Of a stretch of DNA of 64,000 bases, positions 1 through 64,000 are shown piece after piece. A model generated the notes under the pieces. The model was not told the origin of the DNA, searched no databases, and was given only the letters and a program-made list of their open reading frames with translations. The translations under genes were made by a program, and so were the position numbers. The DNA comes from Theionarchaea archaeon (GTDB taxonomy: Archaea > Methanobacteriota_B > Thermococci > Methanofastidiosales > SZ-28-30), in the NCBI GenBank assembly GCA_018992685.1, contig JACVGT010000031.1, forward strand, positions 1-64,000, read 5' to 3'. Each line of letters opens with the position of its first letter. The stretch's first letter is position 1.

Positions 1-71
1 GCTTCTGTCACTGTGAGGTGTTCTTCCTCTGGCAGTTGGAGTAATTTCCATCGTTCTGTTACCACGTCCAA
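1..71 (-). CDS. IS481-like transposase, N-terminal fragment (truncated by window edge)
   Basis: AAGGTGAT SD, then TTG, giving MDVVTERWKLLQLPEEEHLTVTEA, which resembles the N-terminal HTH region of IS481 transposases. Confidence 0.65.
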   Translation of the reverse strand, partial: MDVVTERWKLLQLPEEEHLTVTE

Positions 72-143
72 TGGGATCACCTTCTGCCAAAGTGTTACCC
101 ATGTCTCTACTTACTTTTGTTACCCATGTCCCTACTTATTACA
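1..143 (-). mobile_element. Left end of an IS481-family insertion sequence (element continues beyond the window start)
   Basis: Minus-strand terminus 5'-TGTAATAAGTAGGGACATGGGTAACA. A subterminal 21-bp repeat tgttacccatgtc(t/c)ctactta occurs at 93-113 and 118-138, followed inward by an SD and a transposase-like N-terminus. Confidence 0.75.
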
Positions 144-203
144 GATTGGTCTTGAGGAAAAGATTTATATAAGTCAAGGGTATCCTCAGTAAGAGGTGAT
201 TCC

Positions 204-520
204 GTGAAGGCAAGAGAATCCGTAATGACGGAAGCGATGGAAGAAGCATTCATGTTCTTGAGTGACCCTGTCCGTCAGTATATGGATTGCTTCGTACCCT
301 ACTGAGACCAGAATGGTGACGATTTAGGCAGTTCATCGCAAATTCGTGGCTTACTGATGCACGTGCTTCTGATTTCAAGGTTGAAGAATCTCTCGTTCGC
401 AAGCTGGAGGAGGTCTTGACACCTGCAGGCCTCCCCCTTGCTATTTCTGACTGAGATTTTGTGGTTATCAAGGATTGCTCTGGGAGGATAGAAGACACAG
501 GTAGATCAGGACCATCGTCC
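204..520 (+). pseudogene. Degraded gene, possibly an IS701-like transposase remnant
   Basis: TATA box and GAGGTGAT SD precede a GTG. The frame breaks after ...DCFVPY*, and a shifted frame reads LRPEW*RFRQFIANSW...LAISD*DFVVIK, loosely like the IS701 QF..SPW / IDDT.F.K motifs. Confidence 0.3.
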
Positions 521-1930
521 TGAATCAGGTTGCTGAAGGAGTCTCAGACACAGGAGGCGTCCTTGTGCCAAAGAGACTGCGAAGCCAGCAGGATTGGAAT
601 TTCTGGACAAAACTAGAATGTAGAGGACAACCCAGCTATCATGAGGACGTCCTGTGGCACTGACGAGCCCTCTGTCTGCCAAAGGCTCTGTGAAAGTCAG
701 CTCATGGACATTTGTCGATGTAGGTGGTATGCCTGTGAATGTTCTTTTCATCAGTCTACCAGAAGGATAACTGTCTCGTAGCACATTGCTCGCAGCGTTC
801 TCAAGGTCAAACTCAATCAAGACCGTTTTCTCGTGACCCCGCCCCATGCGCATCTTAGCCACTATGGTCTTTCCATCAGGGCCCACATCGAAATCCCCCA
901 GTCCAATTCCTCCTTCAATGGCAGTGTACTCAGGCGTGCCGGGGCGATTGAATCCGGAGAGCTGGCGCTTTCCCGAACCATCAGAATTCATAATCCAGTA
1001 CTCGAACTTAGGTGGATTCTCCATTATATCCTGAAGGTTCCCTCCTTTTACTTGGGGAATTCCCTGGGAAGATACCCACATGATTCTTCCATCTGGTGTG
1101 AAATGAGCGTGCTCATCCCATTCATCATTGTCTGTTAGCTTGTGGGTGATCCCTGTCTCCACATTCATGACGTATATCTCAAAATCATAGTAGTATTTCC
1201 CTTCCTCAATTCCAGAAAAGAGTATGTTCTTGCCATCAGGTGAGAATCCGTGTACCTCGTACAACTGAAGATCAAGGGGCCTCATGGTTTCCACATTCGT
1301 TATGTGCGGTTCTCCGCTCTCGGTAACAAGATCTGCCAGGCGAATTTCCCAGGTGCCGATATCCGATACCGGGCTGATCACTTCACTCCACAGCAGCTTC
1401 TTCCCGGTTGGTGAAATCTGAGGATGCAGTGTTCCGAACCTGTCTCCAACATGCGTGAGCTGCCAGAAGGCAGTACCATCACTAGTCATGATCCACAGGT
1501 TATTGTTAATGCCCACCCCTGGACTGGCAATGTATGATCCAACAGCTGTTGGAGGAAGCCCCTGGAGTTCAGGGTCTTGAGCCTGGAAGACAATGTACTC
1601 ACCCGAAGGGTGCCATACGGGGTTTCCATTATGAAGCTCAGGTATGTTCCCACCACAGGTCAGACACTCAGCGTGAGACCCATCAAGGTTCATGACGTAG
1701 ACATCAAAAAGACTGTCAGTCCCCGACCTGTCAAATGCAATGCGATCTTCACCGTGCAGCCAGCTTACCCGGCCTCCCCATTCCTGAAGGACAGTGACAG
1801 TTTTTACCGCAGTCCCGGGCTCAGATGAAGATCCTTCTGATTTTCTAGCTTGCTGAAGACAGCCTGTACCACATACGATGACAATCACTAAGATACACAA
1901 TCTTCTTCCCGATTTTGAATTGTGAACCAT
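506..1930 (-). CDS. TolB-like (PD40 repeat) beta-propeller lipoprotein
   Basis: Signal peptide with GC lipobox-like end; repeated P.WHPSG, SPTG, FSPDG and FTPDG motifs. The last ~90 aa look non-conserved. Confidence 0.8.
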   Translation of the reverse strand: MVHNSKSGRRLCILVIVIVCGTGCLQQARKSEGSSSEPGTAVKTVTVLQEWGGRVSWLHGEDRIAFDRSGTDSLFDVYVMNLDGSHAECLTCGGNIPELHNGNPVWHPSGEYIVFQAQDPELQGLPPTAVGSYIASPGVGINNNLWIMTSDGTAFWQLTHVGDRFGTLHPQISPTGKKLLWSEVISPVSDIGTWEIRLADLVTESGEPHITNVETMRPLDLQLYEVHGFSPDGKNILFSGIEEGKYYYDFEIYVMNVETGITHKLTDNDEWDEHAHFTPDGRIMWVSSQGIPQVKGGNLQDIMENPPKFEYWIMNSDGSGKRQLSGFNRPGTPEYTAIEGGIGLGDFDVGPDGKTIVAKMRMGRGHEKTVLIEFDLENAASNVLRDSYPSGRLMKRTFTGIPPTSTNVHELTFTEPLADRGLVSATGRPHDSWVVLYILVLSRNSNPAGFAVSLAQGRLLCLRLLQQPDSGRWS

Positions 1931-2044
1931 GGTCGTTTCATATCTTGAATACTTAAAATGGTGTCGCCACCTGAGTGCACCAACTCAAGAGAGAACACAC
2001 TGCTCTTCTGCCATCTGTTGGACTGTGAATTCTCAGAATGCAGT

Positions 2045-2830
2045 CTATAAGAGAAGCAGACTTACAGCCATGATGCCCATTCCCAGTACAATCCCCTGGA
2101 TTACTAGGTGACCGTGACCATACTGGTGGGCCAGAGGAAGCAGCTCATCTACTGAGATGTACACCATGATCCCTCCCACGAGAGCCAGCAGGCTGGCCAG
2201 CAATCCGGGTGACAGGAAGGGGAGCAAGACCACAAGCCCAACAGCAGCTCCCACAGGTTCTGCTAATCCAGAGAAGAAGGAATACAATGCTGCTTTTTGT
2301 CTGCTCTGCGTGGCATAGAAGATGGGAACAGACACTGAAATCCCCTCGGGAATATTGTGAATGGCAACAGCCACTGCAACAATGACGCCCACATTCGTGT
2401 TACTGAGAGCCATGCCGAATGTGGCGAGTCCTTCCGGGAAATTATGAATCCCGATTGCCAGGGCAGTGAGAACACCTGTTCTCATTAGCTGGTTGGATAC
2501 ATGACCCTCTCCTAACCCAGGTATTTCTGCTGGCCCCTTATACTCATGCGGGTTCTCGGCTTCAGGAATGGCCCGATCAATCACCCCGATTAAGGCAATT
2601 CCCCCAAAAAAGGTGAGAACAGCCCAGGGCTCACCTATTTCATGCACTGCGCTGGGTAGTAACTCCATAAAAGAAACATAGATCATCACACCTGCTGAGA
2701 GTCCCAGGGAAAAGGAAAGAAAGATTGTCCGGGGATTCCGTATGAAGTAGGCAATGGCACTCCCTATACCTGTGGAAAGGCCTGCTGCAGTGGTGAGAAG
2801 CAAGGCAATCATGATGTTCTGTTGATACAT
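2045..2830 (-). CDS. zupT: ZIP family zinc/divalent metal transporter
   Basis: AIGIHNFPEG and AIHNIPEG ZIP signatures. The start is reassigned to MYQQNIM at 2830 because the longer ORF overlaps the JAB gene. Confidence 0.93.
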   Translation of the reverse strand: MYQQNIMIALLLTTAAGLSTGIGSAIAYFIRNPRTIFLSFSLGLSAGVMIYVSFMELLPSAVHEIGEPWAVLTFFGGIALIGVIDRAIPEAENPHEYKGPAEIPGLGEGHVSNQLMRTGVLTALAIGIHNFPEGLATFGMALSNTNVGVIVAVAVAIHNIPEGISVSVPIFYATQSRQKAALYSFFSGLAEPVGAAVGLVVLLPFLSPGLLASLLALVGGIMVYISVDELLPLAHQYGHGHLVIQGIVLGMGIMAVSLLLL

Positions 2831-2989
2831 TGCTACACCATAGAGGCATCTATCCATAAGTAGTTTTCTGTGAATCACAGAATTCTGGTGTCCCCTGCTC
2901 GTGATATCTGTACGAACCCAGGCCATCGGTACCTCTACAGTCTTTCTTTGCAGGGCAACCTTTATAATTTTCAATAGTCCACAACGTAC

Positions 2990-3361
2990 ATGGAAGTCCA
3001 GATTGAGGATGAAACGCTGGAATTTCTCCTCCATGCGTGTAAGAGTACACATCCTGATGAATTTGCCGGGTTCTTGAGGGAACGAAAAGGAGTGATTACT
3101 GAAATCCTGCTGGTTCCTGGAACTATTTTCGGCAAGACAGGCTCTGTGGTCAACTACTGGAACCTTCCTATTGATCCCTCTGTGAGTGGGACTGCCCATT
3201 CCCATCCTTCTGCAAATGTTACTCCCTCTCCCAGTGATTTGCGGTTCTTCTCCATCTTTGGAAAATATCATGCCATCGTGGGGTTTCCCTATGCAGAACA
3301 GAGTATCCAGTTCTATGCCAGAGATGGTAGCAGACTCGCCCACAAGGTGGTCACGTGGTGA
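2990..3361 (+). CDS. JAB/MPN+ (Mov34) metalloprotease
   Basis: N-terminal Glu (HPDEF) plus HSHP....PS.SD JAMM motif. Confidence 0.9.
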   Translation: MEVQIEDETLEFLLHACKSTHPDEFAGFLRERKGVITEILLVPGTIFGKTGSVVNYWNLPIDPSVSGTAHSHPSANVTPSPSDLRFFSIFGKYHAIVGFPYAEQSIQFYARDGSRLAHKVVTW

Positions 3362-4767
3362 AGTATGCAGAGACAGAGTGGGTCAGAAAACAATTTCTTC
3401 CTCCTGAAGAGAGAATCATGATCAATCCATTGGATCCTGTTTACAAGTCCATGCTTGAACGTGCCACCTATGAAGAAAAGGACATTATTCCAGAAATCAA
3501 GAAGAGGCTTTCTGAGATGCTCTCAGAGTCTGACGACACCAGAAGAAGCACTGTTGAACCTGAGCCTTCAAAGGAGGTCATGTACCAGCTCTTTCCCCTG
3601 GTTTCGGTGGCCAGAAAAGGTTCTCATTCCAGGGAGGCGGGATTGGCAATACGAATGGTAGTAGAACCCATAAGAGAGAGATTATGGCATGCTCTCGACA
3701 ACCAGAGGATCAGGCGTGACGTCCTCGATACTATGAAAGGTGTTTCCTCAGTGTGTACCCTCTCAGAAACAGGAGTAACCATTCCACGGGAGGACAGGTT
3801 CCGCCTGGGGTCTGAAGAAGACCATCTGCAGTATGCAATACGTTGGGTCGATGTGGCCGATACTGACCTCACCCAGCACTACCTTGTGGAAGGGTGGATT
3901 CCTTTCACCAGGTCACAGCTCATCGACGTGTATTCAGAGCTGCTCACCAAGGCCTTGAAGCGATATATAGATGAGAAAAGGGAGGAATACAGAACCCAGA
4001 ATATCAAACTCCCTTCAGTCTTCACCCGTATTCTTAACCTTATTTCTTCCGAAGTCCCTGCTGTGTCAGTGGCTCCCGTGGGGGCCGCAGATTTTGATGA
4101 GAATGCGTTTCCCCCCTGCGTGAGGGAAGCTCTCCAGGGTACCTCCTCCGGTCTGAGAAACTATGCCATCACTGTGCTTTTGACTGCCTTTCTTTCCTAT
4201 GCCAGGGTCTATCCCTCTCTGACTGCGTTTGACCAGGAAAAGAAACCTGAGCTCTCTTCCGAACAGATTGAGATTATTCTGGAGGACGTGGCTCCCCTGA
4301 TCATTGAAGCGGGGAACAAGTGCGATCCCCCTCTGTTTCAAGACCAACCCATCGAACAGGCGAATGTCTTCTACCACCTGGGATTTGGCCTGAGTGAATC
4401 GCCTTCTCCCAGAGATTTTGGCACATCGAAGTGGTACCTCCCTCCCAGTTGCGCCAAGGTTAAGCAGAATGCACCCTCCCTGTGTAAACCAGATGAGTTG
4501 TGCCTTCAGGGGATATATGCGGTGGCAGACCGCACGAGGCTGGACCAGCTCATCAGCAGCAATACAGGAGATGCGCAAAGGGTCCTGCTGGCCCTCAGAA
4601 AGACCAGGAATCCTCAGAGGATTGCGGAGGCTTCAGGTGTTGATATTGGAGAAGTGAACAGGATTTTGCACAACCTGCACAAGGATGATGTTCTTGTCCT
4701 GTTACGGGTCAAGAATCCCCTGGTCTACTACGTGAGAAAGATCAGAAGGAGAAAGAGGACGAAATGA
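3355..4767 (+). CDS. priL: DNA primase large subunit
   Basis: FPPC...G.RNYAITVLL.AFLSYAR, WY.PPSC.K.K...LC.PD.LC and C-terminal KNPL.YY motifs of Thermococcales-type PriL. Confidence 0.9.
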   Translation: MVKYAETEWVRKQFLPPEERIMINPLDPVYKSMLERATYEEKDIIPEIKKRLSEMLSESDDTRRSTVEPEPSKEVMYQLFPLVSVARKGSHSREAGLAIRMVVEPIRERLWHALDNQRIRRDVLDTMKGVSSVCTLSETGVTIPREDRFRLGSEEDHLQYAIRWVDVADTDLTQHYLVEGWIPFTRSQLIDVYSELLTKALKRYIDEKREEYRTQNIKLPSVFTRILNLISSEVPAVSVAPVGAADFDENAFPPCVREALQGTSSGLRNYAITVLLTAFLSYARVYPSLTAFDQEKKPELSSEQIEIILEDVAPLIIEAGNKCDPPLFQDQPIEQANVFYHLGFGLSESPSPRDFGTSKWYLPPSCAKVKQNAPSLCKPDELCLQGIYAVADRTRLDQLISSNTGDAQRVLLALRKTRNPQRIAEASGVDIGEVNRILHNLHKDDVLVLLRVKNPLVYYVRKIRRRKRTK

Positions 4768-4893
4768 TGGTCACGGTTACCTCAGGATAGGTGTGCATTG
4801 ACTGTTGATTGGTGCTGGCATGGAGAGTTCGGGAAACCTTTTTAAAGCTGGAAATGACGGCCACAATCATAACACAAGAGGAGATGAAAAGCG

Positions 4894-5073
4894 TTGAAAT
4901 CGAAATATAGGGTTCACCGATTCAAGATTAGTATGGCAGAGGATCAGAGCAGGTTGGAGCAATTCCTGAACAATCTGGAAGGCGAGGTAGCAGCAATAAT
5001 TCCTAATATTGCTTTGGATATCATGTGGAAACATCGTGTGAATTTTCTGTTCATTGTGGAGAAGCTGGAATGA
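4894..5073 (+). CDS. Small hypothetical protein, 59 aa (not in ORF track)
   Basis: A purine-rich GAGGAG precedes a TTG start, giving MKSKYRVHRFKISMAEDQSRLEQFLNNLEGEVAAIIPNIALDIMWKHRVNFLFIVEKLE with a protein-like beta-alpha-beta pattern. Confidence 0.7.
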   Translation: MKSKYRVHRFKISMAEDQSRLEQFLNNLEGEVAAIIPNIALDIMWKHRVNFLFIVEKLE

Positions 5074-5380
5074 AAGACGAAGAATAGGAGCTCCATCCCA
5101 GAAGGATCTTTCAACAGTTAATCTTTCTTGCATACCTGATACTGAAGTTCCTTTTCTGCTTTCCTGGCCTGAGATCAACCCGTCAGAAGCTCACAATGTG
5201 TCATGGCGGGAGCACGCTCGCTGATTCCTTGAGAATCTCAGCCCTGCCAACCTCCGCTCAAAGCCGTCCGAGAACTGAGTATTGAAATATTCCGAAGGTA
5301 CAAAGGCTTAAATAGAGATATTTCCACTATATCATAGAACTGCAAAGAGAATTGCGTGGCAATTAGCAGGAGGTTCCCAT

Positions 5381-5512
5381 ATGGAATTTGCTGGATTCGT
5401 ACTGCATACGTTTTATGGTGCAGGCGTACTTCTCGGTCTTGATAGCTGGAATCGTAGTCGTAGCGAGTCTGATTGGGCTTACACTACTTTGGTATCACTG
5501 CAAAGGAGGTGA
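5381..5512 (+). CDS. Candidate 43-aa peptide (MEFAGFVLHTFYGAGVLLGLDSWNRSRSESDWAYTTLVSLQRR)
   Basis: AGGAGGT SD directly upstream, and the stop overlaps the SD of the next gene. It competes with the TM-encoding frame starting at 5388. Confidence 0.35.
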   Translation: MEFAGFVLHTFYGAGVLLGLDSWNRSRSESDWAYTTLVSLQRR

Positions 5513-5516
5513 AAAA

Positions 5517-5909
5517 ATGACAGAAGATGAAATAGAAGCCAAAGAGGCCAATAGACGGCTCCTTGACGGCGCAGAAACCAAGGTCAGATTGGATACTGAG
5601 GCAGTACTGGTTAAACTGGATAATACGATGCGCAGGATCACTGACATACTGTTCATGGTAATTCTTGGAAGTCAGACTGAGGAAGGAAGTTCTGGCAGAG
5701 ATTTCTTAAAAGAGGAAATGGTAACCCGCGTTTCAGAAATAGGAACAGAAGAACGCAGTCTTGTACAGTCCGTTGAGGATTTGGCGAAAGCCATTCTTGG
5801 ACTGGCACGGAGTGTGTATGAGGAATCAAGTCCTTTGCAATCAGGAACCGAATACTATGCCGATTCTGGGAGACAGTCTAGAGGGCCGTATCAGGGAGAA
5901 TGCTCATGA
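5517..5909 (+). CDS. Hypothetical helical protein (possible N-terminal TM extension from 5388)
   Basis: Strong GGAGGTG SD before ATG 5517; ORF track 5388..5909. Confidence 0.6.
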   Translation: MTEDEIEAKEANRRLLDGAETKVRLDTEAVLVKLDNTMRRITDILFMVILGSQTEEGSSGRDFLKEEMVTRVSEIGTEERSLVQSVEDLAKAILGLARSVYEESSPLQSGTEYYADSGRQSRGPYQGECS

Positions 5910-6044
5910 ACACAGAAACCTGCACCATGGATTGCGTCAAGCTGTTTGCACATGAGTTCATGAAAAGACACTATCCTTCACGGGTGAATCTCAAAATCTG
6001 CAAATCGACAAAAGCCATATTAGATAATACTTACAGAGACGTTT

Positions 6045-7430
6045 ATGACTCCACCCAGCAGCCATGAAGAACGAGATGCTGAACTCATGGTTGACATTCT
6101 GGACTTTGCACGGTGTCACGGAAGGAAGATTCTGAAAGACCAGATGAAGGTCGTGGGAGGCGAGAGAATCCAGACAGTGCTGCAACGACTTCTTATTGGC
6201 GAATATCTTGAAAGAATTGAGAAAAAGGACATTCCTGTCTTTTACACACTGACCTCAAAGGGACTAAACCTGTTCGAAGAGCGTCTGACCTCCCAGCTTT
6301 CAAAAGACTCACGACAACACGTTGCTGAAACTCTTGCCAACGCAATGGCTGAACTTGAAGCAAAGCCCTGGGAAGTGATGTTTCACATCATTCACGTCAT
6401 CGGAAAAAGCAGGGGGGCCACTACTGGGGACATCGAAGAGTACTTCCATACGTATTTGCCTGAGATAAAAGGGACATCCAGGGCAAATATCTACCGGAAC
6501 ATAAAGCACCTGAGGATGAAGGGGTACATTCAATATAAGAAACGGAGTCATCTTGATCAAAATCAATACAGACTGTCAAAGAAGGGGGAGGAGATCTTTT
6601 ACATGACAAAAATTGATGCGACTCGGAACCTGCGCACAGCAGAAGAGTGGGACAGTACACTCAAGGAAGTGTTCAAAAGCGTGGCTGACCAGCAGAAGGA
6701 GGATGACAGCGCTCTTTTCTATGTTATGGAGCACAGCATCCCAGAAGGGTTGGACGTGTCCCAGATCGTCTGGGTACTCTACAACCAGGGTGCCCTCTAC
6801 GAACTGAAAAACAACCTGGATAAGGCTGAAGAGTCTTACGTGCGCATGGAAGGGATCTGTGAAGAACTTGAAGACACACGCGGAAGAATCTATGCACTGA
6901 AGGGACTGGGAAATGTATCGTTCAAGAAGGAAAAATACACAGTGGCTGAACAGTATTACAAGAGGTGCCAGAGAATTCTTCAGACTTTTCAGGATACATT
7001 GCTGCTGTCTGACGTTCTGAATAACCTGGGTTCCTGCCTCTACATGAAGGATGACGTTGACGAAGCGCTGGCCCTATTCTGTGAGGCCCTCACCTTGGCT
7101 GGGAGTGACATGTCCAGGAGAGCCTCCACGCTCTACAATGAAGGGCTATGTTTTGCCCGAAAGGAAGATCTTGATGGAGCGAGAACTGCCTGGGAGGAAA
7201 GTTTAGCCCTCTACAAAGAAATGCAGGAACCTGTAGACATGAAGAAAGTGGAATATAATATCAGGCAGATAGATAGAAAACAGAAGGGAGACTACTTGGA
7301 AAAGGCCTACAGAAGAGCCCTGGAGATGGGGACTTCGCAGGACATTGAAAGGAGCTACAGAGAACTATCCGAATTCCAGATGAATGATCTCGTGGCATTA
7401 ACTGATTCCTTACCAGAGAGTTCAACGTGA
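6045..7430 (+). CDS. Tandem winged-HTH plus C-terminal TPR repeat regulator
   Basis: Two wHTH-like ends (Y.LT.KG and SRANIYRNIKHL...GYI...YRLSKKG). The C-terminal half carries TPR consensus (LYNQG.LY, ALKGLGNV, LNNLG.CL, LYNEG.CF). Confidence 0.85.
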   Translation: MTPPSSHEERDAELMVDILDFARCHGRKILKDQMKVVGGERIQTVLQRLLIGEYLERIEKKDIPVFYTLTSKGLNLFEERLTSQLSKDSRQHVAETLANAMAELEAKPWEVMFHIIHVIGKSRGATTGDIEEYFHTYLPEIKGTSRANIYRNIKHLRMKGYIQYKKRSHLDQNQYRLSKKGEEIFYMTKIDATRNLRTAEEWDSTLKEVFKSVADQQKEDDSALFYVMEHSIPEGLDVSQIVWVLYNQGALYELKNNLDKAEESYVRMEGICEELEDTRGRIYALKGLGNVSFKKEKYTVAEQYYKRCQRILQTFQDTLLLSDVLNNLGSCLYMKDDVDEALALFCEALTLAGSDMSRRASTLYNEGLCFARKEDLDGARTAWEESLALYKEMQEPVDMKKVEYNIRQIDRKQKGDYLEKAYRRALEMGTSQDIERSYRELSEFQMNDLVALTDSLPESST

Positions 7431-7630
7431 CATTTTTGACAGAACGACACAGAAGCCCGGTCTTCTCCGCACTGAGGGAACTCAACTGGGTTTGTAGAAT
7501 CCTAAGAAATGAGACATTTGTCAAAAATCAGGACTAATCCAAATTTAAAATACAATATATAGACTATTTCTTGATAAATTGAGAACTAATTATATCTATG
7601 CATTTAGATCCAAGTGTGAGGTGACTGAAA

Positions 7631-7726
7631 ATGTACACTATGGGCGTATTTGGTTTGCCACTTGTCCTTGGGGGAGTGACCCCTTCTGGGGGAAAACCGG
7701 GAGATGACCCTGGCAGTCCTTGCTAA
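7631..7726 (+). CDS. 31-aa peptide MYTMGVFGLPLVLGGVTPSGGKPGDDPGSPC (not in ORF track)
   Basis: GAGGTGA SD 6 nt upstream, AT-rich TATA-like region at 7540-7600, and T-tract at 7758-7771 downstream. Confidence 0.65.
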   Translation: MYTMGVFGLPLVLGGVTPSGGKPGDDPGSPC

Positions 7727-7754
7727 GGCAGGCACAAAGCAGAGTTACTACTTT

Positions 7755-8831
7755 CTATTTTTCTTTTTTTTCAATGAGTGTCTTGATCTGTTCCTTATAG
7801 TGTGCAAAGGGGAATATCCACCGCTGCGTCTCAATGTCGAAATGTTCATCGTTAAAAGATTTCTTCATGGGATCGTGGACAGATTTCAACTGGAGACATC
7901 GAACCTGTACTTGTGGAGACAGACCTCCAAGCGTGTTCATCAATTCAGGCCCCACCTGGGGGCTTGTCACGCACCACACAAAGCCCATGTCCCTGCACAT
8001 GGTATATGCCTTATACAGCCGACAATCCTGGCCAAAGTTCACCAGGAATTTAACAACATCTTCTGGATCACCCTCAACCAGTAGCAAGAACCCATAACTC
8101 TCTATCCAGGGAAATGGAGAGATATTAAAGTGTTTCCTCTCGGCAATTCCAGCACTGCAGATCTTCTCAATACTGTACTTGATCTGGCTGCGCCTCCAGA
8201 ACCGTCCGTACACTCTCTTTTCTATTCGCTGGATTTCGCTGATATTGCATGTTTTCACCTGCAAGTACTGCATCACCTGCAGGTCAATGAACCTCCACCA
8301 CGTATCAGACGTTCTTTCGGGGTATGCCAGGTCAATGGCCACCTCATCGAAGACATGTGAAACTGGTGGGATTATTTCACCAAAGAAGTCGGGATTCTGG
8401 ACAAACCACCTGTTCTGGGAAGAATGTACCTCATATGTTATGAACCCTGCGTGTTGTATGATGGAAAGAAGCCTTGTGAGGTAGGCATAGTAATTCGACC
8501 TGAACACAACAAAGAAGGTATCCCCCTGCATGGTGGGAAAGATCCACTCCCAGCAATCAATCGATGTGATCAGTTCAAAGGCTGAATCATACTCTCTGGG
8601 ATCGAACCGGATCTCAGTCAGTATATTGTGGACGCGATTCTCACCTACCGCATTTAGGTTGATGTGGTAGAATGGTCCTCTGATATACCCTGCCTTTCTC
8701 AGGCTGGCTATCTTACTGCTCACTGTGCTGATCCGCCTGTAGTGCAGGGAGTGCTGCAGTCTCGACTTAGAAAGTGAACAATCCTTTCCAAGTAATGTGA
8801 GGAGGTTCTTTTCAGGGTCATTCAAGGTCAC
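7755..8831 (-). CDS. Tandem Lrp/AsnC-like winged-helix regulator
   Basis: N-terminal wHTH (EKNLL.LL.KD...STVSSKI.SL.K.GYIRG) and a second unit starting D..VM.YLQ, each followed by a beta/alpha RAM-like segment. Confidence 0.7.
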   Translation of the reverse strand: MTLNDPEKNLLTLLGKDCSLSKSRLQHSLHYRRISTVSSKIASLRKAGYIRGPFYHINLNAVGENRVHNILTEIRFDPREYDSAFELITSIDCWEWIFPTMQGDTFFVVFRSNYYAYLTRLLSIIQHAGFITYEVHSSQNRWFVQNPDFFGEIIPPVSHVFDEVAIDLAYPERTSDTWWRFIDLQVMQYLQVKTCNISEIQRIEKRVYGRFWRRSQIKYSIEKICSAGIAERKHFNISPFPWIESYGFLLLVEGDPEDVVKFLVNFGQDCRLYKAYTMCRDMGFVWCVTSPQVGPELMNTLGGLSPQVQVRCLQLKSVHDPMKKSFNDEHFDIETQRWIFPFAHYKEQIKTLIEKKEK

Positions 8832-9159
8832 ACGAGACCCTCCATGGGGAGTCTTCTTTTGCTACCTTTCCAAGACATATAACCGGTTATTAGATATAAA
8901 GGTATTCGGTCCACATTGCATGGCTCTTCACTGAGGCCGGAACACGGATATGATCTGAGAGGAGCATTCCGGAAATGCAGACCTGACAGGTGATACTACA
9001 CGGGATTCGTGGATTCATACCGTGCAAGAGGAATCTGTGAGATTTATGAGAGTTAGTTTTTACCTAGATGTGAGGAGTGTAGGCCTGCATGTGTGGGATC
9101 GTTGATGTACCCACATTGGCAAATCCTGTCACCTCGGAACCTAGATACAGCTTCCTTGG

Positions 9160-9206
9160 AAAAAAAATGGAAAGGGGAGTAAGGAGGAAAAACATCTCAC
9201 CTTTCC
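9160..9206 (-). ncRNA. Candidate ~47-nt hairpin small RNA
   Basis: BRE/TATA GAAAAG-TTTATATA at 9242-9229; the +30 position falls on the first G of the stem GGAAAGGUGAG/CUCCCCUUUCC, which is followed by U8. Confidence 0.45.
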
Positions 9207-9356
9207 TGTTCCTCTATGGTGTTAGTTATATATAAACTTTTCGCTGTAAAAACTTAGGAAAGTCGAATTCCCAATAATCCGCACGTGTTGTGTGGGCAGC
9301 AGATCTATCTTTCTGCAGTCCACAAGGCTTTTTAAGGTCACCTCAGAGGTGGGTTC

Positions 9357-10553
9357 ATGAATCATAAGTCGGTCCTGGTATTCACATCACTCGCTCACTC
9401 ACTTGATCATTCGTATGTGATCGTGTTTTCCATATTAATGCCATTGATAATGGCGGAATTTGACATGAGTTTCGCGGAAATCGGGGTCATTGCTTCTGTC
9501 CTTGGGTTTCTGTTCGGACTCAATGCCATTCCTGCGGGATTTCTTTCAGATCGAATTGGTTCGAGGAAGGTGGCGGCTCTGTCCATGGTACTGTGTGCTG
9601 CAGCTGCAGTCCTGGTAGGGCTTGCCTGGAATAAGACTGTTCTTGCTCTGTTCTTTGTGGTTATGGGTGTTGGCGCGGGACTGTATCACCCTTCGGGGAT
9701 ATCACTGGTTTCTAAAGCATTTGAGACACACCGCTCCAAAGCCATGGGTATCCATGGAATCGGAGGAAATATCGGACAGGCCATAACCCCAATCCTTACA
9801 GGATTTCTGGCCTCTCCAGAGATGGTGGCTGTCCTGGGTATTTCTCTGGTTGGTCTGGGGATAGGATGGAGGACCACCTACATGTTGTGGGCTATCCCGG
9901 GGGTTCTGGTGGCTGCAAGTATTATCTTCTTTGTGAAGTTTAAGGAAGAACCTGTCCGGAAGGATTCCATTGGCAACATGTTGAAAGATATGGCAAAGAT
10001 ACCCTTTGAAAACAGGAATATTGGTGTACTCCTGGTGCTGACATCATTTCAGGGATTATATTTTAATGGGTTGATGTACTTTTTGCCCACGATAATAAAC
10101 GAGGTCAAGTTTGCCCCCCTGATTGTGGCAGCATCCTTGATTACATTGAAAGAGGCCACAGGTATCTTGGGACAGGCAGCAGGGGGATGGGCAGGAGACA
10201 AGTACAACAAGAGACCCCTCCTTATTGTGTTTAATATGGTTTCAGCAGGTGCTTTGCTGTGGTTCTTTTTCGCTAGGAGTCCACTGCTCCTTGCGGGCTC
10301 TATTGCCCTTCTGGGGATTTCTGTGTATGCATTCCAGCCAGTCCAGAATTCATTGATTGCAGAGAGTATACCGATGGAGTTGAGAGGGAGGGCTTATGGG
10401 TTGAGCTTCTTTACCAGTTATGGTATTGGTGGGCTGGCTCCTTTGTTCTCGGGTGCTGTTGCAGAAAGCTTTTCTCTGTCTGCTGTGATCCCCTTGATGA
10501 TCGTATTTGCAGTCCTCGCTACGGTGGTGGCTACCCAGATTCGGAAATCGTGA
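9357..10553 (+). CDS. MFS transporter
   Basis: Motif A GFLSDRIGSRK and GWAGDKYNKR; ~12 hydrophobic segments. Confidence 0.93.
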   Translation: MNHKSVLVFTSLAHSLDHSYVIVFSILMPLIMAEFDMSFAEIGVIASVLGFLFGLNAIPAGFLSDRIGSRKVAALSMVLCAAAAVLVGLAWNKTVLALFFVVMGVGAGLYHPSGISLVSKAFETHRSKAMGIHGIGGNIGQAITPILTGFLASPEMVAVLGISLVGLGIGWRTTYMLWAIPGVLVAASIIFFVKFKEEPVRKDSIGNMLKDMAKIPFENRNIGVLLVLTSFQGLYFNGLMYFLPTIINEVKFAPLIVAASLITLKEATGILGQAAGGWAGDKYNKRPLLIVFNMVSAGALLWFFFARSPLLLAGSIALLGISVYAFQPVQNSLIAESIPMELRGRAYGLSFFTSYGIGGLAPLFSGAVAESFSLSAVIPLMIVFAVLATVVATQIRKS

Positions 10554-10649
10554 TAGGGACTCTTGCATTCTCGGGACTCAGGTACTGGAGATGATGAATC
10601 CTCATCTGATTTTCTGGATATGGTCTCTGACGATTGTCTGAGCACTTCA

Positions 10650-11090
10650 TCATTTCCCTGCATGCTTTTGCAGCTCTGAAAAGGCTATCTCGCACGCTTT
10701 CTCAAACCATTGTCTTGCCTCTTCCCATTCAGGTGTGTTTTTCCATCCTGTGTGTATCAAGTGAACCTCAGTTCCCTTTTCACAGGGAATAAAGGACACC
10801 ATAACATGAGTGAGAGGTATTACCTCGTTCATAAACTGGTGTTGAGGAGGCCCTTTCCACTCGAATGATATTAGTTTCCCTGGGTTCAATGCTAGCACTT
10901 TACACCCTATCGTACTGTTGTGTTCTCTGTCCTCTGGGACCCAGAACAGTTCATATTTTCCGCCCACTCTTGGTTCTACGTCTGCCACATTTGTGAGCCA
11001 CTTCTCTAGGTGCTCATTTTCTGTGAACATTTTGAATGCGTTCTCGGGAGTATCTCCCAGTTCCACTGACTGATATATTATCTTATCCAT
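10650..11090 (-). CDS. SRPBCC/AHSA1-like domain protein
   Basis: W......EPRVGGKY.L.W, ISFEW and GTEVHLIHTGW; start set at MDKII after a GGAGG SD. Confidence 0.88.
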   Translation of the reverse strand: MDKIIYQSVELGDTPENAFKMFTENEHLEKWLTNVADVEPRVGGKYELFWVPEDREHNSTIGCKVLALNPGKLISFEWKGPPQHQFMNEVIPLTHVMVSFIPCEKGTEVHLIHTGWKNTPEWEEARQWFEKACEIAFSELQKHAGK

Positions 11091-11597
11091 AATGTTCCCT
11101 CCACTCCTGCATGGATAGGGGCTATATAACGTTTGCGGAAGGAAATTCAACAGAACTTTCAAGGGTTTTTATTCTATTTCAATTTTCAATCATTTCTTTA
11201 CAAAAGGTGACTTCCTATTCGTTTCACACATCATGAAAACCCCTCCAGGAGTTTAGAACCCTCTCAATACAAAATATAGATTTCTCCATAAAGGATCAAA
11301 CCGAATAACAGGAAGTCTGCCTTTCTGCATGGCCCATTCATTGGGAATACCAATCTCAGGAGGATATCTGTATTCAATGCAGGAACTACGCACGAAAATC
11401 ACGATCTTGGCTGTAAAAAGGTGGAAGAAAATGGGGCATAGAAGCAAAAACACGGATACACCAGATGAAGGGGAGACTTCCATCCATCCAATGGATCCTT
11501 TCTAATTGTGTTCACTGCTTTGTAGTTATCTAATCACTCGCCAGTTATGATGGTCTGCCTAGTTTCAGCAAAGGATGAGGAGTAGCCGAAAGAGATT

Positions 11598-12185
11598 CTA
11601 GGGGTTCTTTTTCATTTCATAGAGTAGCCACACAGTGCCTCCTATTGCCAAAGGTATTCCGAATATGATTATAACCCAACCTAATACTTTGACACAAGAG
11701 TACACAAGATAGTCAAATGTCCAAGCTGCAAAAGGGACATTCCAGTTTCCATCAAGGTAGATCTTGATGATGAACGCAATAAAGATCAAAAACGATATTC
11801 CTCCTCCTTCGTTTCTGCTGCGTGAGCGAGTACCGGAGAAAAGATGTTCGCGCTTATATTCCTCCTTCTCCTCATGAGGGAATCTTTCCCACCATAGCCG
11901 CCAAACTGCTAGTGCCACTACCAGTACCGGGACTCCGATGAAGAGAACTTCCCAGAAAATCACGCGTAATACAAACGCTACGAGATGTCCCATAGTCCAA
12001 AGGTCTAAAGTCGCTGGCACCAGACCAGTCACCTGAGCTTTTTCCACGAACCACAAATAGACAAGAATTGCACCTATAAATGCCAGAATAACTCCTACGA
12101 CAAGGAAGACAATCGCTTTCCAATGCTTTTTCAAGAACTTCTTCCAGATCTTCTCACTATTGTCTGACCCAGTTTCTATTGTCAT
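11598..12185 (-). CDS. Hypothetical membrane protein (about 4 TM)
   Basis: Four hydrophobic segments in a 195-aa ORF. Confidence 0.75.
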   Translation of the reverse strand: MTIETGSDNSEKIWKKFLKKHWKAIVFLVVGVILAFIGAILVYLWFVEKAQVTGLVPATLDLWTMGHLVAFVLRVIFWEVLFIGVPVLVVALAVWRLWWERFPHEEKEEYKREHLFSGTRSRSRNEGGGISFLIFIAFIIKIYLDGNWNVPFAAWTFDYLVYSCVKVLGWVIIIFGIPLAIGGTVWLLYEMKKNP

Positions 12186-12527
12186 ACATTTCTTCTTCCT
12201 TCTTTCTATAAAAGTCTTTCGGGTATTACATTATTTTTTGTACTGCATCGACAATACAGATAGAGATAAGAAGAGAGATAGACAAGGAGAGGGATAGATC
12301 CGTAGAGACGTGACAGGAACCTCAGCATACCTGGTGAGCGATTCTGGACTACCCCAAGAGAGCTCATCCTGGATAGAGAAGTTCTTGGTCATGGGGTCCC
12401 TTCCAACACTCATCAAGTAACGCTTATATAGGAAGTCGTACAGTAAGCCATGAGGAATGATCATGAGTAGCCAAATGATGTGGATACATGACAGACAGGA
12501 AGCAGCAGGCAATCAGGTGGTGTAGCT

Positions 12528-13457
12528 GTGTCTCCATTTCTGATTCTCGGGCTGCTGATTCTTCTAGTAGGGGTTGCGTATGGTGGAGTGTGTTTTCTCT
12601 TTTCCAGTCTCATCCTATACTCGCATCGTCAACCAATTGTTACCACACCACATGCATATGGAATGGACTACGAAGATGTTGCATTCAAGAGTACGGATGG
12701 TCTCACTTTGAAAGGATGGTTCATACCAGGAGAGTCTGGCAAAGCTATCATCATAACCCACCCGTTCCCCTTTAATCGCCATGGGTTTTTGACGAAAAAC
12801 CAAGGGGTTTTAACCCGATTTAAGACAGATGTTGATCTTTTGAAGACCGCCAAGGCGATGCATCAGGCGGGTTTCTCTGTTCTGATGTTTGATTTCAGAA
12901 ATCACGGCGAAAGTGACAAGGGAATAACTGGAGTGGGATTGAATGAATACCAGGATGTAGTGGGTGCAGTTACATATGTTACAGGCAGACAGGACGTATC
13001 ACCCAACATTGGATTTGTCAGCTTTTGCATGGGAGCCGATTCCACCATCATTGCACTGAGTAAAGAAAAGGAGCAGTTGAAAAATGTAAAGTGCCTTGTC
13101 GCTGTACAGCCAATATCAGTGGCTGTATTTGTACGGAACTACATCAGGAGCGTGTTTACTCCCCTTGGGCTGATCCTGATCCCCATGGTTGACAGACTGT
13201 GTCAGTGGCGTGGTGGTTATGCTTTTGAGAAGATGTCCCCCCTGCCGTACTGCAAAGATATCTTTGCTCCCACCCTGTACATTCAGGCCAGGACAGATCC
13301 CTGGACTGAATTATCAGACATACAGGGGTTCTATGAAGCTACTCCAGAACCCAAAGAATTCTGGATGATAGAAGGTGCCATGAAAAGATTTGACACGTAC
13401 AATTACGTGGGCGAACACCCGGAGAAGATACTTGATTTTATCAGCCGCTACCTGTAG
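12528..13457 (+). CDS. Membrane-anchored alpha/beta hydrolase with atypical catalytic residues
   Basis: DGL.LKGWFIP and FDFRNHGES motifs; nucleophile elbow reads SFCMG. Confidence 0.88.
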   Translation: MSPFLILGLLILLVGVAYGGVCFLFSSLILYSHRQPIVTTPHAYGMDYEDVAFKSTDGLTLKGWFIPGESGKAIIITHPFPFNRHGFLTKNQGVLTRFKTDVDLLKTAKAMHQAGFSVLMFDFRNHGESDKGITGVGLNEYQDVVGAVTYVTGRQDVSPNIGFVSFCMGADSTIIALSKEKEQLKNVKCLVAVQPISVAVFVRNYIRSVFTPLGLILIPMVDRLCQWRGGYAFEKMSPLPYCKDIFAPTLYIQARTDPWTELSDIQGFYEATPEPKEFWMIEGAMKRFDTYNYVGEHPEKILDFISRYL

Positions 13458-13886
13458 TATCTGGAGGGGAGGCAGAAGTGTGTATGCTTCAATTCACCTG
13501 AGCTAGTCCAGTCTTTGACGATTCTCATAATACCGGGTATACTCAAGAATGTCTCAGAGAAAAGTGGGGAAAATATCATCTCCTCCTGAAAGGAGATGAG
13601 TGAGAATTTGACCCAGAAGATGAGATGAAAGGAGCCATCATCAGAAGAACCATTATACCAGAGCAACATAATCGAAAGTTCATGCAGTACTTACCGAGAA
13701 ATACTGCAGTGAAGCCAAGAAACCGGGGAGGCCTGTTGCTGAAACCAGGATTTGACCCTTCTTTTCGTCCTGTGCTCTCAAGACGGGAGACTACTGAATG
13801 TCAAAAGTCAACCCCAGAGCACTTTCTCGTGCCTTTACATATGTTAATACCTATAACCTTTTAAATGGAATGTGAAACTGAATATC

Positions 13887-15056
13887 ATGACAGAGGTTGT
13901 TATTGTATCAGGCGTGAGGACTCCTATTGGACGCTTTCGGGGTGGATTAAGCACCCTTTCTGCATGTCAGCTGGGCTCTATTGCTTTGAAAGAAGCTCTA
14001 AGAAGGGCAAGTATAGACACCGTTGACGAAGTGATTATGGGAAACGTAGTATCTGCTGGACTGGGACAGAACCCTGCCAGGCAGGCAGCCATCGGGGCAG
14101 GAATTCCAGTAGATGTCAGTTCATTTACTGTAAATAAGGTGTGTGGATCAGGGTTGAAGGCCGTGATGCTGGCAGCCCAGGCGATTAGGGCAGGGGATGC
14201 TGACATTATTGCAGCAGGCGGAATGGAGAGCATGACAAGGGCCCCATACATGCTTTTCAGTGCACGAGATGGCTATCGTCTGGGAGACGGGAAACTAGTT
14301 GACAGCATGGTCCATGATGGTCTCTGGGACATATATAACGATTTTCACATGGGAATAACAGGAGAGATTATTGCAGAGAAATTTGGCATAACAAGAGAAG
14401 ATGCGGATAAATTATCCGCTGAAAGCCACCAGAAATCCATAAAGGCCCAGGAAGAAGGCAAATTCAAAGATGAAATTGTTCCCGTTACCTATGAGACCAA
14501 GAAAGGCACAGTGACTGTGGATACTGATGAAGGCCCCAGGAAAGATAGCTCTCTTGAAGCTCTCGCCAGGTTAAGACCCGTGTTCAAGACGGATGGCGTA
14601 GTGACAGCGGGGAATGCATCTCAGATCAGTGACGGAGCATCAGCCGTTGTGGTCATGTCAGAAGAGAAGGCCAAAGAACTGGGATTGGACCCCCTGGCGC
14701 GAATTGTGGATTCCTGTGCTGCAGGATTGGTCCCAGAACTGGTGATGGAAGCTCCCATTCCTTGTATACGGAAGCTGTTCCAGAAGACCGGGACATCCAT
14801 GAAAGACATCGACCTCTTCGAGCATAATGAAGCCTTTGCCACTGCTTCCTGTGCTGTGATAAAGGAATTGCAGGTCCCACATGACATTTTCAACGTGCAT
14901 GGAGGGGCAGTAGCTCTGGGCCACCCCATCGGGTGCAGCGGTACAAGGATTCTGGTAACCCTGATGTACGCCATGAAGGACAGGGGCGCACGCAGAGGCA
15001 TTGCCACCTTGTGTCTTGGAGGAGGAAATGCTGTCGGCATGATGATCGAAACTTAG
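13887..15056 (+). CDS. Acetyl-CoA acetyltransferase (thiolase)
   Basis: NKVCGSG, NEAFA, GGAVALGHPIG and CLGGG motifs. Confidence 0.96.
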   Translation: MTEVVIVSGVRTPIGRFRGGLSTLSACQLGSIALKEALRRASIDTVDEVIMGNVVSAGLGQNPARQAAIGAGIPVDVSSFTVNKVCGSGLKAVMLAAQAIRAGDADIIAAGGMESMTRAPYMLFSARDGYRLGDGKLVDSMVHDGLWDIYNDFHMGITGEIIAEKFGITREDADKLSAESHQKSIKAQEEGKFKDEIVPVTYETKKGTVTVDTDEGPRKDSSLEALARLRPVFKTDGVVTAGNASQISDGASAVVVMSEEKAKELGLDPLARIVDSCAAGLVPELVMEAPIPCIRKLFQKTGTSMKDIDLFEHNEAFATASCAVIKELQVPHDIFNVHGGAVALGHPIGCSGTRILVTLMYAMKDRGARRGIATLCLGGGNAVGMMIET

Positions 15057-15060
15057 TCCC

Positions 15061-15067
15061 TTTTTTT
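15061..15067 (+). terminator. Archaeal poly-T terminator after thiolase
   Basis: T7 run 4 nt after the stop codon. Confidence 0.5.
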
Positions 15068-15479
15068 CTCATTTTCTATGTTTCAAGTTATTCTGAACTG
15101 CATAATTGACCATGGTTGACACGGAAGAAACTTCCTCGAGTCACTGCTTCCTGGTTGGCCACAGGGCCAAAGCGAGGGTTCCCGGATTCTTCACGTGTCA
15201 TTCTTGATCTCTGGTTCTCTATCTGGATTTCTGCCCTCTAAGGAAGACTTTTCGCTTCCTCATGTCTTCCTGTGCCCCAGTCTCAGGTGTTATCCCCCCT
15301 TCACTCATTGAAGAGGAATAACAGGCATGAGTGGCCCTATGCTATCGCCGGGATCAACGCAGGCTTGAACTCTTGTCAGCGTCTTGAAAAGATCCTTGAG
15401 CTTCATAGGGCTGACCCATGAGTGCCATGAAAAGTATTTAAGGAAGGAATAATCACCATGGTAATAGAAAGGGATAATA

Positions 15480-16202
15480 ATGACTGCTATTGAAGTAGTA
15501 GACTTGGTAAAGAATTACGCGAACATTGAAGCACTGCGAGGAATATCATTCATGGTCAATAAAGGCGAGATATTTGGCCTTATCGGACCCAATGGGGCAG
15601 GGAAAACCACAACCCTGAGAATTGTAGCTACCCTCTTAGAGATCTCATCTGGCATTGTGAGAGTGTTTGGGAACGATGTGAAGAAGGACCCCGAACGGGT
15701 GAGGGAAAAAATCAGCTACCTTCCAGAAGAAGCAGGAGCTTATAAGAACCTGTCTGGAATCGAATACCTAAATTTTATGGCTCAATTCTACACGAATGGG
15801 AGAGACATTGAAGAAATGGTAGCGACTGGGACTTCTATTTCCGGTCTCGAGGACAGGATCAATGATAAGGTCAGCACCTACAGCAAGGGGATGACCCGGA
15901 AATTACTGGTGGCCAGGTCATTGATGATGAATCCCCCTCTGGCCATTCTTGATGAACCCACTAGCGGGCTTGATGTTATTAACTCCCAGGAAGTGCGGGG
16001 CCTCATCAAGGATCATGCCAGGAAAGGATGTACGGTATTGCTATCCTCTCATAACATGCTGGAAATAGAATTTCTCTCCAGCAGAGTGGCCCTCATTGGT
16101 GAAGGCAGAATACTGGATTCAGGAACTCCTGGTGAGCTCAAGAACCGGTATAGTGCTCAGAATCTGGAGGAAGTATTCCTGGAGGCGGTCTCCCATGAGT
16201 AA
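15480..16202 (+). CDS. ABC transporter ATP-binding protein (NatA-like)
   Basis: GPNGAGKT, YSKGM signature, ILDEPT and H-loop SSH. Confidence 0.95.
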   Translation: MTAIEVVDLVKNYANIEALRGISFMVNKGEIFGLIGPNGAGKTTTLRIVATLLEISSGIVRVFGNDVKKDPERVREKISYLPEEAGAYKNLSGIEYLNFMAQFYTNGRDIEEMVATGTSISGLEDRINDKVSTYSKGMTRKLLVARSLMMNPPLAILDEPTSGLDVINSQEVRGLIKDHARKGCTVLLSSHNMLEIEFLSSRVALIGEGRILDSGTPGELKNRYSAQNLEEVFLEAVSHE

Positions 16203-17484
16203 ATTCACAGCGATCCTGATTAAAGAGATGAAAGACTTGCTGAGAGATCCCAAAATCGTCGTGGGGATGATCGTGGTACCCCTGGTGCTGTTTCCAGCCA
16301 TGGGAGCCATGTTCCGCACAGGGATGAAATCAGTAGAAAGTGAAATCCAGATTGGCGTCATGAACCAGGACACCGGCCACTTTTCACAGGAGTTGATCAG
16401 GATACTGGAAGACAATCCGGGTGTCAAGCTGTACCAGCCGCAATCGTCTTCACTGGAGGGAGCAATTCAGGAGGCCCAGACCAACGATGTCAAGGTGCTT
16501 CTGGTGATACCACCAGGGTTTTCTGCTGATGTTGAGGACACCACAGGGGCAGAAATTGACATGTATGCTGTAGTTGAAGGGCTGGGAATGAGTGAAGTTA
16601 TCTCCTCATCTCGAGTGGACATGATTATCCAGGGGATCAACACACAGCTCTCAAGGACCATTATTTCAGAGAAGGTGCCAGATACAGATCCAGGTAATAT
16701 TCTTCAGCCCATAACTACCAGAGGATATACTGTAGTACGAGGAAAGACAGTGAACGTTCCACCTGCAGTTATTGCTGGTCTCGTTTCTTCTCAGTCTTTC
16801 ATTGTGCCTGTGGTGCTCATGGTGATGATAATGTTTGTAGCCCAGATGGCAGCAACCTCCATGGCCACAGAAAAAGAGAACAAGACCCTGGAGACGTTGT
16901 TGACCCTGCCGGTGAGCCGTCTCTCTATCCTGGCAGGCAAAATGGGAGGAACCGCGGTGGTTTCTCTTATTTCTGCTGTGGCATACATCATCGGGTTCAG
17001 CACCTACATGTCTGCCTTTCAATTCGGAGAGGTGGAAAGTGCCCTGTCCCTGAAAGATGTTGGGTTAGCCATAACTCCCGTGGGATTCTTGATGCTTGGG
17101 ATCAGCATATTCATGGCCGTTCTGGCAGCGCTGTCACTGTCCATGGTTCTGGCGGTGTTTACTCAGGATGTACGAAGCGCTCAGAGCCTGGTGTCTTTCA
17201 CCATCATGCCGCTGGTGTTTCCTTCCATGATCTTCATATTCGCCGACATGAATTCGCTACCAGTGGCATTGAGATATGTGCTGCTTGCACTGCCCTTTTC
17301 TCATCCCACCATTGCTGCCAGTGCTCTAGCCCTGAAGAATTATGCCATTGTTCTTGGCGGGATTGTCTACCTGGGTGTCTTCACCCTGGTGGTACTGCTC
17401 ATAGCTGCTCACATGTTCAACACGGAGAGAGTTGTCACAGCAAAGATTACACTCGGGCGTAAGAAGAGCAAGAGCAAAGGATGA
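16195..17484 (+). CDS. ABC-2 permease (NatB-like)
   Basis: KE.KDLLRD N-terminus, EKE.KTLETLL.LP motif and six TM segments; start MSKF overlaps the ATPase stop. Confidence 0.92.
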   Translation: MSKFTAILIKEMKDLLRDPKIVVGMIVVPLVLFPAMGAMFRTGMKSVESEIQIGVMNQDTGHFSQELIRILEDNPGVKLYQPQSSSLEGAIQEAQTNDVKVLLVIPPGFSADVEDTTGAEIDMYAVVEGLGMSEVISSSRVDMIIQGINTQLSRTIISEKVPDTDPGNILQPITTRGYTVVRGKTVNVPPAVIAGLVSSQSFIVPVVLMVMIMFVAQMAATSMATEKENKTLETLLTLPVSRLSILAGKMGGTAVVSLISAVAYIIGFSTYMSAFQFGEVESALSLKDVGLAITPVGFLMLGISIFMAVLAALSLSMVLAVFTQDVRSAQSLVSFTIMPLVFPSMIFIFADMNSLPVALRYVLLALPFSHPTIAASALALKNYAIVLGGIVYLGVFTLVVLLIAAHMFNTERVVTAKITLGRKKSKSKG

Positions 17485-17568
17485 ATGGCTGGTCTTTTTC
17501 CATCCAATTTTTCCTTCTTCTCCTTTTTTCCTTTCAGTGCCTTTCTTCAATGAGAAGGAGTGGTCCAT

Positions 17569-18336
17569 TCACCAGGAATTCAAAGCTTCTATTATCTTTC
17601 TGTGCAGCACAGGATCAGCACACACCACACATTCTCCTCTGAAGTGTCCACGTTCATCGAAGAACCCATTTGCGAATAGGTGCTTCCCATGCTCATTAGT
17701 AAGTATTACGCCCCCTGCCCTGGCAATTATGGCTGCTGCTGCAATATCAACAATCCGGGCTTTTTTCCGCAGATCTACCACAGCCTGCAATGTTCCTTCC
17801 ACCACGTATGAGATTTCCAGAGCCAGAGACCCAAGGCATCTCCATGCTTCAACCAGAGGAAGTACCTTCTCAAATTGTGTTCCAATGTACATTGAAGCAA
17901 TGGATTCGGAGCGGCTCTGAGTGATGATCTTGCCATTTTTCAAAGGGGTACTGCCTGCAAAAGCTTCGTATATCTCGTGGGTGCACAAGTTCTTCACCAG
18001 GCCGTACTGCACGGTTCCAGACAGAGCTACAGATACCGAATAGAACGGTATCCCCGTGAGTGCATTCATGGTTCCATCCAGTGGGTCCAGAATAATGACC
18101 ACATCTCCTTCCCCCCGTATTCCAGATTCTTCTGTGATGAGGGTATACTCCAGGGATCCCCTCTCGAGATACTCAATGGCTGCATCCTCAGCTATTCTGT
18201 CAATCCTTCGGGTGAGCCCCCCTCCCGCACTCTCTCCTGCCGGTTCCTGTGCTTCCCGAGTTCCCAGGAGAGGGGCGATTGCCTTTTCGATGAGGGTGGC
18301 AATATCCCGTGCAATCCCAGAATAATCATATTCCAT
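17569..18336 (-). CDS. suhB: Inositol monophosphatase / FBPase family
   Basis: TEE, DPLDGT, R.LGS.AL and DIAA motifs. Confidence 0.88.
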   Translation of the reverse strand: MEYDYSGIARDIATLIEKAIAPLLGTREAQEPAGESAGGGLTRRIDRIAEDAAIEYLERGSLEYTLITEESGIRGEGDVVIILDPLDGTMNALTGIPFYSVSVALSGTVQYGLVKNLCTHEIYEAFAGSTPLKNGKIITQSRSESIASMYIGTQFEKVLPLVEAWRCLGSLALEISYVVEGTLQAVVDLRKKARIVDIAAAAIIARAGGVILTNEHGKHLFANGFFDERGHFRGECVVCADPVLHRKIIEALNSW

Positions 18337-18405
18337 GGAGGTTGTTGATCTTCAACCCATATATACATTAACATTTGATGAAAGAGGAAAGAGGGATGCC
18401 ACAGA

Positions 18406-19263
18406 TCATTTCTGATCCAGATTCCGTATTCTCGTCCAGATGGTCTTGAGGATTTCCGCAAATTCACTGTCCAGTTCAGTCAAGGTCAATCCTTTGTCCA
18501 TGGCCTGTGGTATCCTGGTATCGTAAGGTAGCCTGCCCACAATTGGGATTCTCTTCTGGTGACACCAGGTTTCAATTTCCTGCGCTAGTTCTGTACACAG
18601 GTCACACTTGTTAATGAGGACACAACAGGCAATTGAAAAATGCTTGAGGACCCCATAGATTCTCTCAAGATCATACATTCCGGATCGAGTGGGTTCACTG
18701 ACAAGCACCGCCAGAGAGGTCCCCACAAGAGATGCAATGACAGGGCACCCGATCCCGGGAGAACCATCCACCAATATGAGGTCTTTCCCAGCCTCCTCAG
18801 CAACAGAAAAAGCCACCTCTCGAACCCTGGTTACCAGTTTGCCAGAGGCCTCCTCCCCTGTGAAGAGTTCAGCATGCACCAGAGGCCCGAATCGAGTGGT
18901 GGATACAAAGACCTCCCCAGTCATTCTCTCTTCCAGAGTGAGAGCGTTGACAGGGCACACCAGCGTGCAGGCTCCACACCCTTCACATTTCTCCTTGATA
19001 ACTGCCATTGACCCGTCTATACTGTTAAACCTGCAGACTTTCTGACATTCTCCACAGAATGTGCACAATTCCTCATGTTTTACGGCTAGTTTTGAACCAA
19101 TGAATGATTCTTTCCTTTCCACGGTAGGATCCAGCAAGAGGGGCAAATCAGAGGCGTCTACATCACAGTCTGCGAGCGCGGCATTACACAGGCTGGCAAA
19201 GGCAACTGTAAGTGTCGTCTTTCCTGTTCCCCCTTTCCCGGATATGACTGTTATCTCCTTCAT
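18406..19263 (-). CDS. MinD/CobQ-like P-loop ATPase with inserted 2x[4Fe-4S] ferredoxin
   Basis: SGKGGTGKT, DCDVD, two CxxCxxCxxxC motifs and PGIGCP. Confidence 0.92.
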   Translation of the reverse strand: MKEITVISGKGGTGKTTLTVAFASLCNAALADCDVDASDLPLLLDPTVERKESFIGSKLAVKHEELCTFCGECQKVCRFNSIDGSMAVIKEKCEGCGACTLVCPVNALTLEERMTGEVFVSTTRFGPLVHAELFTGEEASGKLVTRVREVAFSVAEEAGKDLILVDGSPGIGCPVIASLVGTSLAVLVSEPTRSGMYDLERIYGVLKHFSIACCVLINKCDLCTELAQEIETWCHQKRIPIVGRLPYDTRIPQAMDKGLTLTELDSEFAEILKTIWTRIRNLDQK

Positions 19264-20090
19264 ATAGCATCACCGATTTTCTGGTAGAGAGTCTGAAACT
19301 CCCTTTTCCAGGACGGTATTTCCTTGATGAAGGGTATGCCCTGAGCACACAGTTCTGCTATGGCTCTTTCATGGGGGATTTTCATGAGGACGGGGACGTG
19401 TTCCCGTGAACAGTATTCCTCAATAGGGGCACACCCCATGCCCCACTTGTTGATAAGCACACCACAGGGAACATCCAGTACCCGTGTCAGGGTCACTGCC
19501 ATCTTGAGATCATGCAGTCCAAAGGGAGTAGGCTCTGTCACCAGGAGGCAGAAATCACAGTCAGACACTGTTTCTATGACAGGACATCCGGTTCCAGGAG
19601 GAGCATCCAGGATTACTTTTCTGGAGGTGTCAATAATCTCGGTTACGGCCCGTATCACAGGTGTCGCCAGGGGTTCTCCTACGTTGAGGACACCTCTGAC
19701 AAACTCCATGGAGGCAAAGGACCCCCGCTCTAGAGTTCCAATAGCCCTTTTCCGCTCTGAGATAGCATCTTTGGGGCAGACGAGAGTGCAGCCGCCACAT
19801 CCGTGACAGAGCTGAGAAAACACTGCGCTCTTCTGAGGAAAGATAGCCAGAGCATTGAACTGGCAAAAGTCAGCGCACGCCCCACACAAAGTGCACTTCT
19901 CTATGGCTATATACGGTACAGGAATTGTCACATCTCCCACGTGTTCAAGAGGGAGTCGCAGGTATACGTTGCAGTCAGGTTCCTCCACATCGCAGTCTAC
20001 GAGCTGTACGTTCTCCAGGGACAGGGCCAGATTCACAGACACAGTGGTTTTTCCCGTTCCTCCCTTCCCGGATGCCACGGCGATCTTCAT
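19260..20090 (-). CDS. MinD/CobQ-like P-loop ATPase with inserted ferredoxin (paralog)
   Basis: SGKGGTGKT, DCDVEEP, two CxxCxxCxxxC motifs, PPGTGCP and EPTPFGLHDL. Confidence 0.92.
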   Translation of the reverse strand: MKIAVASGKGGTGKTTVSVNLALSLENVQLVDCDVEEPDCNVYLRLPLEHVGDVTIPVPYIAIEKCTLCGACADFCQFNALAIFPQKSAVFSQLCHGCGGCTLVCPKDAISERKRAIGTLERGSFASMEFVRGVLNVGEPLATPVIRAVTEIIDTSRKVILDAPPGTGCPVIETVSDCDFCLLVTEPTPFGLHDLKMAVTLTRVLDVPCGVLINKWGMGCAPIEEYCSREHVPVLMKIPHERAIAELCAQGIPFIKEIPSWKREFQTLYQKIGDAI

Positions 20091-20295
20091 GAGGTATCAC
20101 CTGTTACTGTGCCTCCTTGCAGCACAAATGTTGGTTTGCTTCCTGTGTGGAGTGCGTGCTCTCTGATGGACGATCCCGCATTCCCTGTAGGAATAATGGA
20201 TGGAGCAATCTCTGCGATATCGAGACTCTTACTGGCGCAGCTATGGCTGGAATTATCAGGGTCATAGTATCACACATAAGAGGAAAAAGTGGCCA

Positions 20296-20637
20296 TCACG
20301 GTTCTTGCTTGAGCTCTCTCATGCGAGCCTCGACTGCTTCCAGCTCTTTCTTGATGTTGGCAGCTACCTGTTCCAGATAGGCGATCTCTTCTGTTGGGTC
20401 AATCTGGGAAGATGCGTACATGGAAGCAGGATAACTGGGAATATGGTAGGGAGGTACAACGTGGCGTGGCATGAAATCAGCTCTCCAAACCCTGCGACAT
20501 CCTCTTCCTCCTCCCCAGAATCCGTGCCCAGGCCAGGCATTGGCAAATCCGGGGACACGATATCCGGCACAGTAACCTGCAGCTCTTCCTGTTCTGGGAC
20601 CCTCTCCTGAGGGTCCAATTCCGTCTCCTCTTGGCAT
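20296..20637 (-). CDS. DUF5320 family protein
   Basis: MPRGDG.GP.G.GPRTGR.AGYC and a C-terminal coiled coil; GGAGGTGAT SD. Confidence 0.88.
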   Translation of the reverse strand: MPRGDGIGPSGEGPRTGRAAGYCAGYRVPGFANAWPGHGFWGGGRGCRRVWRADFMPRHVVPPYHIPSYPASMYASSQIDPTEEIAYLEQVAANIKKELEAVEARMRELKQEP

Positions 20638-20641
20638 GACA

Positions 20642-21010
20642 TCACCTCCTTTCGTGTCTGTGCATTTTGCAGGCAGTCTCTTCTGTTGCTTCCTGGAGGA
20701 TTCCTTCATTGAATAGATCAATGGCATCATGGACTGTGCCTGTAGCCCCCGCAAAGACTCTGATCCCGTAGGACTCGAACATGCGAACTGCTCTGGGCCC
20801 CAGTCCGGAGCACAGCATGACGTCCACGTGATTTCGAGCCAGTTCTTCGGGAGGCTTTCCAGACCCCCCCATGTGTTCACTGGTATTCTCTAAAACCTGC
20901 ACGAGTTTTGTGGCTGTGTCATACACGGTGAAAGTGGGAGCTCTTCCGAAATGTGGGCTCACCTCTTCTGCCAGTCCCTTCTTTCCCATGGTAGGTACTC
21001 CAATTCTCAT
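20642..21010 (-). CDS. NifB/NifX family (dinitrogenase FeMo-cofactor domain) protein
   Basis: HFGRAP.F and G.GPRA motifs; GGTGAT SD before MRIGVP. Confidence 0.9.
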   Translation of the reverse strand: MRIGVPTMGKKGLAEEVSPHFGRAPTFTVYDTATKLVQVLENTSEHMGGSGKPPEELARNHVDVMLCSGLGPRAVRMFESYGIRVFAGATGTVHDAIDLFNEGILQEATEETACKMHRHERR

Positions 21011-21014
21011 GGTA

Positions 21015-21383
21015 TCACCCACTGGACTGCCCGCTGCCCTTGGGCACATTAGATTCAGACAATTCCGGCAGTTCTGCGTTCTTGAATTGAGTTATGACAT
21101 CTGAAATGACCCCGCTCCCGTTGTAGATTTTCATTCCAGCGTATTTCAGAGCACTAAATGCATTGGGGCCAAAGTTGTTCCCGATTACAGCATCCACTTC
21201 TTCATTGCTCACAATTTGAGAAGCCTGCACACCTGCACCTTTTCCAGCCCGTTCTCCCAGGTTGGGAACTGTATGAAAGTCCATGGTGTCAGTATCTACA
21301 ATCAAGAAGTATCTGCATCGTCCAAAACGGGGATCAACTGCAGCTTCCAGAGTTTGATCAGTAGCGGAAATAGCTATTTTAAT
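21015..21383 (-). CDS. NifB/NifX family protein with ATT start (or read-through fusion to Mrp)
   Basis: (I)KIAISAT...VDPRFGRCRYFLIVD...GAGVQA...GPNAF; the first codon is ATT, directly after the Mrp TAG. Confidence 0.85.
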   Translation of the reverse strand: MKIAISATDQTLEAAVDPRFGRCRYFLIVDTDTMDFHTVPNLGERAGKGAGVQASQIVSNEEVDAVIGNNFGPNAFSALKYAGMKIYNGSGVISDVITQFKNAELPELSESNVPKGSGQSSG

Positions 21384-22214
21384 CTAATCACCTTCTTTTC
21401 TGGTGTTTTCTTCCACCTGTTTCTCAATGGTGCTCACAACATCACCAAAAGCCTGAGACAGAGAGGTGTTACAGAGCACGAAAGGTGTCCCTTCATCACC
21501 ACTCTCTGCTATCGCGGTGTCAAGAGGTATCTTTCCCAGGAAGGAGACATTCATGTCTGATGCAGCTCTTTCTCCTCCTCCTGATCCAAAGACGTCCACA
21601 TCCTTTCCACAGTGCGGGCATTGGAAGCCGCTCATGTTTTCAACAATACCCAAGACAGGCATGTTCAGAATTCTGGCAAAGGTAATGGACTTTCTCACAG
21701 AGAGCAAAGCCACGTCCTGGGGAGTGGTAACGATTATGACTCCATCAACGTCTGGAATCAACTGGGCAATACTCAGGGGCTCGTCCCCTGTTCCCGGGGG
21801 GAGGTCAATAATCAAGTAATCCAGTTCTCCCCACTGCACCTGCCCCAGAAAATCCTTTACTGCTTTCATCTTTGCAGGGCCCCTCCATATGACAGGCGAG
21901 TCTGTGCTGGGCAGCAAGAAGGCCATGGACATGACTTTTACCCGCGGAGGAACAAGAATGGGAATGATTCCTTCCTTGGATAGTTCAGGTGCAGCAGCTG
22001 TAATGCCCAGCAGTTTGGGGATGGAAGGCCCGTGAATGTCACAATCCAGCAATCCTACTGCCTTCCCTCTCACAGAAAGACACAATGCCAGATTGGCTGC
22101 TACTGTACTCTTCCCGACTCCGCCCTTTCCACTCATTACCAGTATGACAAGCTGGACAGCTTTCAAGTTGTCCTCTATCTCTCTGTCAACAGGGAGGATC
22201 TTGCCTGTATTCAT
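21384..22214 (-). CDS. Mrp/NBP35 Fe-S carrier ATPase
   Basis: SGKGGVGKST, DCDIHGPS, WRGP, DLPPGTGD and ENMS...CPHC. Confidence 0.95.
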   Translation of the reverse strand: MNTGKILPVDREIEDNLKAVQLVILVMSGKGGVGKSTVAANLALCLSVRGKAVGLLDCDIHGPSIPKLLGITAAAPELSKEGIIPILVPPRVKVMSMAFLLPSTDSPVIWRGPAKMKAVKDFLGQVQWGELDYLIIDLPPGTGDEPLSIAQLIPDVDGVIIVTTPQDVALLSVRKSITFARILNMPVLGIVENMSGFQCPHCGKDVDVFGSGGGERAASDMNVSFLGKIPLDTAIAESGDEGTPFVLCNTSLSQAFGDVVSTIEKQVEENTRKEGD

Positions 22215-22696
22215 GGGGTATCACCTCCCTGGTGAGGCCCCCTCTGATTTCTGCATTTGGGACCTCCCGGCCCTCGTCTGCATCCTCTGTCTTCTGGAGC
22301 TCTGTGAAAATTCTCAGAGCCGCATTCAGGGCAGGCAGGTGGTCTTCCTGTTCCGTACGGGAGTTCCCATTCTTGACCGCAATCATAACATCTGAATTTT
22401 CTTTGTCTCAAAACATAATCACCTCCTCCTATGCGGAGGGCTTTACCCAGGACCACGGCTTCTGCGATTTTCTTGTGTGCCTCTTTCAGCATTCTGTGGA
22501 GTGTAGGCTGCGAAATGCCCATGACTGCAGCAGCCTCTGTCTGCTCTTTCCCCTCCAGGTCCACCAGCCGAATGGCTTCCAGCTCATCTACCTGAAGTGC
22601 TATCTCTTCCAGAACCGTCAGTCCTACTCCTCGAGGTTTGAAGTAGGCACAGTGTGGGCCTGATTGGACTCTTCTACATCGCCGTGGTCTTGGCAT
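22211..22696 (-). CDS. DUF134 (UPF0251) HTH protein with C-terminal Zn ribbon
   Basis: MPRPRR.RRV...FKP.G...DELEAIRL.D...M.ISQPT and C..C...CP.C. Confidence 0.92.
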   Translation of the reverse strand: MPRPRRCRRVQSGPHCAYFKPRGVGLTVLEEIALQVDELEAIRLVDLEGKEQTEAAAVMGISQPTLHRMLKEAHKKIAEAVVLGKALRIGGGDYVLRQRKFRCYDCGQEWELPYGTGRPPACPECGSENFHRAPEDRGCRRGPGGPKCRNQRGPHQGGDTP

Positions 22697-22879
22697 GTTA
22701 TGAATATATATTCATTACTTATAAAGGTGTCTGTCATCATCCACTCCATTTCATGAAGAGTCTACTGGAATATCTGGATGTGGCACCTTTACCCCCCTGA
22801 CACATGGGTTCTCCCCATATTTGGGTAAGACTCTGGGACGCTACGCAAACCATTATAAGCAGAGTGACTATTCTACACC

Positions 22880-23323
22880 ATGAATGTCGTGTGGGAACTT
22901 ATCTTTATCTCAATGCTTCCCTGGATAGAGCTCAGGGGTGGCATTCCTGTTGGAATCAGCAAGGGTCTTGATCCTCTGGCTGTCTTTGCTGTCTGCACGG
23001 TGACAGATATTCTTATCATTCCGCTCATCCTGGTCTTCTTACGATATGCAGTCCCATTGGTCCTCAGGATAGAAAGGATAAATCGATTGTACCAATGGAA
23101 CGTGGTGAGAACCTTGAAAAGATATGAGAAATACAGGAAATGGGAGGAATTGGGATTGGCTTTATTTGTTGCCATACCGTTACCTTTTACAGGGGTATAC
23201 TCAGGTACGTTAGTATCGTACATTCTGGACTTCAAAAAGAGAGAAGCGGTTCTTTCCATATCGTGTGGCGCAATTTTGGCGGGAATTTTGGTAACCGCTT
23301 TGAGTGTTGGCATCCTAGGATAA
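22880..23323 (+). CDS. Small multidrug export family membrane protein (COG2426-like)
   Basis: SMLP.IELRGGIP and LFVAIPLP.TG.Y.G. Confidence 0.88.
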   Translation: MNVVWELIFISMLPWIELRGGIPVGISKGLDPLAVFAVCTVTDILIIPLILVFLRYAVPLVLRIERINRLYQWNVVRTLKRYEKYRKWEELGLALFVAIPLPFTGVYSGTLVSYILDFKKREAVLSISCGAILAGILVTALSVGILG

Positions 23324-23352
23324 CTATATAAACTGGAAAAGGAGGTGGGTTT

Positions 23353-23895
23353 ATGCAAGCCCAAGTACACAAAGAAGATGATTCTAGTTATAGATCGGGA
23401 AAAGGATATTCCTTATCCGAAGTTGAAAAGAGCGGGATACGTGTCTCTCAAGTGAGAAAACTGGGGATATATGTAGACCCTCGCAGGCGGACTCTTCATG
23501 AATTCAATGTTCAGCAACTAATAGCATTAGTAGAAGAAAGGCAGAACCAGCTGAGAGAGGAAGCTGAGAAAGCACGCAGAGAAGAAGTAGAAATGAAAGA
23601 AGAAAAGGAATCCAGGAAGAAGGCCAAGAAAGAAGGAGAGAAAAAGAAGGAGAAAAGGGCAGAGAAGAAGAAGATCGAAAAGAAGGTAGAAGTCAAGAAA
23701 GAGAAAGCTCCTGAAGGTCCTCTTGATCTCACTGAAATAAAAGGTGTCGGGAAAAAGAGGGCAGAAACATTTCTCAAAGCAGGAATTCAGACTGTAGAAG
23801 ACCTGATTGCTGCTGACACTGGAGAACTGGCGGAAAAGACCCAGTTCACAGAGGATTACATCGAAACACTCAAAGAGAGGGCCAAGGAACTATGA
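23353..23895 (+). CDS. rpl13e: Ribosomal protein L13e domain fused to a charged linker and helix-hairpin-helix domain
   Basis: R.GKG(Y/F)SL.E....G......R.LGI.VD.RRR..H..NV..L L13e signature; C-terminal L.EIKGVG.K.A..F..AGI.TVEDL. Confidence 0.8.
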   Translation: MQAQVHKEDDSSYRSGKGYSLSEVEKSGIRVSQVRKLGIYVDPRRRTLHEFNVQQLIALVEERQNQLREEAEKARREEVEMKEEKESRKKAKKEGEKKKEKRAEKKKIEKKVEVKKEKAPEGPLDLTEIKGVGKKRAETFLKAGIQTVEDLIAADTGELAEKTQFTEDYIETLKERAKEL

Positions 23896-24395
23896 GCCCA
23901 GAGGAAGCTCTCCTCCTCCTCAGAGATGTAGCGTGCCAGGATAACGTTGTGGAGCACTGTGTGGCTGTGGCTGCAACTGGGGTGGCTCTTGCCGAGAATG
24001 TGCAGCGTGACCACCCTGTTGACATCTCTCTGGTACAGACGGGAGGCCTCATCCACGATATTGGAAGAGCGCTCACCCATGGAATTGATCATGGCGTGGT
24101 GGGTGCCCAGCTCCTGAGAGAACGTGGCATCAGTGGTCCACTCCAGCTGATCTGTGAGCGTCATGTATGCGCAGGAATTCCCAGTGAGGTGGCTGTGGAA
24201 ATTGGGCTGCCTCCCAGAGACTTCATTCCTCGCACTCTGGAGGAAAAGATCGTGTGCCACGCAGATAACCTGACGAACCACACATTCGAAGATCTTCAAC
24301 AGAGCTGGCGGAATTTCTTCGGAGAGAAACATGGCGAAGTCATAGTACGCTATCTGAACAATCTCCACAGTGAGCTCACCCCGTACCTTGTCTGA
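23892..24395 (+). CDS. HDIG/HD domain metal-dependent phosphohydrolase (TIGR00295-like)
   Basis: H...HDIGR...HG..G...ERH..AG...EEKIV.HADNL. Confidence 0.9.
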   Translation: MSPEEALLLLRDVACQDNVVEHCVAVAATGVALAENVQRDHPVDISLVQTGGLIHDIGRALTHGIDHGVVGAQLLRERGISGPLQLICERHVCAGIPSEVAVEIGLPPRDFIPRTLEEKIVCHADNLTNHTFEDLQQSWRNFFGEKHGEVIVRYLNNLHSELTPYLV

Positions 24396-24476
24396 GACCT
24401 GAACTCGAATGCCAGGATATGTTGCAGCACTGTAGTTTTACAAACCCTTAAATAGATTCTTTCCCTCTTGGGGAGT

Positions 24477-24698
24477 ATGGTCACTGCTTTTGTATTGTGT
24501 GGGGTCTCTCCAGGAACAGAACGTGCAGTCTTACAGAAACTGCAGAGAATCTCTCAAGAGGCCCACATCATCTACGGCCAGTACGACCTGATTGCCAAAA
24601 TCTCTGTGGATCGATGCGAAGATCTAGAAGCTTTTATAAGCAAGCTGCGAGACATTAAAGAAATCCAGAATACCCATACCTGGATTACGATGGACTAG
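24477..24698 (+). CDS. Stand-alone Lrp/AsnC ligand-binding domain
   Basis: AFVL....PG.E..V...L...YGQYDLIAK...R.I..I..T.T.I. Confidence 0.88.
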   Translation: MVTAFVLCGVSPGTERAVLQKLQRISQEAHIIYGQYDLIAKISVDRCEDLEAFISKLRDIKEIQNTHTWITMD

Positions 24699-24715
24699 AT
24701 AGACTAGGTGATATT

Positions 24716-25030
24716 GTGGAGTTTTGTCCTGAATGCGGCGGCCTTCTCTTGCCCAGAGAGGGGTTGCTTCAATGTCGCTGCGGATACAGCAAAGAGATAG
24801 GAAAAGAGGAGAAGGAACGGTATGCTCTCAATGAAGAGCCGAAAGAAGCCCGAGAAATACCGGTTATAGAAGAGGAATTTCAGCAGATGCCTATAGCACG
24901 GGCGCAGTGCAGAAAGTGCGGCAATACGGAGGCATACTACTGGATGCTTCAAACAAGATCGGCTGATGAGCCTGCAACCAAGTTTTATCGGTGCACAAAG
25001 TGCAAGTACACGTGGAGAGAGTACGACTAG
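24716..25030 (+). CDS. tfs: Transcription factor S (TFS/RpoM)
   Basis: FCP.CG N-terminal Zn ribbon and C-terminal QTRSADEP.T.FYRC..C...WR. Confidence 0.96.
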   Translation: MEFCPECGGLLLPREGLLQCRCGYSKEIGKEEKERYALNEEPKEAREIPVIEEEFQQMPIARAQCRKCGNTEAYYWMLQTRSADEPATKFYRCTKCKYTWREYD

Positions 25031-25633
25031 CTACTCACCAAACAGGCGCAGTATACTCATGGAAAGCCGGTGAACTTCCATTTCTTTCTCCAGGAGGCTC
25101 AGCTGTTTCACGGAGAGAGATGAGGGATCAAGAGGGATGATGAGGGTTGCATTGTTCAAGATGATCAGATCGTTAAGAGCCTGGAGAAATCGCAGTGTTG
25201 TCTCAAATCCATTGTGCATGATCAGGTATTCCAGTCCGTCCAGAAAAACAACAGCACATTCTCTATCCCTGATGAAATCTCTGATGAGATGCGTTAGTTT
25301 GGCCAGGCTGTTGGGATCGATACTGTAGGGACTTTCTTCTCTGGATAGCCACAGAATGTCTACATCCTCAGGCATCTCGTTCTTCTGCATTTTATCAGGA
25401 AATGTGCGCGTGATAACCATCCCGCAGCCTTTTCTGCCTTCGCTCAGCTTGTGGAACAAGGATAATCCTCTAACGTATCCTTTTTCCTTGACAAGATATG
25501 AAATTCCCAGTTCCCATTCGGTGGCTTTAAGGCTCTTTGAGTACCTGAAGACATTGTAGAGGAGGATTACTACCGTGATCGCTGTCCCTACTGCAAGAAT
25601 AGCCAAAACTGTAACCGCACCTGTACTTACCAT
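25031..25633 (-). CDS. DUF835 domain protein with N-terminal TM
   Basis: G..ITR..P, WLS and .DGLEYLI.HN.F...LRFL..L.D. Confidence 0.85.
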   Translation of the reverse strand: MVSTGAVTVLAILAVGTAITVVILLYNVFRYSKSLKATEWELGISYLVKEKGYVRGLSLFHKLSEGRKGCGMVITRTFPDKMQKNEMPEDVDILWLSREESPYSIDPNSLAKLTHLIRDFIRDRECAVVFLDGLEYLIMHNGFETTLRFLQALNDLIILNNATLIIPLDPSSLSVKQLSLLEKEMEVHRLSMSILRLFGE

Positions 25634-25819
25634 GGTTCCTACCCTTCATCGGGTTTTACTCTCCCGCTTAAAAAGCTTTTGTAGAGATTGGGTAATCATC
25701 TAGATGATTTGTAGATTTTCCAATCGTGACATGCCCTTGGTTAGGGGGGAGCTGCCCAGCGGGACAGACAATGCCAAAATTTATATGGTCTTTCAGGTTA
25801 ATCCTTGAAAGGTGAGTTC

Positions 25820-27214
25820 ATGTCCCTGAAACTATATAACACACTGACTAACCAGAAAGAGGAATTCAACCCCATTGAGAAGAATAAGGTGAGGATGTAT
25901 GTATGTGGCCCCACGGTGTATGACAAGTGTCACATAGGTCATGCTAGGTGTTATATTGCGTTTGACGTCATTCGAAGGTACCTGGAGTACTGTGGGCATG
26001 ATGTCACCTTCGTGGAAAATTTTACAGATGTTGATGACAAGTTAATTAGGAAATCCAATGAGACAGGGGAAGACCCTTTTGAGATTGCAGAGAGAAATAT
26101 TGGGGATTACTTTCGGGACATGGATGCCCTGAATGTGAAGCGGGCAGACATGTACCCCAGGGCAACCCAGCATATACCTGACATGATCGCCTTCATTGAG
26201 CGGTTGCTGGAAAAGGGCGATGCGTATGTGGCTGATGGGGATGTCTACTTTTCTGTGGAGAAGGTGGCAGACTACGGGAGGCTTTCGGGGGTCAATGTCG
26301 AACAGATGAAGGCGGGAGCCAGAATTGCCGTTGATGAGAAAAAGAGGGACCCCTTGGACTTTGCACTGTGGAAAAAGGCCAAGGAAGGCGAACCCAAGTG
26401 GGAAAGCCCCTGGGGAGAAGGAAGACCGGGGTGGCACATTGAGTGTTCTGCCATGTCTCTGAAGCACCTGGGAGAGACACTGGACATTCATGGAGGAGGT
26501 CAGGACCTCATTTTTCCCCATCACGAGAATGAGATGGCTCAGTCTGAGGCGTGTTCAGGTAAACAGTTCGTGCGTTACTGGCTGCACAACGGATTTGTCA
26601 CCATTCGAGAAGAGAAAATGTCCAAATCTCTGGGAAATATTGTTTCTGTGGAGGACCTGCTTCAGGAGTATTCTCCTGAAACGCTGAGATATTTCCTGGT
26701 GGCATCTTACTACAGGAAACCCATTGATTTTGATGAAGATGCTCTTGAAGAAGCGAAGAAGGCAGTTGCAAGGCTGTTGAATACGGTGGACCTGGTGAAG
26801 GAAGCTAGGCAGGGGGACTTCACCGGTGAATCCTTGTCAACAGACCACTACCGGCAGCAATTCCAGGAAGCAATGAACGATGATTTTAACACACCTGCTG
26901 CCCTGGCAGTGCTATTCGAACTGGCGAGAGATGTTAACAGGCGGATTGAAGAGAAGAATGTTGACAAAGAGTCACTTGAGAATGTACTGAATACGTTCAT
27001 GGAACTGGGTGGTGACGTTTTAGGCCTGTTTTTCGAGGTCAAACATGAGGAATTTTCAGAGGAACTGCTTGAGATACTCATTTCCGTCAGGGAACAGGTT
27101 AGAAAAAAGAACCTGTGGGACATTTCGGATACCATAAGGGATCGTCTGAGAGAGATCGGAATTGCCTTGGAAGATACCCCTGAAGGCACCCGGTGGAAAT
27201 TCGTTCGAGACTAG
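25820..27214 (+). CDS. cysS: Cysteine-tRNA ligase
   Basis: CGPTVY, HIGH, DFALWK, GRPGWHIEC, FPHHENE and KMSKS. Confidence 0.98.
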   Translation: MSLKLYNTLTNQKEEFNPIEKNKVRMYVCGPTVYDKCHIGHARCYIAFDVIRRYLEYCGHDVTFVENFTDVDDKLIRKSNETGEDPFEIAERNIGDYFRDMDALNVKRADMYPRATQHIPDMIAFIERLLEKGDAYVADGDVYFSVEKVADYGRLSGVNVEQMKAGARIAVDEKKRDPLDFALWKKAKEGEPKWESPWGEGRPGWHIECSAMSLKHLGETLDIHGGGQDLIFPHHENEMAQSEACSGKQFVRYWLHNGFVTIREEKMSKSLGNIVSVEDLLQEYSPETLRYFLVASYYRKPIDFDEDALEEAKKAVARLLNTVDLVKEARQGDFTGESLSTDHYRQQFQEAMNDDFNTPAALAVLFELARDVNRRIEEKNVDKESLENVLNTFMELGGDVLGLFFEVKHEEFSEELLEILISVREQVRKKNLWDISDTIRDRLREIGIALEDTPEGTRWKFVRD

Positions 27215-27298
27215 TTGGAAGGGCGTTCTCTTAAGGAGAGGAGCCACTGAGTGTACCGTGAGAAAGGCTTATAACGCAATTAGTCATAGAAGACAGAG

Positions 27299-27370
27299 GC
27301 CGGGGTCGCCTAGAGGCTATGGCCGCGGACTGCAGATCCGCTCACGTGAGTTCAAGTCTCACCCCCGGCT
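27299..27370 (+). tRNA. tRNA-Cys(GCA), intronless, CCA not encoded
   Basis: Acceptor GCCGGGG/CCCCGGC with U discriminator; anticodon arm GCGGA-CTGCAGA-TCCGC; T arm GTGAG-TTCAAGT-CTCAC; TATA about 31 nt upstream. Confidence 0.96.
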
Positions 27371-27561
27371 CTCATACGATGGCTTTTAAGCTCTCTTCAC
27401 TTCTTAAGGATTTTAATGCAGTGGAGCTTTTGCAGGAAGCTTTGATCGTCTATAGAAAGCTTCACATGCCAGAAAATACTGTAATATATGACGTTATCAA
27501 TTGGTTCTTGTGGGGACTTAGAGGATGGTGCGTTGACTACTCTTTGCCCGGACTCCTCATG

Positions 27562-29289
27562 TTATCTGTGAAGAAAATCGCCTGGTCCTCGATCAACTCT
27601 CTTTCCCAGCAGGAGGACTAGAGGCAGCAAAGATGGGACAAACATGAGAAATCCTATGGATTGATTTCGTTTCTCCTCTGCAATCTCTTGAAGTTTCCTA
27701 TCAAGTTCCTTCGAACAAGTGGTGCAATAGTCCCAGTGATTTGAAGACATGATACATTTTCCTTCATGGTCATCAAGCCCAAGGATATGGCCTATTTCGT
27801 GCGCTACAGTGAAAGACTTTCCAGTACTGCAGTATGCAACATTTGAACGTGGAAGCCGGAAGCCCAAACCATTGCCGCAGCACTCTTTCTCGTTGATTAG
27901 GACCACATACACATCTCCTTCGGGCACCTGCTCTCTGGACCTAAACCTAAGAAATTTCAGATGGTACCAGGTCTCCCAAATGAACGGCGGGCAGCCAAGT
28001 GGACCCATGTCTGCTTCATCCCAGAATACTACATCTGGGTTCAGGAAGTTTTCAATATGGGAATACTCAAAAAAATGATCATATTGAGTTCTTGCCTCAT
28101 TCTCGTAGCTTTCATGATTCCCATCCCAGCCACCAGGAACAAATACGATCCTGAATCTAGTTCTCTCGCTTACTCTACATCGCATATTGAGATAGATGGT
28201 TGTGTCTTCTTCACAACTGAGAAAGACAGTTTCTTCGACAGTTTCACAGCCATATTTCTTTAATTGGATTGTATGCTTTCCAGCGGGTAATGGAACTCCA
28301 CAAATTCCATCAGAAGTAGTCGAACTTGCTCGATCTGCAGGTCCTCCACTTTCTGTAAGTCTATATTCGCCGTCAACATACAAGTCATATTCATATATAT
28401 TGCAATGAATCCACAGAAGCGTGTTTTCGCATTCTTTTTTGCTACAGTCACAATCTGAATCATCACAATCAATCTTGCCATCACCATCATCATCTCTTCC
28501 ATTGTTGCAGTCCTCGTTTGGAACGACATCAGGACATCCATCACCATCTTGATAACCATCGTAATTTTCCTTTTCATGAGGGCAGTCGTCGTAGCAATCT
28601 TTTATTCCATCGGAGTCAGAGTCTCTCCTGCAAGGATCGCAATCTGAGTGCTGCCTACAATCTGAATCATCACAATCAATCTTGCCATCACCATCATCAT
28701 CTCTTCCATTGTTGCAGTCTTCATAACAATCCATTGTCACATGAATCGTTGTTGAATGTCCACATTCTATTCTAGCAGTCTTTGTTATGGTATCGCACCC
28801 GTCCTTCTTCAGTTTCACCGAATATGTTCCTGCCTCCAGTTTTATCCCACATTCTCCGTCACCATCTTCAGTGAGTTCATAGTTGCCATCTATGTAGAGT
28901 TCATAACCTGCGATATTGCATTTGACAATGAGCCACTCTTCGCATTCTTCTGGAGAACCACACTCAGCGCATGAGCTGATATAATATGCTTCTTTGGCAT
29001 CCCACATAACTCGTACTTCACCTCCAGATTCGCATCGTACAGACATCCACTTTGGATTTATGAATTTCATGTAATAACCCAGGTAGCTCTCCGGGGGATC
29101 ATCCAGGTAGACAATCCCTCCCTCACATAACTCCATGGGAACGAATTGGCAACCCTCTACATTGTCCCAATAACTATATACAAAACCACAGAGAGTTTCT
29201 TCTCCGAGCGAAACATTACTTGTCATTCCAGAAAGAAGACTAAGGGCAAAGATGCCCATCACTACCACATATCTTTTCATCATAACCAT
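27562..29289 (-). CDS. Secreted, C-terminally anchored Cys/Asp-rich multidomain zinc metalloprotease
   Basis: Signal peptide, two PEGA-like domains, DCNNGRDDDGDGKIDCDDSDC twice, a TSP3-like DSDSDGIKD..D.CP, HEIGHILGLDDH and a C-terminal TM. Confidence 0.8.
   Translation of the reverse strand: MVMMKRYVVVMGIFALSLLSGMTSNVSLGEETLCGFVYSYWDNVEGCQFVPMELCEGGIVYLDDPPESYLGYYMKFINPKWMSVRCESGGEVRVMWDAKEAYYISSCAECGSPEECEEWLIVKCNIAGYELYIDGNYELTEDGDGECGIKLEAGTYSVKLKKDGCDTITKTARIECGHSTTIHVTMDCYEDCNNGRDDDGDGKIDCDDSDCRQHSDCDPCRRDSDSDGIKDCYDDCPHEKENYDGYQDGDGCPDVVPNEDCNNGRDDDGDGKIDCDDSDCDCSKKECENTLLWIHCNIYEYDLYVDGEYRLTESGGPADRASSTTSDGICGVPLPAGKHTIQLKKYGCETVEETVFLSCEEDTTIYLNMRCRVSERTRFRIVFVPGGWDGNHESYENEARTQYDHFFEYSHIENFLNPDVVFWDEADMGPLGCPPFIWETWYHLKFLRFRSREQVPEGDVYVVLINEKECCGNGLGFRLPRSNVAYCSTGKSFTVAHEIGHILGLDDHEGKCIMSSNHWDYCTTCSKELDRKLQEIAEEKRNQSIGFLMFVPSLLPLVLLLGKRVDRGPGDFLHR
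28450..28719. repeat. Identical 63-bp direct repeat (28450-28512 and 28657-28719)
   Basis: acaatctgaatcatcacaatcaatcttgccatcaccatcatcatctcttccattgttgcagtc occurs twice. Confidence 0.92.
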
Positions 29290-29769
29290 CTCATTCAGGT
29301 CTCCTTATCATCCTTAATAAGTTTTTCGTGGATTCAGAGCAGCAAATCAAGACAACATTCTCCATTTGCTCACTGTCAATTCTTGAGTCAATCCCCATCA
29401 TGGGTCATTGCGGACTCAGATACTGACTGAAATAGACGAAAAGCTCAATCATTCAATTGGAAAAGAGAAGATCACTGATACCTGTGTAATATCAAGGAAG
29501 AAGAAGTGATTCAACACAGAAAACTTCCTTATGAAGACAGAGTCTTCTTGGATTCTCTTTGTTTCCATGGTTTTTTGATCTTCGTATCTACTCTCTCTCA
29601 GAAAGTGCAGGAACCTTGGTCCTTGAGCTGCTTCTACCGTTTATTGTTCATTTAATGATTGAAATCCAGTCGGCAAGCGTTTCAATGAGTGGGAAAAGAA
29701 CCCTACCAGGAAAGAGTGGCCTGGATAAGAAGAGTTACTTTTTTATTGTTACGTGTATTTACTCGGTCG

Positions 29770-30681
29770 ATGAAACTCCGTATCGAAGACGTGGTGGAAC
29801 GGTGTAATCGCACATTTGTCCACATCGGTGGAGACTTCGTGCTCATAGAGGATTCTCCCATTCAGTGTCCATTCCTGCGAATTGGGTCCTGGCAGGGGGC
29901 ATGGGTTGCTCTCTATTTGAGGAAATTACAGTTTGGACAGTTCACTGATGACAGACAGGTCAGAGACAGACAAAAGTACGTTCCATTCGGAGCCACTGAA
30001 ATTATAACGGAGGCCCTGAGAGCAGGAATCCTGGATGCTTGTGTGCTGGTGTGTGATGGAGCAGGAACTGTCATTACTACAGACCCTGAGATCGTACAGG
30101 GAATAGGGGGCCGGATGAGCGGCCTCGTGTATACCACCCCTCGGCAGAGCGTGATCCGAAGACTCCATGATGAAGGTGCCATTGTGGTGGATCCGGTGAA
30201 AGCCAGCATAAATCCAGTGCAGGGAGCAAAAAGGGCATCCGAGATCTACAGGAGAATCGCAGTGACCACCACTGCAAACTCTTCTATCGAAGAACTGGAA
30301 AACCTCCCAGGCGTTGTGACCTTTGTGGTTCACACCACAGGCATCACCCCGGAACAGGCTTCATATGCAAAAAAATCGGACATCGTCTGGGGATGTGCCT
30401 CCAAGTATGTCCGCAAAGTGGTGGGAAGGAATGCTGTGCTCCAGCTGGGGGTAGGAATACCCGTTTTCGTGCTTTCTGAGAAAGGGTTATCCGTGATCCA
30501 GCCTCAAATAACTACTTTATCCCATGAAACAGGTACACTATTAGATCAGAACAGGGAAGCCATTCTCTTGGGCTCCCCTCATGTTATTTACCACAGAAGG
30601 ACGTTCCAAGGGACATCACTGACAATAGAAAAGGCAGTATTGCCTGTTTTGCGCCATGCAGGTCCTCATCCCCTGCTCTAG
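29770..30681 (+). CDS. DUF2099 / methanogenesis marker 8-like protein
   Basis: V.FGA.E, DA.V.VCDGAGTVI, VQGIGGRMSGLV.T.P, HTTGI and CASK. Confidence 0.85.
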   Translation: MKLRIEDVVERCNRTFVHIGGDFVLIEDSPIQCPFLRIGSWQGAWVALYLRKLQFGQFTDDRQVRDRQKYVPFGATEIITEALRAGILDACVLVCDGAGTVITTDPEIVQGIGGRMSGLVYTTPRQSVIRRLHDEGAIVVDPVKASINPVQGAKRASEIYRRIAVTTTANSSIEELENLPGVVTFVVHTTGITPEQASYAKKSDIVWGCASKYVRKVVGRNAVLQLGVGIPVFVLSEKGLSVIQPQITTLSHETGTLLDQNREAILLGSPHVIYHRRTFQGTSLTIEKAVLPVLRHAGPHPLL

Positions 30682-30769
30682 GGTAACCACATCACAATAA
30701 TATCCATGGAGGATGAAGGTGGGGCTGTGATTGAGCAATCTTTTTATACACAGGCCCCTTCACCATAAT

Positions 30770-31648
30770 ATGGAACCTGAAAAAAAGAAACGAATTATTG
30801 ACACAGGAGGAATTCTCTTTGCATTGTTTATCCTGCTCCTGGGAGTCTTCTCAATGTTGCTTGATGTATCACCTTTTGCTGGGATTTTCTATCTGCTGAA
30901 GTTTTGGCCGGTGTTGTTGATAGGTCTCGGGATATGGCTTGTCTTCAAACATGCACAACATGAGGGCATAGGTGCTGTGGTTCTGGCAGTGCTCCTTGTG
31001 GTGGCAGTGTACAGTGCTTTCTCTCAGGTGGAGGTGCAGTCATTCCATAGCGAGGAGAAAGAGCTTTCCTCTGGCTTGACAGACCTTGAAGCATCGCTGG
31101 ATTTGCTGTTCGGTGTGTTCTCTGTGGACGCCGCCTCAGATAACCTCTACATCCTTAAGGGATATGAATCCATGGACTCCAGTTTCTACACTGCTGGAAG
31201 CACGGGCTACCTTGATCTTTCGTTGACAGCTGAATCATTTATCCCTCTGGCTGGATCACACGAGGCGGAAATTCTCCTCACAGACACCCTGCCCCTAGTA
31301 GTTCATGCAGATGCAGCCTTTTCGACGGTGAAATTCGATGCCTCCCGTCTCAACATACAGGAACTTGTTATTACTGGGGGACTGTCCAGCTTTGAGCTGG
31401 TGTTGGGGGAAACGAATACTGACATCTCTCTTTCCATGGGCATGTCATCAGTCACGATTTATGTTCCCCAGACTGTGGGGGTTAGGATCGTTTCCACTGG
31501 GCTGACATCTTTGTCTGTGCCTACTGGCTGGATAAAAATCGATGATGGATACATGAGTCCCAACTATGATACAGCACTCTACAGGATTGAAGTAGACTCA
31601 AGCACAGGATTGGGAACAATCGTTGTAAAGTACGTGGACTTGTTCTGA
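30770..31648 (+). CDS. LiaF/DUF5668-like membrane domain plus beta-solenoid (toast-rack-like) domain
   Basis: ..WP.LLIGLG.W.. TM motif; C-terminal G.S...I.VP..VGVRI beta repeats. Confidence 0.7.
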   Translation: MEPEKKKRIIDTGGILFALFILLLGVFSMLLDVSPFAGIFYLLKFWPVLLIGLGIWLVFKHAQHEGIGAVVLAVLLVVAVYSAFSQVEVQSFHSEEKELSSGLTDLEASLDLLFGVFSVDAASDNLYILKGYESMDSSFYTAGSTGYLDLSLTAESFIPLAGSHEAEILLTDTLPLVVHADAAFSTVKFDASRLNIQELVITGGLSSFELVLGETNTDISLSMGMSSVTIYVPQTVGVRIVSTGLTSLSVPTGWIKIDDGYMSPNYDTALYRIEVDSSTGLGTIVVKYVDLF

Positions 31649-32179
31649 GCCAGAGCCTGTGTCTTCACAAGCTCCAACACTCATGACCTGTTGGATTCAC
31701 GGACCATGTCAGAAGACCTGAAGAATTCGTCCACATGAAGGGAGCTCCTCAATCAGAACAGTCTTTTCCTGTTGAAAGGAAATATACCCGTTGTACTACC
31801 GCCTTACCTGAAGGTACTATCACAGTCCTTCCCAAATTAGAGAGTAGTGGCATGATGGAATGGATGGGAGAGAGTATCCAGTGCCAACACGAGAACAGGT
31901 TGCAGGCCTATTTCCTCACAAGAGCAAGCGTGTAGCACAAGAGTCCCACAGGGGATTGACCATTTAGAATTAGCACTCAAGTATCATAAAATACACAAAA
32001 CCATTCTGAACCAGAGTGCATCAGCTCTCATAAGCTCTATCACCGGTCAATTATTGGATTCATTCATCATCTGCACTACGTGTATCTCTTTCCTTTTTGA
32101 ATTCTTCATATTCAGTGGGATTCACTACGCACAGGGGAATCTTCCGCGCTGTCTCTCGAGATCCAATCCACGCATGTAC

Positions 32180-32311
32180 TCAGTCTTGGGCCAGACTCTC
32201 CACAAGGTTTAACCGCTCTCCTTCCTCGAGGATCATCAGATTGCCACAGTGTGAGCACCTGAGGGCTTTCCTCTTCTTTCCGTCTATCATTACTTCTTCT
32301 ACTTTCGCCAT
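32180..32311 (-). CDS. Small CxxC protein, 43 aa (not in ORF track)
   Basis: GGAGGT SD and TATA-like ATATATAT upstream; MAKVEEVMIDGKKRKALRCSHCGNLMILEEGERLNLVESLAQD. Confidence 0.7.
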   Translation of the reverse strand: MAKVEEVMIDGKKRKALRCSHCGNLMILEEGERLNLVESLAQD

Positions 32312-32522
32312 TAAATACCTCCTGGAAACTTGAACTCTGAACGTTCTTATCTTTCAGTTGGCTATATATATATTTCGGTCTACTTGGAATATTTCCAAAC
32401 AAGAAGTGGTAGATTTGCTTACATGAGGGAGAAAGGGGAAGATTAGCCTCCATTTCTCCAGAGGTTCTCTCTCTTCTTCAGGTGAGGGGAACGTATTTAT
32501 GGCAACCCTGTAAGAGATACCC

Positions 32523-33074
32523 ATGAAAACAGTTCGACCTCCCGAAATTGTGTTGTACCCCAGCAGCGTTGTTCTCGTTACCTCATCTTACCAGGGTAAA
32601 GACAATATTATCACACTTGCATGGATTTCTACAGCGTGTTTTGACCCTCCTCTGGTGGCCTGTGCCATCAGAGACACCCGATATTCTCACGGACTGATCA
32701 AGAACAGCAAGGAATTCGTTCTCAATATACCGTCTGAGAACCTGGTTCGAGAAACGGATTACTGCGGACAAGTATCAGGAAGAACGGTGGACAAATTTGC
32801 CGCGTGCAAGTTCACCCGGCTTCCAGGATCCAAGGTCAAAGCCCCGCTCATACAGGAATGCCCTGTCAACATTGAGTGCACGGTGACTCAAATTGTTCAT
32901 CTAGGCACGCATGACCTGTTCATTGGGGAAGTGGTAGCTGTGGATGCTGACGAAGATGTGGTAGAAGAGAATAGCATATCCTTTGAGAAGCTGAGGCCCC
33001 TTGCTTACACTAGTGGTGACTACTGGACCCTGGGGAATTCTGTGGGGAAGTACGGGTTCTCAAAGAAGTCCTGA
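32523..33074 (+). CDS. Flavin reductase family protein
   Basis: N..T.AW...DPP.V, EFV.NIP, CG..SGR..DKF, P.I.ECP..IEC and G.HDLFIGEV. Confidence 0.93.
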   Translation: MKTVRPPEIVLYPSSVVLVTSSYQGKDNIITLAWISTACFDPPLVACAIRDTRYSHGLIKNSKEFVLNIPSENLVRETDYCGQVSGRTVDKFAACKFTRLPGSKVKAPLIQECPVNIECTVTQIVHLGTHDLFIGEVVAVDADEDVVEENSISFEKLRPLAYTSGDYWTLGNSVGKYGFSKKS

Positions 33075-33798
33075 GCCATTGCAGGGAAGCATTGATCTCC
33101 TCTGGCGTGTCGTGGGGAGCTTCCAGGGTGTAAGCACCTTCATATCCGGATTTGGAAATGGTAGAGAAAATGGGTGGGAAATCGAGGGTTCCGTCCAGGG
33201 GCTTGAGGTACCTCCTCTTCCCGTCAAGAATCCACTGACCATCATAATCTCTCACATGAACATTGTTGATACGGGATGAAAAGGTCAAGACCTCGTCCAG
33301 ACAGTTGTACTTGCTGGTGTATTCCAGGTCAATGGTGAAGAAAGGACTTTCCAGATTTCTGTGAAGAAAAGAGGCCGCATAGGGAATTTCAATTGCTATG
33401 TGAGGGATCAGTTCAATGCTGAGTGTGAGAGAGCACCCTTCAGCGTAATACTCAAGAGAATTCAGAAGGGACACCAGGCGTCTCAGGTCTAAAGACTCAT
33501 TCAAGGAGTTATATGCATGAAGGACGAGTGTAGTAGCTCCCACCCTGTGAGCTATGTCAATATCCTGAATGACCAGATCCTTTCCTTTGTCGGGGTCCTC
33601 TTCCAGGATGATACATGAGTGCTTTGATCCATGTACAGAAAAAAAAGGGTAGCCATTGAATATGGTTGAAACCTCCTTCTTATTCCATGCATTGAAGAGG
33701 AATAACTCGAAATGGTCAGTATCCAGGTGAGATAGAAAAGGCTCTACTGTTTCAGGCTCGCGCCGTGGTATGCAGCAGGTGGAACAGCTAACTATCAT
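33010..33798 (-). CDS. Sugar phosphate isomerase/epimerase (AP endonuclease 2) TIM barrel
   Basis: SVH, LVLH, LSIE, TIDL, NVHVRD and GY.G.YTLE. Confidence 0.75.
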   Translation of the reverse strand: MIVSCSTCCIPRREPETVEPFLSHLDTDHFELFLFNAWNKKEVSTIFNGYPFFSVHGSKHSCIILEEDPDKGKDLVIQDIDIAHRVGATTLVLHAYNSLNESLDLRRLVSLLNSLEYYAEGCSLTLSIELIPHIAIEIPYAASFLHRNLESPFFTIDLEYTSKYNCLDEVLTFSSRINNVHVRDYDGQWILDGKRRYLKPLDGTLDFPPIFSTISKSGYEGAYTLEAPHDTPEEINASLQWLRTSLRTRTSPQNSPGSSSHH

Positions 33799-33962
33799 GC
33801 TGCCAGAAAGACATAGAGATATAAGAACCTTTCACGAAATGTGAGATCTGCTGCTGCAGGGGATGGACGGTACACCGTGGTACAGTTCACTTGATCGCTC
33901 TGTGTCCTCAACATCCGTTCTGTAACCAAGGCTTTTTTAACCAGTATACCATTAGGTCATCC

Positions 33963-36218
33963 ATGAAAGGGCTGATAATTCATCCAACATACAGAACTCA
34001 CGGTGGAAAATCCTTTGTCCATTTGTATGGCAGATTGGAAAATGGGGAATCGTTCCTGGCTATCAATGAATTTCGCCCTTATTTCTACATTAAGAGATCA
34101 GATTTGAATACAGCCCTCAATGTAGAGCCACTTGAATTCAAGGAGACGGATATGAAGACATTTTCAGGAGACCCTGTGGTAAAAATCTTCACACAGTACC
34201 CCAAAGAGGTTGCTGATCTCAGGAGAATCCTGGAGAAGAGAGATATTGAATGTTATGAGGCTGATATCCGCTTTGCATACAGATTTCTCATTGATTGTGA
34301 CATTAGAGGGTTCTGTGAAGTTGAAGGAGAATACCGGCCAGGAGAGCGAGTGGATCGCATTTATGAGAACCCGCAGGTTTCTCCCGTTGAGCCCTGCGAT
34401 ATCCCGGTCACCACCCTTTCTCTTGACATTGAGGTAGATGAATCGACGGGGGAAATCGTTTGCGCCACACTGTATGATGGTGAATACTCCACGTTCTTGT
34501 TGAAACAGCACTGCGAACACGCAGTGACCTGCACCTCTGAAATAGAACTCCTGGGAAAGGTGAAAGAAGCATTACTGGCACGTGATCCTGATGTTATCAC
34601 CGGGTGGAATGTGGTGGACTTTGACCTGAGGTACATACAGGACCGTTTCAGGCATTACAAGCTCACCTTTGATGCAGGAAGATCAGAAGCCTCCACCAGG
34701 TTCAGGGTTGAATCGTCATTTATCAGGGCATCGAGGGCCACGATTGATGGAAGGATGGTCCTGGACGCCATGCATCTATTGAGGGATTTCTTCATAAAAC
34801 TGGAAGACTACAAATTGGATACTGCAGGAAAGGCGATCCTGGGTGAGGGAAAAGTGGATATTGAAAAGGATATAGCCAAGGTGTGGAGAGAAACGCCTTC
34901 CCTTCTTGTGGAATACAACCAAAAGGACACCAGACTTGTATATGACATTATTACTGAGAAACATCTCATTGAATTGACCACGAGAATGACAGGCATTACC
35001 GGGTTGCAGTTGGACAGGGTGAAAGCTGCCATTGCTTCCCTGGACTCATTATACCTGAGAGAGTCTCAGAAGAGGGGAATCGTGTGCCCTTCAGTATCAG
35101 GAGGGAGCAGGAAGCGAGTAACTGGTGGGCTGGTACAGGAACCCAGGTATGGCATATACGAGTATGTGCTCCTCTTTGATTTCAAGAGTCTGTACCCCTC
35201 TATCATGGCCACCTTCAACATCGATCCCCTGACTTATACGGAAAAGGAAACGGCCATCAAAGCGCCCAATGGGGCATTCTTCCTGGAAGAGCCAGGCATT
35301 CTCCCGGAGATCATTTTAACTCTGCTAAGAAGGAGAGGCCAGGCCGTAATCTATGAGGAACAGTACGCTATCAAAATCATCATGAATTCTCTGTTCGGTG
35401 TCCTGGGGAACCCCAATTGCAGGTTTTACAATTCCAGAATTGCCAACGCTATCACATCTTTCGGGCGGTATTTTCTGGAAGAAACCACAGAAAAAGTCGA
35501 AGCCATGAATTATGAGGTCATTTACGGGGATACTGATTCTGTATTTGTTGTCTCCAGGGCAGAATCCATGGAGGAGGCAACAACAATGGGACAGACCATT
35601 GAAAGGACTATCAATGAATTCTACGATGGATACGTCGAGGAGAACTACGGCAGGACGAACTATCTCGAACTGGAGCTGGAGCAGGCCTATCAGAAATTCT
35701 TGCTGCCCAGACAGCGTCACGTCAAGAAAGGGGCAAAAAAACGGTATGCAGGGTATCACAATGGGGACATTGACATTGTGGGATTGGAGTACGTGAGGAG
35801 GGACTGGACAGAACTGGCAAAAGAGTTCCAGTATGCTCTGTTGAGAAAAGTGTTTACGGGTGAGAATTTCGAAGAATACATCAGAAAAACAGTTAAAGAC
35901 CTGAAAGCTGGAAGGTTGGACCATCTTCTCATCTACAAGAAAGGTGTGAGGAAGGGTCTGGGTGAATATACCAAGACCACGCCTCCCCACGTTAAGGCAG
36001 CCCGCAAGATGGATGGGTTCTCAGAAAGGATCATCTCATACGTGATGACCAAACGAGGTCCTGAACCAGTGGAGAATAATCCTAGCCGTATTGACTATGA
36101 TCATTATGTGGAAAAACAGCTCAAACCCATAGCTAACAGCATTCTGCACTTTTATGATAGGAGTTTTTCCGATGTGGTCACGGGGCAACGGCAAACAAGT
36201 CTTGAACACTTCATGTGA
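33963..36218 (+). CDS. polB: Family B DNA polymerase
   Basis: Exo DIE, GWN...FD and YN..D; polymerase DFKSLYPS, K..MNS.FG and YGDTDS; PIP box QTSLEHF. Confidence 0.96.
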   Translation: MKGLIIHPTYRTHGGKSFVHLYGRLENGESFLAINEFRPYFYIKRSDLNTALNVEPLEFKETDMKTFSGDPVVKIFTQYPKEVADLRRILEKRDIECYEADIRFAYRFLIDCDIRGFCEVEGEYRPGERVDRIYENPQVSPVEPCDIPVTTLSLDIEVDESTGEIVCATLYDGEYSTFLLKQHCEHAVTCTSEIELLGKVKEALLARDPDVITGWNVVDFDLRYIQDRFRHYKLTFDAGRSEASTRFRVESSFIRASRATIDGRMVLDAMHLLRDFFIKLEDYKLDTAGKAILGEGKVDIEKDIAKVWRETPSLLVEYNQKDTRLVYDIITEKHLIELTTRMTGITGLQLDRVKAAIASLDSLYLRESQKRGIVCPSVSGGSRKRVTGGLVQEPRYGIYEYVLLFDFKSLYPSIMATFNIDPLTYTEKETAIKAPNGAFFLEEPGILPEIILTLLRRRGQAVIYEEQYAIKIIMNSLFGVLGNPNCRFYNSRIANAITSFGRYFLEETTEKVEAMNYEVIYGDTDSVFVVSRAESMEEATTMGQTIERTINEFYDGYVEENYGRTNYLELELEQAYQKFLLPRQRHVKKGAKKRYAGYHNGDIDIVGLEYVRRDWTELAKEFQYALLRKVFTGENFEEYIRKTVKDLKAGRLDHLLIYKKGVRKGLGEYTKTTPPHVKAARKMDGFSERIISYVMTKRGPEPVENNPSRIDYDHYVEKQLKPIANSILHFYDRSFSDVVTGQRQTSLEHFM

Positions 36219-36395
36219 TGATAAGAGGATGTCCTCCTTGCAGACGCTGTGCTTCCTGCACCTGCCTGTAGGTTGCTGGAGCAAATGCACATTATGGGCT
36301 CATTTCTCATCAACAGCATTGAAAAGCACCTGATTTCCGTTTTGGACAAGTGTCCCCGGAAACCTTTATAAGTCATAGACTCCGCCTTCTCACTT

Positions 36396-38276
36396 ATGAA
36401 ACGAACCTACATTGTGTGTTTCATCCTACTATTCTCTTTATGGACGCCACTGCATGCTGAGGACCAGCATCAGGCCACCATTACGGCGCCTGCTGTGGAA
36501 CGGACAGCTGATGGGTTGCGGGGAGTCCTCTCTTACATGACTGTGGTCACCCAGCAAGGATCAGGACACATCTATATCGATACCTGGCCCTTGGCTGAAG
36601 TGGATATTCAAGGCTCAGCGCGGCTGGCGGTGCAGGTCGCCTGTGATGTTGTCCACAAGAACTGGGAGCATTATGACTTCTTCATCACGGTACGCAGTGA
36701 TTCACCCATCATTGGAGGCCCTTCAGCAGGAGGAGCCATGACAGTCGCAATCATTGCTTCCTTACAAGGATGGGAACTCAGCAGTGACGTTGTGATGTCT
36801 GGCACTATTAACCCTGATGAAACAGTCGGGCCTGTAGGGGGATTGTACCAGAAAGCTCAGGCCGCCTCTGAGATCGCTCATACCTTCCTGGTCCCTGATG
36901 GTCAAACCACTATTGTGGTGGAAGAACAGACAACAAGAACGCAGGGTCCATTCACCTATATTACCACCAGTCAGAAGCAACTGGATCTCGTGGAGGAAGG
37001 AAAGGCCATGGGGCTCCAGGTGAAAGAGGTGTATGATATCAGAGAAGCAGTCTACTATTTCACGGGGCAAGAGATTGAAACTTCCCAGGTGGAAGCTGAA
37101 CCCATTAAAGCTGATTTTATGAAACCCTATGCACAGCAACAGGTGGATGGAATAGAAAATGAGTATGAATCAGTAACCGACAGTGTTCAGGAATACACTG
37201 GGCCTTATAAGAGTGACCTCCAGCGGGTGCTGGAGTCTGCACAGGAACAGATTACGTATGCACACACAGCCTACGACTCTGGTAGCTATTACACCTCCGT
37301 GAGTGCCTGTTATGTGGCAGGACTGTACATCACGTACGCACAGAATCTGTTGCTGTACTTTGAAAATCAATCAGTGGAGGAAATTTTCTCAGACCTCACC
37401 CGTGAGATCGATATTGTGTACACCAAGACGACTGAAGCACGTCCGCGCGGGATGACTGCTCTCCAGTGTATTGCCACTGCACAGAACCGCATCTTCGAAG
37501 CACGAGAGTATGTGAAAAGAGCCCAGGCGCAACAATCAACCTCTGGCCAGATTGAATATGCTTCATACGCCGAAAGACGAAAGGAAAGTGCTGAATTCTG
37601 GCTCGAACTTGCCAGTGAATACCAGGAAGGGAGCGAGATAAGCCAGGATGCGTTGCGTAATGCTGCGTCTTCCATGTTGAATACGGCAGAGCTTTCTCTG
37701 GTGTATGCCTCATCAATCCTATCAGCAGGTGACCTTCTGAGTGAGGCCCAGTCCAGGCTGCAGACTTCGCAGGAGCAGTTCGTGGAAGAAGTGTATGCCG
37801 CTTCCCTGTTTTCGGCTGTGGAAAGCAGAGTCTACTGTGAAGTAGCTTTGATCTCATATTCTGCTCAGAAGGAAGCTCTCGTCCAGAAAGTGGAGAGAGC
37901 TCGAGAACGTGCCACTAAGGCCATTGAAACGTCCCGACAGCAGGGTACTGAACCTGTACTAGCAGTGAGTTACTATGAACTTACACAATCCCTTGATGAA
38001 GCGACGCAGTCTTTGATCTATCTCGGGTATGCTGAGGAGGTTGCCTCAATGGCTGAGTACATTGACACACAGCCCTCCGTTCCAATGGTCACAGGAGAAC
38101 CTGCACGAGAACCCCTCACTCCAGGGTCTGGTACAGAATCATCAACTCCAGAACCGTCAGAACATGAGGCTGCACAGCAGAATGGCGGTCTTGTGGAAGC
38201 TCTTGGGATCCTGGGAGCAGGAATAGTAATTGGAATACTTGGTTCCTGGCTGGTGACAAAGTCAGTTCACAGGTAA
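36396..38276 (+). CDS. Secreted S16 (Lon-like) serine protease, archaeal type
   Basis: Signal peptide, GGPSAG (Ser), GPVGGL..K (Lys) and a C-terminal TM anchor. Confidence 0.88.
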   Translation: MKRTYIVCFILLFSLWTPLHAEDQHQATITAPAVERTADGLRGVLSYMTVVTQQGSGHIYIDTWPLAEVDIQGSARLAVQVACDVVHKNWEHYDFFITVRSDSPIIGGPSAGGAMTVAIIASLQGWELSSDVVMSGTINPDETVGPVGGLYQKAQAASEIAHTFLVPDGQTTIVVEEQTTRTQGPFTYITTSQKQLDLVEEGKAMGLQVKEVYDIREAVYYFTGQEIETSQVEAEPIKADFMKPYAQQQVDGIENEYESVTDSVQEYTGPYKSDLQRVLESAQEQITYAHTAYDSGSYYTSVSACYVAGLYITYAQNLLLYFENQSVEEIFSDLTREIDIVYTKTTEARPRGMTALQCIATAQNRIFEAREYVKRAQAQQSTSGQIEYASYAERRKESAEFWLELASEYQEGSEISQDALRNAASSMLNTAELSLVYASSILSAGDLLSEAQSRLQTSQEQFVEEVYAASLFSAVESRVYCEVALISYSAQKEALVQKVERARERATKAIETSRQQGTEPVLAVSYYELTQSLDEATQSLIYLGYAEEVASMAEYIDTQPSVPMVTGEPAREPLTPGSGTESSTPEPSEHEAAQQNGGLVEALGILGAGIVIGILGSWLVTKSVHR

Positions 38277-38475
38277 TGGTTGCCGTGCACTGTGAATTAC
38301 CACTTCAGATTCTCCTTTTTTCTGTTTTGTTTCAGCACTAGGATTTCAGGGGTTGACGTTTTCCTCACGAGAGTGGGGGTTGGGTTTACACTAAATGCTG
38401 CACACCAAATGATTAAATCATAGAATGTTCCAAGAGAGACGGAAGTGAGATTGAAGCCCGATCTCGAGGTTGAAC

Positions 38476-38512
38476 GGGGGCAATAGTTCGAGTTCTTGGG
38501 GATGGCTCTCCC
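38476..38512 (-). repeat. Copy A of a ~40-nt dispersed intergenic motif
   Basis: Minus strand GGGAGAGCCATCCCCAAGAACTCGAACTATTGCCCCC, similar to 45254-45295. Confidence 0.6.
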
Positions 38513-38575
38513 TCACTTCCCTCGACCAAAAATCTGGCGTGTGGCTCAATGAACTGATCAAAGAAATGGAGAGGA

Positions 38576-39679
38576 TTACTCCATAGATTCAAACCTGTTC
38601 TTGAGTTTCTCCAGCACTTTGGGGAGAGTAGTATACTCCATATCTTCCTGCGGCAGCCTGTGTGGCTCAAACGGACCGTGCCTGCGCATGTACTCTGCAA
38701 TCTTCTGGGCTTTTTTCCTTGTCATGTCAAAGGCAGGATCGTCAAATAGGTCAACTGGCCCGATGAGGTTGCCGTTAGAACACTGGAATCCCAGGGCAAC
38801 TACCCGAGGAGGTCCATCGAACCGGGTGCAGCGAGCATCTTTCTGCGCAACAGGCATGATGGGTCCATTGTGGCTTCCCCGCATCCATCCGGACACCAAG
38901 TGGGGGAAGGCAAAGGGTTCCAAGACTTCACCCAATGCAGGCAATCCAGACTGAGACCTCACAATGGCTACAGGATCGTCCTTGCCCACGTACTCCCCTG
39001 CTATGAATGACAGCTTTTCTGTACTGATACAGGCAACTGGTTCATCAGCAGGAAGTTTTCCCCCCTCTTTCGGGTACACTTTCTTTATCACGTATCGGGA
39101 CTTTGCTCCGACCAAAGCCAGCATGTCGTACAGTTCCTCAGGACAGGACATCATGACCTTCTTATGTTCTTTGATATCCCATATTTCAAATCTGAACCCC
39201 TGATGGAAAGAAGGATCAATGATCAACCCCGCAGTGTTAAAGGGATCTGCGAACATTCGAAATATGGGAAGGTTGAATGCTCCCGGTTCGGTTTTGTCCA
39301 TCATGAACGTTACCACCGGTTCTGCTTTTCTTTCTGTAAACTCTATCTCTGCAATTCCAGGACCCATTCCCCGGATATTGCCTGAGAACGCATCTTTCAA
39401 CAGATCCTGTCCTGCTCCATATAATTTAAGTTCTTTCGCCTTGTTGGCAGCTCTTTCAAACGTGTCCCAAGCCAGCTGATGAATCTTGTCCGAGTCCACC
39501 CCATGGTTGTGAGTCATGATCAACTCCAGGTCGTCGCCACAGTTGGTGACCACATAGTCTATGAGAAGGCTGGTTTCTTTCAATGCCTTTTCAGCTGTCT
39601 CAATCAGATCTGGATGAACAACAGCGTGTCCTGGACACGAGCCAACATCAGCCTTAATGAGAGATATGGTCGTTTTCAT
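38576..39679 (-). CDS. fbp: Bifunctional fructose-1,6-bisphosphate aldolase/phosphatase
   Basis: IKADVG, GDD..LIMTH, LYGAGQDL, DKTEPGAFN, YVGKDDP, GWMRGSH and FEPHRL. Confidence 0.97.
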   Translation of the reverse strand: MKTTISLIKADVGSCPGHAVVHPDLIETAEKALKETSLLIDYVVTNCGDDLELIMTHNHGVDSDKIHQLAWDTFERAANKAKELKLYGAGQDLLKDAFSGNIRGMGPGIAEIEFTERKAEPVVTFMMDKTEPGAFNLPIFRMFADPFNTAGLIIDPSFHQGFRFEIWDIKEHKKVMMSCPEELYDMLALVGAKSRYVIKKVYPKEGGKLPADEPVACISTEKLSFIAGEYVGKDDPVAIVRSQSGLPALGEVLEPFAFPHLVSGWMRGSHNGPIMPVAQKDARCTRFDGPPRVVALGFQCSNGNLIGPVDLFDDPAFDMTRKKAQKIAEYMRRHGPFEPHRLPQEDMEYTTLPKVLEKLKNRFESME

Positions 39680-39991
39680 ATGTGCCTTACCTAGACTGGT
39701 AATATAAACCTTATGCATTGACATTGACATAGGCATTGAGGACAGCAAGGTCAGTGGGATTATGGGAAGGCCTTCAGCTGCTCACGGGTGGCGTCATTGA
39801 CGTTTGCAGTGGCGGACAGATTGTGCCCCTGAGTACTTGTGTATGTACCATGCTCTGATTTCACGTGCCTCGAGCATACTCTGCATTGAGAAACAGAATT
39901 GATACCGGTTCTTTCATCACGGTTCCATCTTTTACTCTGGAGAGAATGACCTGGAACGAGGCAGAAGCGGAGGAAGGGAAAAGAAGATAGA

Positions 39992-40450
39992 CTATCCCTG
40001 CATGATCTCAAGAATCTCAGAGATATCGGGGAGCTGAGACAGAGGATAGACCTTTACCGTGAGTACCTTCTGATCCTCGTCAAGTACTACATTTGCCCGT
40101 TCAGAAACCCCATCTTTCTCCCTGAATAGCCCATACTTTGCTGAGACTCCACCGTGGGGCCAGAAATCAGATAGAATCTGTATGTTCTTGATCCCAAGAT
40201 GATCTGCCCAGGCCTTCTTACAGGGAACACTATCCACACTGAGCCCACATGCCACTGCATGTATTCTCTCAAATTCTTGTGAGTTCTCTTCCAGAGACTT
40301 CATCTGTTCTGCACACACTTTTGTCCAGGCCAGAGGATGGAAGGACAAGAGAACCTTCTTCCCTCTGTAATCAGACAATCGTATCTCTTTCCCGTTCTGG
40401 TCATTCAACACAAAATCAGGCGCTTGATCGCCTGGGTTAACTAATGTCAT
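39992..40450 (-). CDS. Peroxiredoxin (AhpE/BCP-like)
   Basis: APDF.L.DQ.G, P.AWT.VC peroxidatic motif, LSDFWPHG and R. Confidence 0.92.
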   Translation of the reverse strand: MTLVNPGDQAPDFVLNDQNGKEIRLSDYRGKKVLLSFHPLAWTKVCAEQMKSLEENSQEFERIHAVACGLSVDSVPCKKAWADHLGIKNIQILSDFWPHGGVSAKYGLFREKDGVSERANVVLDEDQKVLTVKVYPLSQLPDISEILEIMQG

Positions 40451-40454
40451 GACA

Positions 40455-41294
40455 TCACCTCACAGACAGCAAATTGCGTATTCTCCTCACCCTCTCCTCC
40501 CTGCTGAGAGAATCTTTTGCTGGATTCCTCTCTCCATACAATTCTCTGTGGTATACTGGCTTTTTCACTTCATAGAACACTCCGATGTACAAGGGGTCCT
40601 GGATCCGGGCTGTATCAATGGCCTCTCCCAGTTTGTCTGGTGTCTCCTCCAGCAGTTTCACCTTTTCATTATACAGCCTGTATGTATCATTATACGTCAC
40701 ACATGGCTGAAGCACCTCTACCAGGGAGAATCCTTCATGTTCCACTGCCCTGACCAGCGTATCTGCCACATGGGGAATCTTTCCCGAATAGGTCCGCGCG
40801 ACAAAGGTGCCCCCTGCCTCCAGGAGGAGAGCCAGAGGATTCAAGGGGTCTTCGACACTTCCTTCAGGTGTGGACCCTCCTTTGAATCCCTTTGTGCTGG
40901 TGGGCGTAAACTGGCCCGTTGTTAACCCGTATACCTTGTTGTCATGAACGACCACAGTGATGTCTGCATTCCGCTTGGCAGCAAAGAGCACATGGGCCAA
41001 GCCTTCACCATATGCATCTCCATCACCTACAAAGGTAATAACCTTTAGATCAGGATTGGCGAACTTCATGCCCTCCACAGTGGCCATGGATCTCCCGTGG
41101 ATAGAATATAACCCACTGATCCTTAGGTAGTCAAAGATCTTCCCATGACATCCAATCCCAGCAGACATCATCAGTCTCTCTGTTCCAATCCCTTTCTCAG
41201 AGAGCATTTCCGCTGCCCTCTTCACTCCATTTAATATTCCGAAGTTACCACACCCCGGGCACCAGGTGTTCTCCGCATATGTTCTGAGTTCCAC
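40455..41294 (-). CDS. 2-oxoacid:ferredoxin oxidoreductase beta subunit
   Basis: WCPGCG, GIGC, GDGD...N.VYGLT.GQ and QPC. Confidence 0.95.
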   Translation of the reverse strand: MELRTYAENTWCPGCGNFGILNGVKRAAEMLSEKGIGTERLMMSAGIGCHGKIFDYLRISGLYSIHGRSMATVEGMKFANPDLKVITFVGDGDAYGEGLAHVLFAAKRNADITVVVHDNKVYGLTTGQFTPTSTKGFKGGSTPEGSVEDPLNPLALLLEAGGTFVARTYSGKIPHVADTLVRAVEHEGFSLVEVLQPCVTYNDTYRLYNEKVKLLEETPDKLGEAIDTARIQDPLYIGVFYEVKKPVYHRELYGERNPAKDSLSREERVRRIRNLLSVR

Positions 41295-42949
41295 TATACC
41301 GCCTCCTTGATGGCCAGTGCCAGGTTCTGTGGATCGAAGGGTCTCCCATCATACTTCGCAATAACCAGGGAATCAACCTGGGCTTTCTCTTTCAGTAGCG
41401 TGGCAAACTGCCCTGTTGAACTCTGTTCCACCACCACGGCCCTATCATATCCTGTGAATTCCCACACAGGAAACGGTCTCAAGTACACGGGCTGCACCAC
41501 GGTTGCATCAATGTCCCCTGCCCTGAGCGCTTCCAGGACACTCATGGTAGTACTCCCATAGGTCATGATAACAGGATGTCCTGGATTATACACATTGACC
41601 GTCTTAATAGTCTTCAAATACTCGTGTAACTTTGAAAGCTTCTTCTTTCTCTTGTCGTGCATGGCCACAATCTTCTCTGCTTTGTCCGAGGTTATGCCGA
41701 ATTCGTCATGTTCATAGCTGTTCCATTTTATCAGTTCAGATGACGGTGGGAACAACAACGGAGAGATCCCCGTTTCCGTAACTTCGTACCTCCTGTACTC
41801 ACCCGAGTCGTGGGAGATAAAATCTGCCCACACTGCCTTTTCTGGGTCAATATTGACAGTATGGCTGCTCTCTGAAAGGTGTCTGTCCAGAACCAGCGTC
41901 CCAGGAGTCTGAAATCTCCAGACCAACAGTAGGAGTTCTGCTGCTTTGTAGTAAGCTTCTTCAACACTCCCCGGTGCTACCACGATCCTGGGAAATTCCC
42001 CATGACCCTGGTTCACGGCAAACTCTAAGTCTCCCTGGTCAGTATAGGTAGGAACTCCTGTGGAAGGGCCGCTCCTGGAGGAGAGAACGAATACCACAGG
42101 TGCTTCAACCATTCCAGCCAAGGAGTACGTCTCTTCCATGAGGGCAAGCCCTCCTCCACTTGATCCCACCATGGTTTTTGCTCCAGCGAATGCAGCTCCC
42201 ACTGCCATGTTGGCCACAGCTATCTCATTTTCGGGATGAATGGCCACAACCTGCAAATCACTCATGTGGGCTGCCAGAAAGTGAAGGATAGATGTGGAAG
42301 GAGTCATGGGATAGGCAAAGTACATGTCCAGTCCTGCACTGTATGCACCCAGTGCTGCTGCCTGATTGCCTGTCAGGGCGGATGACTGGTGTGTTCCTTT
42401 TTCCAGATGAAATTTCCCCAGAACCTCTGAGGGAATCAACTCGTAGATCGCCCTGGCATAGTCAGCATTCTTCTCTCTATCTCGAGGATACTCTTTCTTG
42501 ATGATTTCTTCCGCCTGGTTCACAGGCATGCCAATGGCAGCGGCCAGCACTGTCACAGAACCCACACCCATTCTCAGTTCTGGATTGGGGGGATATTTTT
42601 TGGCTTCTGATTTCATAGGGATCCCTATCCCTCTGGCACCTTCTCCCACCTCGTCAGAATTATACACCACGACCCCTGTTGGCTTCACATGGGATTGATG
42701 TTCCAGATAACTCCTCTCGTCGTGAAGCACCATGAGATCTGCTTCCATGTAGTGGCTGGTGATTGTATCTGCAGCTGTGCTCACCACTGAAAAATTGTGA
42801 CCTCCCCTGATGAGACTCGGGTAATCATCCATCTCAAAAGAAGCTCTGCCCATCCTAGTAAATATGCTCATGGCCACAGTTCCCGCTTTCTTGACACCTT
42901 CGCCTGCTCTACCGCCCACTAGATAGGTAAATACTTCATTCTTCTTCAT
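41294..42949 (-). CDS. 2-oxoacid:ferredoxin oxidoreductase alpha subunit (gamma-alpha fusion)
   Basis: GG.AG.G, YPS.IRGGHN, YPMTP, E.EIA and R.GPSTGVPT. Confidence 0.95.
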   Translation of the reverse strand: MKKNEVFTYLVGGRAGEGVKKAGTVAMSIFTRMGRASFEMDDYPSLIRGGHNFSVVSTAADTITSHYMEADLMVLHDERSYLEHQSHVKPTGVVVYNSDEVGEGARGIGIPMKSEAKKYPPNPELRMGVGSVTVLAAAIGMPVNQAEEIIKKEYPRDREKNADYARAIYELIPSEVLGKFHLEKGTHQSSALTGNQAAALGAYSAGLDMYFAYPMTPSTSILHFLAAHMSDLQVVAIHPENEIAVANMAVGAAFAGAKTMVGSSGGGLALMEETYSLAGMVEAPVVFVLSSRSGPSTGVPTYTDQGDLEFAVNQGHGEFPRIVVAPGSVEEAYYKAAELLLLVWRFQTPGTLVLDRHLSESSHTVNIDPEKAVWADFISHDSGEYRRYEVTETGISPLLFPPSSELIKWNSYEHDEFGITSDKAEKIVAMHDKRKKKLSKLHEYLKTIKTVNVYNPGHPVIMTYGSTTMSVLEALRAGDIDATVVQPVYLRPFPVWEFTGYDRAVVVEQSSTGQFATLLKEKAQVDSLVIAKYDGRPFDPQNLALAIKEAV

Positions 42950-42994
42950 GGTATCACCATTCAAAAGGAAAGAAGTGTAGATGGAAGTTTTATG

Positions 42995-43831
42995 CTATAT
43001 CAAGCCGGCCTGAAATGCTCCTGATGCCAGGGTAATGATGAGCAGTACAATTGCTGTTCTACTGAGCCAAATGTGCGCCCTGCGAATACCGGGGCTGGGA
43101 GGTTTCCGCCCTAGTGAGACAATTCCCACTGCGGGTGTCAGCAACGTGACGACAAGAGTTGCTATCCCCACGTATGCATGGGACACTCTGAAATGAGGTC
43201 CTCCGCTTGCAGATACCATGTGTAATGCCAGAGAGAGACCCAGTATTACGAGAATGACTCCCAGGGTTCCTACGATCTTGTGTACTTGCAGCCAGGAGGT
43301 CTTGGGAGTTCTGTTCACTGCATTGGTTGCCGCCACAAGTGCCAGTATGAGCCCAGAAACCATCAACCCTGCATGGAATGGCCATAATTCAGGGACAGTA
43401 GTTGGAGTAATCGGCCCTCCAACAGTCAGTGACCCAGAAATAGATCCTCCTCGATTGCAGTCAGCGGTCACATCTACAGTACCTCCAGAGTCTGCAGGCA
43501 GAACAAACTGGTAGGTAAATCGGGAATCTGTGGGCTGGCTCTCGTATTCATACGTTGTCACTTCACCATTCAGGCTGATTTGGATTCGATTTACAAAGTG
43601 GGCTGCAGGATCAGAGACCGAATGGACAAGAGTGACCTGAAGCGTTTGAGAATCCACGTCGTAATCAAGCAGAATGTCAGAAGGGGGGTGAGCGCACACA
43701 GGCTGGAGCACAGCCAGAGAGCCGAGGAACAGAACGCCCAGCATGAGCACGAGACCACGAGAATGCCTCCAAGAGCTGCCCTGCTTTTGAGTTGCAGGTG
43801 ATTTCCTGAGAGATAAAGGATTTCGATTCAT
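42995..43831 (-). CDS. Exported metal-binding beta domain plus cytochrome b561-like 4-TM domain
   Basis: Signal then HPP...V.H......HFV...C..GG; TM His residues (FHA.LM, VHK, SHA..G, AH.WL.R). Confidence 0.7.
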   Translation of the reverse strand: MNRNPLSLRKSPATQKQGSSWRHSRGLVLMLGVLFLGSLAVLQPVCAHPPSDILLDYDVDSQTLQVTLVHSVSDPAAHFVNRIQISLNGEVTTYEYESQPTDSRFTYQFVLPADSGGTVDVTADCNRGGSISGSLTVGGPITPTTVPELWPFHAGLMVSGLILALVAATNAVNRTPKTSWLQVHKIVGTLGVILVILGLSLALHMVSASGGPHFRVSHAYVGIATLVVTLLTPAVGIVSLGRKPPSPGIRRAHIWLSRTAIVLLIITLASGAFQAGLI

Positions 43832-43844
43832 GTCAACCTCCTCG

Positions 43845-44132
43845 TCACTTTTTTTCAGTGAGTTCTTCCACTTCTTGCCTGCCTTCTTCCAGCTCTCGCA
43901 CCTGTTCTTCATCTATTCTCAACAGCATGGTCTGAAACTCCCCAACGTGAGTCTTCTCTTCGCCTGCAATGTCCAGAAGAACCTTCTTGATGTCTTCATC
44001 CCTGGCCACGGCTGCCATTTGCTCGTACAGGTTAATTGCGTCCAGTTCTGCAATCACTGCTGCCCTCAGAATTTCTTTATCCAGATCTTCCTTTTTTACT
44101 TTGTCCAAATTTATTGGTATTGTGGATAACAT
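43845..44132 (-). CDS. Encapsulin-associated-type ferritin-like protein (stand-alone)
   Basis: EILR.A.IAELDAINLYEQ...DIA.EEK.HVGEF. Confidence 0.88.
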   Translation of the reverse strand: MLSTIPINLDKVKKEDLDKEILRAAVIAELDAINLYEQMAAVARDEDIKKVLLDIAGEEKTHVGEFQTMLLRIDEEQVRELEEGRQEVEELTEKK

Positions 44133-44310
44133 GTTTCTTCCTCCTTACACCTATGGTCAGCCATTGTTTTAAAGTTTCTCATAATTTCCACCGAGAAAGC
44201 GACCTTTCTGGAACCGGTGGCTCCATTTCAACGTGTCCACAGGAGATTGAGCAGGACTAGAAACTCTCTGACCGGGTTCATTTCAGCGCCTCCCGCTGCC
44301 ACCGGCTTCC

Positions 44311-45138
44311 CTACTTGAGGCCCTTCCTGATAGATGCCATGGCTGCTACCAGATCTCTCCACTCCCCAGACGAGAGTCCCCCCTCAGGTTCAAGAGTTAC
44401 CAGTCCAGAGTATCCCCAGCTCTTGATAGTTCTCACTGCTTCCCAAAATCCAAATGGCGAATTATTTAATACCCAGGTAGCATTTTCCAGCGTTCCCCGA
44501 AGGTGTACATTAATAATGCGGTCTTTCACTGATTCGAACCGTTCGAGCTCGTTGTACAGAGCTGCCCATCTGATATCCAGTGTTATCCACTCAACCTGTT
44601 CCATCAACATAAAAGGAGTAGTACGCTCCGTGTGGGTGGGAACATTCTCTACACTCGCTTTGACAGTATAGGAGGGCGTGATGTCGCCTAGCCATCCACC
44701 CAGAGCGGTCACATCAACGTGTTGCTTCCATGTATCCCATAGGTGGAAAACGCAGACACCCGCTTGAAGGGACTCTGCCAGGAAGAGGGATTGTCCAATC
44801 ATGTCTTTCCCTTTCTCTATATCCTGGCTGCTGCCACACAGGTAAATTCCCACATCTCTGTTGGCATGAACAGACAAGACAGGTAGCTCCCTAAAATGAG
44901 TTATCAGGTCCTCTGTAGTGTATTTGGAGCTCTTCTCCCAGGCATTGTGTCTGTCTCCTGTGACATCGTCTCTCGGTGTGTGCTCACTGTTCCACTCTGC
45001 CAGATACTGCACTTCGAATCCATCCACTGCTGATTCCTTCAAGAGACTTTTCATCACAGTGATGGTGCCTGAGAGATCGTAATACGGCTTTCTCAGGATC
45101 GCAGTAGCAGGAGCTGAGGAAATCGCCAGGTCATGCAT
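44311..45138 (-). CDS. Sugar phosphate isomerase/epimerase TIM-barrel protein
   Basis: SVHA, VFH, SVEN.P, ITLD, NVHL and GYSG.VTLEP. Confidence 0.72.
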   Translation of the reverse strand: MHDLAISSAPATAILRKPYYDLSGTITVMKSLLKESAVDGFEVQYLAEWNSEHTPRDDVTGDRHNAWEKSSKYTTEDLITHFRELPVLSVHANRDVGIYLCGSSQDIEKGKDMIGQSLFLAESLQAGVCVFHLWDTWKQHVDVTALGGWLGDITPSYTVKASVENVPTHTERTTPFMLMEQVEWITLDIRWAALYNELERFESVKDRIINVHLRGTLENATWVLNNSPFGFWEAVRTIKSWGYSGLVTLEPEGGLSSGEWRDLVAAMASIRKGLK

Positions 45139-45249
45139 GGTATCCCCATGGTACCAGTTATTATACCCTTTCCCTGCAGCTAGCTAAAGGATCGGCATCT
45201 TCCTTCCTCTTCCACTACATTTATATACCCCATATACATACGTAATGCT

Positions 45250-45309
45250 GACCGGGAGGGTATATCCCCGAGAGGCTCGACAAACTATTGCCCCCATAAA
45301 TCTTTTTTT
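45250..45309 (+). ncRNA. Candidate ~60-nt small RNA containing copy B of the dispersed motif
   Basis: TTTATATA at 45220-45227 (TSS inferred about 45250), GGGAGGGTATATCCCCGAGAGGCTCGACAAACTATTGCCCCC, then T7 at 45303-45309. Confidence 0.5.
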
Positions 45310-45470
45310 CAAACACAATAGCCTCTAGAGGAGAGCCCATATCCCGGTTTTTCACCCGCGTTTGACAGTATGGAATGAAGAGGAAAACCAGAATAAGGGA
45401 TACTCTCCAGTAATTATTCTCCGAATCTCAAACAGTCCATCAAGATCTCACGTAGCACTATTTCCCGCGA

Positions 45471-45869
45471 TTATTCTTCTTTCTCTAAGGATTCATATAC
45501 ATATCTTCCTTTTTTGTTCCTGCTTTCTCGTTTTGTCAGTTTGCCCTTTCGTATCAGCCCTTCCAGGATTCTCTCCACACGCTCTTTGTCATTGACCTTG
45601 TACTTGTTGTTGAGAGCTGCAATAGAGAGTGATTCCTTCTTCAATCTGCTGAGGAAGTAACTAGCCAACTGTTCATCATCACGTTCATCTTCCTCGGCCT
45701 TCGGTGCCTTTTCAGGTTCAGAACCCGGTTTTGGAGGCTGAGGCTCGCTTATGGTACGTTCTCTTTCGATAATTGAAAAAATCACATCCCTGGGAGTCAT
45801 CTCCAACAGTTCTGATACTTCATCCAGTGTCTTATTTCCATGATTAAGAATATCCTTTGTCTTCGGCAT
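45471..45869 (-). CDS. Hypothetical protein with C-terminal wHTH-like domain
   Basis: GGTGGT SD before MPKTK; C-terminal LSIA.L...V..IL..L...GKL......G.Y.Y. Confidence 0.65.
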   Translation of the reverse strand: MPKTKDILNHGNKTLDEVSELLEMTPRDVIFSIIERERTISEPQPPKPGSEPEKAPKAEEDERDDEQLASYFLSRLKKESLSIAALNNKYKVNDKERVERILEGLIRKGKLTKRESRNKKGRYVYESLEKEE

Positions 45870-46062
45870 GATACCACCTATTTTTCTTCTGAAACGTGTC
45901 CCCATGACGGGGGGCAGTGATGCATCCGAGCTGTATCAGGTAAAGATCAGGCATAGCTGCACTCTTCTCTTCTCCTAGGTTTAAAAGCATTATGGATCAT
46001 TTGATTTTCCTCCTCCAGGAGTGAACGCCAACATTTATAAATCACAGAACAAAAAACCCGCA

Positions 46063-46482
46063 ATGAATAAACTGGTATATCTCTTTGTAATCATCATTGC
46101 ACTGGGAGCTGTCTATTTGCTGTTTCCGCAGGAACAATCGTTGTCTACACAGGCCACTACTCTGGAAGAGGCCGTTCTGATGGCCAGAGAACAGGACAAA
46201 CTTGTATTCCTCTACATCAATTCCCAGAACTGTCCCTACTGTCGTATTCTGGAAGAGGAGTTTGCAGAATCCGAGGAATTTCAAACAGTGGTTCATGAAG
46301 ATTACATCTGGATAACCCTGGATTTCACCCAGAACCTCAACCTGGCCAGACGGTTCGGTCTGCAGGGCCCACCTGCTATGATAATTCTGGATCAGAATGG
46401 TACTGCCATCACAGGCATACCAGGGTATCCTCCAGAGGGTGTCCGGGATGTTATTTCCATGTTGAAAGAGGTCGCGAAATGA
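46063..46482 (+). CDS. Membrane-anchored thioredoxin-like protein (SoxW/DsbD-like)
   Basis: N-terminal TM, CPYC, GPP cis-Pro loop and PGY. Confidence 0.88.
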   Translation: MNKLVYLFVIIIALGAVYLLFPQEQSLSTQATTLEEAVLMAREQDKLVFLYINSQNCPYCRILEEEFAESEEFQTVVHEDYIWITLDFTQNLNLARRFGLQGPPAMIILDQNGTAITGIPGYPPEGVRDVISMLKEVAK

Positions 46483-48254
46483 GTTTTTCGAGTTTTGATG
46501 TGCGAGAAATGTCACAAGAACTCCAAGAAATCGTGGGCATGCGGTGTAATACTGTCTACCAGATTGACCATCTGGTGAGGATCAAGCTCTTCGGAAGGGG
46601 GAGAAAAGACCTGGTCATCTCAAAAGAGGCGTTCTATGTTACGAGGTATCCACGTCGAGCTCCTCAGAAAGCCACCAACTTTGCCATGTTGCTGAGAAAA
46701 TACCTGAAGGGTTGCTGGCTGTACGGGATTACCCAAGTGAATTTTGACAGGATTGTGGAATTTCATTTTGGCTATGACCAGGAACCTCGCTTTGTTCTGG
46801 TGGCAGAGCTCTTCGGGAAAGGAAATATCATCCTGCATTCAGAGGATGAGATCATTGGAGTACTGCGCAAGGAAAAATGGAAGGATCGCATACTCTATCC
46901 TCATAAAAAGTATTCATATCCTCCCACCAGGCTATCAATTGACATTCCTTTTGCAGACTTTGAAAAACTGAAAATCCAGACAGAAAAAGATCTGGCAGTG
47001 AGCTTCAATTTTGGGAACCTGTATGCCAGAGAAATCTTTCTCAGAGCAGAGAGTTCATCTGCAGAGGACCTGTATGAAGCAATGCACTCTTTTGAAAGGA
47101 AGCCAAATATCCCTGGGGAAAACGATGTAGTCCCCTTTGAACTCTTGGTGTACCAGGATTCTGAAAAGGAATTCTTTCCAAGCTTCACTGAAGCAGTGGA
47201 TGAATTCTACAGAAGAAAAGAAGATGTCCTTGCAGGAGAGGAATTCGAATCAGAAGAAGAGAAAATCTTAAGATCACAGGAGGATGCTGTCAAAGACTTT
47301 GAGGCAAAAAGGGATTTCTACAAGACGTGTGGAGATCTCATTTACCAGAACTATGCCCTGGTGGAAGATGTGTTGAAAACTCTCATGGAAGTCAGAAAGA
47401 CCCATTCCTGGGAGGAAATCATTTCCATAATACAGGAAAGTGACAACGAAACTGCATCAAAAATCACGGATGTTGACTACCGTAACGGAAAAGTCACTGT
47501 TGCCCTGGAAGAACCCGTCACGCTTGATCTAACCTTGAATATTAATGAAAATGCGGCAGACTTCTACGAGAAGGCCAAGAAGATGGAAAGAAAAATCGTG
47601 GGTGCCAGGAAAGCCATGAAGAAACCAAGGAAGCAGAAGAAGCCATCCCTCCCAAAACGGACAATCCTGCGAAAGAGAGAATGGTACGAGACATTTCACT
47701 GGTGCCTCTCTTCTGAAGGCCATCTCATGCTCGGAGGGAGGGACACCAGGACCAATGAGCTCCTGGTTAAAAAATACATGGAGCCCAGTGATGTGTACGT
47801 TCATGCTGACATACAGGGTGCTCCTTCAGTCGTTGTGAAGAATGGGCAAAACGCATCTTCCGACACCATACTGGAGGCTGCCCAATTTGCAGCTTCCTAC
47901 TCCAGAGCGTGGAATCACTTTGGGTCTCTGGAGTGCTACTGGGTATATCCTGAGCAAGTGACCAAGAGTCCCCCTTCAGGCGAGTATTTGACTCCGGGGG
48001 CGTTCTTCATTGCAGGGTCCAAGAATTTCCTCAATGTGGACCTGGGCATTGCCCTGGGGCTGCATAAAGAGAAGATCATGGGCGGCCCTGAATCCGCAGT
48101 GAAGACTCATGCTTCAGCCTATGTAGTGGTGGGATTTGGGGACGAAAAGAAGGAAAAACTGGCCAAGCAGATTGGGAAGATACTGGACTACCCGGATATT
48201 GATGAGATCATACGGGCCCTCCCTGGAAAAGGCAGGGTTCTCAGCAGGAAGTAG
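46479..48254 (+). CDS. rqcH: Ribosome quality control Rqc2/RqcH (NFACT) protein
   Basis: FAM.LRKYL, Q.NFDRIV, ELFG.GN, WYE.F.W..SS.G...GGRD...NE, HADI.GA and EYL..GAF.I.G. Confidence 0.93.
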   Translation: MSFSSFDVREMSQELQEIVGMRCNTVYQIDHLVRIKLFGRGRKDLVISKEAFYVTRYPRRAPQKATNFAMLLRKYLKGCWLYGITQVNFDRIVEFHFGYDQEPRFVLVAELFGKGNIILHSEDEIIGVLRKEKWKDRILYPHKKYSYPPTRLSIDIPFADFEKLKIQTEKDLAVSFNFGNLYAREIFLRAESSSAEDLYEAMHSFERKPNIPGENDVVPFELLVYQDSEKEFFPSFTEAVDEFYRRKEDVLAGEEFESEEEKILRSQEDAVKDFEAKRDFYKTCGDLIYQNYALVEDVLKTLMEVRKTHSWEEIISIIQESDNETASKITDVDYRNGKVTVALEEPVTLDLTLNINENAADFYEKAKKMERKIVGARKAMKKPRKQKKPSLPKRTILRKREWYETFHWCLSSEGHLMLGGRDTRTNELLVKKYMEPSDVYVHADIQGAPSVVVKNGQNASSDTILEAAQFAASYSRAWNHFGSLECYWVYPEQVTKSPPSGEYLTPGAFFIAGSKNFLNVDLGIALGLHKEKIMGGPESAVKTHASAYVVVGFGDEKKEKLAKQIGKILDYPDIDEIIRALPGKGRVLSRK

Positions 48255-48635
48255 CGGCTTTTGCTCGACGAGCTTATTTTCTTCATTTGAAACTCGGTGG
48301 ATAATTAGAGATCGAGGTCATGACTGCACCTGGGTTGAGGGGTTGCGATCTGGGTTCTGAGAGAATAGCACCCATCATATCTGGGGTTCGAGGTAGCTAC
48401 CAAGGCGGGGTACCATGAGGTCTGTGTCATCAGACAGAGTGATGAATGTTGTCTATGAGTCTTTCCTGGCACGAATCCGTGACCTCAAAAATCCTGGAGA
48501 AAAGGGTGAGACATTGGGTGTCTATTACATGAGATCCACCAATCAGTAGCCTGAAAGAAAGCCACAGAGGTTACCGGCGATTTCTGCTATTACATTTATA
48601 TCAACTCACACGAATAGAAGTGAGTTTGTGATACC

Positions 48636-49100
48636 ATGAGAGAGATCAACTTTCGTGATGCAGACAACGCCCTGAGAGATACTGTAAAGGAATTCGATGA
48701 TACTATTACATACTGTTTTCAATGTGGCACCTGTACAGCCTCATGTCCAGTTTTTGAGGTCTATCCGGATTATAATCCACGAAAGATTATTCGAATGCTT
48801 TTACTGGGAATGAAAGAGGTCCTATCAGAAGACTTTGTGTGGTTATGCAGTTCCTGTTATGCCTGTCAGGAGAGATGTCCCCAGGGTGTTCTCATACCTC
48901 ACCTGATGAGGGCACTGACAAACATGGCTTTTTCTGAGGGGTATGTGCCCCGAGGTGTCTTGGACCAATATCAGAAAGTCAGGAAAGAAGGAGTTTTGTA
49001 CAGGGCGTCTTCGTATGACAACAGAAAGAGAAAGAACCTCGGTCTGGAAAAACGTACTGAAGAATATGATGTCTCAAAGATTTTCGAGGGACAACCATGA
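48636..49100 (+). CDS. hdrC: Heterodisulfide reductase subunit C
   Basis: CFQCGTCTASCP and W.CSSCYACQERCP. Confidence 0.92.
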   Translation: MREINFRDADNALRDTVKEFDDTITYCFQCGTCTASCPVFEVYPDYNPRKIIRMLLLGMKEVLSEDFVWLCSSCYACQERCPQGVLIPHLMRALTNMAFSEGYVPRGVLDQYQKVRKEGVLYRASSYDNRKRKNLGLEKRTEEYDVSKIFEGQP

Positions 49101-49927
49101 CATATGCTCTCTATACTGGTTGTACAACCCCTGTCGTTGCCCCAAATTATGAAGTATCTGCCAGAAGAGTGTGTGAATCCCTCGATATTGACCTTGAACT
49201 ATTGCATGCACCCTGTTGTGGCAACCCCATAAAGCCGATACGTGAGACGGAAGCAGTGGCCATGGCCCTCCACGTCCTGGGCCTGGCAGGTGACACCAAC
49301 TTGATGACCCTGTGCAGCGCGTGCAGGTCTTCTCTGCTGGAAGCCAGGGAAAAGGCCTCTCCGGAATTTCTGGATAGATTACATCTTGATGAAGAAACCA
49401 TTCAGATGCTGCAGATCAACCATTTCATACAGGTTCTGTACGAGGATATTGGACTGAATCGTCTGAGAAAAAAAATAGAAAGACCATTGGACGTCAGAGT
49501 GGCTGTGCATTATGGGTGCCACTTGTACCGTCCTGCTTCTCTCTACAGAGAGGACCCTGAATACCCTCATTCACTGGATGATCTGGTGGAAATCTGTGGA
49601 GCACATTCAGTTTCGTACAGGAGGAAATCCATGTGCTGTGGCTCTCCTGTCATGGGAGTGAATTTTGATGTATCAATGGAAATGACTGCCAGGAAACTGC
49701 AGGATATTAAGGAGAAGGCAGATATCATGATTATCACCTGTTCTGGATGCGGATTCATGTTTGATAGGAAGCAGAAAAGTGCAGAGTCCTTTGCAGGAGA
49801 GTTGAATATTCCTGTCCTGTACTATTCTCAGTTTCTTGGGTTGGCCCTGGGGATTCCTCCCGAGACCCTGGGATTTGAAATTAACAGAGTGCCAGTGAAA
49901 TCATTCCTGGAGAAGGTGCTGCCGTGA
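49097..49927 (+). CDS. hdrB: Heterodisulfide reductase subunit B
   Basis: Two CCG domains: YTGC...CCG...CSAC and HYGCH...CCG...CSGC. Confidence 0.93.
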   Translation: MTYALYTGCTTPVVAPNYEVSARRVCESLDIDLELLHAPCCGNPIKPIRETEAVAMALHVLGLAGDTNLMTLCSACRSSLLEAREKASPEFLDRLHLDEETIQMLQINHFIQVLYEDIGLNRLRKKIERPLDVRVAVHYGCHLYRPASLYREDPEYPHSLDDLVEICGAHSVSYRRKSMCCGSPVMGVNFDVSMEMTARKLQDIKEKADIMIITCSGCGFMFDRKQKSAESFAGELNIPVLYYSQFLGLALGIPPETLGFEINRVPVKSFLEKVLP

Positions 49928-52614
49928 GATCAGCTATCATTGGAGCGGGTACTGCGGGTGTCAGGGCTGCTGTGGAACTGGACAACAGGAATTCCAGCGT
50001 TCTGCTCATTGAGAAGAATTTCTATATTGGTGGGAAGCTGACAGAATTGTCCAGGCTCTATCCTGTGTGCGAATTGTATTATGCTCATCGGTTTTTCTCT
50101 CAATTGAATGACTCTGTCAATGTTGACATCATGACAGGTTCAGATGTTGTGAATATTGAAAAATCTGAGGGAAATACATACGCCCTGACAATTCGGAAAA
50201 CCCCCCGGTACGTCACGGGGAACTGCACTCTCTGTCTAGAATGTGTGGAGGTCTGCACACCTCAGGCTGTTCGCAAGCCTCCGTTCCAGTCCATTCCTCA
50301 GACAGTCTACATTGATAGAGAAACCTGTGGAGCATGCAGAAAATGTGAGAAGATCTGCCCGGAAAATGCCATCACCCTTGATGAAAAGGAAGAGCTGGTG
50401 AAGAGAGAGGTAGAGGACGTCATATTCTGCACAGGGTCGGAGTTAGTTGATCCAGAAAAGTATAGCGAGTTTGGATATGGACGATTCCCTGATGTTATAA
50501 CCTCCATGGAACTGGAGAAAATGCTTCACCCTTCTTTTGAGTCGAAATTTGTCAGGCTTTCGGATGGAAAAAGACCAGAGAGAATTGCATTTCTGCAGTG
50601 TGTGGGTTCAAGAGATGCTGTCAGAGGAGAACCGTATTGTTCCAGGGTCTGTTGCATGCAGGCATTGAATGAAGCCAGGGTTATCAAGGAGAGATATCCA
50701 GATACTGAACCGTACATATTCTTTACCGACCTGCAGTGTTCAGGAAAGAGGTGGGAGCACTTCTGTGAGACTGCCAGGGGCATGGGTGTTACCTGCATCA
50801 GGTGTCGAATTCCAGCAGTCTATGAAGAGCAGGGAAGTGTCTCAATAACCTACGCAGAGGATGAATTAGTGACCATGACTGTGGACATGATAGTACTGTC
50901 CACGGGCATCGTGCCCCCTGCAAATAAGTACGGCCTGCCTGAGAACGAGTATGGATTCCCTAGAGAGAAGTCATGTGGACTGTTCTTCCACCCTGCAGAT
51001 ATCACTGAGTCTGTTCAGGAGGCTCTGGCAGCTCTTTCCAGTGTTCCCGGGAGCTACTCCAGTGGATCTGCATGGACAGGTGAGCCCGGTCTTGACATTG
51101 TCCTATGCAGGTGCGGAACCGAGTCACACCTTGCTGATTTGATGAGGAACAGGGGGTATAGAGTTCGCGAGTTAGATGACGTGTGTAGAACCGCACAACA
51201 TTCTCTCCTGAAACAGGAAAAAACCGTTGTGGGCGCCTGTGCTCTCCACGAACAGCTGTTCCTGAGGCTGGCCCAGGAACGTAATTCTTTTGTAGAAGTC
51301 GTTCCTTTGCGAGAAATGAGCTGGATTTCTGAAGATGGTGACTCAAGAGAGAGGTCATTGCAGATGGCAGTGGCCAAACTGGAGCGCCTGGACACATCCA
51401 GAATCACGTGGTCACAGACAGAGGTGTTCCCTGCAGTTGTGATCGTTGGAGGCGGGGTGGCAGGGCTGGCAGCGGCTCTTGATCTCGCAGATACGTACAA
51501 AGTGGTTATCATAGAGAAGAGCCCCCACCTGGGAGGAAGAGCCCTCAACATCCAGTATTCTCTGGACTACAGTCCCCGGGAGGTTGCACAGGACCTGATA
51601 CAGAGGGCTGAAATCCATTCGAATATTGAAATCCTGACTGGAACGGAGATCACCACCTTGACAGGAGACCCTGGAAATTTCACTGTGGGGACCACCAGGC
51701 AAGACATTACCTGTGGGGCTATCATAGTAGCAGCAGGAGCAGATGAATTCCAGCACCAGTATGACCACCCCTTGGTTATTACACAGACGCAGCTCGAAGA
51801 CAGAATACGGAACAACGATATTCCCCATGTGGTGGTCATGGTCCAGTGCATGGGTTCCAGAAATCAGGAACATCACTGGTGTTCTGCTGTATGCTGTTCA
51901 AAAGCCATTTCCAACAGCCTCACGATCCTGGAGAAGACCAATGCTCAGGTTCTCATCCTGTACAGGGATATGCGGACTTACGGATTTCAGGACAGTTACT
52001 ACAGGAAGGCTCGTGAAGCAGGCGTCATTTTTCTTCAAAATGATGAAATGCCCGAAATTCGAGTGGACGAATCTGTTTCTGTGGTGTATGAAGACCCCAT
52101 CCTGCATGCAAGAATACTGATCGAGCCCGATTTGCTTGTTTTGAGTACTGGCATTATCCCGAAGAAAGAATCGAGAGAACTGGCAAAGATTCTGGGAATT
52201 TCTCTTGATCAGGATGGATTTTTCAGGGAATCACATCCAGAATTCTATCCCACAGATTCTACAAAGGATGGCATCTTCATATGTGGGCTCTGTCACTCTC
52301 CTCAGAATGTCAAGGAGAGTGTGATACAGGCACGGGCTGCTGCTTCCAGGGCGAGAACATTCCTTTCTTCCGCCTATAAGACGTGTACTGCCATCACAGT
52401 TAAGCAGGAGCTGTGTACTGGTTGCTCAATTTGTGTGGACGTGTGCCCGTTCAAAGCCATTTCTCTTGAATCAGACGAGCTGACCGTTGACATGAGCCTC
52501 TGCAAGGACTGCGGACTCTGCGTGGGAAGCTGCCCCACGAGTGCTTTGACCCAGACTACCCTCTCTGATGACCAAATCCGTGGCATGGTGAGGGTCATGG
52601 AGGGAATCGAATGA
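49924..52614 (+). CDS. hdrA: HdrA-like flavoprotein with two FAD modules
   Basis: IIGAGTAG and IVGGGVAG; QCVGSR...CSRVCC and QCMGSR...CSAVCC; inserted and C-terminal ferredoxin domains. Confidence 0.88.
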   Translation: MRSAIIGAGTAGVRAAVELDNRNSSVLLIEKNFYIGGKLTELSRLYPVCELYYAHRFFSQLNDSVNVDIMTGSDVVNIEKSEGNTYALTIRKTPRYVTGNCTLCLECVEVCTPQAVRKPPFQSIPQTVYIDRETCGACRKCEKICPENAITLDEKEELVKREVEDVIFCTGSELVDPEKYSEFGYGRFPDVITSMELEKMLHPSFESKFVRLSDGKRPERIAFLQCVGSRDAVRGEPYCSRVCCMQALNEARVIKERYPDTEPYIFFTDLQCSGKRWEHFCETARGMGVTCIRCRIPAVYEEQGSVSITYAEDELVTMTVDMIVLSTGIVPPANKYGLPENEYGFPREKSCGLFFHPADITESVQEALAALSSVPGSYSSGSAWTGEPGLDIVLCRCGTESHLADLMRNRGYRVRELDDVCRTAQHSLLKQEKTVVGACALHEQLFLRLAQERNSFVEVVPLREMSWISEDGDSRERSLQMAVAKLERLDTSRITWSQTEVFPAVVIVGGGVAGLAAALDLADTYKVVIIEKSPHLGGRALNIQYSLDYSPREVAQDLIQRAEIHSNIEILTGTEITTLTGDPGNFTVGTTRQDITCGAIIVAAGADEFQHQYDHPLVITQTQLEDRIRNNDIPHVVVMVQCMGSRNQEHHWCSAVCCSKAISNSLTILEKTNAQVLILYRDMRTYGFQDSYYRKAREAGVIFLQNDEMPEIRVDESVSVVYEDPILHARILIEPDLLVLSTGIIPKKESRELAKILGISLDQDGFFRESHPEFYPTDSTKDGIFICGLCHSPQNVKESVIQARAAASRARTFLSSAYKTCTAITVKQELCTGCSICVDVCPFKAISLESDELTVDMSLCKDCGLCVGSCPTSALTQTTLSDDQIRGMVRVMEGIE

Positions 52615-52985
52615 GAATCGTAGCATTTGTCTGCAACTGGTGTGCCAGGGCTGGCGTGGAATTGGCAGCTTATGAACGCATTGGGTATCCCGACGTGGGA
52701 CTCATCTATGTCAATTGTACAGGGAGAATTGATGTTCAGTTGATTCTGCAAACGCTAGAGAAGGTAGACGGCGTGGTGATCTGCGCGTGTCATCTGGGAG
52801 ATGATCACTACGGGTCAGGCAACTACAAGACATTGAAGAAAGTGTTGTTGACCAAAAAGATACTGGCACAACTGGGCATCAACCCTGAAAGGGTCTGCCT
52901 GGAATGGATCTCCTCTACAGAGGCAGAGAAACTTGGTGAAGCAGTCAAGAAAATGAAAGAGACTCTTGAAGAAATGACCTCTTGA
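52611..52985 (+). CDS. mvhD: MvhD/FlpD iron-sulfur subunit
   Basis: IVAF.CNWC, C.GRID, C H.GDDHY..GNY and GI.PER..LEWIS..E. Confidence 0.9.
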   Translation: MRIVAFVCNWCARAGVELAAYERIGYPDVGLIYVNCTGRIDVQLILQTLEKVDGVVICACHLGDDHYGSGNYKTLKKVLLTKKILAQLGINPERVCLEWISSTEAEKLGEAVKKMKETLEEMTS

Positions 52986-53102
52986 ACCAGTAAGAATACC
53001 CTGATTCTTCAGGGCTCTACTTTTCGTTGACTGCCAGAAGACATAGAGGGCTGTATTGAGGGAAATATGTTCTGATACGTTCCCCGTGCCTGGAGGTCAA
53101 AG

Positions 53103-53543
53103 TCAGCTTTCGCTTCGGTCTCTCTTACTCAGATATACAATATCTTCGCCTATGAGATATCCCATCCTCTGGAACAGGTTGATAGAAGGCACATTGTCAT
53201 CGTATATCAGGATTCCGATAACTTCAGCACCCCTCTTTTTGAGAGCATCCTCAGCACCCGTAATAAGCACCTGGGCAATACCCTGCCTTCGATACCCGGG
53301 GAGAACGGCCAACCTGTTGATCCAGCCCTTTCTCCCATCAAAGGTGGCAATAATACAGCCCACCAATTCACCTTCCAGGAAGGCCCCCAGGAAGAAATCA
53401 GGATTCTCTTCCATTTGTCTGCTGATTTCTTCTCTACTGTCCCTCCCTCCAGGTCTGTAGGGCAGCCCTGCCTTTTCCCACAGGGACACGAGGTGATCAT
53501 AATACTCCGGAGAGAGCACTCTTATCTCAATCATCCTGTCCAC
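53103..53543 (-). CDS. GNAT N-acetyltransferase
   Basis: DGRKGWINRLAV.P.YRRQGIA and N..SINLF...GY. Confidence 0.92.
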   Translation of the reverse strand: MDRMIEIRVLSPEYYDHLVSLWEKAGLPYRPGGRDSREEISRQMEENPDFFLGAFLEGELVGCIIATFDGRKGWINRLAVLPGYRRQGIAQVLITGAEDALKKRGAEVIGILIYDDNVPSINLFQRMGYLIGEDIVYLSKRDRSES

Positions 53544-53609
53544 TGTCAGGTATACCTTTAAAAATATTCACATGCATGATGAGAAAACGAGCTCCTAGCA
53601 GGTGATCTC

Positions 53610-54353
53610 ATGGATGTTGAGAGGATTGTTGGATTTCTGGATGAGTATTTGAAGACAAAGGAAATCGAAGACGACTGCAACAATGGACTGCAGGTAGAAT
53701 GTGATGCTGAAATCAAAAAGGTTGGATTCTCTGTAGACGCTTCAATGGAATTATTCAAGCGGGGGAAGAAAGAAGGTTGTCAATTGCTCATTGTCCACCA
53801 CGGGTTGATATGGGGAGGGATATCCTATATAAGGGGGGTTCAGTACAGGAGAATTAGAGAATTGATTGAGAATACCATGGGACTCTATGCAGCTCATCTC
53901 CCCCTGGATGTACACCCAGAAGTGGGCAATACTGCTGTCCTTGCACGGTTACTGGGATTGGAGATCGTGGGGGACTTTTTCAGGTATAAGAACGTGAACC
54001 TTGGATTGCTCTGTAAGACCTGCATCAGCAGAGAAGAACTGACCATGAAGATTAACCAGGAGGTAGGAGACTGTCAGGTGCTGGAATTCGGGCCTGACCT
54101 GGTTGAGCATGTGGGTATGGTGACTGGATCTGGAACTCAAGCTCTTGATTCAGCAGTTCAAGCAGGATGTGACACGTTCATAACGGGTGAGCCAAAGCAC
54201 GTGTCGTACCATCAGGCAAAGGAATCAAAGATCAATGTCATGTATGCAGGCCACTACCAGACAGAGACGTCGGGAGTCAAAGCGCTCATGGACAAAGTGA
54301 GTGCATCATGTGAAGTGGAAACAGTATTCTGTGATATTCCCACAGGGTTCTAG
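53610..54353 (+). CDS. Nif3-like dinuclear metal center protein
   Basis: NGLQV, HHG, HLPLD.HP..GN and GHY.TE. Confidence 0.95.
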   Translation: MDVERIVGFLDEYLKTKEIEDDCNNGLQVECDAEIKKVGFSVDASMELFKRGKKEGCQLLIVHHGLIWGGISYIRGVQYRRIRELIENTMGLYAAHLPLDVHPEVGNTAVLARLLGLEIVGDFFRYKNVNLGLLCKTCISREELTMKINQEVGDCQVLEFGPDLVEHVGMVTGSGTQALDSAVQAGCDTFITGEPKHVSYHQAKESKINVMYAGHYQTETSGVKALMDKVSASCEVETVFCDIPTGF

Positions 54354-54413
54354 AGGACTGCTTTCAGGGGAAAAAGGGAAAAACAGATATTAAGAAACTC
54401 TTTTCACAAATGT

Positions 54414-54866
54414 CTATGGGCGGTATTTTTCCTTCAAGATCTGTAACCATCGTGCTATGCCCTCTTTTTCTATCTGTTTGTTAGTGTCTATGATGGACTT
54501 TCTGGCTTCAGGCAGAGTTCCTTTCTGGAGGTTCCTGCAGGGAAACTGATCACATTCAAAGCAAAAGTCCACTCCTTTTCGTATGCAGCAATTCCGGGCC
54601 GGGCAGTCTGGCCACCAGGACCATCCTCCCCCGAAGCGGCATCCCTTACACGGTTCAGTTTTCGAAGCAAGCCACTCTAGCCCTTTCGTAAATTCTTCAT
54701 AGTCACATGCCTCTTGTGCTTCAGCTATGAGTTTCAGTGATCCAATTCTCTCAACAAATGTCAGGAGCCTTTTTGCTGCCTCCACCACCGTCCCTTTATG
54801 ATACTGACAAAGGGCACAATAGTATCTTCCACAGTATGACACATACTGTTGTTCACCTTCCACCAT
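54414..54866 (-). CDS. DUF3795 Cys-rich protein
   Basis: CG.YC..C, C.GCR and C..R.CC..KG.DFC.EC..FPC. Confidence 0.85.
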   Translation of the reverse strand: MVEGEQQYVSYCGRYYCALCQYHKGTVVEAAKRLLTFVERIGSLKLIAEAQEACDYEEFTKGLEWLASKTEPCKGCRFGGGWSWWPDCPARNCCIRKGVDFCFECDQFPCRNLQKGTLPEARKSIIDTNKQIEKEGIARWLQILKEKYRP

Positions 54867-54922
54867 TTTTTTCACCTGTCCTCACTGCAAGACAGTGCTT
54901 AAGAATGTATCCAGTTGCAGAC

Positions 54923-55525
54923 TCACCTGATGAACCGAGCGAAGAGGCTCACCAGGAAAGGAACCAGCAGTGTAATAATAACCCCACTAATGACAGCTAA
55001 CACACCCACCGTCTTAGAGGTGCACTGAATGATGACCGGCAATGTCGTATCCATGGAAGTCGCCCCACCAGATGCCACAGGTGCCAACCGACTGATCCTG
55101 GCCAAGCCGGGACTGGTGACAACAGTCAGAATCTCCCTGAAGATGTTGGACAGGAACGCAAGTGTCCCCAGAGCAGTGCCCACTGCCTGAGTCAGTATAA
55201 TACTCGAGAGAGTGTAGTAGCCCATTCCAGAAGCAACAGCCAGTGACTCATAGATGGACATTCCCAACAGAACACTGAGTACCACCCCCCCCAGTAAACT
55301 CCCCGCAGTGATCGCCAGAGGTAATGCAAGGATTCTAACTCCCATTCTCTTCAGGTCTATCAATACTTCTTTGTTTGCTCCCACATCTATTCCCACCAGA
55401 AACAGCAAGGCAATCAACAGTAATTGCGAGACAGAGGTCACACCTCCCAGAGCAGTCTCAGGGACGATGTTGAAGAACCCGACAAGAACTCCTATCACCA
55501 GGGCACTCACAATCATGGCTATCAT
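54923..55525 (-). CDS. LysO/DUF340 exporter family, large part
   Basis: G.GYY.LS, N..RE and GGATSMDTTLP. Confidence 0.9.
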   Translation of the reverse strand: MIAMIVSALVIGVLVGFFNIVPETALGGVTSVSQLLLIALLFLVGIDVGANKEVLIDLKRMGVRILALPLAITAGSLLGGVVLSVLLGMSIYESLAVASGMGYYTLSSIILTQAVGTALGTLAFLSNIFREILTVVTSPGLARISRLAPVASGGATSMDTTLPVIIQCTSKTVGVLAVISGVIITLLVPFLVSLFARFIR

Positions 55526-55791
55526 GACATCACCCGTGCTCTCTCAATGGCCATCACCGCCAGAACACTTCCTGAAATTGTGACTACTGCAAAAAGAGCT
55601 GCATGAACGCCAATTGTGGACAGATTCTCAATAATTGATTTGTTCATCCCAATTTGCAGTCCCATAAACAGGATCAACAGGAAGATCACTGCGGTATATC
55701 CCTTTTGAATGAGAGTCTTGTGGGATTCCTTGAGAGGGAGGATTCTCCCGATAATGATACCGCAGACTAATGAAAGAATAATGTCTATCAT
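55522..55791 (-). CDS. LysO/DUF340 family, small partner subunit
   Basis: LLI..MG..IG.N..I..NL..IG; 3 TM; overlaps the start of the partner gene. Confidence 0.82.
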   Translation of the reverse strand: MIDIILSLVCGIIIGRILPLKESHKTLIQKGYTAVIFLLILFMGLQIGMNKSIIENLSTIGVHAALFAVVTISGSVLAVMAIERARVMS

Positions 55792-55889
55792 AGTTATTTC
55801 TCCCTACCAGTATTTTTAAGGGTTCATATGACGTGGTAAGGAGTGAAGCCCCTGCAAAGGTTTATCTTCTCAGTGGAAACAGTGCCCCC

Positions 55890-57091
55890 ATGATAGGTCA
55901 CTTCAGAAAGACCCATTCCAGATCTGAGAAATTCCATCGCAGGGCAGCCAGGGTCATGCCTGGTGGAGATACTAGGTCAGTCACCTACTTCGACCCCTAC
56001 CCGTGTTTCATGGAGAGTGGCTCCGGATGTCGAATGTATGATGTGGATGGAAAAGAGTACCTGGATTTTCTCAATAATTATACGTCCCTCATATTGGGTC
56101 ACGCTCACCCCAGAGTCGTTGCCCGAGTGTGTCATCAGATCGAGAAAGGGGCCGTCTACCCGGCGCCCACTGAGGCCCAGACGGTGCTGGCAGAGGTCCT
56201 CATCAGGAGAATTCCGTCCCTGAAGAAGATCAGGTTTTGTAATTCAGGCACTGAAGCCAATATTCAGGCTATCAGAGCTGCAAGAGCATTTACTAAAAGG
56301 AAAAGAGTGATAAAGGTGTACCGGGGATACCATGGCAGTTTTGACTTTGATAATTCTATTGATATTACTTTTAACGATCTGGAGAAGGCGGAGAACCTCA
56401 TTAGAGAAAACAGAGATGAAGCTGCCTGCGTCATCATTGAACCTGTTTTGGGGAAGGGGATGATACCTGCCTCAAAGGATTTTCTTTCGGGGCTGAGAGA
56501 GATCACAGCTCGCTATGACATCGTGTTTATCTTGGATGAGGTAGTGACTTTCAGACTGGCCCCTGGGGGCGTTCAGAGCCTGTACAAGATTGAACCAGAT
56601 ATCACTGTACTGGGGAAAATAATTGGAGGAGGGTTTCCGGTTGGAGCCTTTGGAGAAGAGAGGACCTGATGATGCAGTTCTCTCCTCAGATGGAGGCATT
56701 CGTCCCCCACTCAGGAACCTTCAATGGAAACCCCGTCACCATGGTGGCGGGAATGGAGACAATGAAGATGCTGGATGGCCAGGCAATCAAGAAACTGAAC
56801 GACATGGGAGATAGCCTGAAACGGGCTCTCACTGATCTGCTGGACGGAAAGGCGTGCATATCCGGAATGGGGTCTCTCCTGCACTTCCAGGCTGCTGAGA
56901 CACCTGCTTCGAATGCAGAGGAATTTGAAACCCAGGACAAGGACTTTTTCAGAAGGCTGCACATTCTCATGCTGCTAAATGGGATATACATGGCGCCCAG
57001 GGGGTTATTCAACTTGTCGTTGCCCATGGGAGATGAGGAACTGGATCAATTTGTCAGATGCACCGAAAAAATCATTGATGATACTCTCTGA
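55890..57091 (+). pseudogene. Class III (GSA-like) aminotransferase split by a 1-nt frameshift near 56654
   Basis: DVDG.EY.D, RF.NSGTEA, FILDEV and GKIIGGGFPVGAFG in one frame; REDLM...HSGTFNGNP in the next. Confidence 0.85.
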
Positions 57092-57653
57092 GCGGAATTT
57101 AGATCTGGAATGCATATGGCTAGAGAACGAATCAGACGTCTCACAGAACATCATGCTGCAAGCAAGAACCATATTTGCTGCGGGAATACTGATGAGATCT
57201 GGGATTTTTCTTAAACAATGTCGAAATTCAACCTGTTACTGAGATGATTCTTTCTAAATGTGATTAAAAAGGCAGATAGTTATGATTCTGGTATTTTGAA
57301 AAAAAATTGACTATTCTTTCTGGCAAATTATATAAGTCAAAAGCATCATCAATAATCAGGATACTCGTGATCGCATTTCTAGTCCATGAACACATAGAGG
57401 ATTGTTGGAGAACTGGGTCCCGTGTGGCAAATGAAGGAGCTTTCAACGTGTCTTTCTATAATAAGGAGATGGCTCATGATCTCCTTAACATGGACGAGGT
57501 CCTTTCAGCTCATTCCTCTGGACATATTGAGCATGGTTATGGACTTGAGCTCCCATCTATCATGTGTATTGACTTGAAATGGATGTTCATTCAAGGGAAC
57601 GAGACGAGTACCATTTTTCCCACGAAAAGGAGGAATAAAAAGGAGGAATAAAT

Positions 57654-58643
57654 ATGGAGTATTCAATACTTGGAAAAACGGGAATAAGAGTGTCACGGAT
57701 CTGTTTAGGAGCAATGTCTTTTGGCTGGCTGCTTACTGAAGAAGAATCCAGACCAATCATTGAAAAGGCACTGGATCTGGGAATAACCTTCTTTGACACG
57801 GCCAATGTTTACGGCAGAGGACGATCAGAGGAGATTCTTGGCTCTGTCCTGAAAGACCATCGAGAGGATGTGATCATTGCCACCAAAGTGTTCTGGTCAT
57901 TCCGTCAGCCAACGGCTGCTGGACTGTCTCGACCATTCGTATTCAAGGAAGTAGCAGACTCCCTCCATAGATTACAGACAGACTACATAGATGTGTTATA
58001 TGCACATAGATTCGATCCGAATACTTCTTGCGATGATATCCTCAGAACACTGAATATCTTGATAACCAAGGGAATTGTGCAGCACATTGGAGTTTCGACT
58101 TTGTTCGCATGGGAACTCGCAAAATCGTTGTGGAAAGCTGACACATTGGGACTCGAACCCTTCCAGGTGGTTCAGCCCCACTACAACCTTCTGTACCGGG
58201 AAGAGGAACGGGAGATACTCCCTCTGTGCAGAGACCAGAAGATAGCTGTCACAACCTGGGGATCTTTGGCCCGAGGCGTGCTGGCAGGTGGGTATTCACG
58301 AGCGGGGAAGCCAGCCACAGTCAGAGCACACAAGGATGCTGAATTGATAGACCACTGGTTTACCAGGGACCAGGATTTTCAAATTGTGGATCGAGTCAAG
58401 GAATTGGCCAAAGAAAAAGACTGTTCTCCAGCCCAGATTGCTCTGGCTTGGATTCTTTCTAAACGCGAGATAACTGCCCCCATTGTTGGGATCACCAAGG
58501 TAGAGCATCTTGAAGAGGCAGTTTCCTCTCTAGATATTAGACTGTCACCGGAGAATATGGCGTATCTTGAGGAATTGTACAGGCCGCGAGAATTGACAGG
58601 ACATTATAGTGGTGCTGCGATGCCCGGAGATCCTCGGGAATAG
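57654..58643 (+). CDS. Aldo/keto reductase
   Basis: LG.M.FG, FDTANVY..G.SEE, ATK, SL.RLQTDYID and Q.HYNL.YREEERE. Confidence 0.95.
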   Translation: MEYSILGKTGIRVSRICLGAMSFGWLLTEEESRPIIEKALDLGITFFDTANVYGRGRSEEILGSVLKDHREDVIIATKVFWSFRQPTAAGLSRPFVFKEVADSLHRLQTDYIDVLYAHRFDPNTSCDDILRTLNILITKGIVQHIGVSTLFAWELAKSLWKADTLGLEPFQVVQPHYNLLYREEEREILPLCRDQKIAVTTWGSLARGVLAGGYSRAGKPATVRAHKDAELIDHWFTRDQDFQIVDRVKELAKEKDCSPAQIALAWILSKREITAPIVGITKVEHLEEAVSSLDIRLSPENMAYLEELYRPRELTGHYSGAAMPGDPRE

Positions 58644-59465
58644 GGAATTGGTCTTGGGAATGTTGTGAGGCAGGCGATCGATGTAGACCCACGACTCTCA
58701 AAAAGGAAGCAAAGACGAGTATTCCTGCGCTCGCTTAAGAAACCCTAATGATGCAGCGGAGACGAGAGTCTTTGGTCTGGCAGACCACATTTCTCCTGGA
58801 GGTGTCACGAAATCGAATCTTAAAAAAAAGTGCTCTCTTTATCTGAGAAACACATATGAACACTTGCAACTAATATCAAAGGAGACTTTGACCCTCTTTT
58901 GAGGAGTCGGAAACCTGTCTGCATCTTGAGATGAACAATCCTCTCCCACATTTCGACTCCTCACTCGTTTTTTGGCCCTGCTCGAAGGGCGAATCAGGTT
59001 TGCAACATAGAGTGAGAAATAGGCATTCTATGGGCCACAGAGAGAATTTTTCGAAAAAAAGAAAAAGGATGGATCCCCTGGTTCTCTTACTCTGACAGCC
59101 GTCGTGTGGACACTGGAGTCCTTCGAGCTGAGGCTGTCTGAAGACTTCCCTGCTGTCCATTGTTTTTGGCTGGAGAGGAGAGTGCGGTTAATGCCCGTGA
59201 AGATTCGCCACCAAAGGTACCAGTGACGACAACGCCTCATTTGCCACCAGTTAAGGTCTCCTTTTCCTCCAGGGCCTGTGAGTTCTTACCATTTGAAGAC
59301 GATTTCCTGATCCTACTCCAGACTCAGCCAGTTGTCTCTTTGGATCCAAGAAAGAAACAACTATCTTCAGGCGGCCCCGAGTATTCTTAAGACTTTCTGA
59401 TCTTCAGCTTGTAGATTTTTTTAAGTTTTATAATTAATAGCAGAGAAAGGGTTTCCCAAGATATT

Positions 59466-59540
59466 ATGGCTCAAAATTTTACATTCATTCAGGATTTTCC
59501 TCTCTTAGGGGGATTGCGGGCCGATATATCTTTGCCCTAA
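59466..59540 (+). CDS. Candidate 24-aa peptide MAQNFTFIQDFPLLGGLRADISLP
   Basis: Open frame after TTTTATAA; shares P-L-x(0,1)-LGG with the 7631 peptide; no clear SD. Confidence 0.25.
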   Translation: MAQNFTFIQDFPLLGGLRADISLP

Positions 59541-59648
59541 AGTCAGTGTAGTCTCATCCGAAAGATTTATAAGGAGTTGATAAGAATATTACTAATATGT
59601 GAGAATGATCTCACAAAATGGAACAATATGAAAAGGGAGTGAGTATTG

Positions 59649-60614
59649 ATGTCCATAACTGAGAGAGACAGGAGGAGACATTACCGCGCGATCTACGAGC
59701 TTTTCTGGTCAGAGAATTCTCGAATCCACTTGAAAGACATTGCAACAAGGATCAGAGTCAATCCCCGCACTGCGCGTCGAAGAATGGAGGAGGCTCTTGG
59801 CCAAGGATATGTTGCAAGGCCCCAGCTTAGAAAGCGTTCATACAAGAATATGAAAGAATATGTTTGCTTCTTCAATTGTGAAAATCCCACAGAGGCATTC
59901 CTGGATCTTGATCAAGACGGAGCTATTATTTACCGTGCACGAATGGCAGGATTTGCAAGTTTGTGGATCAATTCAACACGGAGTATTACTGTTGATGGCA
60001 CTCCTGTGATTAAGGGGTTCCGTTCGGATTATCACGTATCATATGCACCAAACAGATCTTGGGAGAAGGCAGTAGAAATCATCCGGAAAAAGATTGAGTC
60101 TTTTCAGCCAGAACTTTACGAACCTGCCTCGTACATTAGTACCCGCTGGGACAGGGCTATCCGGTGGGACAAGGAAGATGAGCAGCTATTCAGGTATTTC
60201 GAGAATGACCTGAGGAAAATCTTTCTGCCTGTCATGAAGAAACACCTAATCAGTACAGGGAAAATATATCAATTCCTGGGGAGACTTCCTCAAAGCTGCA
60301 CTGTGGTGAACAGTTACTTTCCAGAGGGAATCTCAGCATACGATCCCTACCTTTTCGTTTTTGGGACTGAATACGAAGATTTCGTTGTTGACCTGTTTTC
60401 TCAGCTCCCTACCTCAGTCTTCTTTTTCAAGGTCTCAGATATGCTGTTTTTCCTTGCACGCGTACGAAAGAATATGATGAGAGGCGAAGACCTTGGTACT
60501 TCCAGCACGCGTCAGTTGCCCATCCCGAGATTGATCAGTGAACTTCTCAGGAAGGGGATTATCGAAAGTGAGGAACATGCTGTGGTTGAGTATCACTGGA
60601 CAAAGGATCTATAG
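59649..60614 (+). CDS. Tandem Lrp/AsnC-like winged-helix regulator (distant paralog of 7755-8831)
   Basis: N-terminal HTH (RI.LKDIA..I.V..RTA.RR...A...GYV..P); second unit WD.ED..LF..F..DLR. Confidence 0.72.
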   Translation: MSITERDRRRHYRAIYELFWSENSRIHLKDIATRIRVNPRTARRRMEEALGQGYVARPQLRKRSYKNMKEYVCFFNCENPTEAFLDLDQDGAIIYRARMAGFASLWINSTRSITVDGTPVIKGFRSDYHVSYAPNRSWEKAVEIIRKKIESFQPELYEPASYISTRWDRAIRWDKEDEQLFRYFENDLRKIFLPVMKKHLISTGKIYQFLGRLPQSCTVVNSYFPEGISAYDPYLFVFGTEYEDFVVDLFSQLPTSVFFFKVSDMLFFLARVRKNMMRGEDLGTSSTRQLPIPRLISELLRKGIIESEEHAVVEYHWTKDL

Positions 60615-60770
60615 AGGTCGGAATTCACTAGTCGTCGTGGCACGTGTACTACAGACTAGTTCAGGCACATGGATGTGGGCTGCAGCTGAACAGGGGATAG
60701 CATCATTATGTGAATATTTATAAATATCACTCATGAAATGCTGAAAACCGCAGGATTGGTGGAAAAACCC

Positions 60771-61370
60771 ATGACAGAACAGACGATAGTAAGAGTTCTA
60801 GAGGATCCGAGGCAAATAGAACTGTTTGACGATCCTCCCTATGCCCGTATTCTGGTCATCTTACGGAATGGAGAACTCAATATAAAGGAGATACACAGAC
60901 GCTTCAACAGGAATTATGAGGACAAGAAGGCCCTCTCTTCTATCTATAGATATATCGAAAAGCTGACTGAACTAGACCTGGTCTATGTGAGCAAAGAGGT
61001 GAGAAAAAGGAGACATCTCACCGAGAGTTACTACTCGAGAACTGGAAAATTCTTCGTCTTTAGCGACAAGGATATTCTCAAGGCAACGGCTGGTCTGTTC
61101 TCACAGGTGTATGATCTGGACGAAGAGAAGGAGCAGGAGCTTGAAAAACTCCTTCTTGAATATGACAAGAAGAGGTTACGGCTTGATGGGGACTTTTACA
61201 GGGACTATTCGCAGATGTTGCTTGAGACGGAGAAGGAATATGGATTCAAAATACTTGCAGAGGCAATCTGTATCATGCGTCAGATCCTCTATCCCAGAAA
61301 ATATCCCGAATTAGGAAAGAATATATTTGAATTCCTTGAGAATGCAAAGGGTCCCTCAGTGGTGAAGTAG
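60771..61370 (+). CDS. ArsR-like winged-helix regulator
   Basis: F.DP...RIL..LR.GEL.IKEI...SSIYRYI.KL....LV......E.YY.RTG. Confidence 0.82.
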   Translation: MTEQTIVRVLEDPRQIELFDDPPYARILVILRNGELNIKEIHRRFNRNYEDKKALSSIYRYIEKLTELDLVYVSKEVRKRRHLTESYYSRTGKFFVFSDKDILKATAGLFSQVYDLDEEKEQELEKLLLEYDKKRLRLDGDFYRDYSQMLLETEKEYGFKILAEAICIMRQILYPRKYPELGKNIFEFLENAKGPSVVK

Positions 61371-61620
61371 TCTCATCTCTGAGTGGTAGTCCGGATTGCT
61401 CGTGTGGCTCAGGTTTGTGAGGGCTGCTAGCCCCCTCAGTCAAAGGCTTTCATTCTCTTCTCTAATCGAATTCACAGTGGGACTCTTATGCACTCTACCT
61501 TCGTCAGTTCAGAGGAATTCGAGCTGTACACCAAGGACTATACTGGAATTGCGTCCATCAGATGACACAGTCTGATATCCTGGTTTTAGTATTTTGAAAC
61601 CAAGGAATTGCCGCTGAAAT

Positions 61621-62499
61621 TCACGAAATCCAGCTCATGATCTCGCCCTGAATTGACCACTCACCGTCTTTCTTGACCAGGAGAACATAGAACCCTGCAC
61701 CGAATAACCAATCACATTGGCCCCCCAAGTACACGAGAGCTTTGCTCATATCTGCATTGAACCCAACACGAGATAAGGTGAGAATGCCCTGCGCATCAGG
61801 ATATCGTGAATAGAACTCACTCCAGCCACTGGAGTCCTTGAAAATCTCTCTGGATTCGTCTGGTTCTAGGAGGAGAACCTTCTTGCGGATATCGAAGCTA
61901 TCTTCAAGGGGGTAAGATTTCCCATTCTTGTCAATGAAGTCATCGATCATTTCCTGTGTCACAGAAGGCATTTCGTCTCTCACCCATTCGAGAGCCTCTG
62001 ACAAGTCACCGTAACCGAACACGCCTGTGGAGGTGTACTTTTCGATGACGATCACTTCTATTTGGTCATAGTCCCGGAAACAGGAGACAATCAGATCGAA
62101 TCCTTTCTCGATCAGTGCACTGTTTACTCTGTACTCTTCAGCCAATACTTTGTCAGAGGGAGGAGGCGTAGAGGAAGGAGGAGGGCTATACCCACACGAT
62201 TCAGAATTCTCCTCAATGAGATGATCAGATACACACTCCCCATTGAGGCAGGTCATTTTCCACAGTTCAGTTGAAATGCACGCATTGTCACATACTACGT
62301 CCCGACAGGGGTCATATCCACACATGGGTGAATTCTCTTCTACAACCCGGGCGTCAACACACTCTCCATTGATGCAAGTCTGTTTCCAAAGCGCTTCTCC
62401 CCTGCACACGTTACCGCAGGTGACATCCTCACAGGGATTCTGCCCAATGCATGAGAGCATCAACACGATCGAGATGATGAGCCCATAGACGATTCTCAT
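61621..62499 (-). CDS. Lipoprotein with two Cys-rich repeats, Pro/Ser linker and C-terminal globular domain
   Basis: LSC lipobox; PC.DV.C.N.C....LWK.TC.NGECV....EENS..CGY twice; SRVGFN......A.VY....C..L.G.G. Confidence 0.8.
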   Translation of the reverse strand: MRIVYGLIISIVLMLSCIGQNPCEDVTCGNVCRGEALWKQTCINGECVDARVVEENSPMCGYDPCRDVVCDNACISTELWKMTCLNGECVSDHLIEENSESCGYSPPPSSTPPPSDKVLAEEYRVNSALIEKGFDLIVSCFRDYDQIEVIVIEKYTSTGVFGYGDLSEALEWVRDEMPSVTQEMIDDFIDKNGKSYPLEDSFDIRKKVLLLEPDESREIFKDSSGWSEFYSRYPDAQGILTLSRVGFNADMSKALVYLGGQCDWLFGAGFYVLLVKKDGEWSIQGEIMSWIS

Positions 62500-62553
62500 G
62501 GTAACAATTTGACTCGAAATCATATAAGAGTTATGGCAAAGAGAGAAGGAAGT

Positions 62554-63306
62554 TTATCTTGCTCCCCAGACACAGTATACGCTGCTGTATTCAGATTTAC
62601 CATACAGTCTTGCGTCTTTTTCCAGCTGCAATATCTTTTTCTTGAAAGCATTTCTCAATCCATCATCTTTGATGTTGGAAATGTACATCAACATGTTTTC
62701 GATGTACTCTCCAAAGGATTCTGACAATTTCCTCTCAGAGATTTTCTCATGGGATATATCCTTAAATCCAATGTCGTGCAATGTCTCACAGATCCATTCT
62801 GGAGGCAGCTCTTCATGATGATGATCTCCAACCAGTTCAGCCACCGCTTTGTAGACCCTCCAGGCATCCTGGGCAATTTCATCAGCTTTATTCTTCACAG
62901 CAGCTGATTCCAGAGGGTAGTAATCAATGATCAGAAGAATGCCATCTGGTTTTAGAACTCTGAAAAACTCCTTGAAAACCTGCAGTACTTTGAATGGAGT
63001 CTCTGCGGGTATGGAGCTCACGGTAGAGTGGGAGACAATAGCATCTATTGAGGCGTCCTGCAGGAAATCCATCCTGGCAAGGTTCCCTTTAACAAACTCC
63101 ACCTTTGACGACAGGTTGGCATCTTCAATTCTCTCAACTGCACTGTCAGCTGTATCCATGTCAACACTGATGACCTTCCCCTTGATTCGCTGTGCAAGTT
63201 CCAGAGTAGTATTCCCTGCGCCCGTTGCAGCATCAAGGATGTTCAAATCCTCGTTTTCAAGTTTTTGAAAGAGCTGCTCCAGCACACTGACTACTTTTTC
63301 TTTCAT
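62554..63306 (-). CDS. Class I SAM-dependent methyltransferase
   Basis: ILDAATGAG, SVD and EF.RVLKP.G. Confidence 0.92.
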   Translation of the reverse strand: MKEKVVSVLEQLFQKLENEDLNILDAATGAGNTTLELAQRIKGKVISVDMDTADSAVERIEDANLSSKVEFVKGNLARMDFLQDASIDAIVSHSTVSSIPAETPFKVLQVFKEFFRVLKPDGILLIIDYYPLESAAVKNKADEIAQDAWRVYKAVAELVGDHHHEELPPEWICETLHDIGFKDISHEKISERKLSESFGEYIENMLMYISNIKDDGLRNAFKKKILQLEKDARLYGKSEYSSVYCVWGAR

Positions 63307-63417
63307 CTTCTCACCACCTGTATTCCGGTTTCACATGAGGAGTGTTTCCTTGTGAGAACGCTCCACAGACTCCACTGGAACAGTTCTGGATTCACTTCTA
63401 TACGGCTACATTCATGT

Positions 63418-63834
63418 TCATTCAAGTAACTCTTTCATTCTTTTGAGACTGGTTTCCATATTCTTTTCCATTTCCTTGGAGATTTTGATCTTGTCGAAAA
63501 TCTTTCCCAGGACACCAGGGATGTCGTAGTCCATTACCATCTCAACTTCGGTTCCCTGGACAGAAGGGACGAGGTTCCAGGAGCCTGAAGCAACGAAGTC
63601 TCCCATTGATTTCCATACGATTTTCTCGTTTTCGATGTTTTCAACCATTTCTGTGTCAAACTCCATGGCTCTCCCTGCCATTTCCAATGTCCAATGAGCT
63701 GTTGTGTCCCCCGTCATCTTGATGTTTTTGGCACCTTCCATGAACTTCGTGTAGCCTTCAATGTCAGAGCAAAGAGCATAGACTTTCTCAATTGACGCCC
63801 TGATTTCTGATTTTTTCTCAATTCTGGCCAACAT
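63418..63834 (-). CDS. SRPBCC/polyketide cyclase family protein
   Basis: I.A..EKVY....D.E.Y..FM, W and G.W.L.P...GT.V...MDY; GGAGGTGG SD before MLARI. Confidence 0.88.
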   Translation of the reverse strand: MLARIEKKSEIRASIEKVYALCSDIEGYTKFMEGAKNIKMTGDTTAHWTLEMAGRAMEFDTEMVENIENEKIVWKSMGDFVASGSWNLVPSVQGTEVEMVMDYDIPGVLGKIFDKIKISKEMEKNMETSLKRMKELLE

Positions 63835-64000
63835 ACCACCTCCTCTTCTGTAGATTCTCACCTTCTGTTAAAAAAAGGTTACTGCGAGCTTCTCCATCTG
63901 TCTCGCAGGGACACGGGATTCAACAGAATGTCACTTTTCAATTGACTAGAGATGTCACAATCATGCCACATAATAACATACTCATGAGATTGTAGCAGGG

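Follow-up and report, generated by a model that had tools for sequence, protein, structure and literature searches.

RRNPP cassettes of Firmicutes and phages (Rap-Phr, NprR-NprX, PlcR-PapR, PrgX, and AimR-AimP, with Rgg/SHP and ComR/XIP as related pairs) are defined by a TPR-type peptide-binding domain homologous to that of Rap, NprR, PlcR, PrgX, or AimR. Their pro-peptides begin with a secretion signal, and a short piece from the C-terminus serves as the mature signal. Double-glycine leaders are known from class II bacteriocins and quorum peptides. The known ligands of the Lrp/AsnC fold are free amino acids and, for NirDL, a tetrapyrrole, and the inter-RAM region is where Lrp-fold proteins hold effectors. 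A literature search, mostly at title level, found no peptide-based regulator/ligand cassette in Archaea, and in passages of PMC12700828 the term 'archaea' occurs only in the reference list.

The window analysed here is a 64,000-nt stretch from a Theionarchaea archaeon (assembly GCA_018992685.1, contig JACVGT010000031.1, positions 1-64,000), in which a cassette of three genes occupies positions 6045-8831 (Table 1). A sequence-only reading of this DNA had described the cassette as a wHTH-wHTH-TPR gene, an unannotated 31-aa peptide gene, and a convergent tandem Lrp-like gene, and had likened it to the HTH-TPR receptor and pro-peptide layout of RRNPP quorum sensing. The three ORFs, the Shine-Dalgarno sequence, and the 28-nt gap between the stop codon of the small ORF and the end of the 358-aa ORF are all there as described, as are the hydrophobic N-half and the Gly/Pro/Asp-rich C-half of the 31-aa product, and the cassette is far beyond chance. 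The T-tract reported downstream is also present (about 7753-7771), but it lies inside the 3' end of the opposite-strand gene and is not an independent sign of a terminator, because on that strand it encodes the Lys-rich C-terminus of the Lrp-like protein. As to the small ORF being unannotated, the window's exact peptide is missing from a collection of 15 billion proteins, but seven of the ten small ORFs that were looked up are in it, all of them unnamed or labelled 'hypothetical protein'.

Table 1. Positions of the cassette's features in the window.
Feature	Position	Strand	Remarks
Remnant of the TPR gene's ~130-aa companion gene	5894..5989	+	Inside a 55-aa ORF (5900-6067); tblastn
wHTH-wHTH-TPR protein gene	6045..7430	+	461 aa; frequent but separable neighbour of the small gene/tandem-Lrp pair
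Degenerate dyad-symmetric box, candidate operator	7500..7516	+	Position conserved upstream of class-1a small genes
TATA-like AT-rich box, putative own promoter of the small gene	7590..7599	+	~32-41 nt upstream of the ATG
Shine-Dalgarno sequence GAGGTGA	7618..7624	+	6 nt before the ATG of the small gene
Class-1 small gene, 31 codons and stop	7631..7726	+	Paralogues, orthologues, codon-level selection, alignment
Conserved tail, codons 19-31 of the small gene	7685..7723	+	Predicted contact with the tandem-Lrp protein
Tandem Lrp/AsnC-fold protein gene, proposed peptide receptor	7755..8831	-	358 aa; convergent with the small gene

A conserved small gene linked to the Lrp-fold gene

The 31-aa ORF proves to be a real gene, one that is under selection and linked to the Lrp-fold gene. 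This genome holds three paralogous cassettes, each with a small ORF and Shine-Dalgarno sequence in the same place and orientation, and a six-frame scan of the 3.03-Mb genome with the motif P[CS]GG.{1,5}GD, which was derived from the three cassette ORFs themselves, returned four matches, three of which are those ORFs. A scan of the flanks of homologous regulators for small ORFs had been set beforehand as a test. Among the 65 tandem-Lrp homologue loci with at least 300 nt of downstream sequence, 39 have a convergent small ORF with a Gly/Pro/Asp tail at most 260 nt from the end of the Lrp-like gene, while chance would yield about 0.06 per locus (0.059 per 300 nt of one strand). The small ORFs of the tandem-Lrp loci encode 33 distinct peptides. 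At the other 26 loci, mostly distant paralogues together with one conserved synteny group, no small ORF was found by this criterion. Loci of synteny context D, which have no Gly/Pro/Asp small ORF, were searched for tRNA genes, and none were there; by eye, the convergent frames downstream at these loci looked unconserved. A scan of the contig collection returned only six loci, all in genomes that the genome search had already brought up.

The small gene also bears the marks of a translated sequence. Among 12 class-1a genes, the reading frame is kept through 3-nt indels, the ATG and the Shine-Dalgarno sequence are kept as well, and wobble positions vary beneath invariant P, G, G, G, D, and P codons. 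Purifying selection, whose absence the sequence-only reading had named among the signs that would refute it, was detected in the same 12 genes: pN/pS is 0.33 over the last 15 codons, which make up the C-terminal half, and 0.64 over the N-half. Recurrence, frame, and pN/pS together bear out the earlier view of a real, conserved, and selected peptide gene tied to a regulator-like neighbour. Upstream of the ATG, AGGTGA stands at the same spacing in all 11 of the aligned class-1a regions, and a TA-rich block is conserved at the position of the TATA-like box in this 11-sequence alignment, suggesting that the box may be the small gene's own promoter. A look for RNA sequencing data listed no run that carries this stretch, and the six RNA runs listed contain next to none of its sequence words, which speaks neither for nor against expression. 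An Rfam scan of positions 7350-7850 gave no family at the gathering score. Its sole match, SNORD45, is at chance level (E 0.74; 18.5 bits, where gathering requires 42), and a known RNA element overlapping the ORF was rejected on this ground.

Alignment of the class-1 peptides gives a tail motif of approximately P-x-G-G-x-[P/E]-G-D-D-x-x-T-P-x, with P18, G20, and P30 invariant and G21, G24, and D25 conserved in at least 90% of sequences. The conserved half is thus the C-terminal one, the N-half being variable and moderately hydrophobic, and conservation concentrates in the C-terminal tail in both peptide classes. The peptides often carry one or two Cys, of which the first is replaced by S, Y, L, M, or F and the last by G, S, V, or I elsewhere in the alignment. 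Likeness to a signal peptide was judged from Kyte-Doolittle hydrophobicity and N-terminal charge. Class 2 is a longer variant with a signal-peptide-like N-terminus, and its nine distinct peptides have an N-terminal K/R and reach maxima of 2.06-2.80 over 19 residues. The maxima of the class-1 peptides, the window's included, are 0.00-1.43, below about 1.6, and the 19-residue scan found no hydrophobic segment of signal-peptide grade in the window's peptide. The class-1 peptides look cytoplasmic.

The sequence-only reading had also pointed to an L-G-G at the end of the hydrophobic N-half as a mark of leader cleavage. As in double-glycine leaders, the N-half does end in L-G-G in the window and in some relatives, but the motif is not conserved: in the alignment, its second G alternates with T, K, E, N, or R, and one clade has W in place of the first G. 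Nor is any C39-peptidase exporter family conserved nearby, as judged from clustered neighbourhoods whose families were not individually named. With the GG unconserved in relatives, the identity of a double-glycine leader or bacteriocin was ruled out.

The tandem Lrp-fold protein and its predicted complex

The product of the convergent gene is invisible to curated family models (no Pfam and no NCBIfam match at E <= 0.1), and a precomputed Pfam domain, PF13412, is found in only one of 72 homologue clusters; the protein thus belongs to a highly divergent branch of Lrp/AsnC that is confined to its lineage. Its earlier description as tandem Lrp-like was nonetheless correct, as profile comparison, structure prediction, and Foldseek confirm a tandem Lrp/AsnC fold. 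Both halves of the family profile match Lrp/AsnC regulators in the PDB (1i1g, E 4.4e-5; 2cyy, E 5.1e-5), and the AF2 model of the protein alone (pLDDT 92.8) has two units, each consisting of an HTH and a beta-alpha-beta-beta-alpha-beta RAM domain, with a conserved aromatic linker and a conserved C-terminal extension. The best whole-chain match in Foldseek is NirDL (4ch7; E 9.5e-9, TM 0.50/0.57, identity 12%), and many Lrp/AsnC regulators are matched as well. Like LrpA (1i1g), PH1519/FL11 (2cyy), ST1022 with glutamine (2efq), and Rv3291c with Phe (2vbw), the protein combines an HTH with a RAM domain, the latter being what holds the effector in these regulators. Unlike them, it has two complete units fused, with the aromatic linker and C-terminal extension, it escapes Pfam and NCBIfam, and its proposed effector is a gene-encoded peptide where theirs is a free amino acid. 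Because the best whole-protein structural match is an enzyme, it is solely from the two HTH units, both of which look canonical for AsnC-type DNA binding upon sequence inspection, that we infer a regulator role.

Modelling of the peptide together with the Lrp-like protein, a step that the sequence-only reading had proposed, covered one pair, the window's peptide and the window's 358-aa protein. The complex scored 0.82 (0.82, 0.82, and 0.43 in individual runs), and the best of three controls scored 0.02. In a calibration, scores of this height came from 58 of 80 solved complexes and 2 of 110 mismatched pairs, counts that hold only roughly because self-made alignments were used. Contacts agree to at least 64%, and the pLDDT of the peptide is low (39-56). 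The modelled tail sits in the cleft between the two RAM domains, where it is predicted to bind. On the peptide side, the interface consists of residues 19-31, exactly the conserved tail; on the protein side, it comprises strands of RAM1 (92-98, 109) and RAM2 (273-288), the near-invariant W142, and a conserved segment (318-329) that includes F326. As a set, the predicted interface residues are no more conserved than the rest of the protein (0.589 vs 0.552, reached by 1927 of 10000 random sets). They do differ between the peptide classes, and residue 185 of the protein is predicted to touch peptide residue 22: in the window's clade, a peptide Lys at position 22 goes with Q185 and W242, and in the other 15 class-1a rows I, V, P, or G at position 22 goes with K/R185 and R242. 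Both the class differences and this 22/185 charge swap are confounded by shared descent, the swap being a single event.

The complex model, with its score of 0.82 against 0.02, fits a stable microprotein subunit equally well, i.e., a constitutive structural partner by which the tandem-Lrp fold is completed or stabilised and which plays no part in signalling or switching, and the tight synteny and the cytoplasmic look of the class-1 peptides would suit such a subunit too. However, the protein modelled on its own already gives a confident fold, the N-terminus of the class-2 variant is of an export type, and the small gene is convergent with promoter-like elements of its own and is not co-transcribed with its neighbour, an arrangement suited to separate regulation. 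We consider a constitutive subunit unlikely.

The structural match to an enzyme raises another reading, in which the Lrp-fold protein processes or chaperones the peptide and the small ORF is a substrate or a RiPP-like precursor with a tail that undergoes modification or is passed on to another enzyme. The tandem Lrp/AsnC-like fold is shared with NirDL and AhbA-AhbB (4ch7, 4czc), and the complex model buries the tail deep in the cavity where siroheme decarboxylase keeps its substrate. According to PMC4835899, siroheme decarboxylase is a fused Lrp-fold enzyme with its ligand inside the barrel of two ferredoxin-like domains, which offers a precedent for a ligand in the inter-RAM cavity; in our protein, the cavity site is a prediction, and for a peptide. 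A variable N-half joined to a conserved core that often has one or two Cys would also befit a precursor, and so would the class-2 export signal, as is often seen in secreted natural products. On the other hand, the Cys are replaceable, identity to NirDL is low, and the HTH units look like those of DNA-binding proteins. NirDL belongs to haem/d1 biosynthesis and acts on a tetrapyrrole, whereas the present locus gives no sign of tetrapyrrole chemistry and has a peptide gene as its conserved neighbour. In 33 clustered neighbourhoods (families not individually named), the pair has no conserved neighbour from a family of modifying enzymes, proteases, or exporters, and we judge an enzyme/substrate relationship to be quite unlikely.

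The TPR gene as a separable neighbour

The wHTH-wHTH-TPR architecture assigned to the 461-aa protein holds up. Its TPR matches in Pfam are strong (TPR_12, E 7.9e-16, as well as TPR_2 and TPR_1), a winged-helix match is sub-threshold (HTH_34, 22.8 bits against a cutoff of 27), and the AF2 model (pLDDT 86.0) consists of two winged-helix-like units followed by a TPR solenoid. The TPR gene, however, does not keep company with the small gene throughout. Among the 23 small-ORF loci with at least 2400 nt of downstream sequence, tallied by hand from the locus listing, it is present at 12 and missing at 11, and the three syntenic contexts in which the small ORF and tandem-Lrp pair occurs include two with the TPR gene and one without it. 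Conversely, one locus (G033:C49) has the TPR gene and its companion gene of about 130 aa with neither a small ORF nor an Lrp gene. In two genomes that have Lrp-like and small-ORF pairs (G003 and G004, 88% and 69% complete), no TPR homologue was found with this query. The sequence-only reading had allowed either flanking gene to be the partner, and it is the Lrp-fold gene that co-travels with the small ORF: the constant partner of the small gene is the 358-aa Lrp-fold protein, not the TPR regulator. As for the companion gene, only its first ~30 codons are recognisable in the window (32 aa aligned with the closest orthologue at 62% identity, E 2.8e-10), and the remainder gave no significant tblastn match there. 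The companion matches no Pfam family and had no usable match in the ESM Atlas.

These observations bear on the original RRNPP framing, in which the wHTH-wHTH-TPR protein would be the receptor and the small ORF an exported pro-peptide, cleaved after the GG and sensed by the TPR domain. As in RRNPP cassettes, the gene of a cytoplasmic regulator-like protein stands beside a very small one that has its functional part in a short stretch at the C-terminus, several diversified cognate pairs occur per genome, and one peptide class is signal-peptide-like. In the window and at the 12 loci that have the TPR gene, the small ORF follows it co-directionally after about 200 nt. The best-matching TPR solenoids, those of LGN/Pins, bind extended peptides according to their structure titles, and the TPR protein's profile has weak matches to NprR (4gpk, E 1.8e-4) and Rap3T (E 3e-4). 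Consensus TPR, Pins/LGN, and kinesin light chain rank far above these two, however; no RRNPP receptor is among the top Foldseek matches listed, and the TPR domain is closer to LGN/Pins and consensus TPRs than to RRNPP receptors. A conserved dyad box between the TPR gene and the small gene would also be in keeping with a regulatory unit of these two genes. Relatives have it as TCTCAA-N3-TTGAGA-ACA, and the window's copy is degenerate; because the box is not enriched within the window (8 matches against 11.8 expected), it lends little weight to an operator role, and no regulon can be drawn from it. Unlike RRNPP cassettes, the locus has an archaeal host, convergent genes, a co-travelling partner of the Lrp/AsnC fold, a peptide in the window that shows no hydrophobic segment of signal grade, and a neighbouring TPR protein that is separable and made of two winged helices and a generic solenoid. 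The analogy fails because the receptor fold differs, the TPR pairing is not obligate, being absent from one whole synteny class, and the LGG leader is unconserved, and a TPR receptor for this peptide seems to us very unlikely.

That the small ORF has no functional link to its neighbour, being either an independent conserved gene or a chance reading frame in a non-coding element, might be argued from the 26 loci without it, but codon-level purifying selection, frame conservation, repeated co-duplication with the Lrp-like gene across contexts, the lack of an Rfam family at the gathering score in 7350-7850, and a complex score far above the controls make this extremely improbable.

A proposed peptide/Lrp-fold module

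The best explanation, and one that we hold to be probable if only slightly so, is a two-gene module of a cognate peptide and its Lrp-fold receptor, with the peptide as an effector switch and the TPR gene as a separable unit. The small gene would be expressed from its own promoter and Shine-Dalgarno sequence, and the acidic, Gly/Pro-rich C-terminal tail of its product (about 13 residues) would dock in the cavity between the two RAM (ferredoxin-like) domains. By filling this cavity, the peptide would serve as a cognate effector with a gene of its own and would switch an activity of the protein that is most probably DNA binding by its two canonical-looking HTH units. We infer this effector role, the DNA binding, and the direction of regulation. 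Duplication and divergence of the module would have given genomes several peptide/receptor pairs each, including a longer peptide variant with a signal-peptide-like N-terminus, and the wHTH-TPR gene would be a neighbouring regulator unit, not an obligate receptor. On our best reading, the module is restricted to Theionarchaea and their order or relatives. It appears to be previously undescribed and may represent a new kind of peptide-controlled switch in archaea.

With a signal peptide, the class-2 variant would have an extracellular tail, out of reach of a cytoplasmic receptor, barring re-import of the tail or binding ahead of export. A more far-reaching version of the model, which we regard as doubtful, would see here the first gene-encoded peptide signalling family in Archaea, made up of orthogonal pairs in which Lrp-fold transcription factors sense the peptide tails, with class-2 peptides exported, trimmed, and re-imported and the short class acting inside the cell. 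If this were true, the Lrp fold, whose familiar role is to sense free amino acids, would have been put to new use as a receptor for peptides, in convergence with the RRNPP systems of bacteria.

With a 358-aa protein and a 31-aa peptide, the two-gene module is small, soluble-looking, and confidently modelled, and it can be tested in vitro without culturing the organism. If the model of a peptide effector is right, gene-encoded peptides would join, as a new class, the effectors of one of the commonest transcription-factor folds of archaea, and uncultured sediment archaea would possess multiple private peptide/receptor pairs.

The small ORF and its peptide classes

The arrangement described in the sequence-only reading, with three ORFs, an AT-rich spacer, a GAGGTGA Shine-Dalgarno sequence and a 28-nt gap, is present in the window. 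The downstream T-tract that it also described does exist as a T-rich run, but the 3' end of the convergent gene, rich in Lys codons, shares this sequence, so the run provides no independent evidence of a terminator.

Features of the locus and of related loci (window positions unless a genome and contig are named; G000 is the window's genome)
Feature	Position	Strand	Remarks
470-aa ORF	3355-4767	+	DNA primase large-subunit domain (PF04104, E 4e-15); weak TrmB-like winged-helix match in C-terminal part (E 0.027)
Remnant of ~130-aa companion gene	5894-5989	+	inside ORF 5900-6067
wHTH-TPR ORF, 461 aa	6045-7430	+	
AT-rich spacer, ~200 nt			between the 461-aa and 31-codon ORFs
Dyad-symmetric box	7500-7516	+	TCTCAA-N3-TTGAGA, then ACA
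Shine-Dalgarno GAGGTGA	7618-7624	+	6 nt 5' of ATG
Small ORF, 31 codons	7631-7726	+	
358-aa ORF	7755-8831	-	stop 28 nt past the small ORF's stop
Class-2 small ORF	G000:C1:17400-17594	-	between two tandem Lrp-fold genes
Weak TPR match (E 4.5e-5)	G000:C1:1851-2378	-	1178-codon open frame with a single in-frame TAG
Distant tandem-Lrp paralogue	G000:C24:17960-19174	-	
TPR + ~130-aa gene pair (locus L084)	G033:C49:4802-6530	-	neither Lrp-fold gene nor small ORF in the vicinity

The window's genome carries three paralogous cassettes (on the window's contig, C23, and on C4 and C1), each with a TPR gene and one or two Lrp-fold genes. Between the genes of every cassette lies a small ORF, on the strand of the TPR gene, with a Shine-Dalgarno sequence and a common core. 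When the core motif was run against all six frames of the genome, four matches came up, three being the cassette small ORFs, a result that is circular in that the motif was derived from those three. All three have orthologues in one genome of the same genus, with identical C-halves and changed N-halves. A further search used position and composition only: the frame had to be convergent with the Lrp-fold gene, span 15 codons or more, stop no further than 260 nt from that gene's end and have at least seven G/P/D among its last 16 residues. Of the 65 Lrp-fold loci for which 300 nt or more of downstream sequence was available, 39 have such an ORF, whereas the genome-wide rate predicts 0.059 by chance in each 300 nt of a single strand; the 65 loci are not independent, several being near-identical populations, and they yield 33 distinct peptides.

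In the codon alignment of 12 class-1a small genes, the frame is maintained through 3-nt indels, codons vary beneath invariant Pro, Gly and Asp residues, and summed pN/pS is 0.33 over the last 15 codons, 0.64 over the N-half and 0.475 overall. A small ORF conserved beside homologous regulators and purifying selection on it, by which the sequence-only reading proposed to judge the cassette, were thus both found, and by these comparisons the small ORF is a real, selected and uncharacterised gene linked to the Lrp-fold gene. Seven of ten small ORFs looked up are present in a 15-billion-protein collection, unnamed or as 'hypothetical protein'; the window's exact peptide is absent from it.

In all 11 class-1a upstream regions the ATG follows AGGTGA at a distance of 6-9 nt, and their alignment shows a TATA-like block and other conserved AT-rich stretches ahead of the AGGTGA. 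The dyad-symmetric box stands shortly after the TPR gene stop, ~110-125 nt 5' of the class-1a small genes, and recurs at the same position in loci L014, L044 and L047-L054; its position is conserved and the window's copy is degenerate. The box showed no enrichment across the window, and Rfam returned no family at threshold over 7350-7850.

Class-1 peptides have 25-37 aa (31 in the window), with a variable, moderately hydrophobic N-half and a conserved tail approximating P-x-G-G-x-[P/E]-G-D-D-x-x-T-P-x, in which P18, G20 and P30 never vary among 20 aligned sequences, while conservation reaches at least 90% at G21, G24 and D25. The 'LGG' proposed earlier as a leader motif is not conserved in this peptide alignment (A2). 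Class-1 Kyte-Doolittle values (19-residue window) of 0.00-1.43, with 1.17 for the window's peptide, fall under the usual membrane/signal threshold, so Sec export of the window's peptide is unlikely. The nine distinct class-2 peptides (60-69 aa), encoded after the first of two tandem Lrp-fold genes, begin with K/R and a hydrophobic stretch (2.06-2.80 on the same scale) and end in a related acidic Pro/Gly tail, …G-D-P-E-H-P…; we infer that they are exported. Their N-terminus resembles a signal peptide or membrane anchor, a poly-Gly run follows the …G-D-P-E-H-P-x tail in some, relatives occur at L028, L029, L063, L065, L067, L070, L072 and L076, and one member is annotated at NCBI as 'hypothetical protein'.

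The tandem-Lrp protein and its predicted complex

Searches of Pfam and NCBIfam with the 358-aa protein returned no family. With the 45-homologue profile (A1), residues 7-113 match LrpA (PDB 1i1g, E 4.4e-5) and residues 217-326 match PH1519 (2cyy, E 5.1e-5). The AF2 model (pLDDT 92.8, pTM 0.89) has two copies of a three-helix HTH, wing and beta-alpha-beta-beta-alpha-beta unit, a conserved linker and a C-terminal helix. Its best Foldseek match is the NirDL siroheme decarboxylase 4ch7 (E 9.5e-9, TM 0.50/0.57, 12% identity), followed by many Lrp/AsnC regulators matching single halves. Profiles and model together confirm the predicted tandem Lrp/AsnC fold, of which this protein is a divergent, fused member and presumably a regulator. 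As judged from sequence searches, the family is small and lineage-restricted, with 72 clusters at 90% identity and 26 representatives at E <= 0.001 among 1.84 billion; members occur in 10 of the 34 genomes from the order and 10 of the 133 from the class, and each genome from the window's genus gives 7-11 matches. The more distant paralogue on C24, also found in G032:C142 and G033:C2, matches the family model in two pieces (~positions 3-228 and 208-362) that lie in a single open frame of 421-422 codons, which suggests that an insertion, or a linker of very divergent sequence, separates the Lrp units.

Modelled from A1 and A2, the peptide/protein complex suggested in the sequence-only reading scored 0.82 (runs 0.82, 0.82 and 0.43) against 0.02 for the best of three controls; 58 of 80 solved complexes attain the mark for this score, as do 2 of 110 mismatched pairs, counts that hold only roughly here because our own alignments were supplied. 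At least 64% of contacts are common to the runs, and peptide pLDDT is 39-56. The model supports binding of the peptide to the Lrp-fold protein, with a confident peptide interface at residues 19-31, exactly the conserved tail, facing protein residues 51-56, RAM1 strands 92-98 and 109, W142 and 144 of the conserved linker, helix 185-194, 234-242, RAM2 strands 273-288 and 318-329. The fold has precedent for a ligand in this cavity, since in siroheme decarboxylase the ligand lies inside a barrel formed by two ferredoxin-like domains, as described in PMC4835899.

Conservation of the predicted interface residues does not exceed the average, which is neutral, and these residues differ systematically by peptide class. 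The window's clade has Lys22 in the peptide with Q185 and W242 in the protein, the other 15 class-1a rows having K/R185 and R242, and residue 22 is modelled against residue 185. This pattern, of the kind that the sequence-only reading sought as peptide-receptor covariation, is suggestive only, as it reflects one evolutionary event with all pairs co-inherited. The modelled peptide might instead be a constitutive microprotein subunit, which we regard as unlikely, or stand to the protein in an enzyme/substrate or RiPP-like relation, for which the prospects seem poorer still.

The TPR gene and the mobile unit

ORFs from 33 neighbourhoods were clustered into tandem-Lrp (F0), TPR (F1) and ~130-aa (F2) families, among others of the surrounding DNA. 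Four contexts emerged: F0, a convergent small ORF, F1 and F2 (A); F0, a class-2 small ORF, F0, a class-1 small ORF, F2 and F1 (B); F0 and a small ORF amid unrelated conserved genes, without a TPR gene (C); and F0 in another synteny without a G/P/D small ORF (D). The conserved-synteny group of context D comprises L061, L062, L064, L071 and L041; downstream of context D loci we found neither a convergent small ORF with a G/P/D tail nor a tRNA gene.

Among small-ORF loci with at least 2400 nt downstream, the TPR gene is present in 12 and absent from 11. In G003 and G004 (88% and 69% complete), which have Lrp-fold/small-ORF pairs, the window's TPR query found no homologue. Because small-ORF loci occur without the TPR gene and a TPR locus without the small ORF, the Lrp-fold gene and small ORF are, on gene order, a unit that duplicates and moves; the TPR and ~130-aa genes are a second, often adjacent unit, and the G033:C49 pair shows that the two are separable. 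Where either flanking regulator had been proposed as partner, it is thus the Lrp-fold gene that co-travels, while the TPR gene is missing at 11 of 23 loci. In the window, the ~130-aa gene is recognisable for no more than its first ~30 codons (its closest orthologue is 62% identical over 32 aa), and the remainder appears to have been deleted; the intact family gave no Pfam match and no ESM Atlas lead.

The 461-aa protein has TPR repeats in Pfam (TPR_12, E 7.9e-16) with a sub-threshold winged-helix match, and in its AF2 model (pLDDT 86.0, pTM 0.54) two units resembling winged helices are followed by a TPR solenoid. Its family is confined to this lineage: 78 proteins match at E <= 0.001, and the list ends in six other TPR proteins (E 3.9e-12 and weaker). 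An RRNPP-like system with the TPR protein as receptor would accord with the dyad box conserved between the TPR gene and the small gene, and the TPR protein may regulate that gene. Against such a receptor stand the loci without a TPR gene and the profile matches, with NprR and Rap at only E ~2-3e-4, behind consensus TPRs, Pins/LGN and kinesin light chains; no RRNPP receptor is among the top Foldseek matches listed. We consider it improbable. That the small ORF and the co-travelling Lrp-fold gene have no functional link at all is barely credible.

A proposed peptide-responsive module

In the mechanism that we propose, the peptide tail would dock in the inter-RAM cavity and the peptide would be the cognate effector switching a DNA-binding regulator; paralogous peptide/protein pairs would be mutually specific, with class-2 peptides acting as exported forms. 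The module would resemble bacterial receptor/peptide cassettes in its workings, but differs from them in the fold of the proposed receptor, in gene coupling and in that the window's peptide probably lacks a secretion signal. That it serves archaeal peptide signalling is a bolder reading, which we hold to be a long shot. The titles and, mainly, abstract openings of the RRNPP and archaeal quorum-sensing literature yielded no archaeal peptide/regulator cassette, and those of the Lrp/AsnC and RAM-domain ligand literature no peptide-binding Lrp/AsnC protein. We propose that a gene-encoded peptide is a new type of ligand for the Lrp/AsnC fold: a regulator with a cognate gene-encoded peptide is a known kind of system, and what would be new is a divergent, fused Lrp/AsnC-fold protein with a peptide as its proposed ligand.
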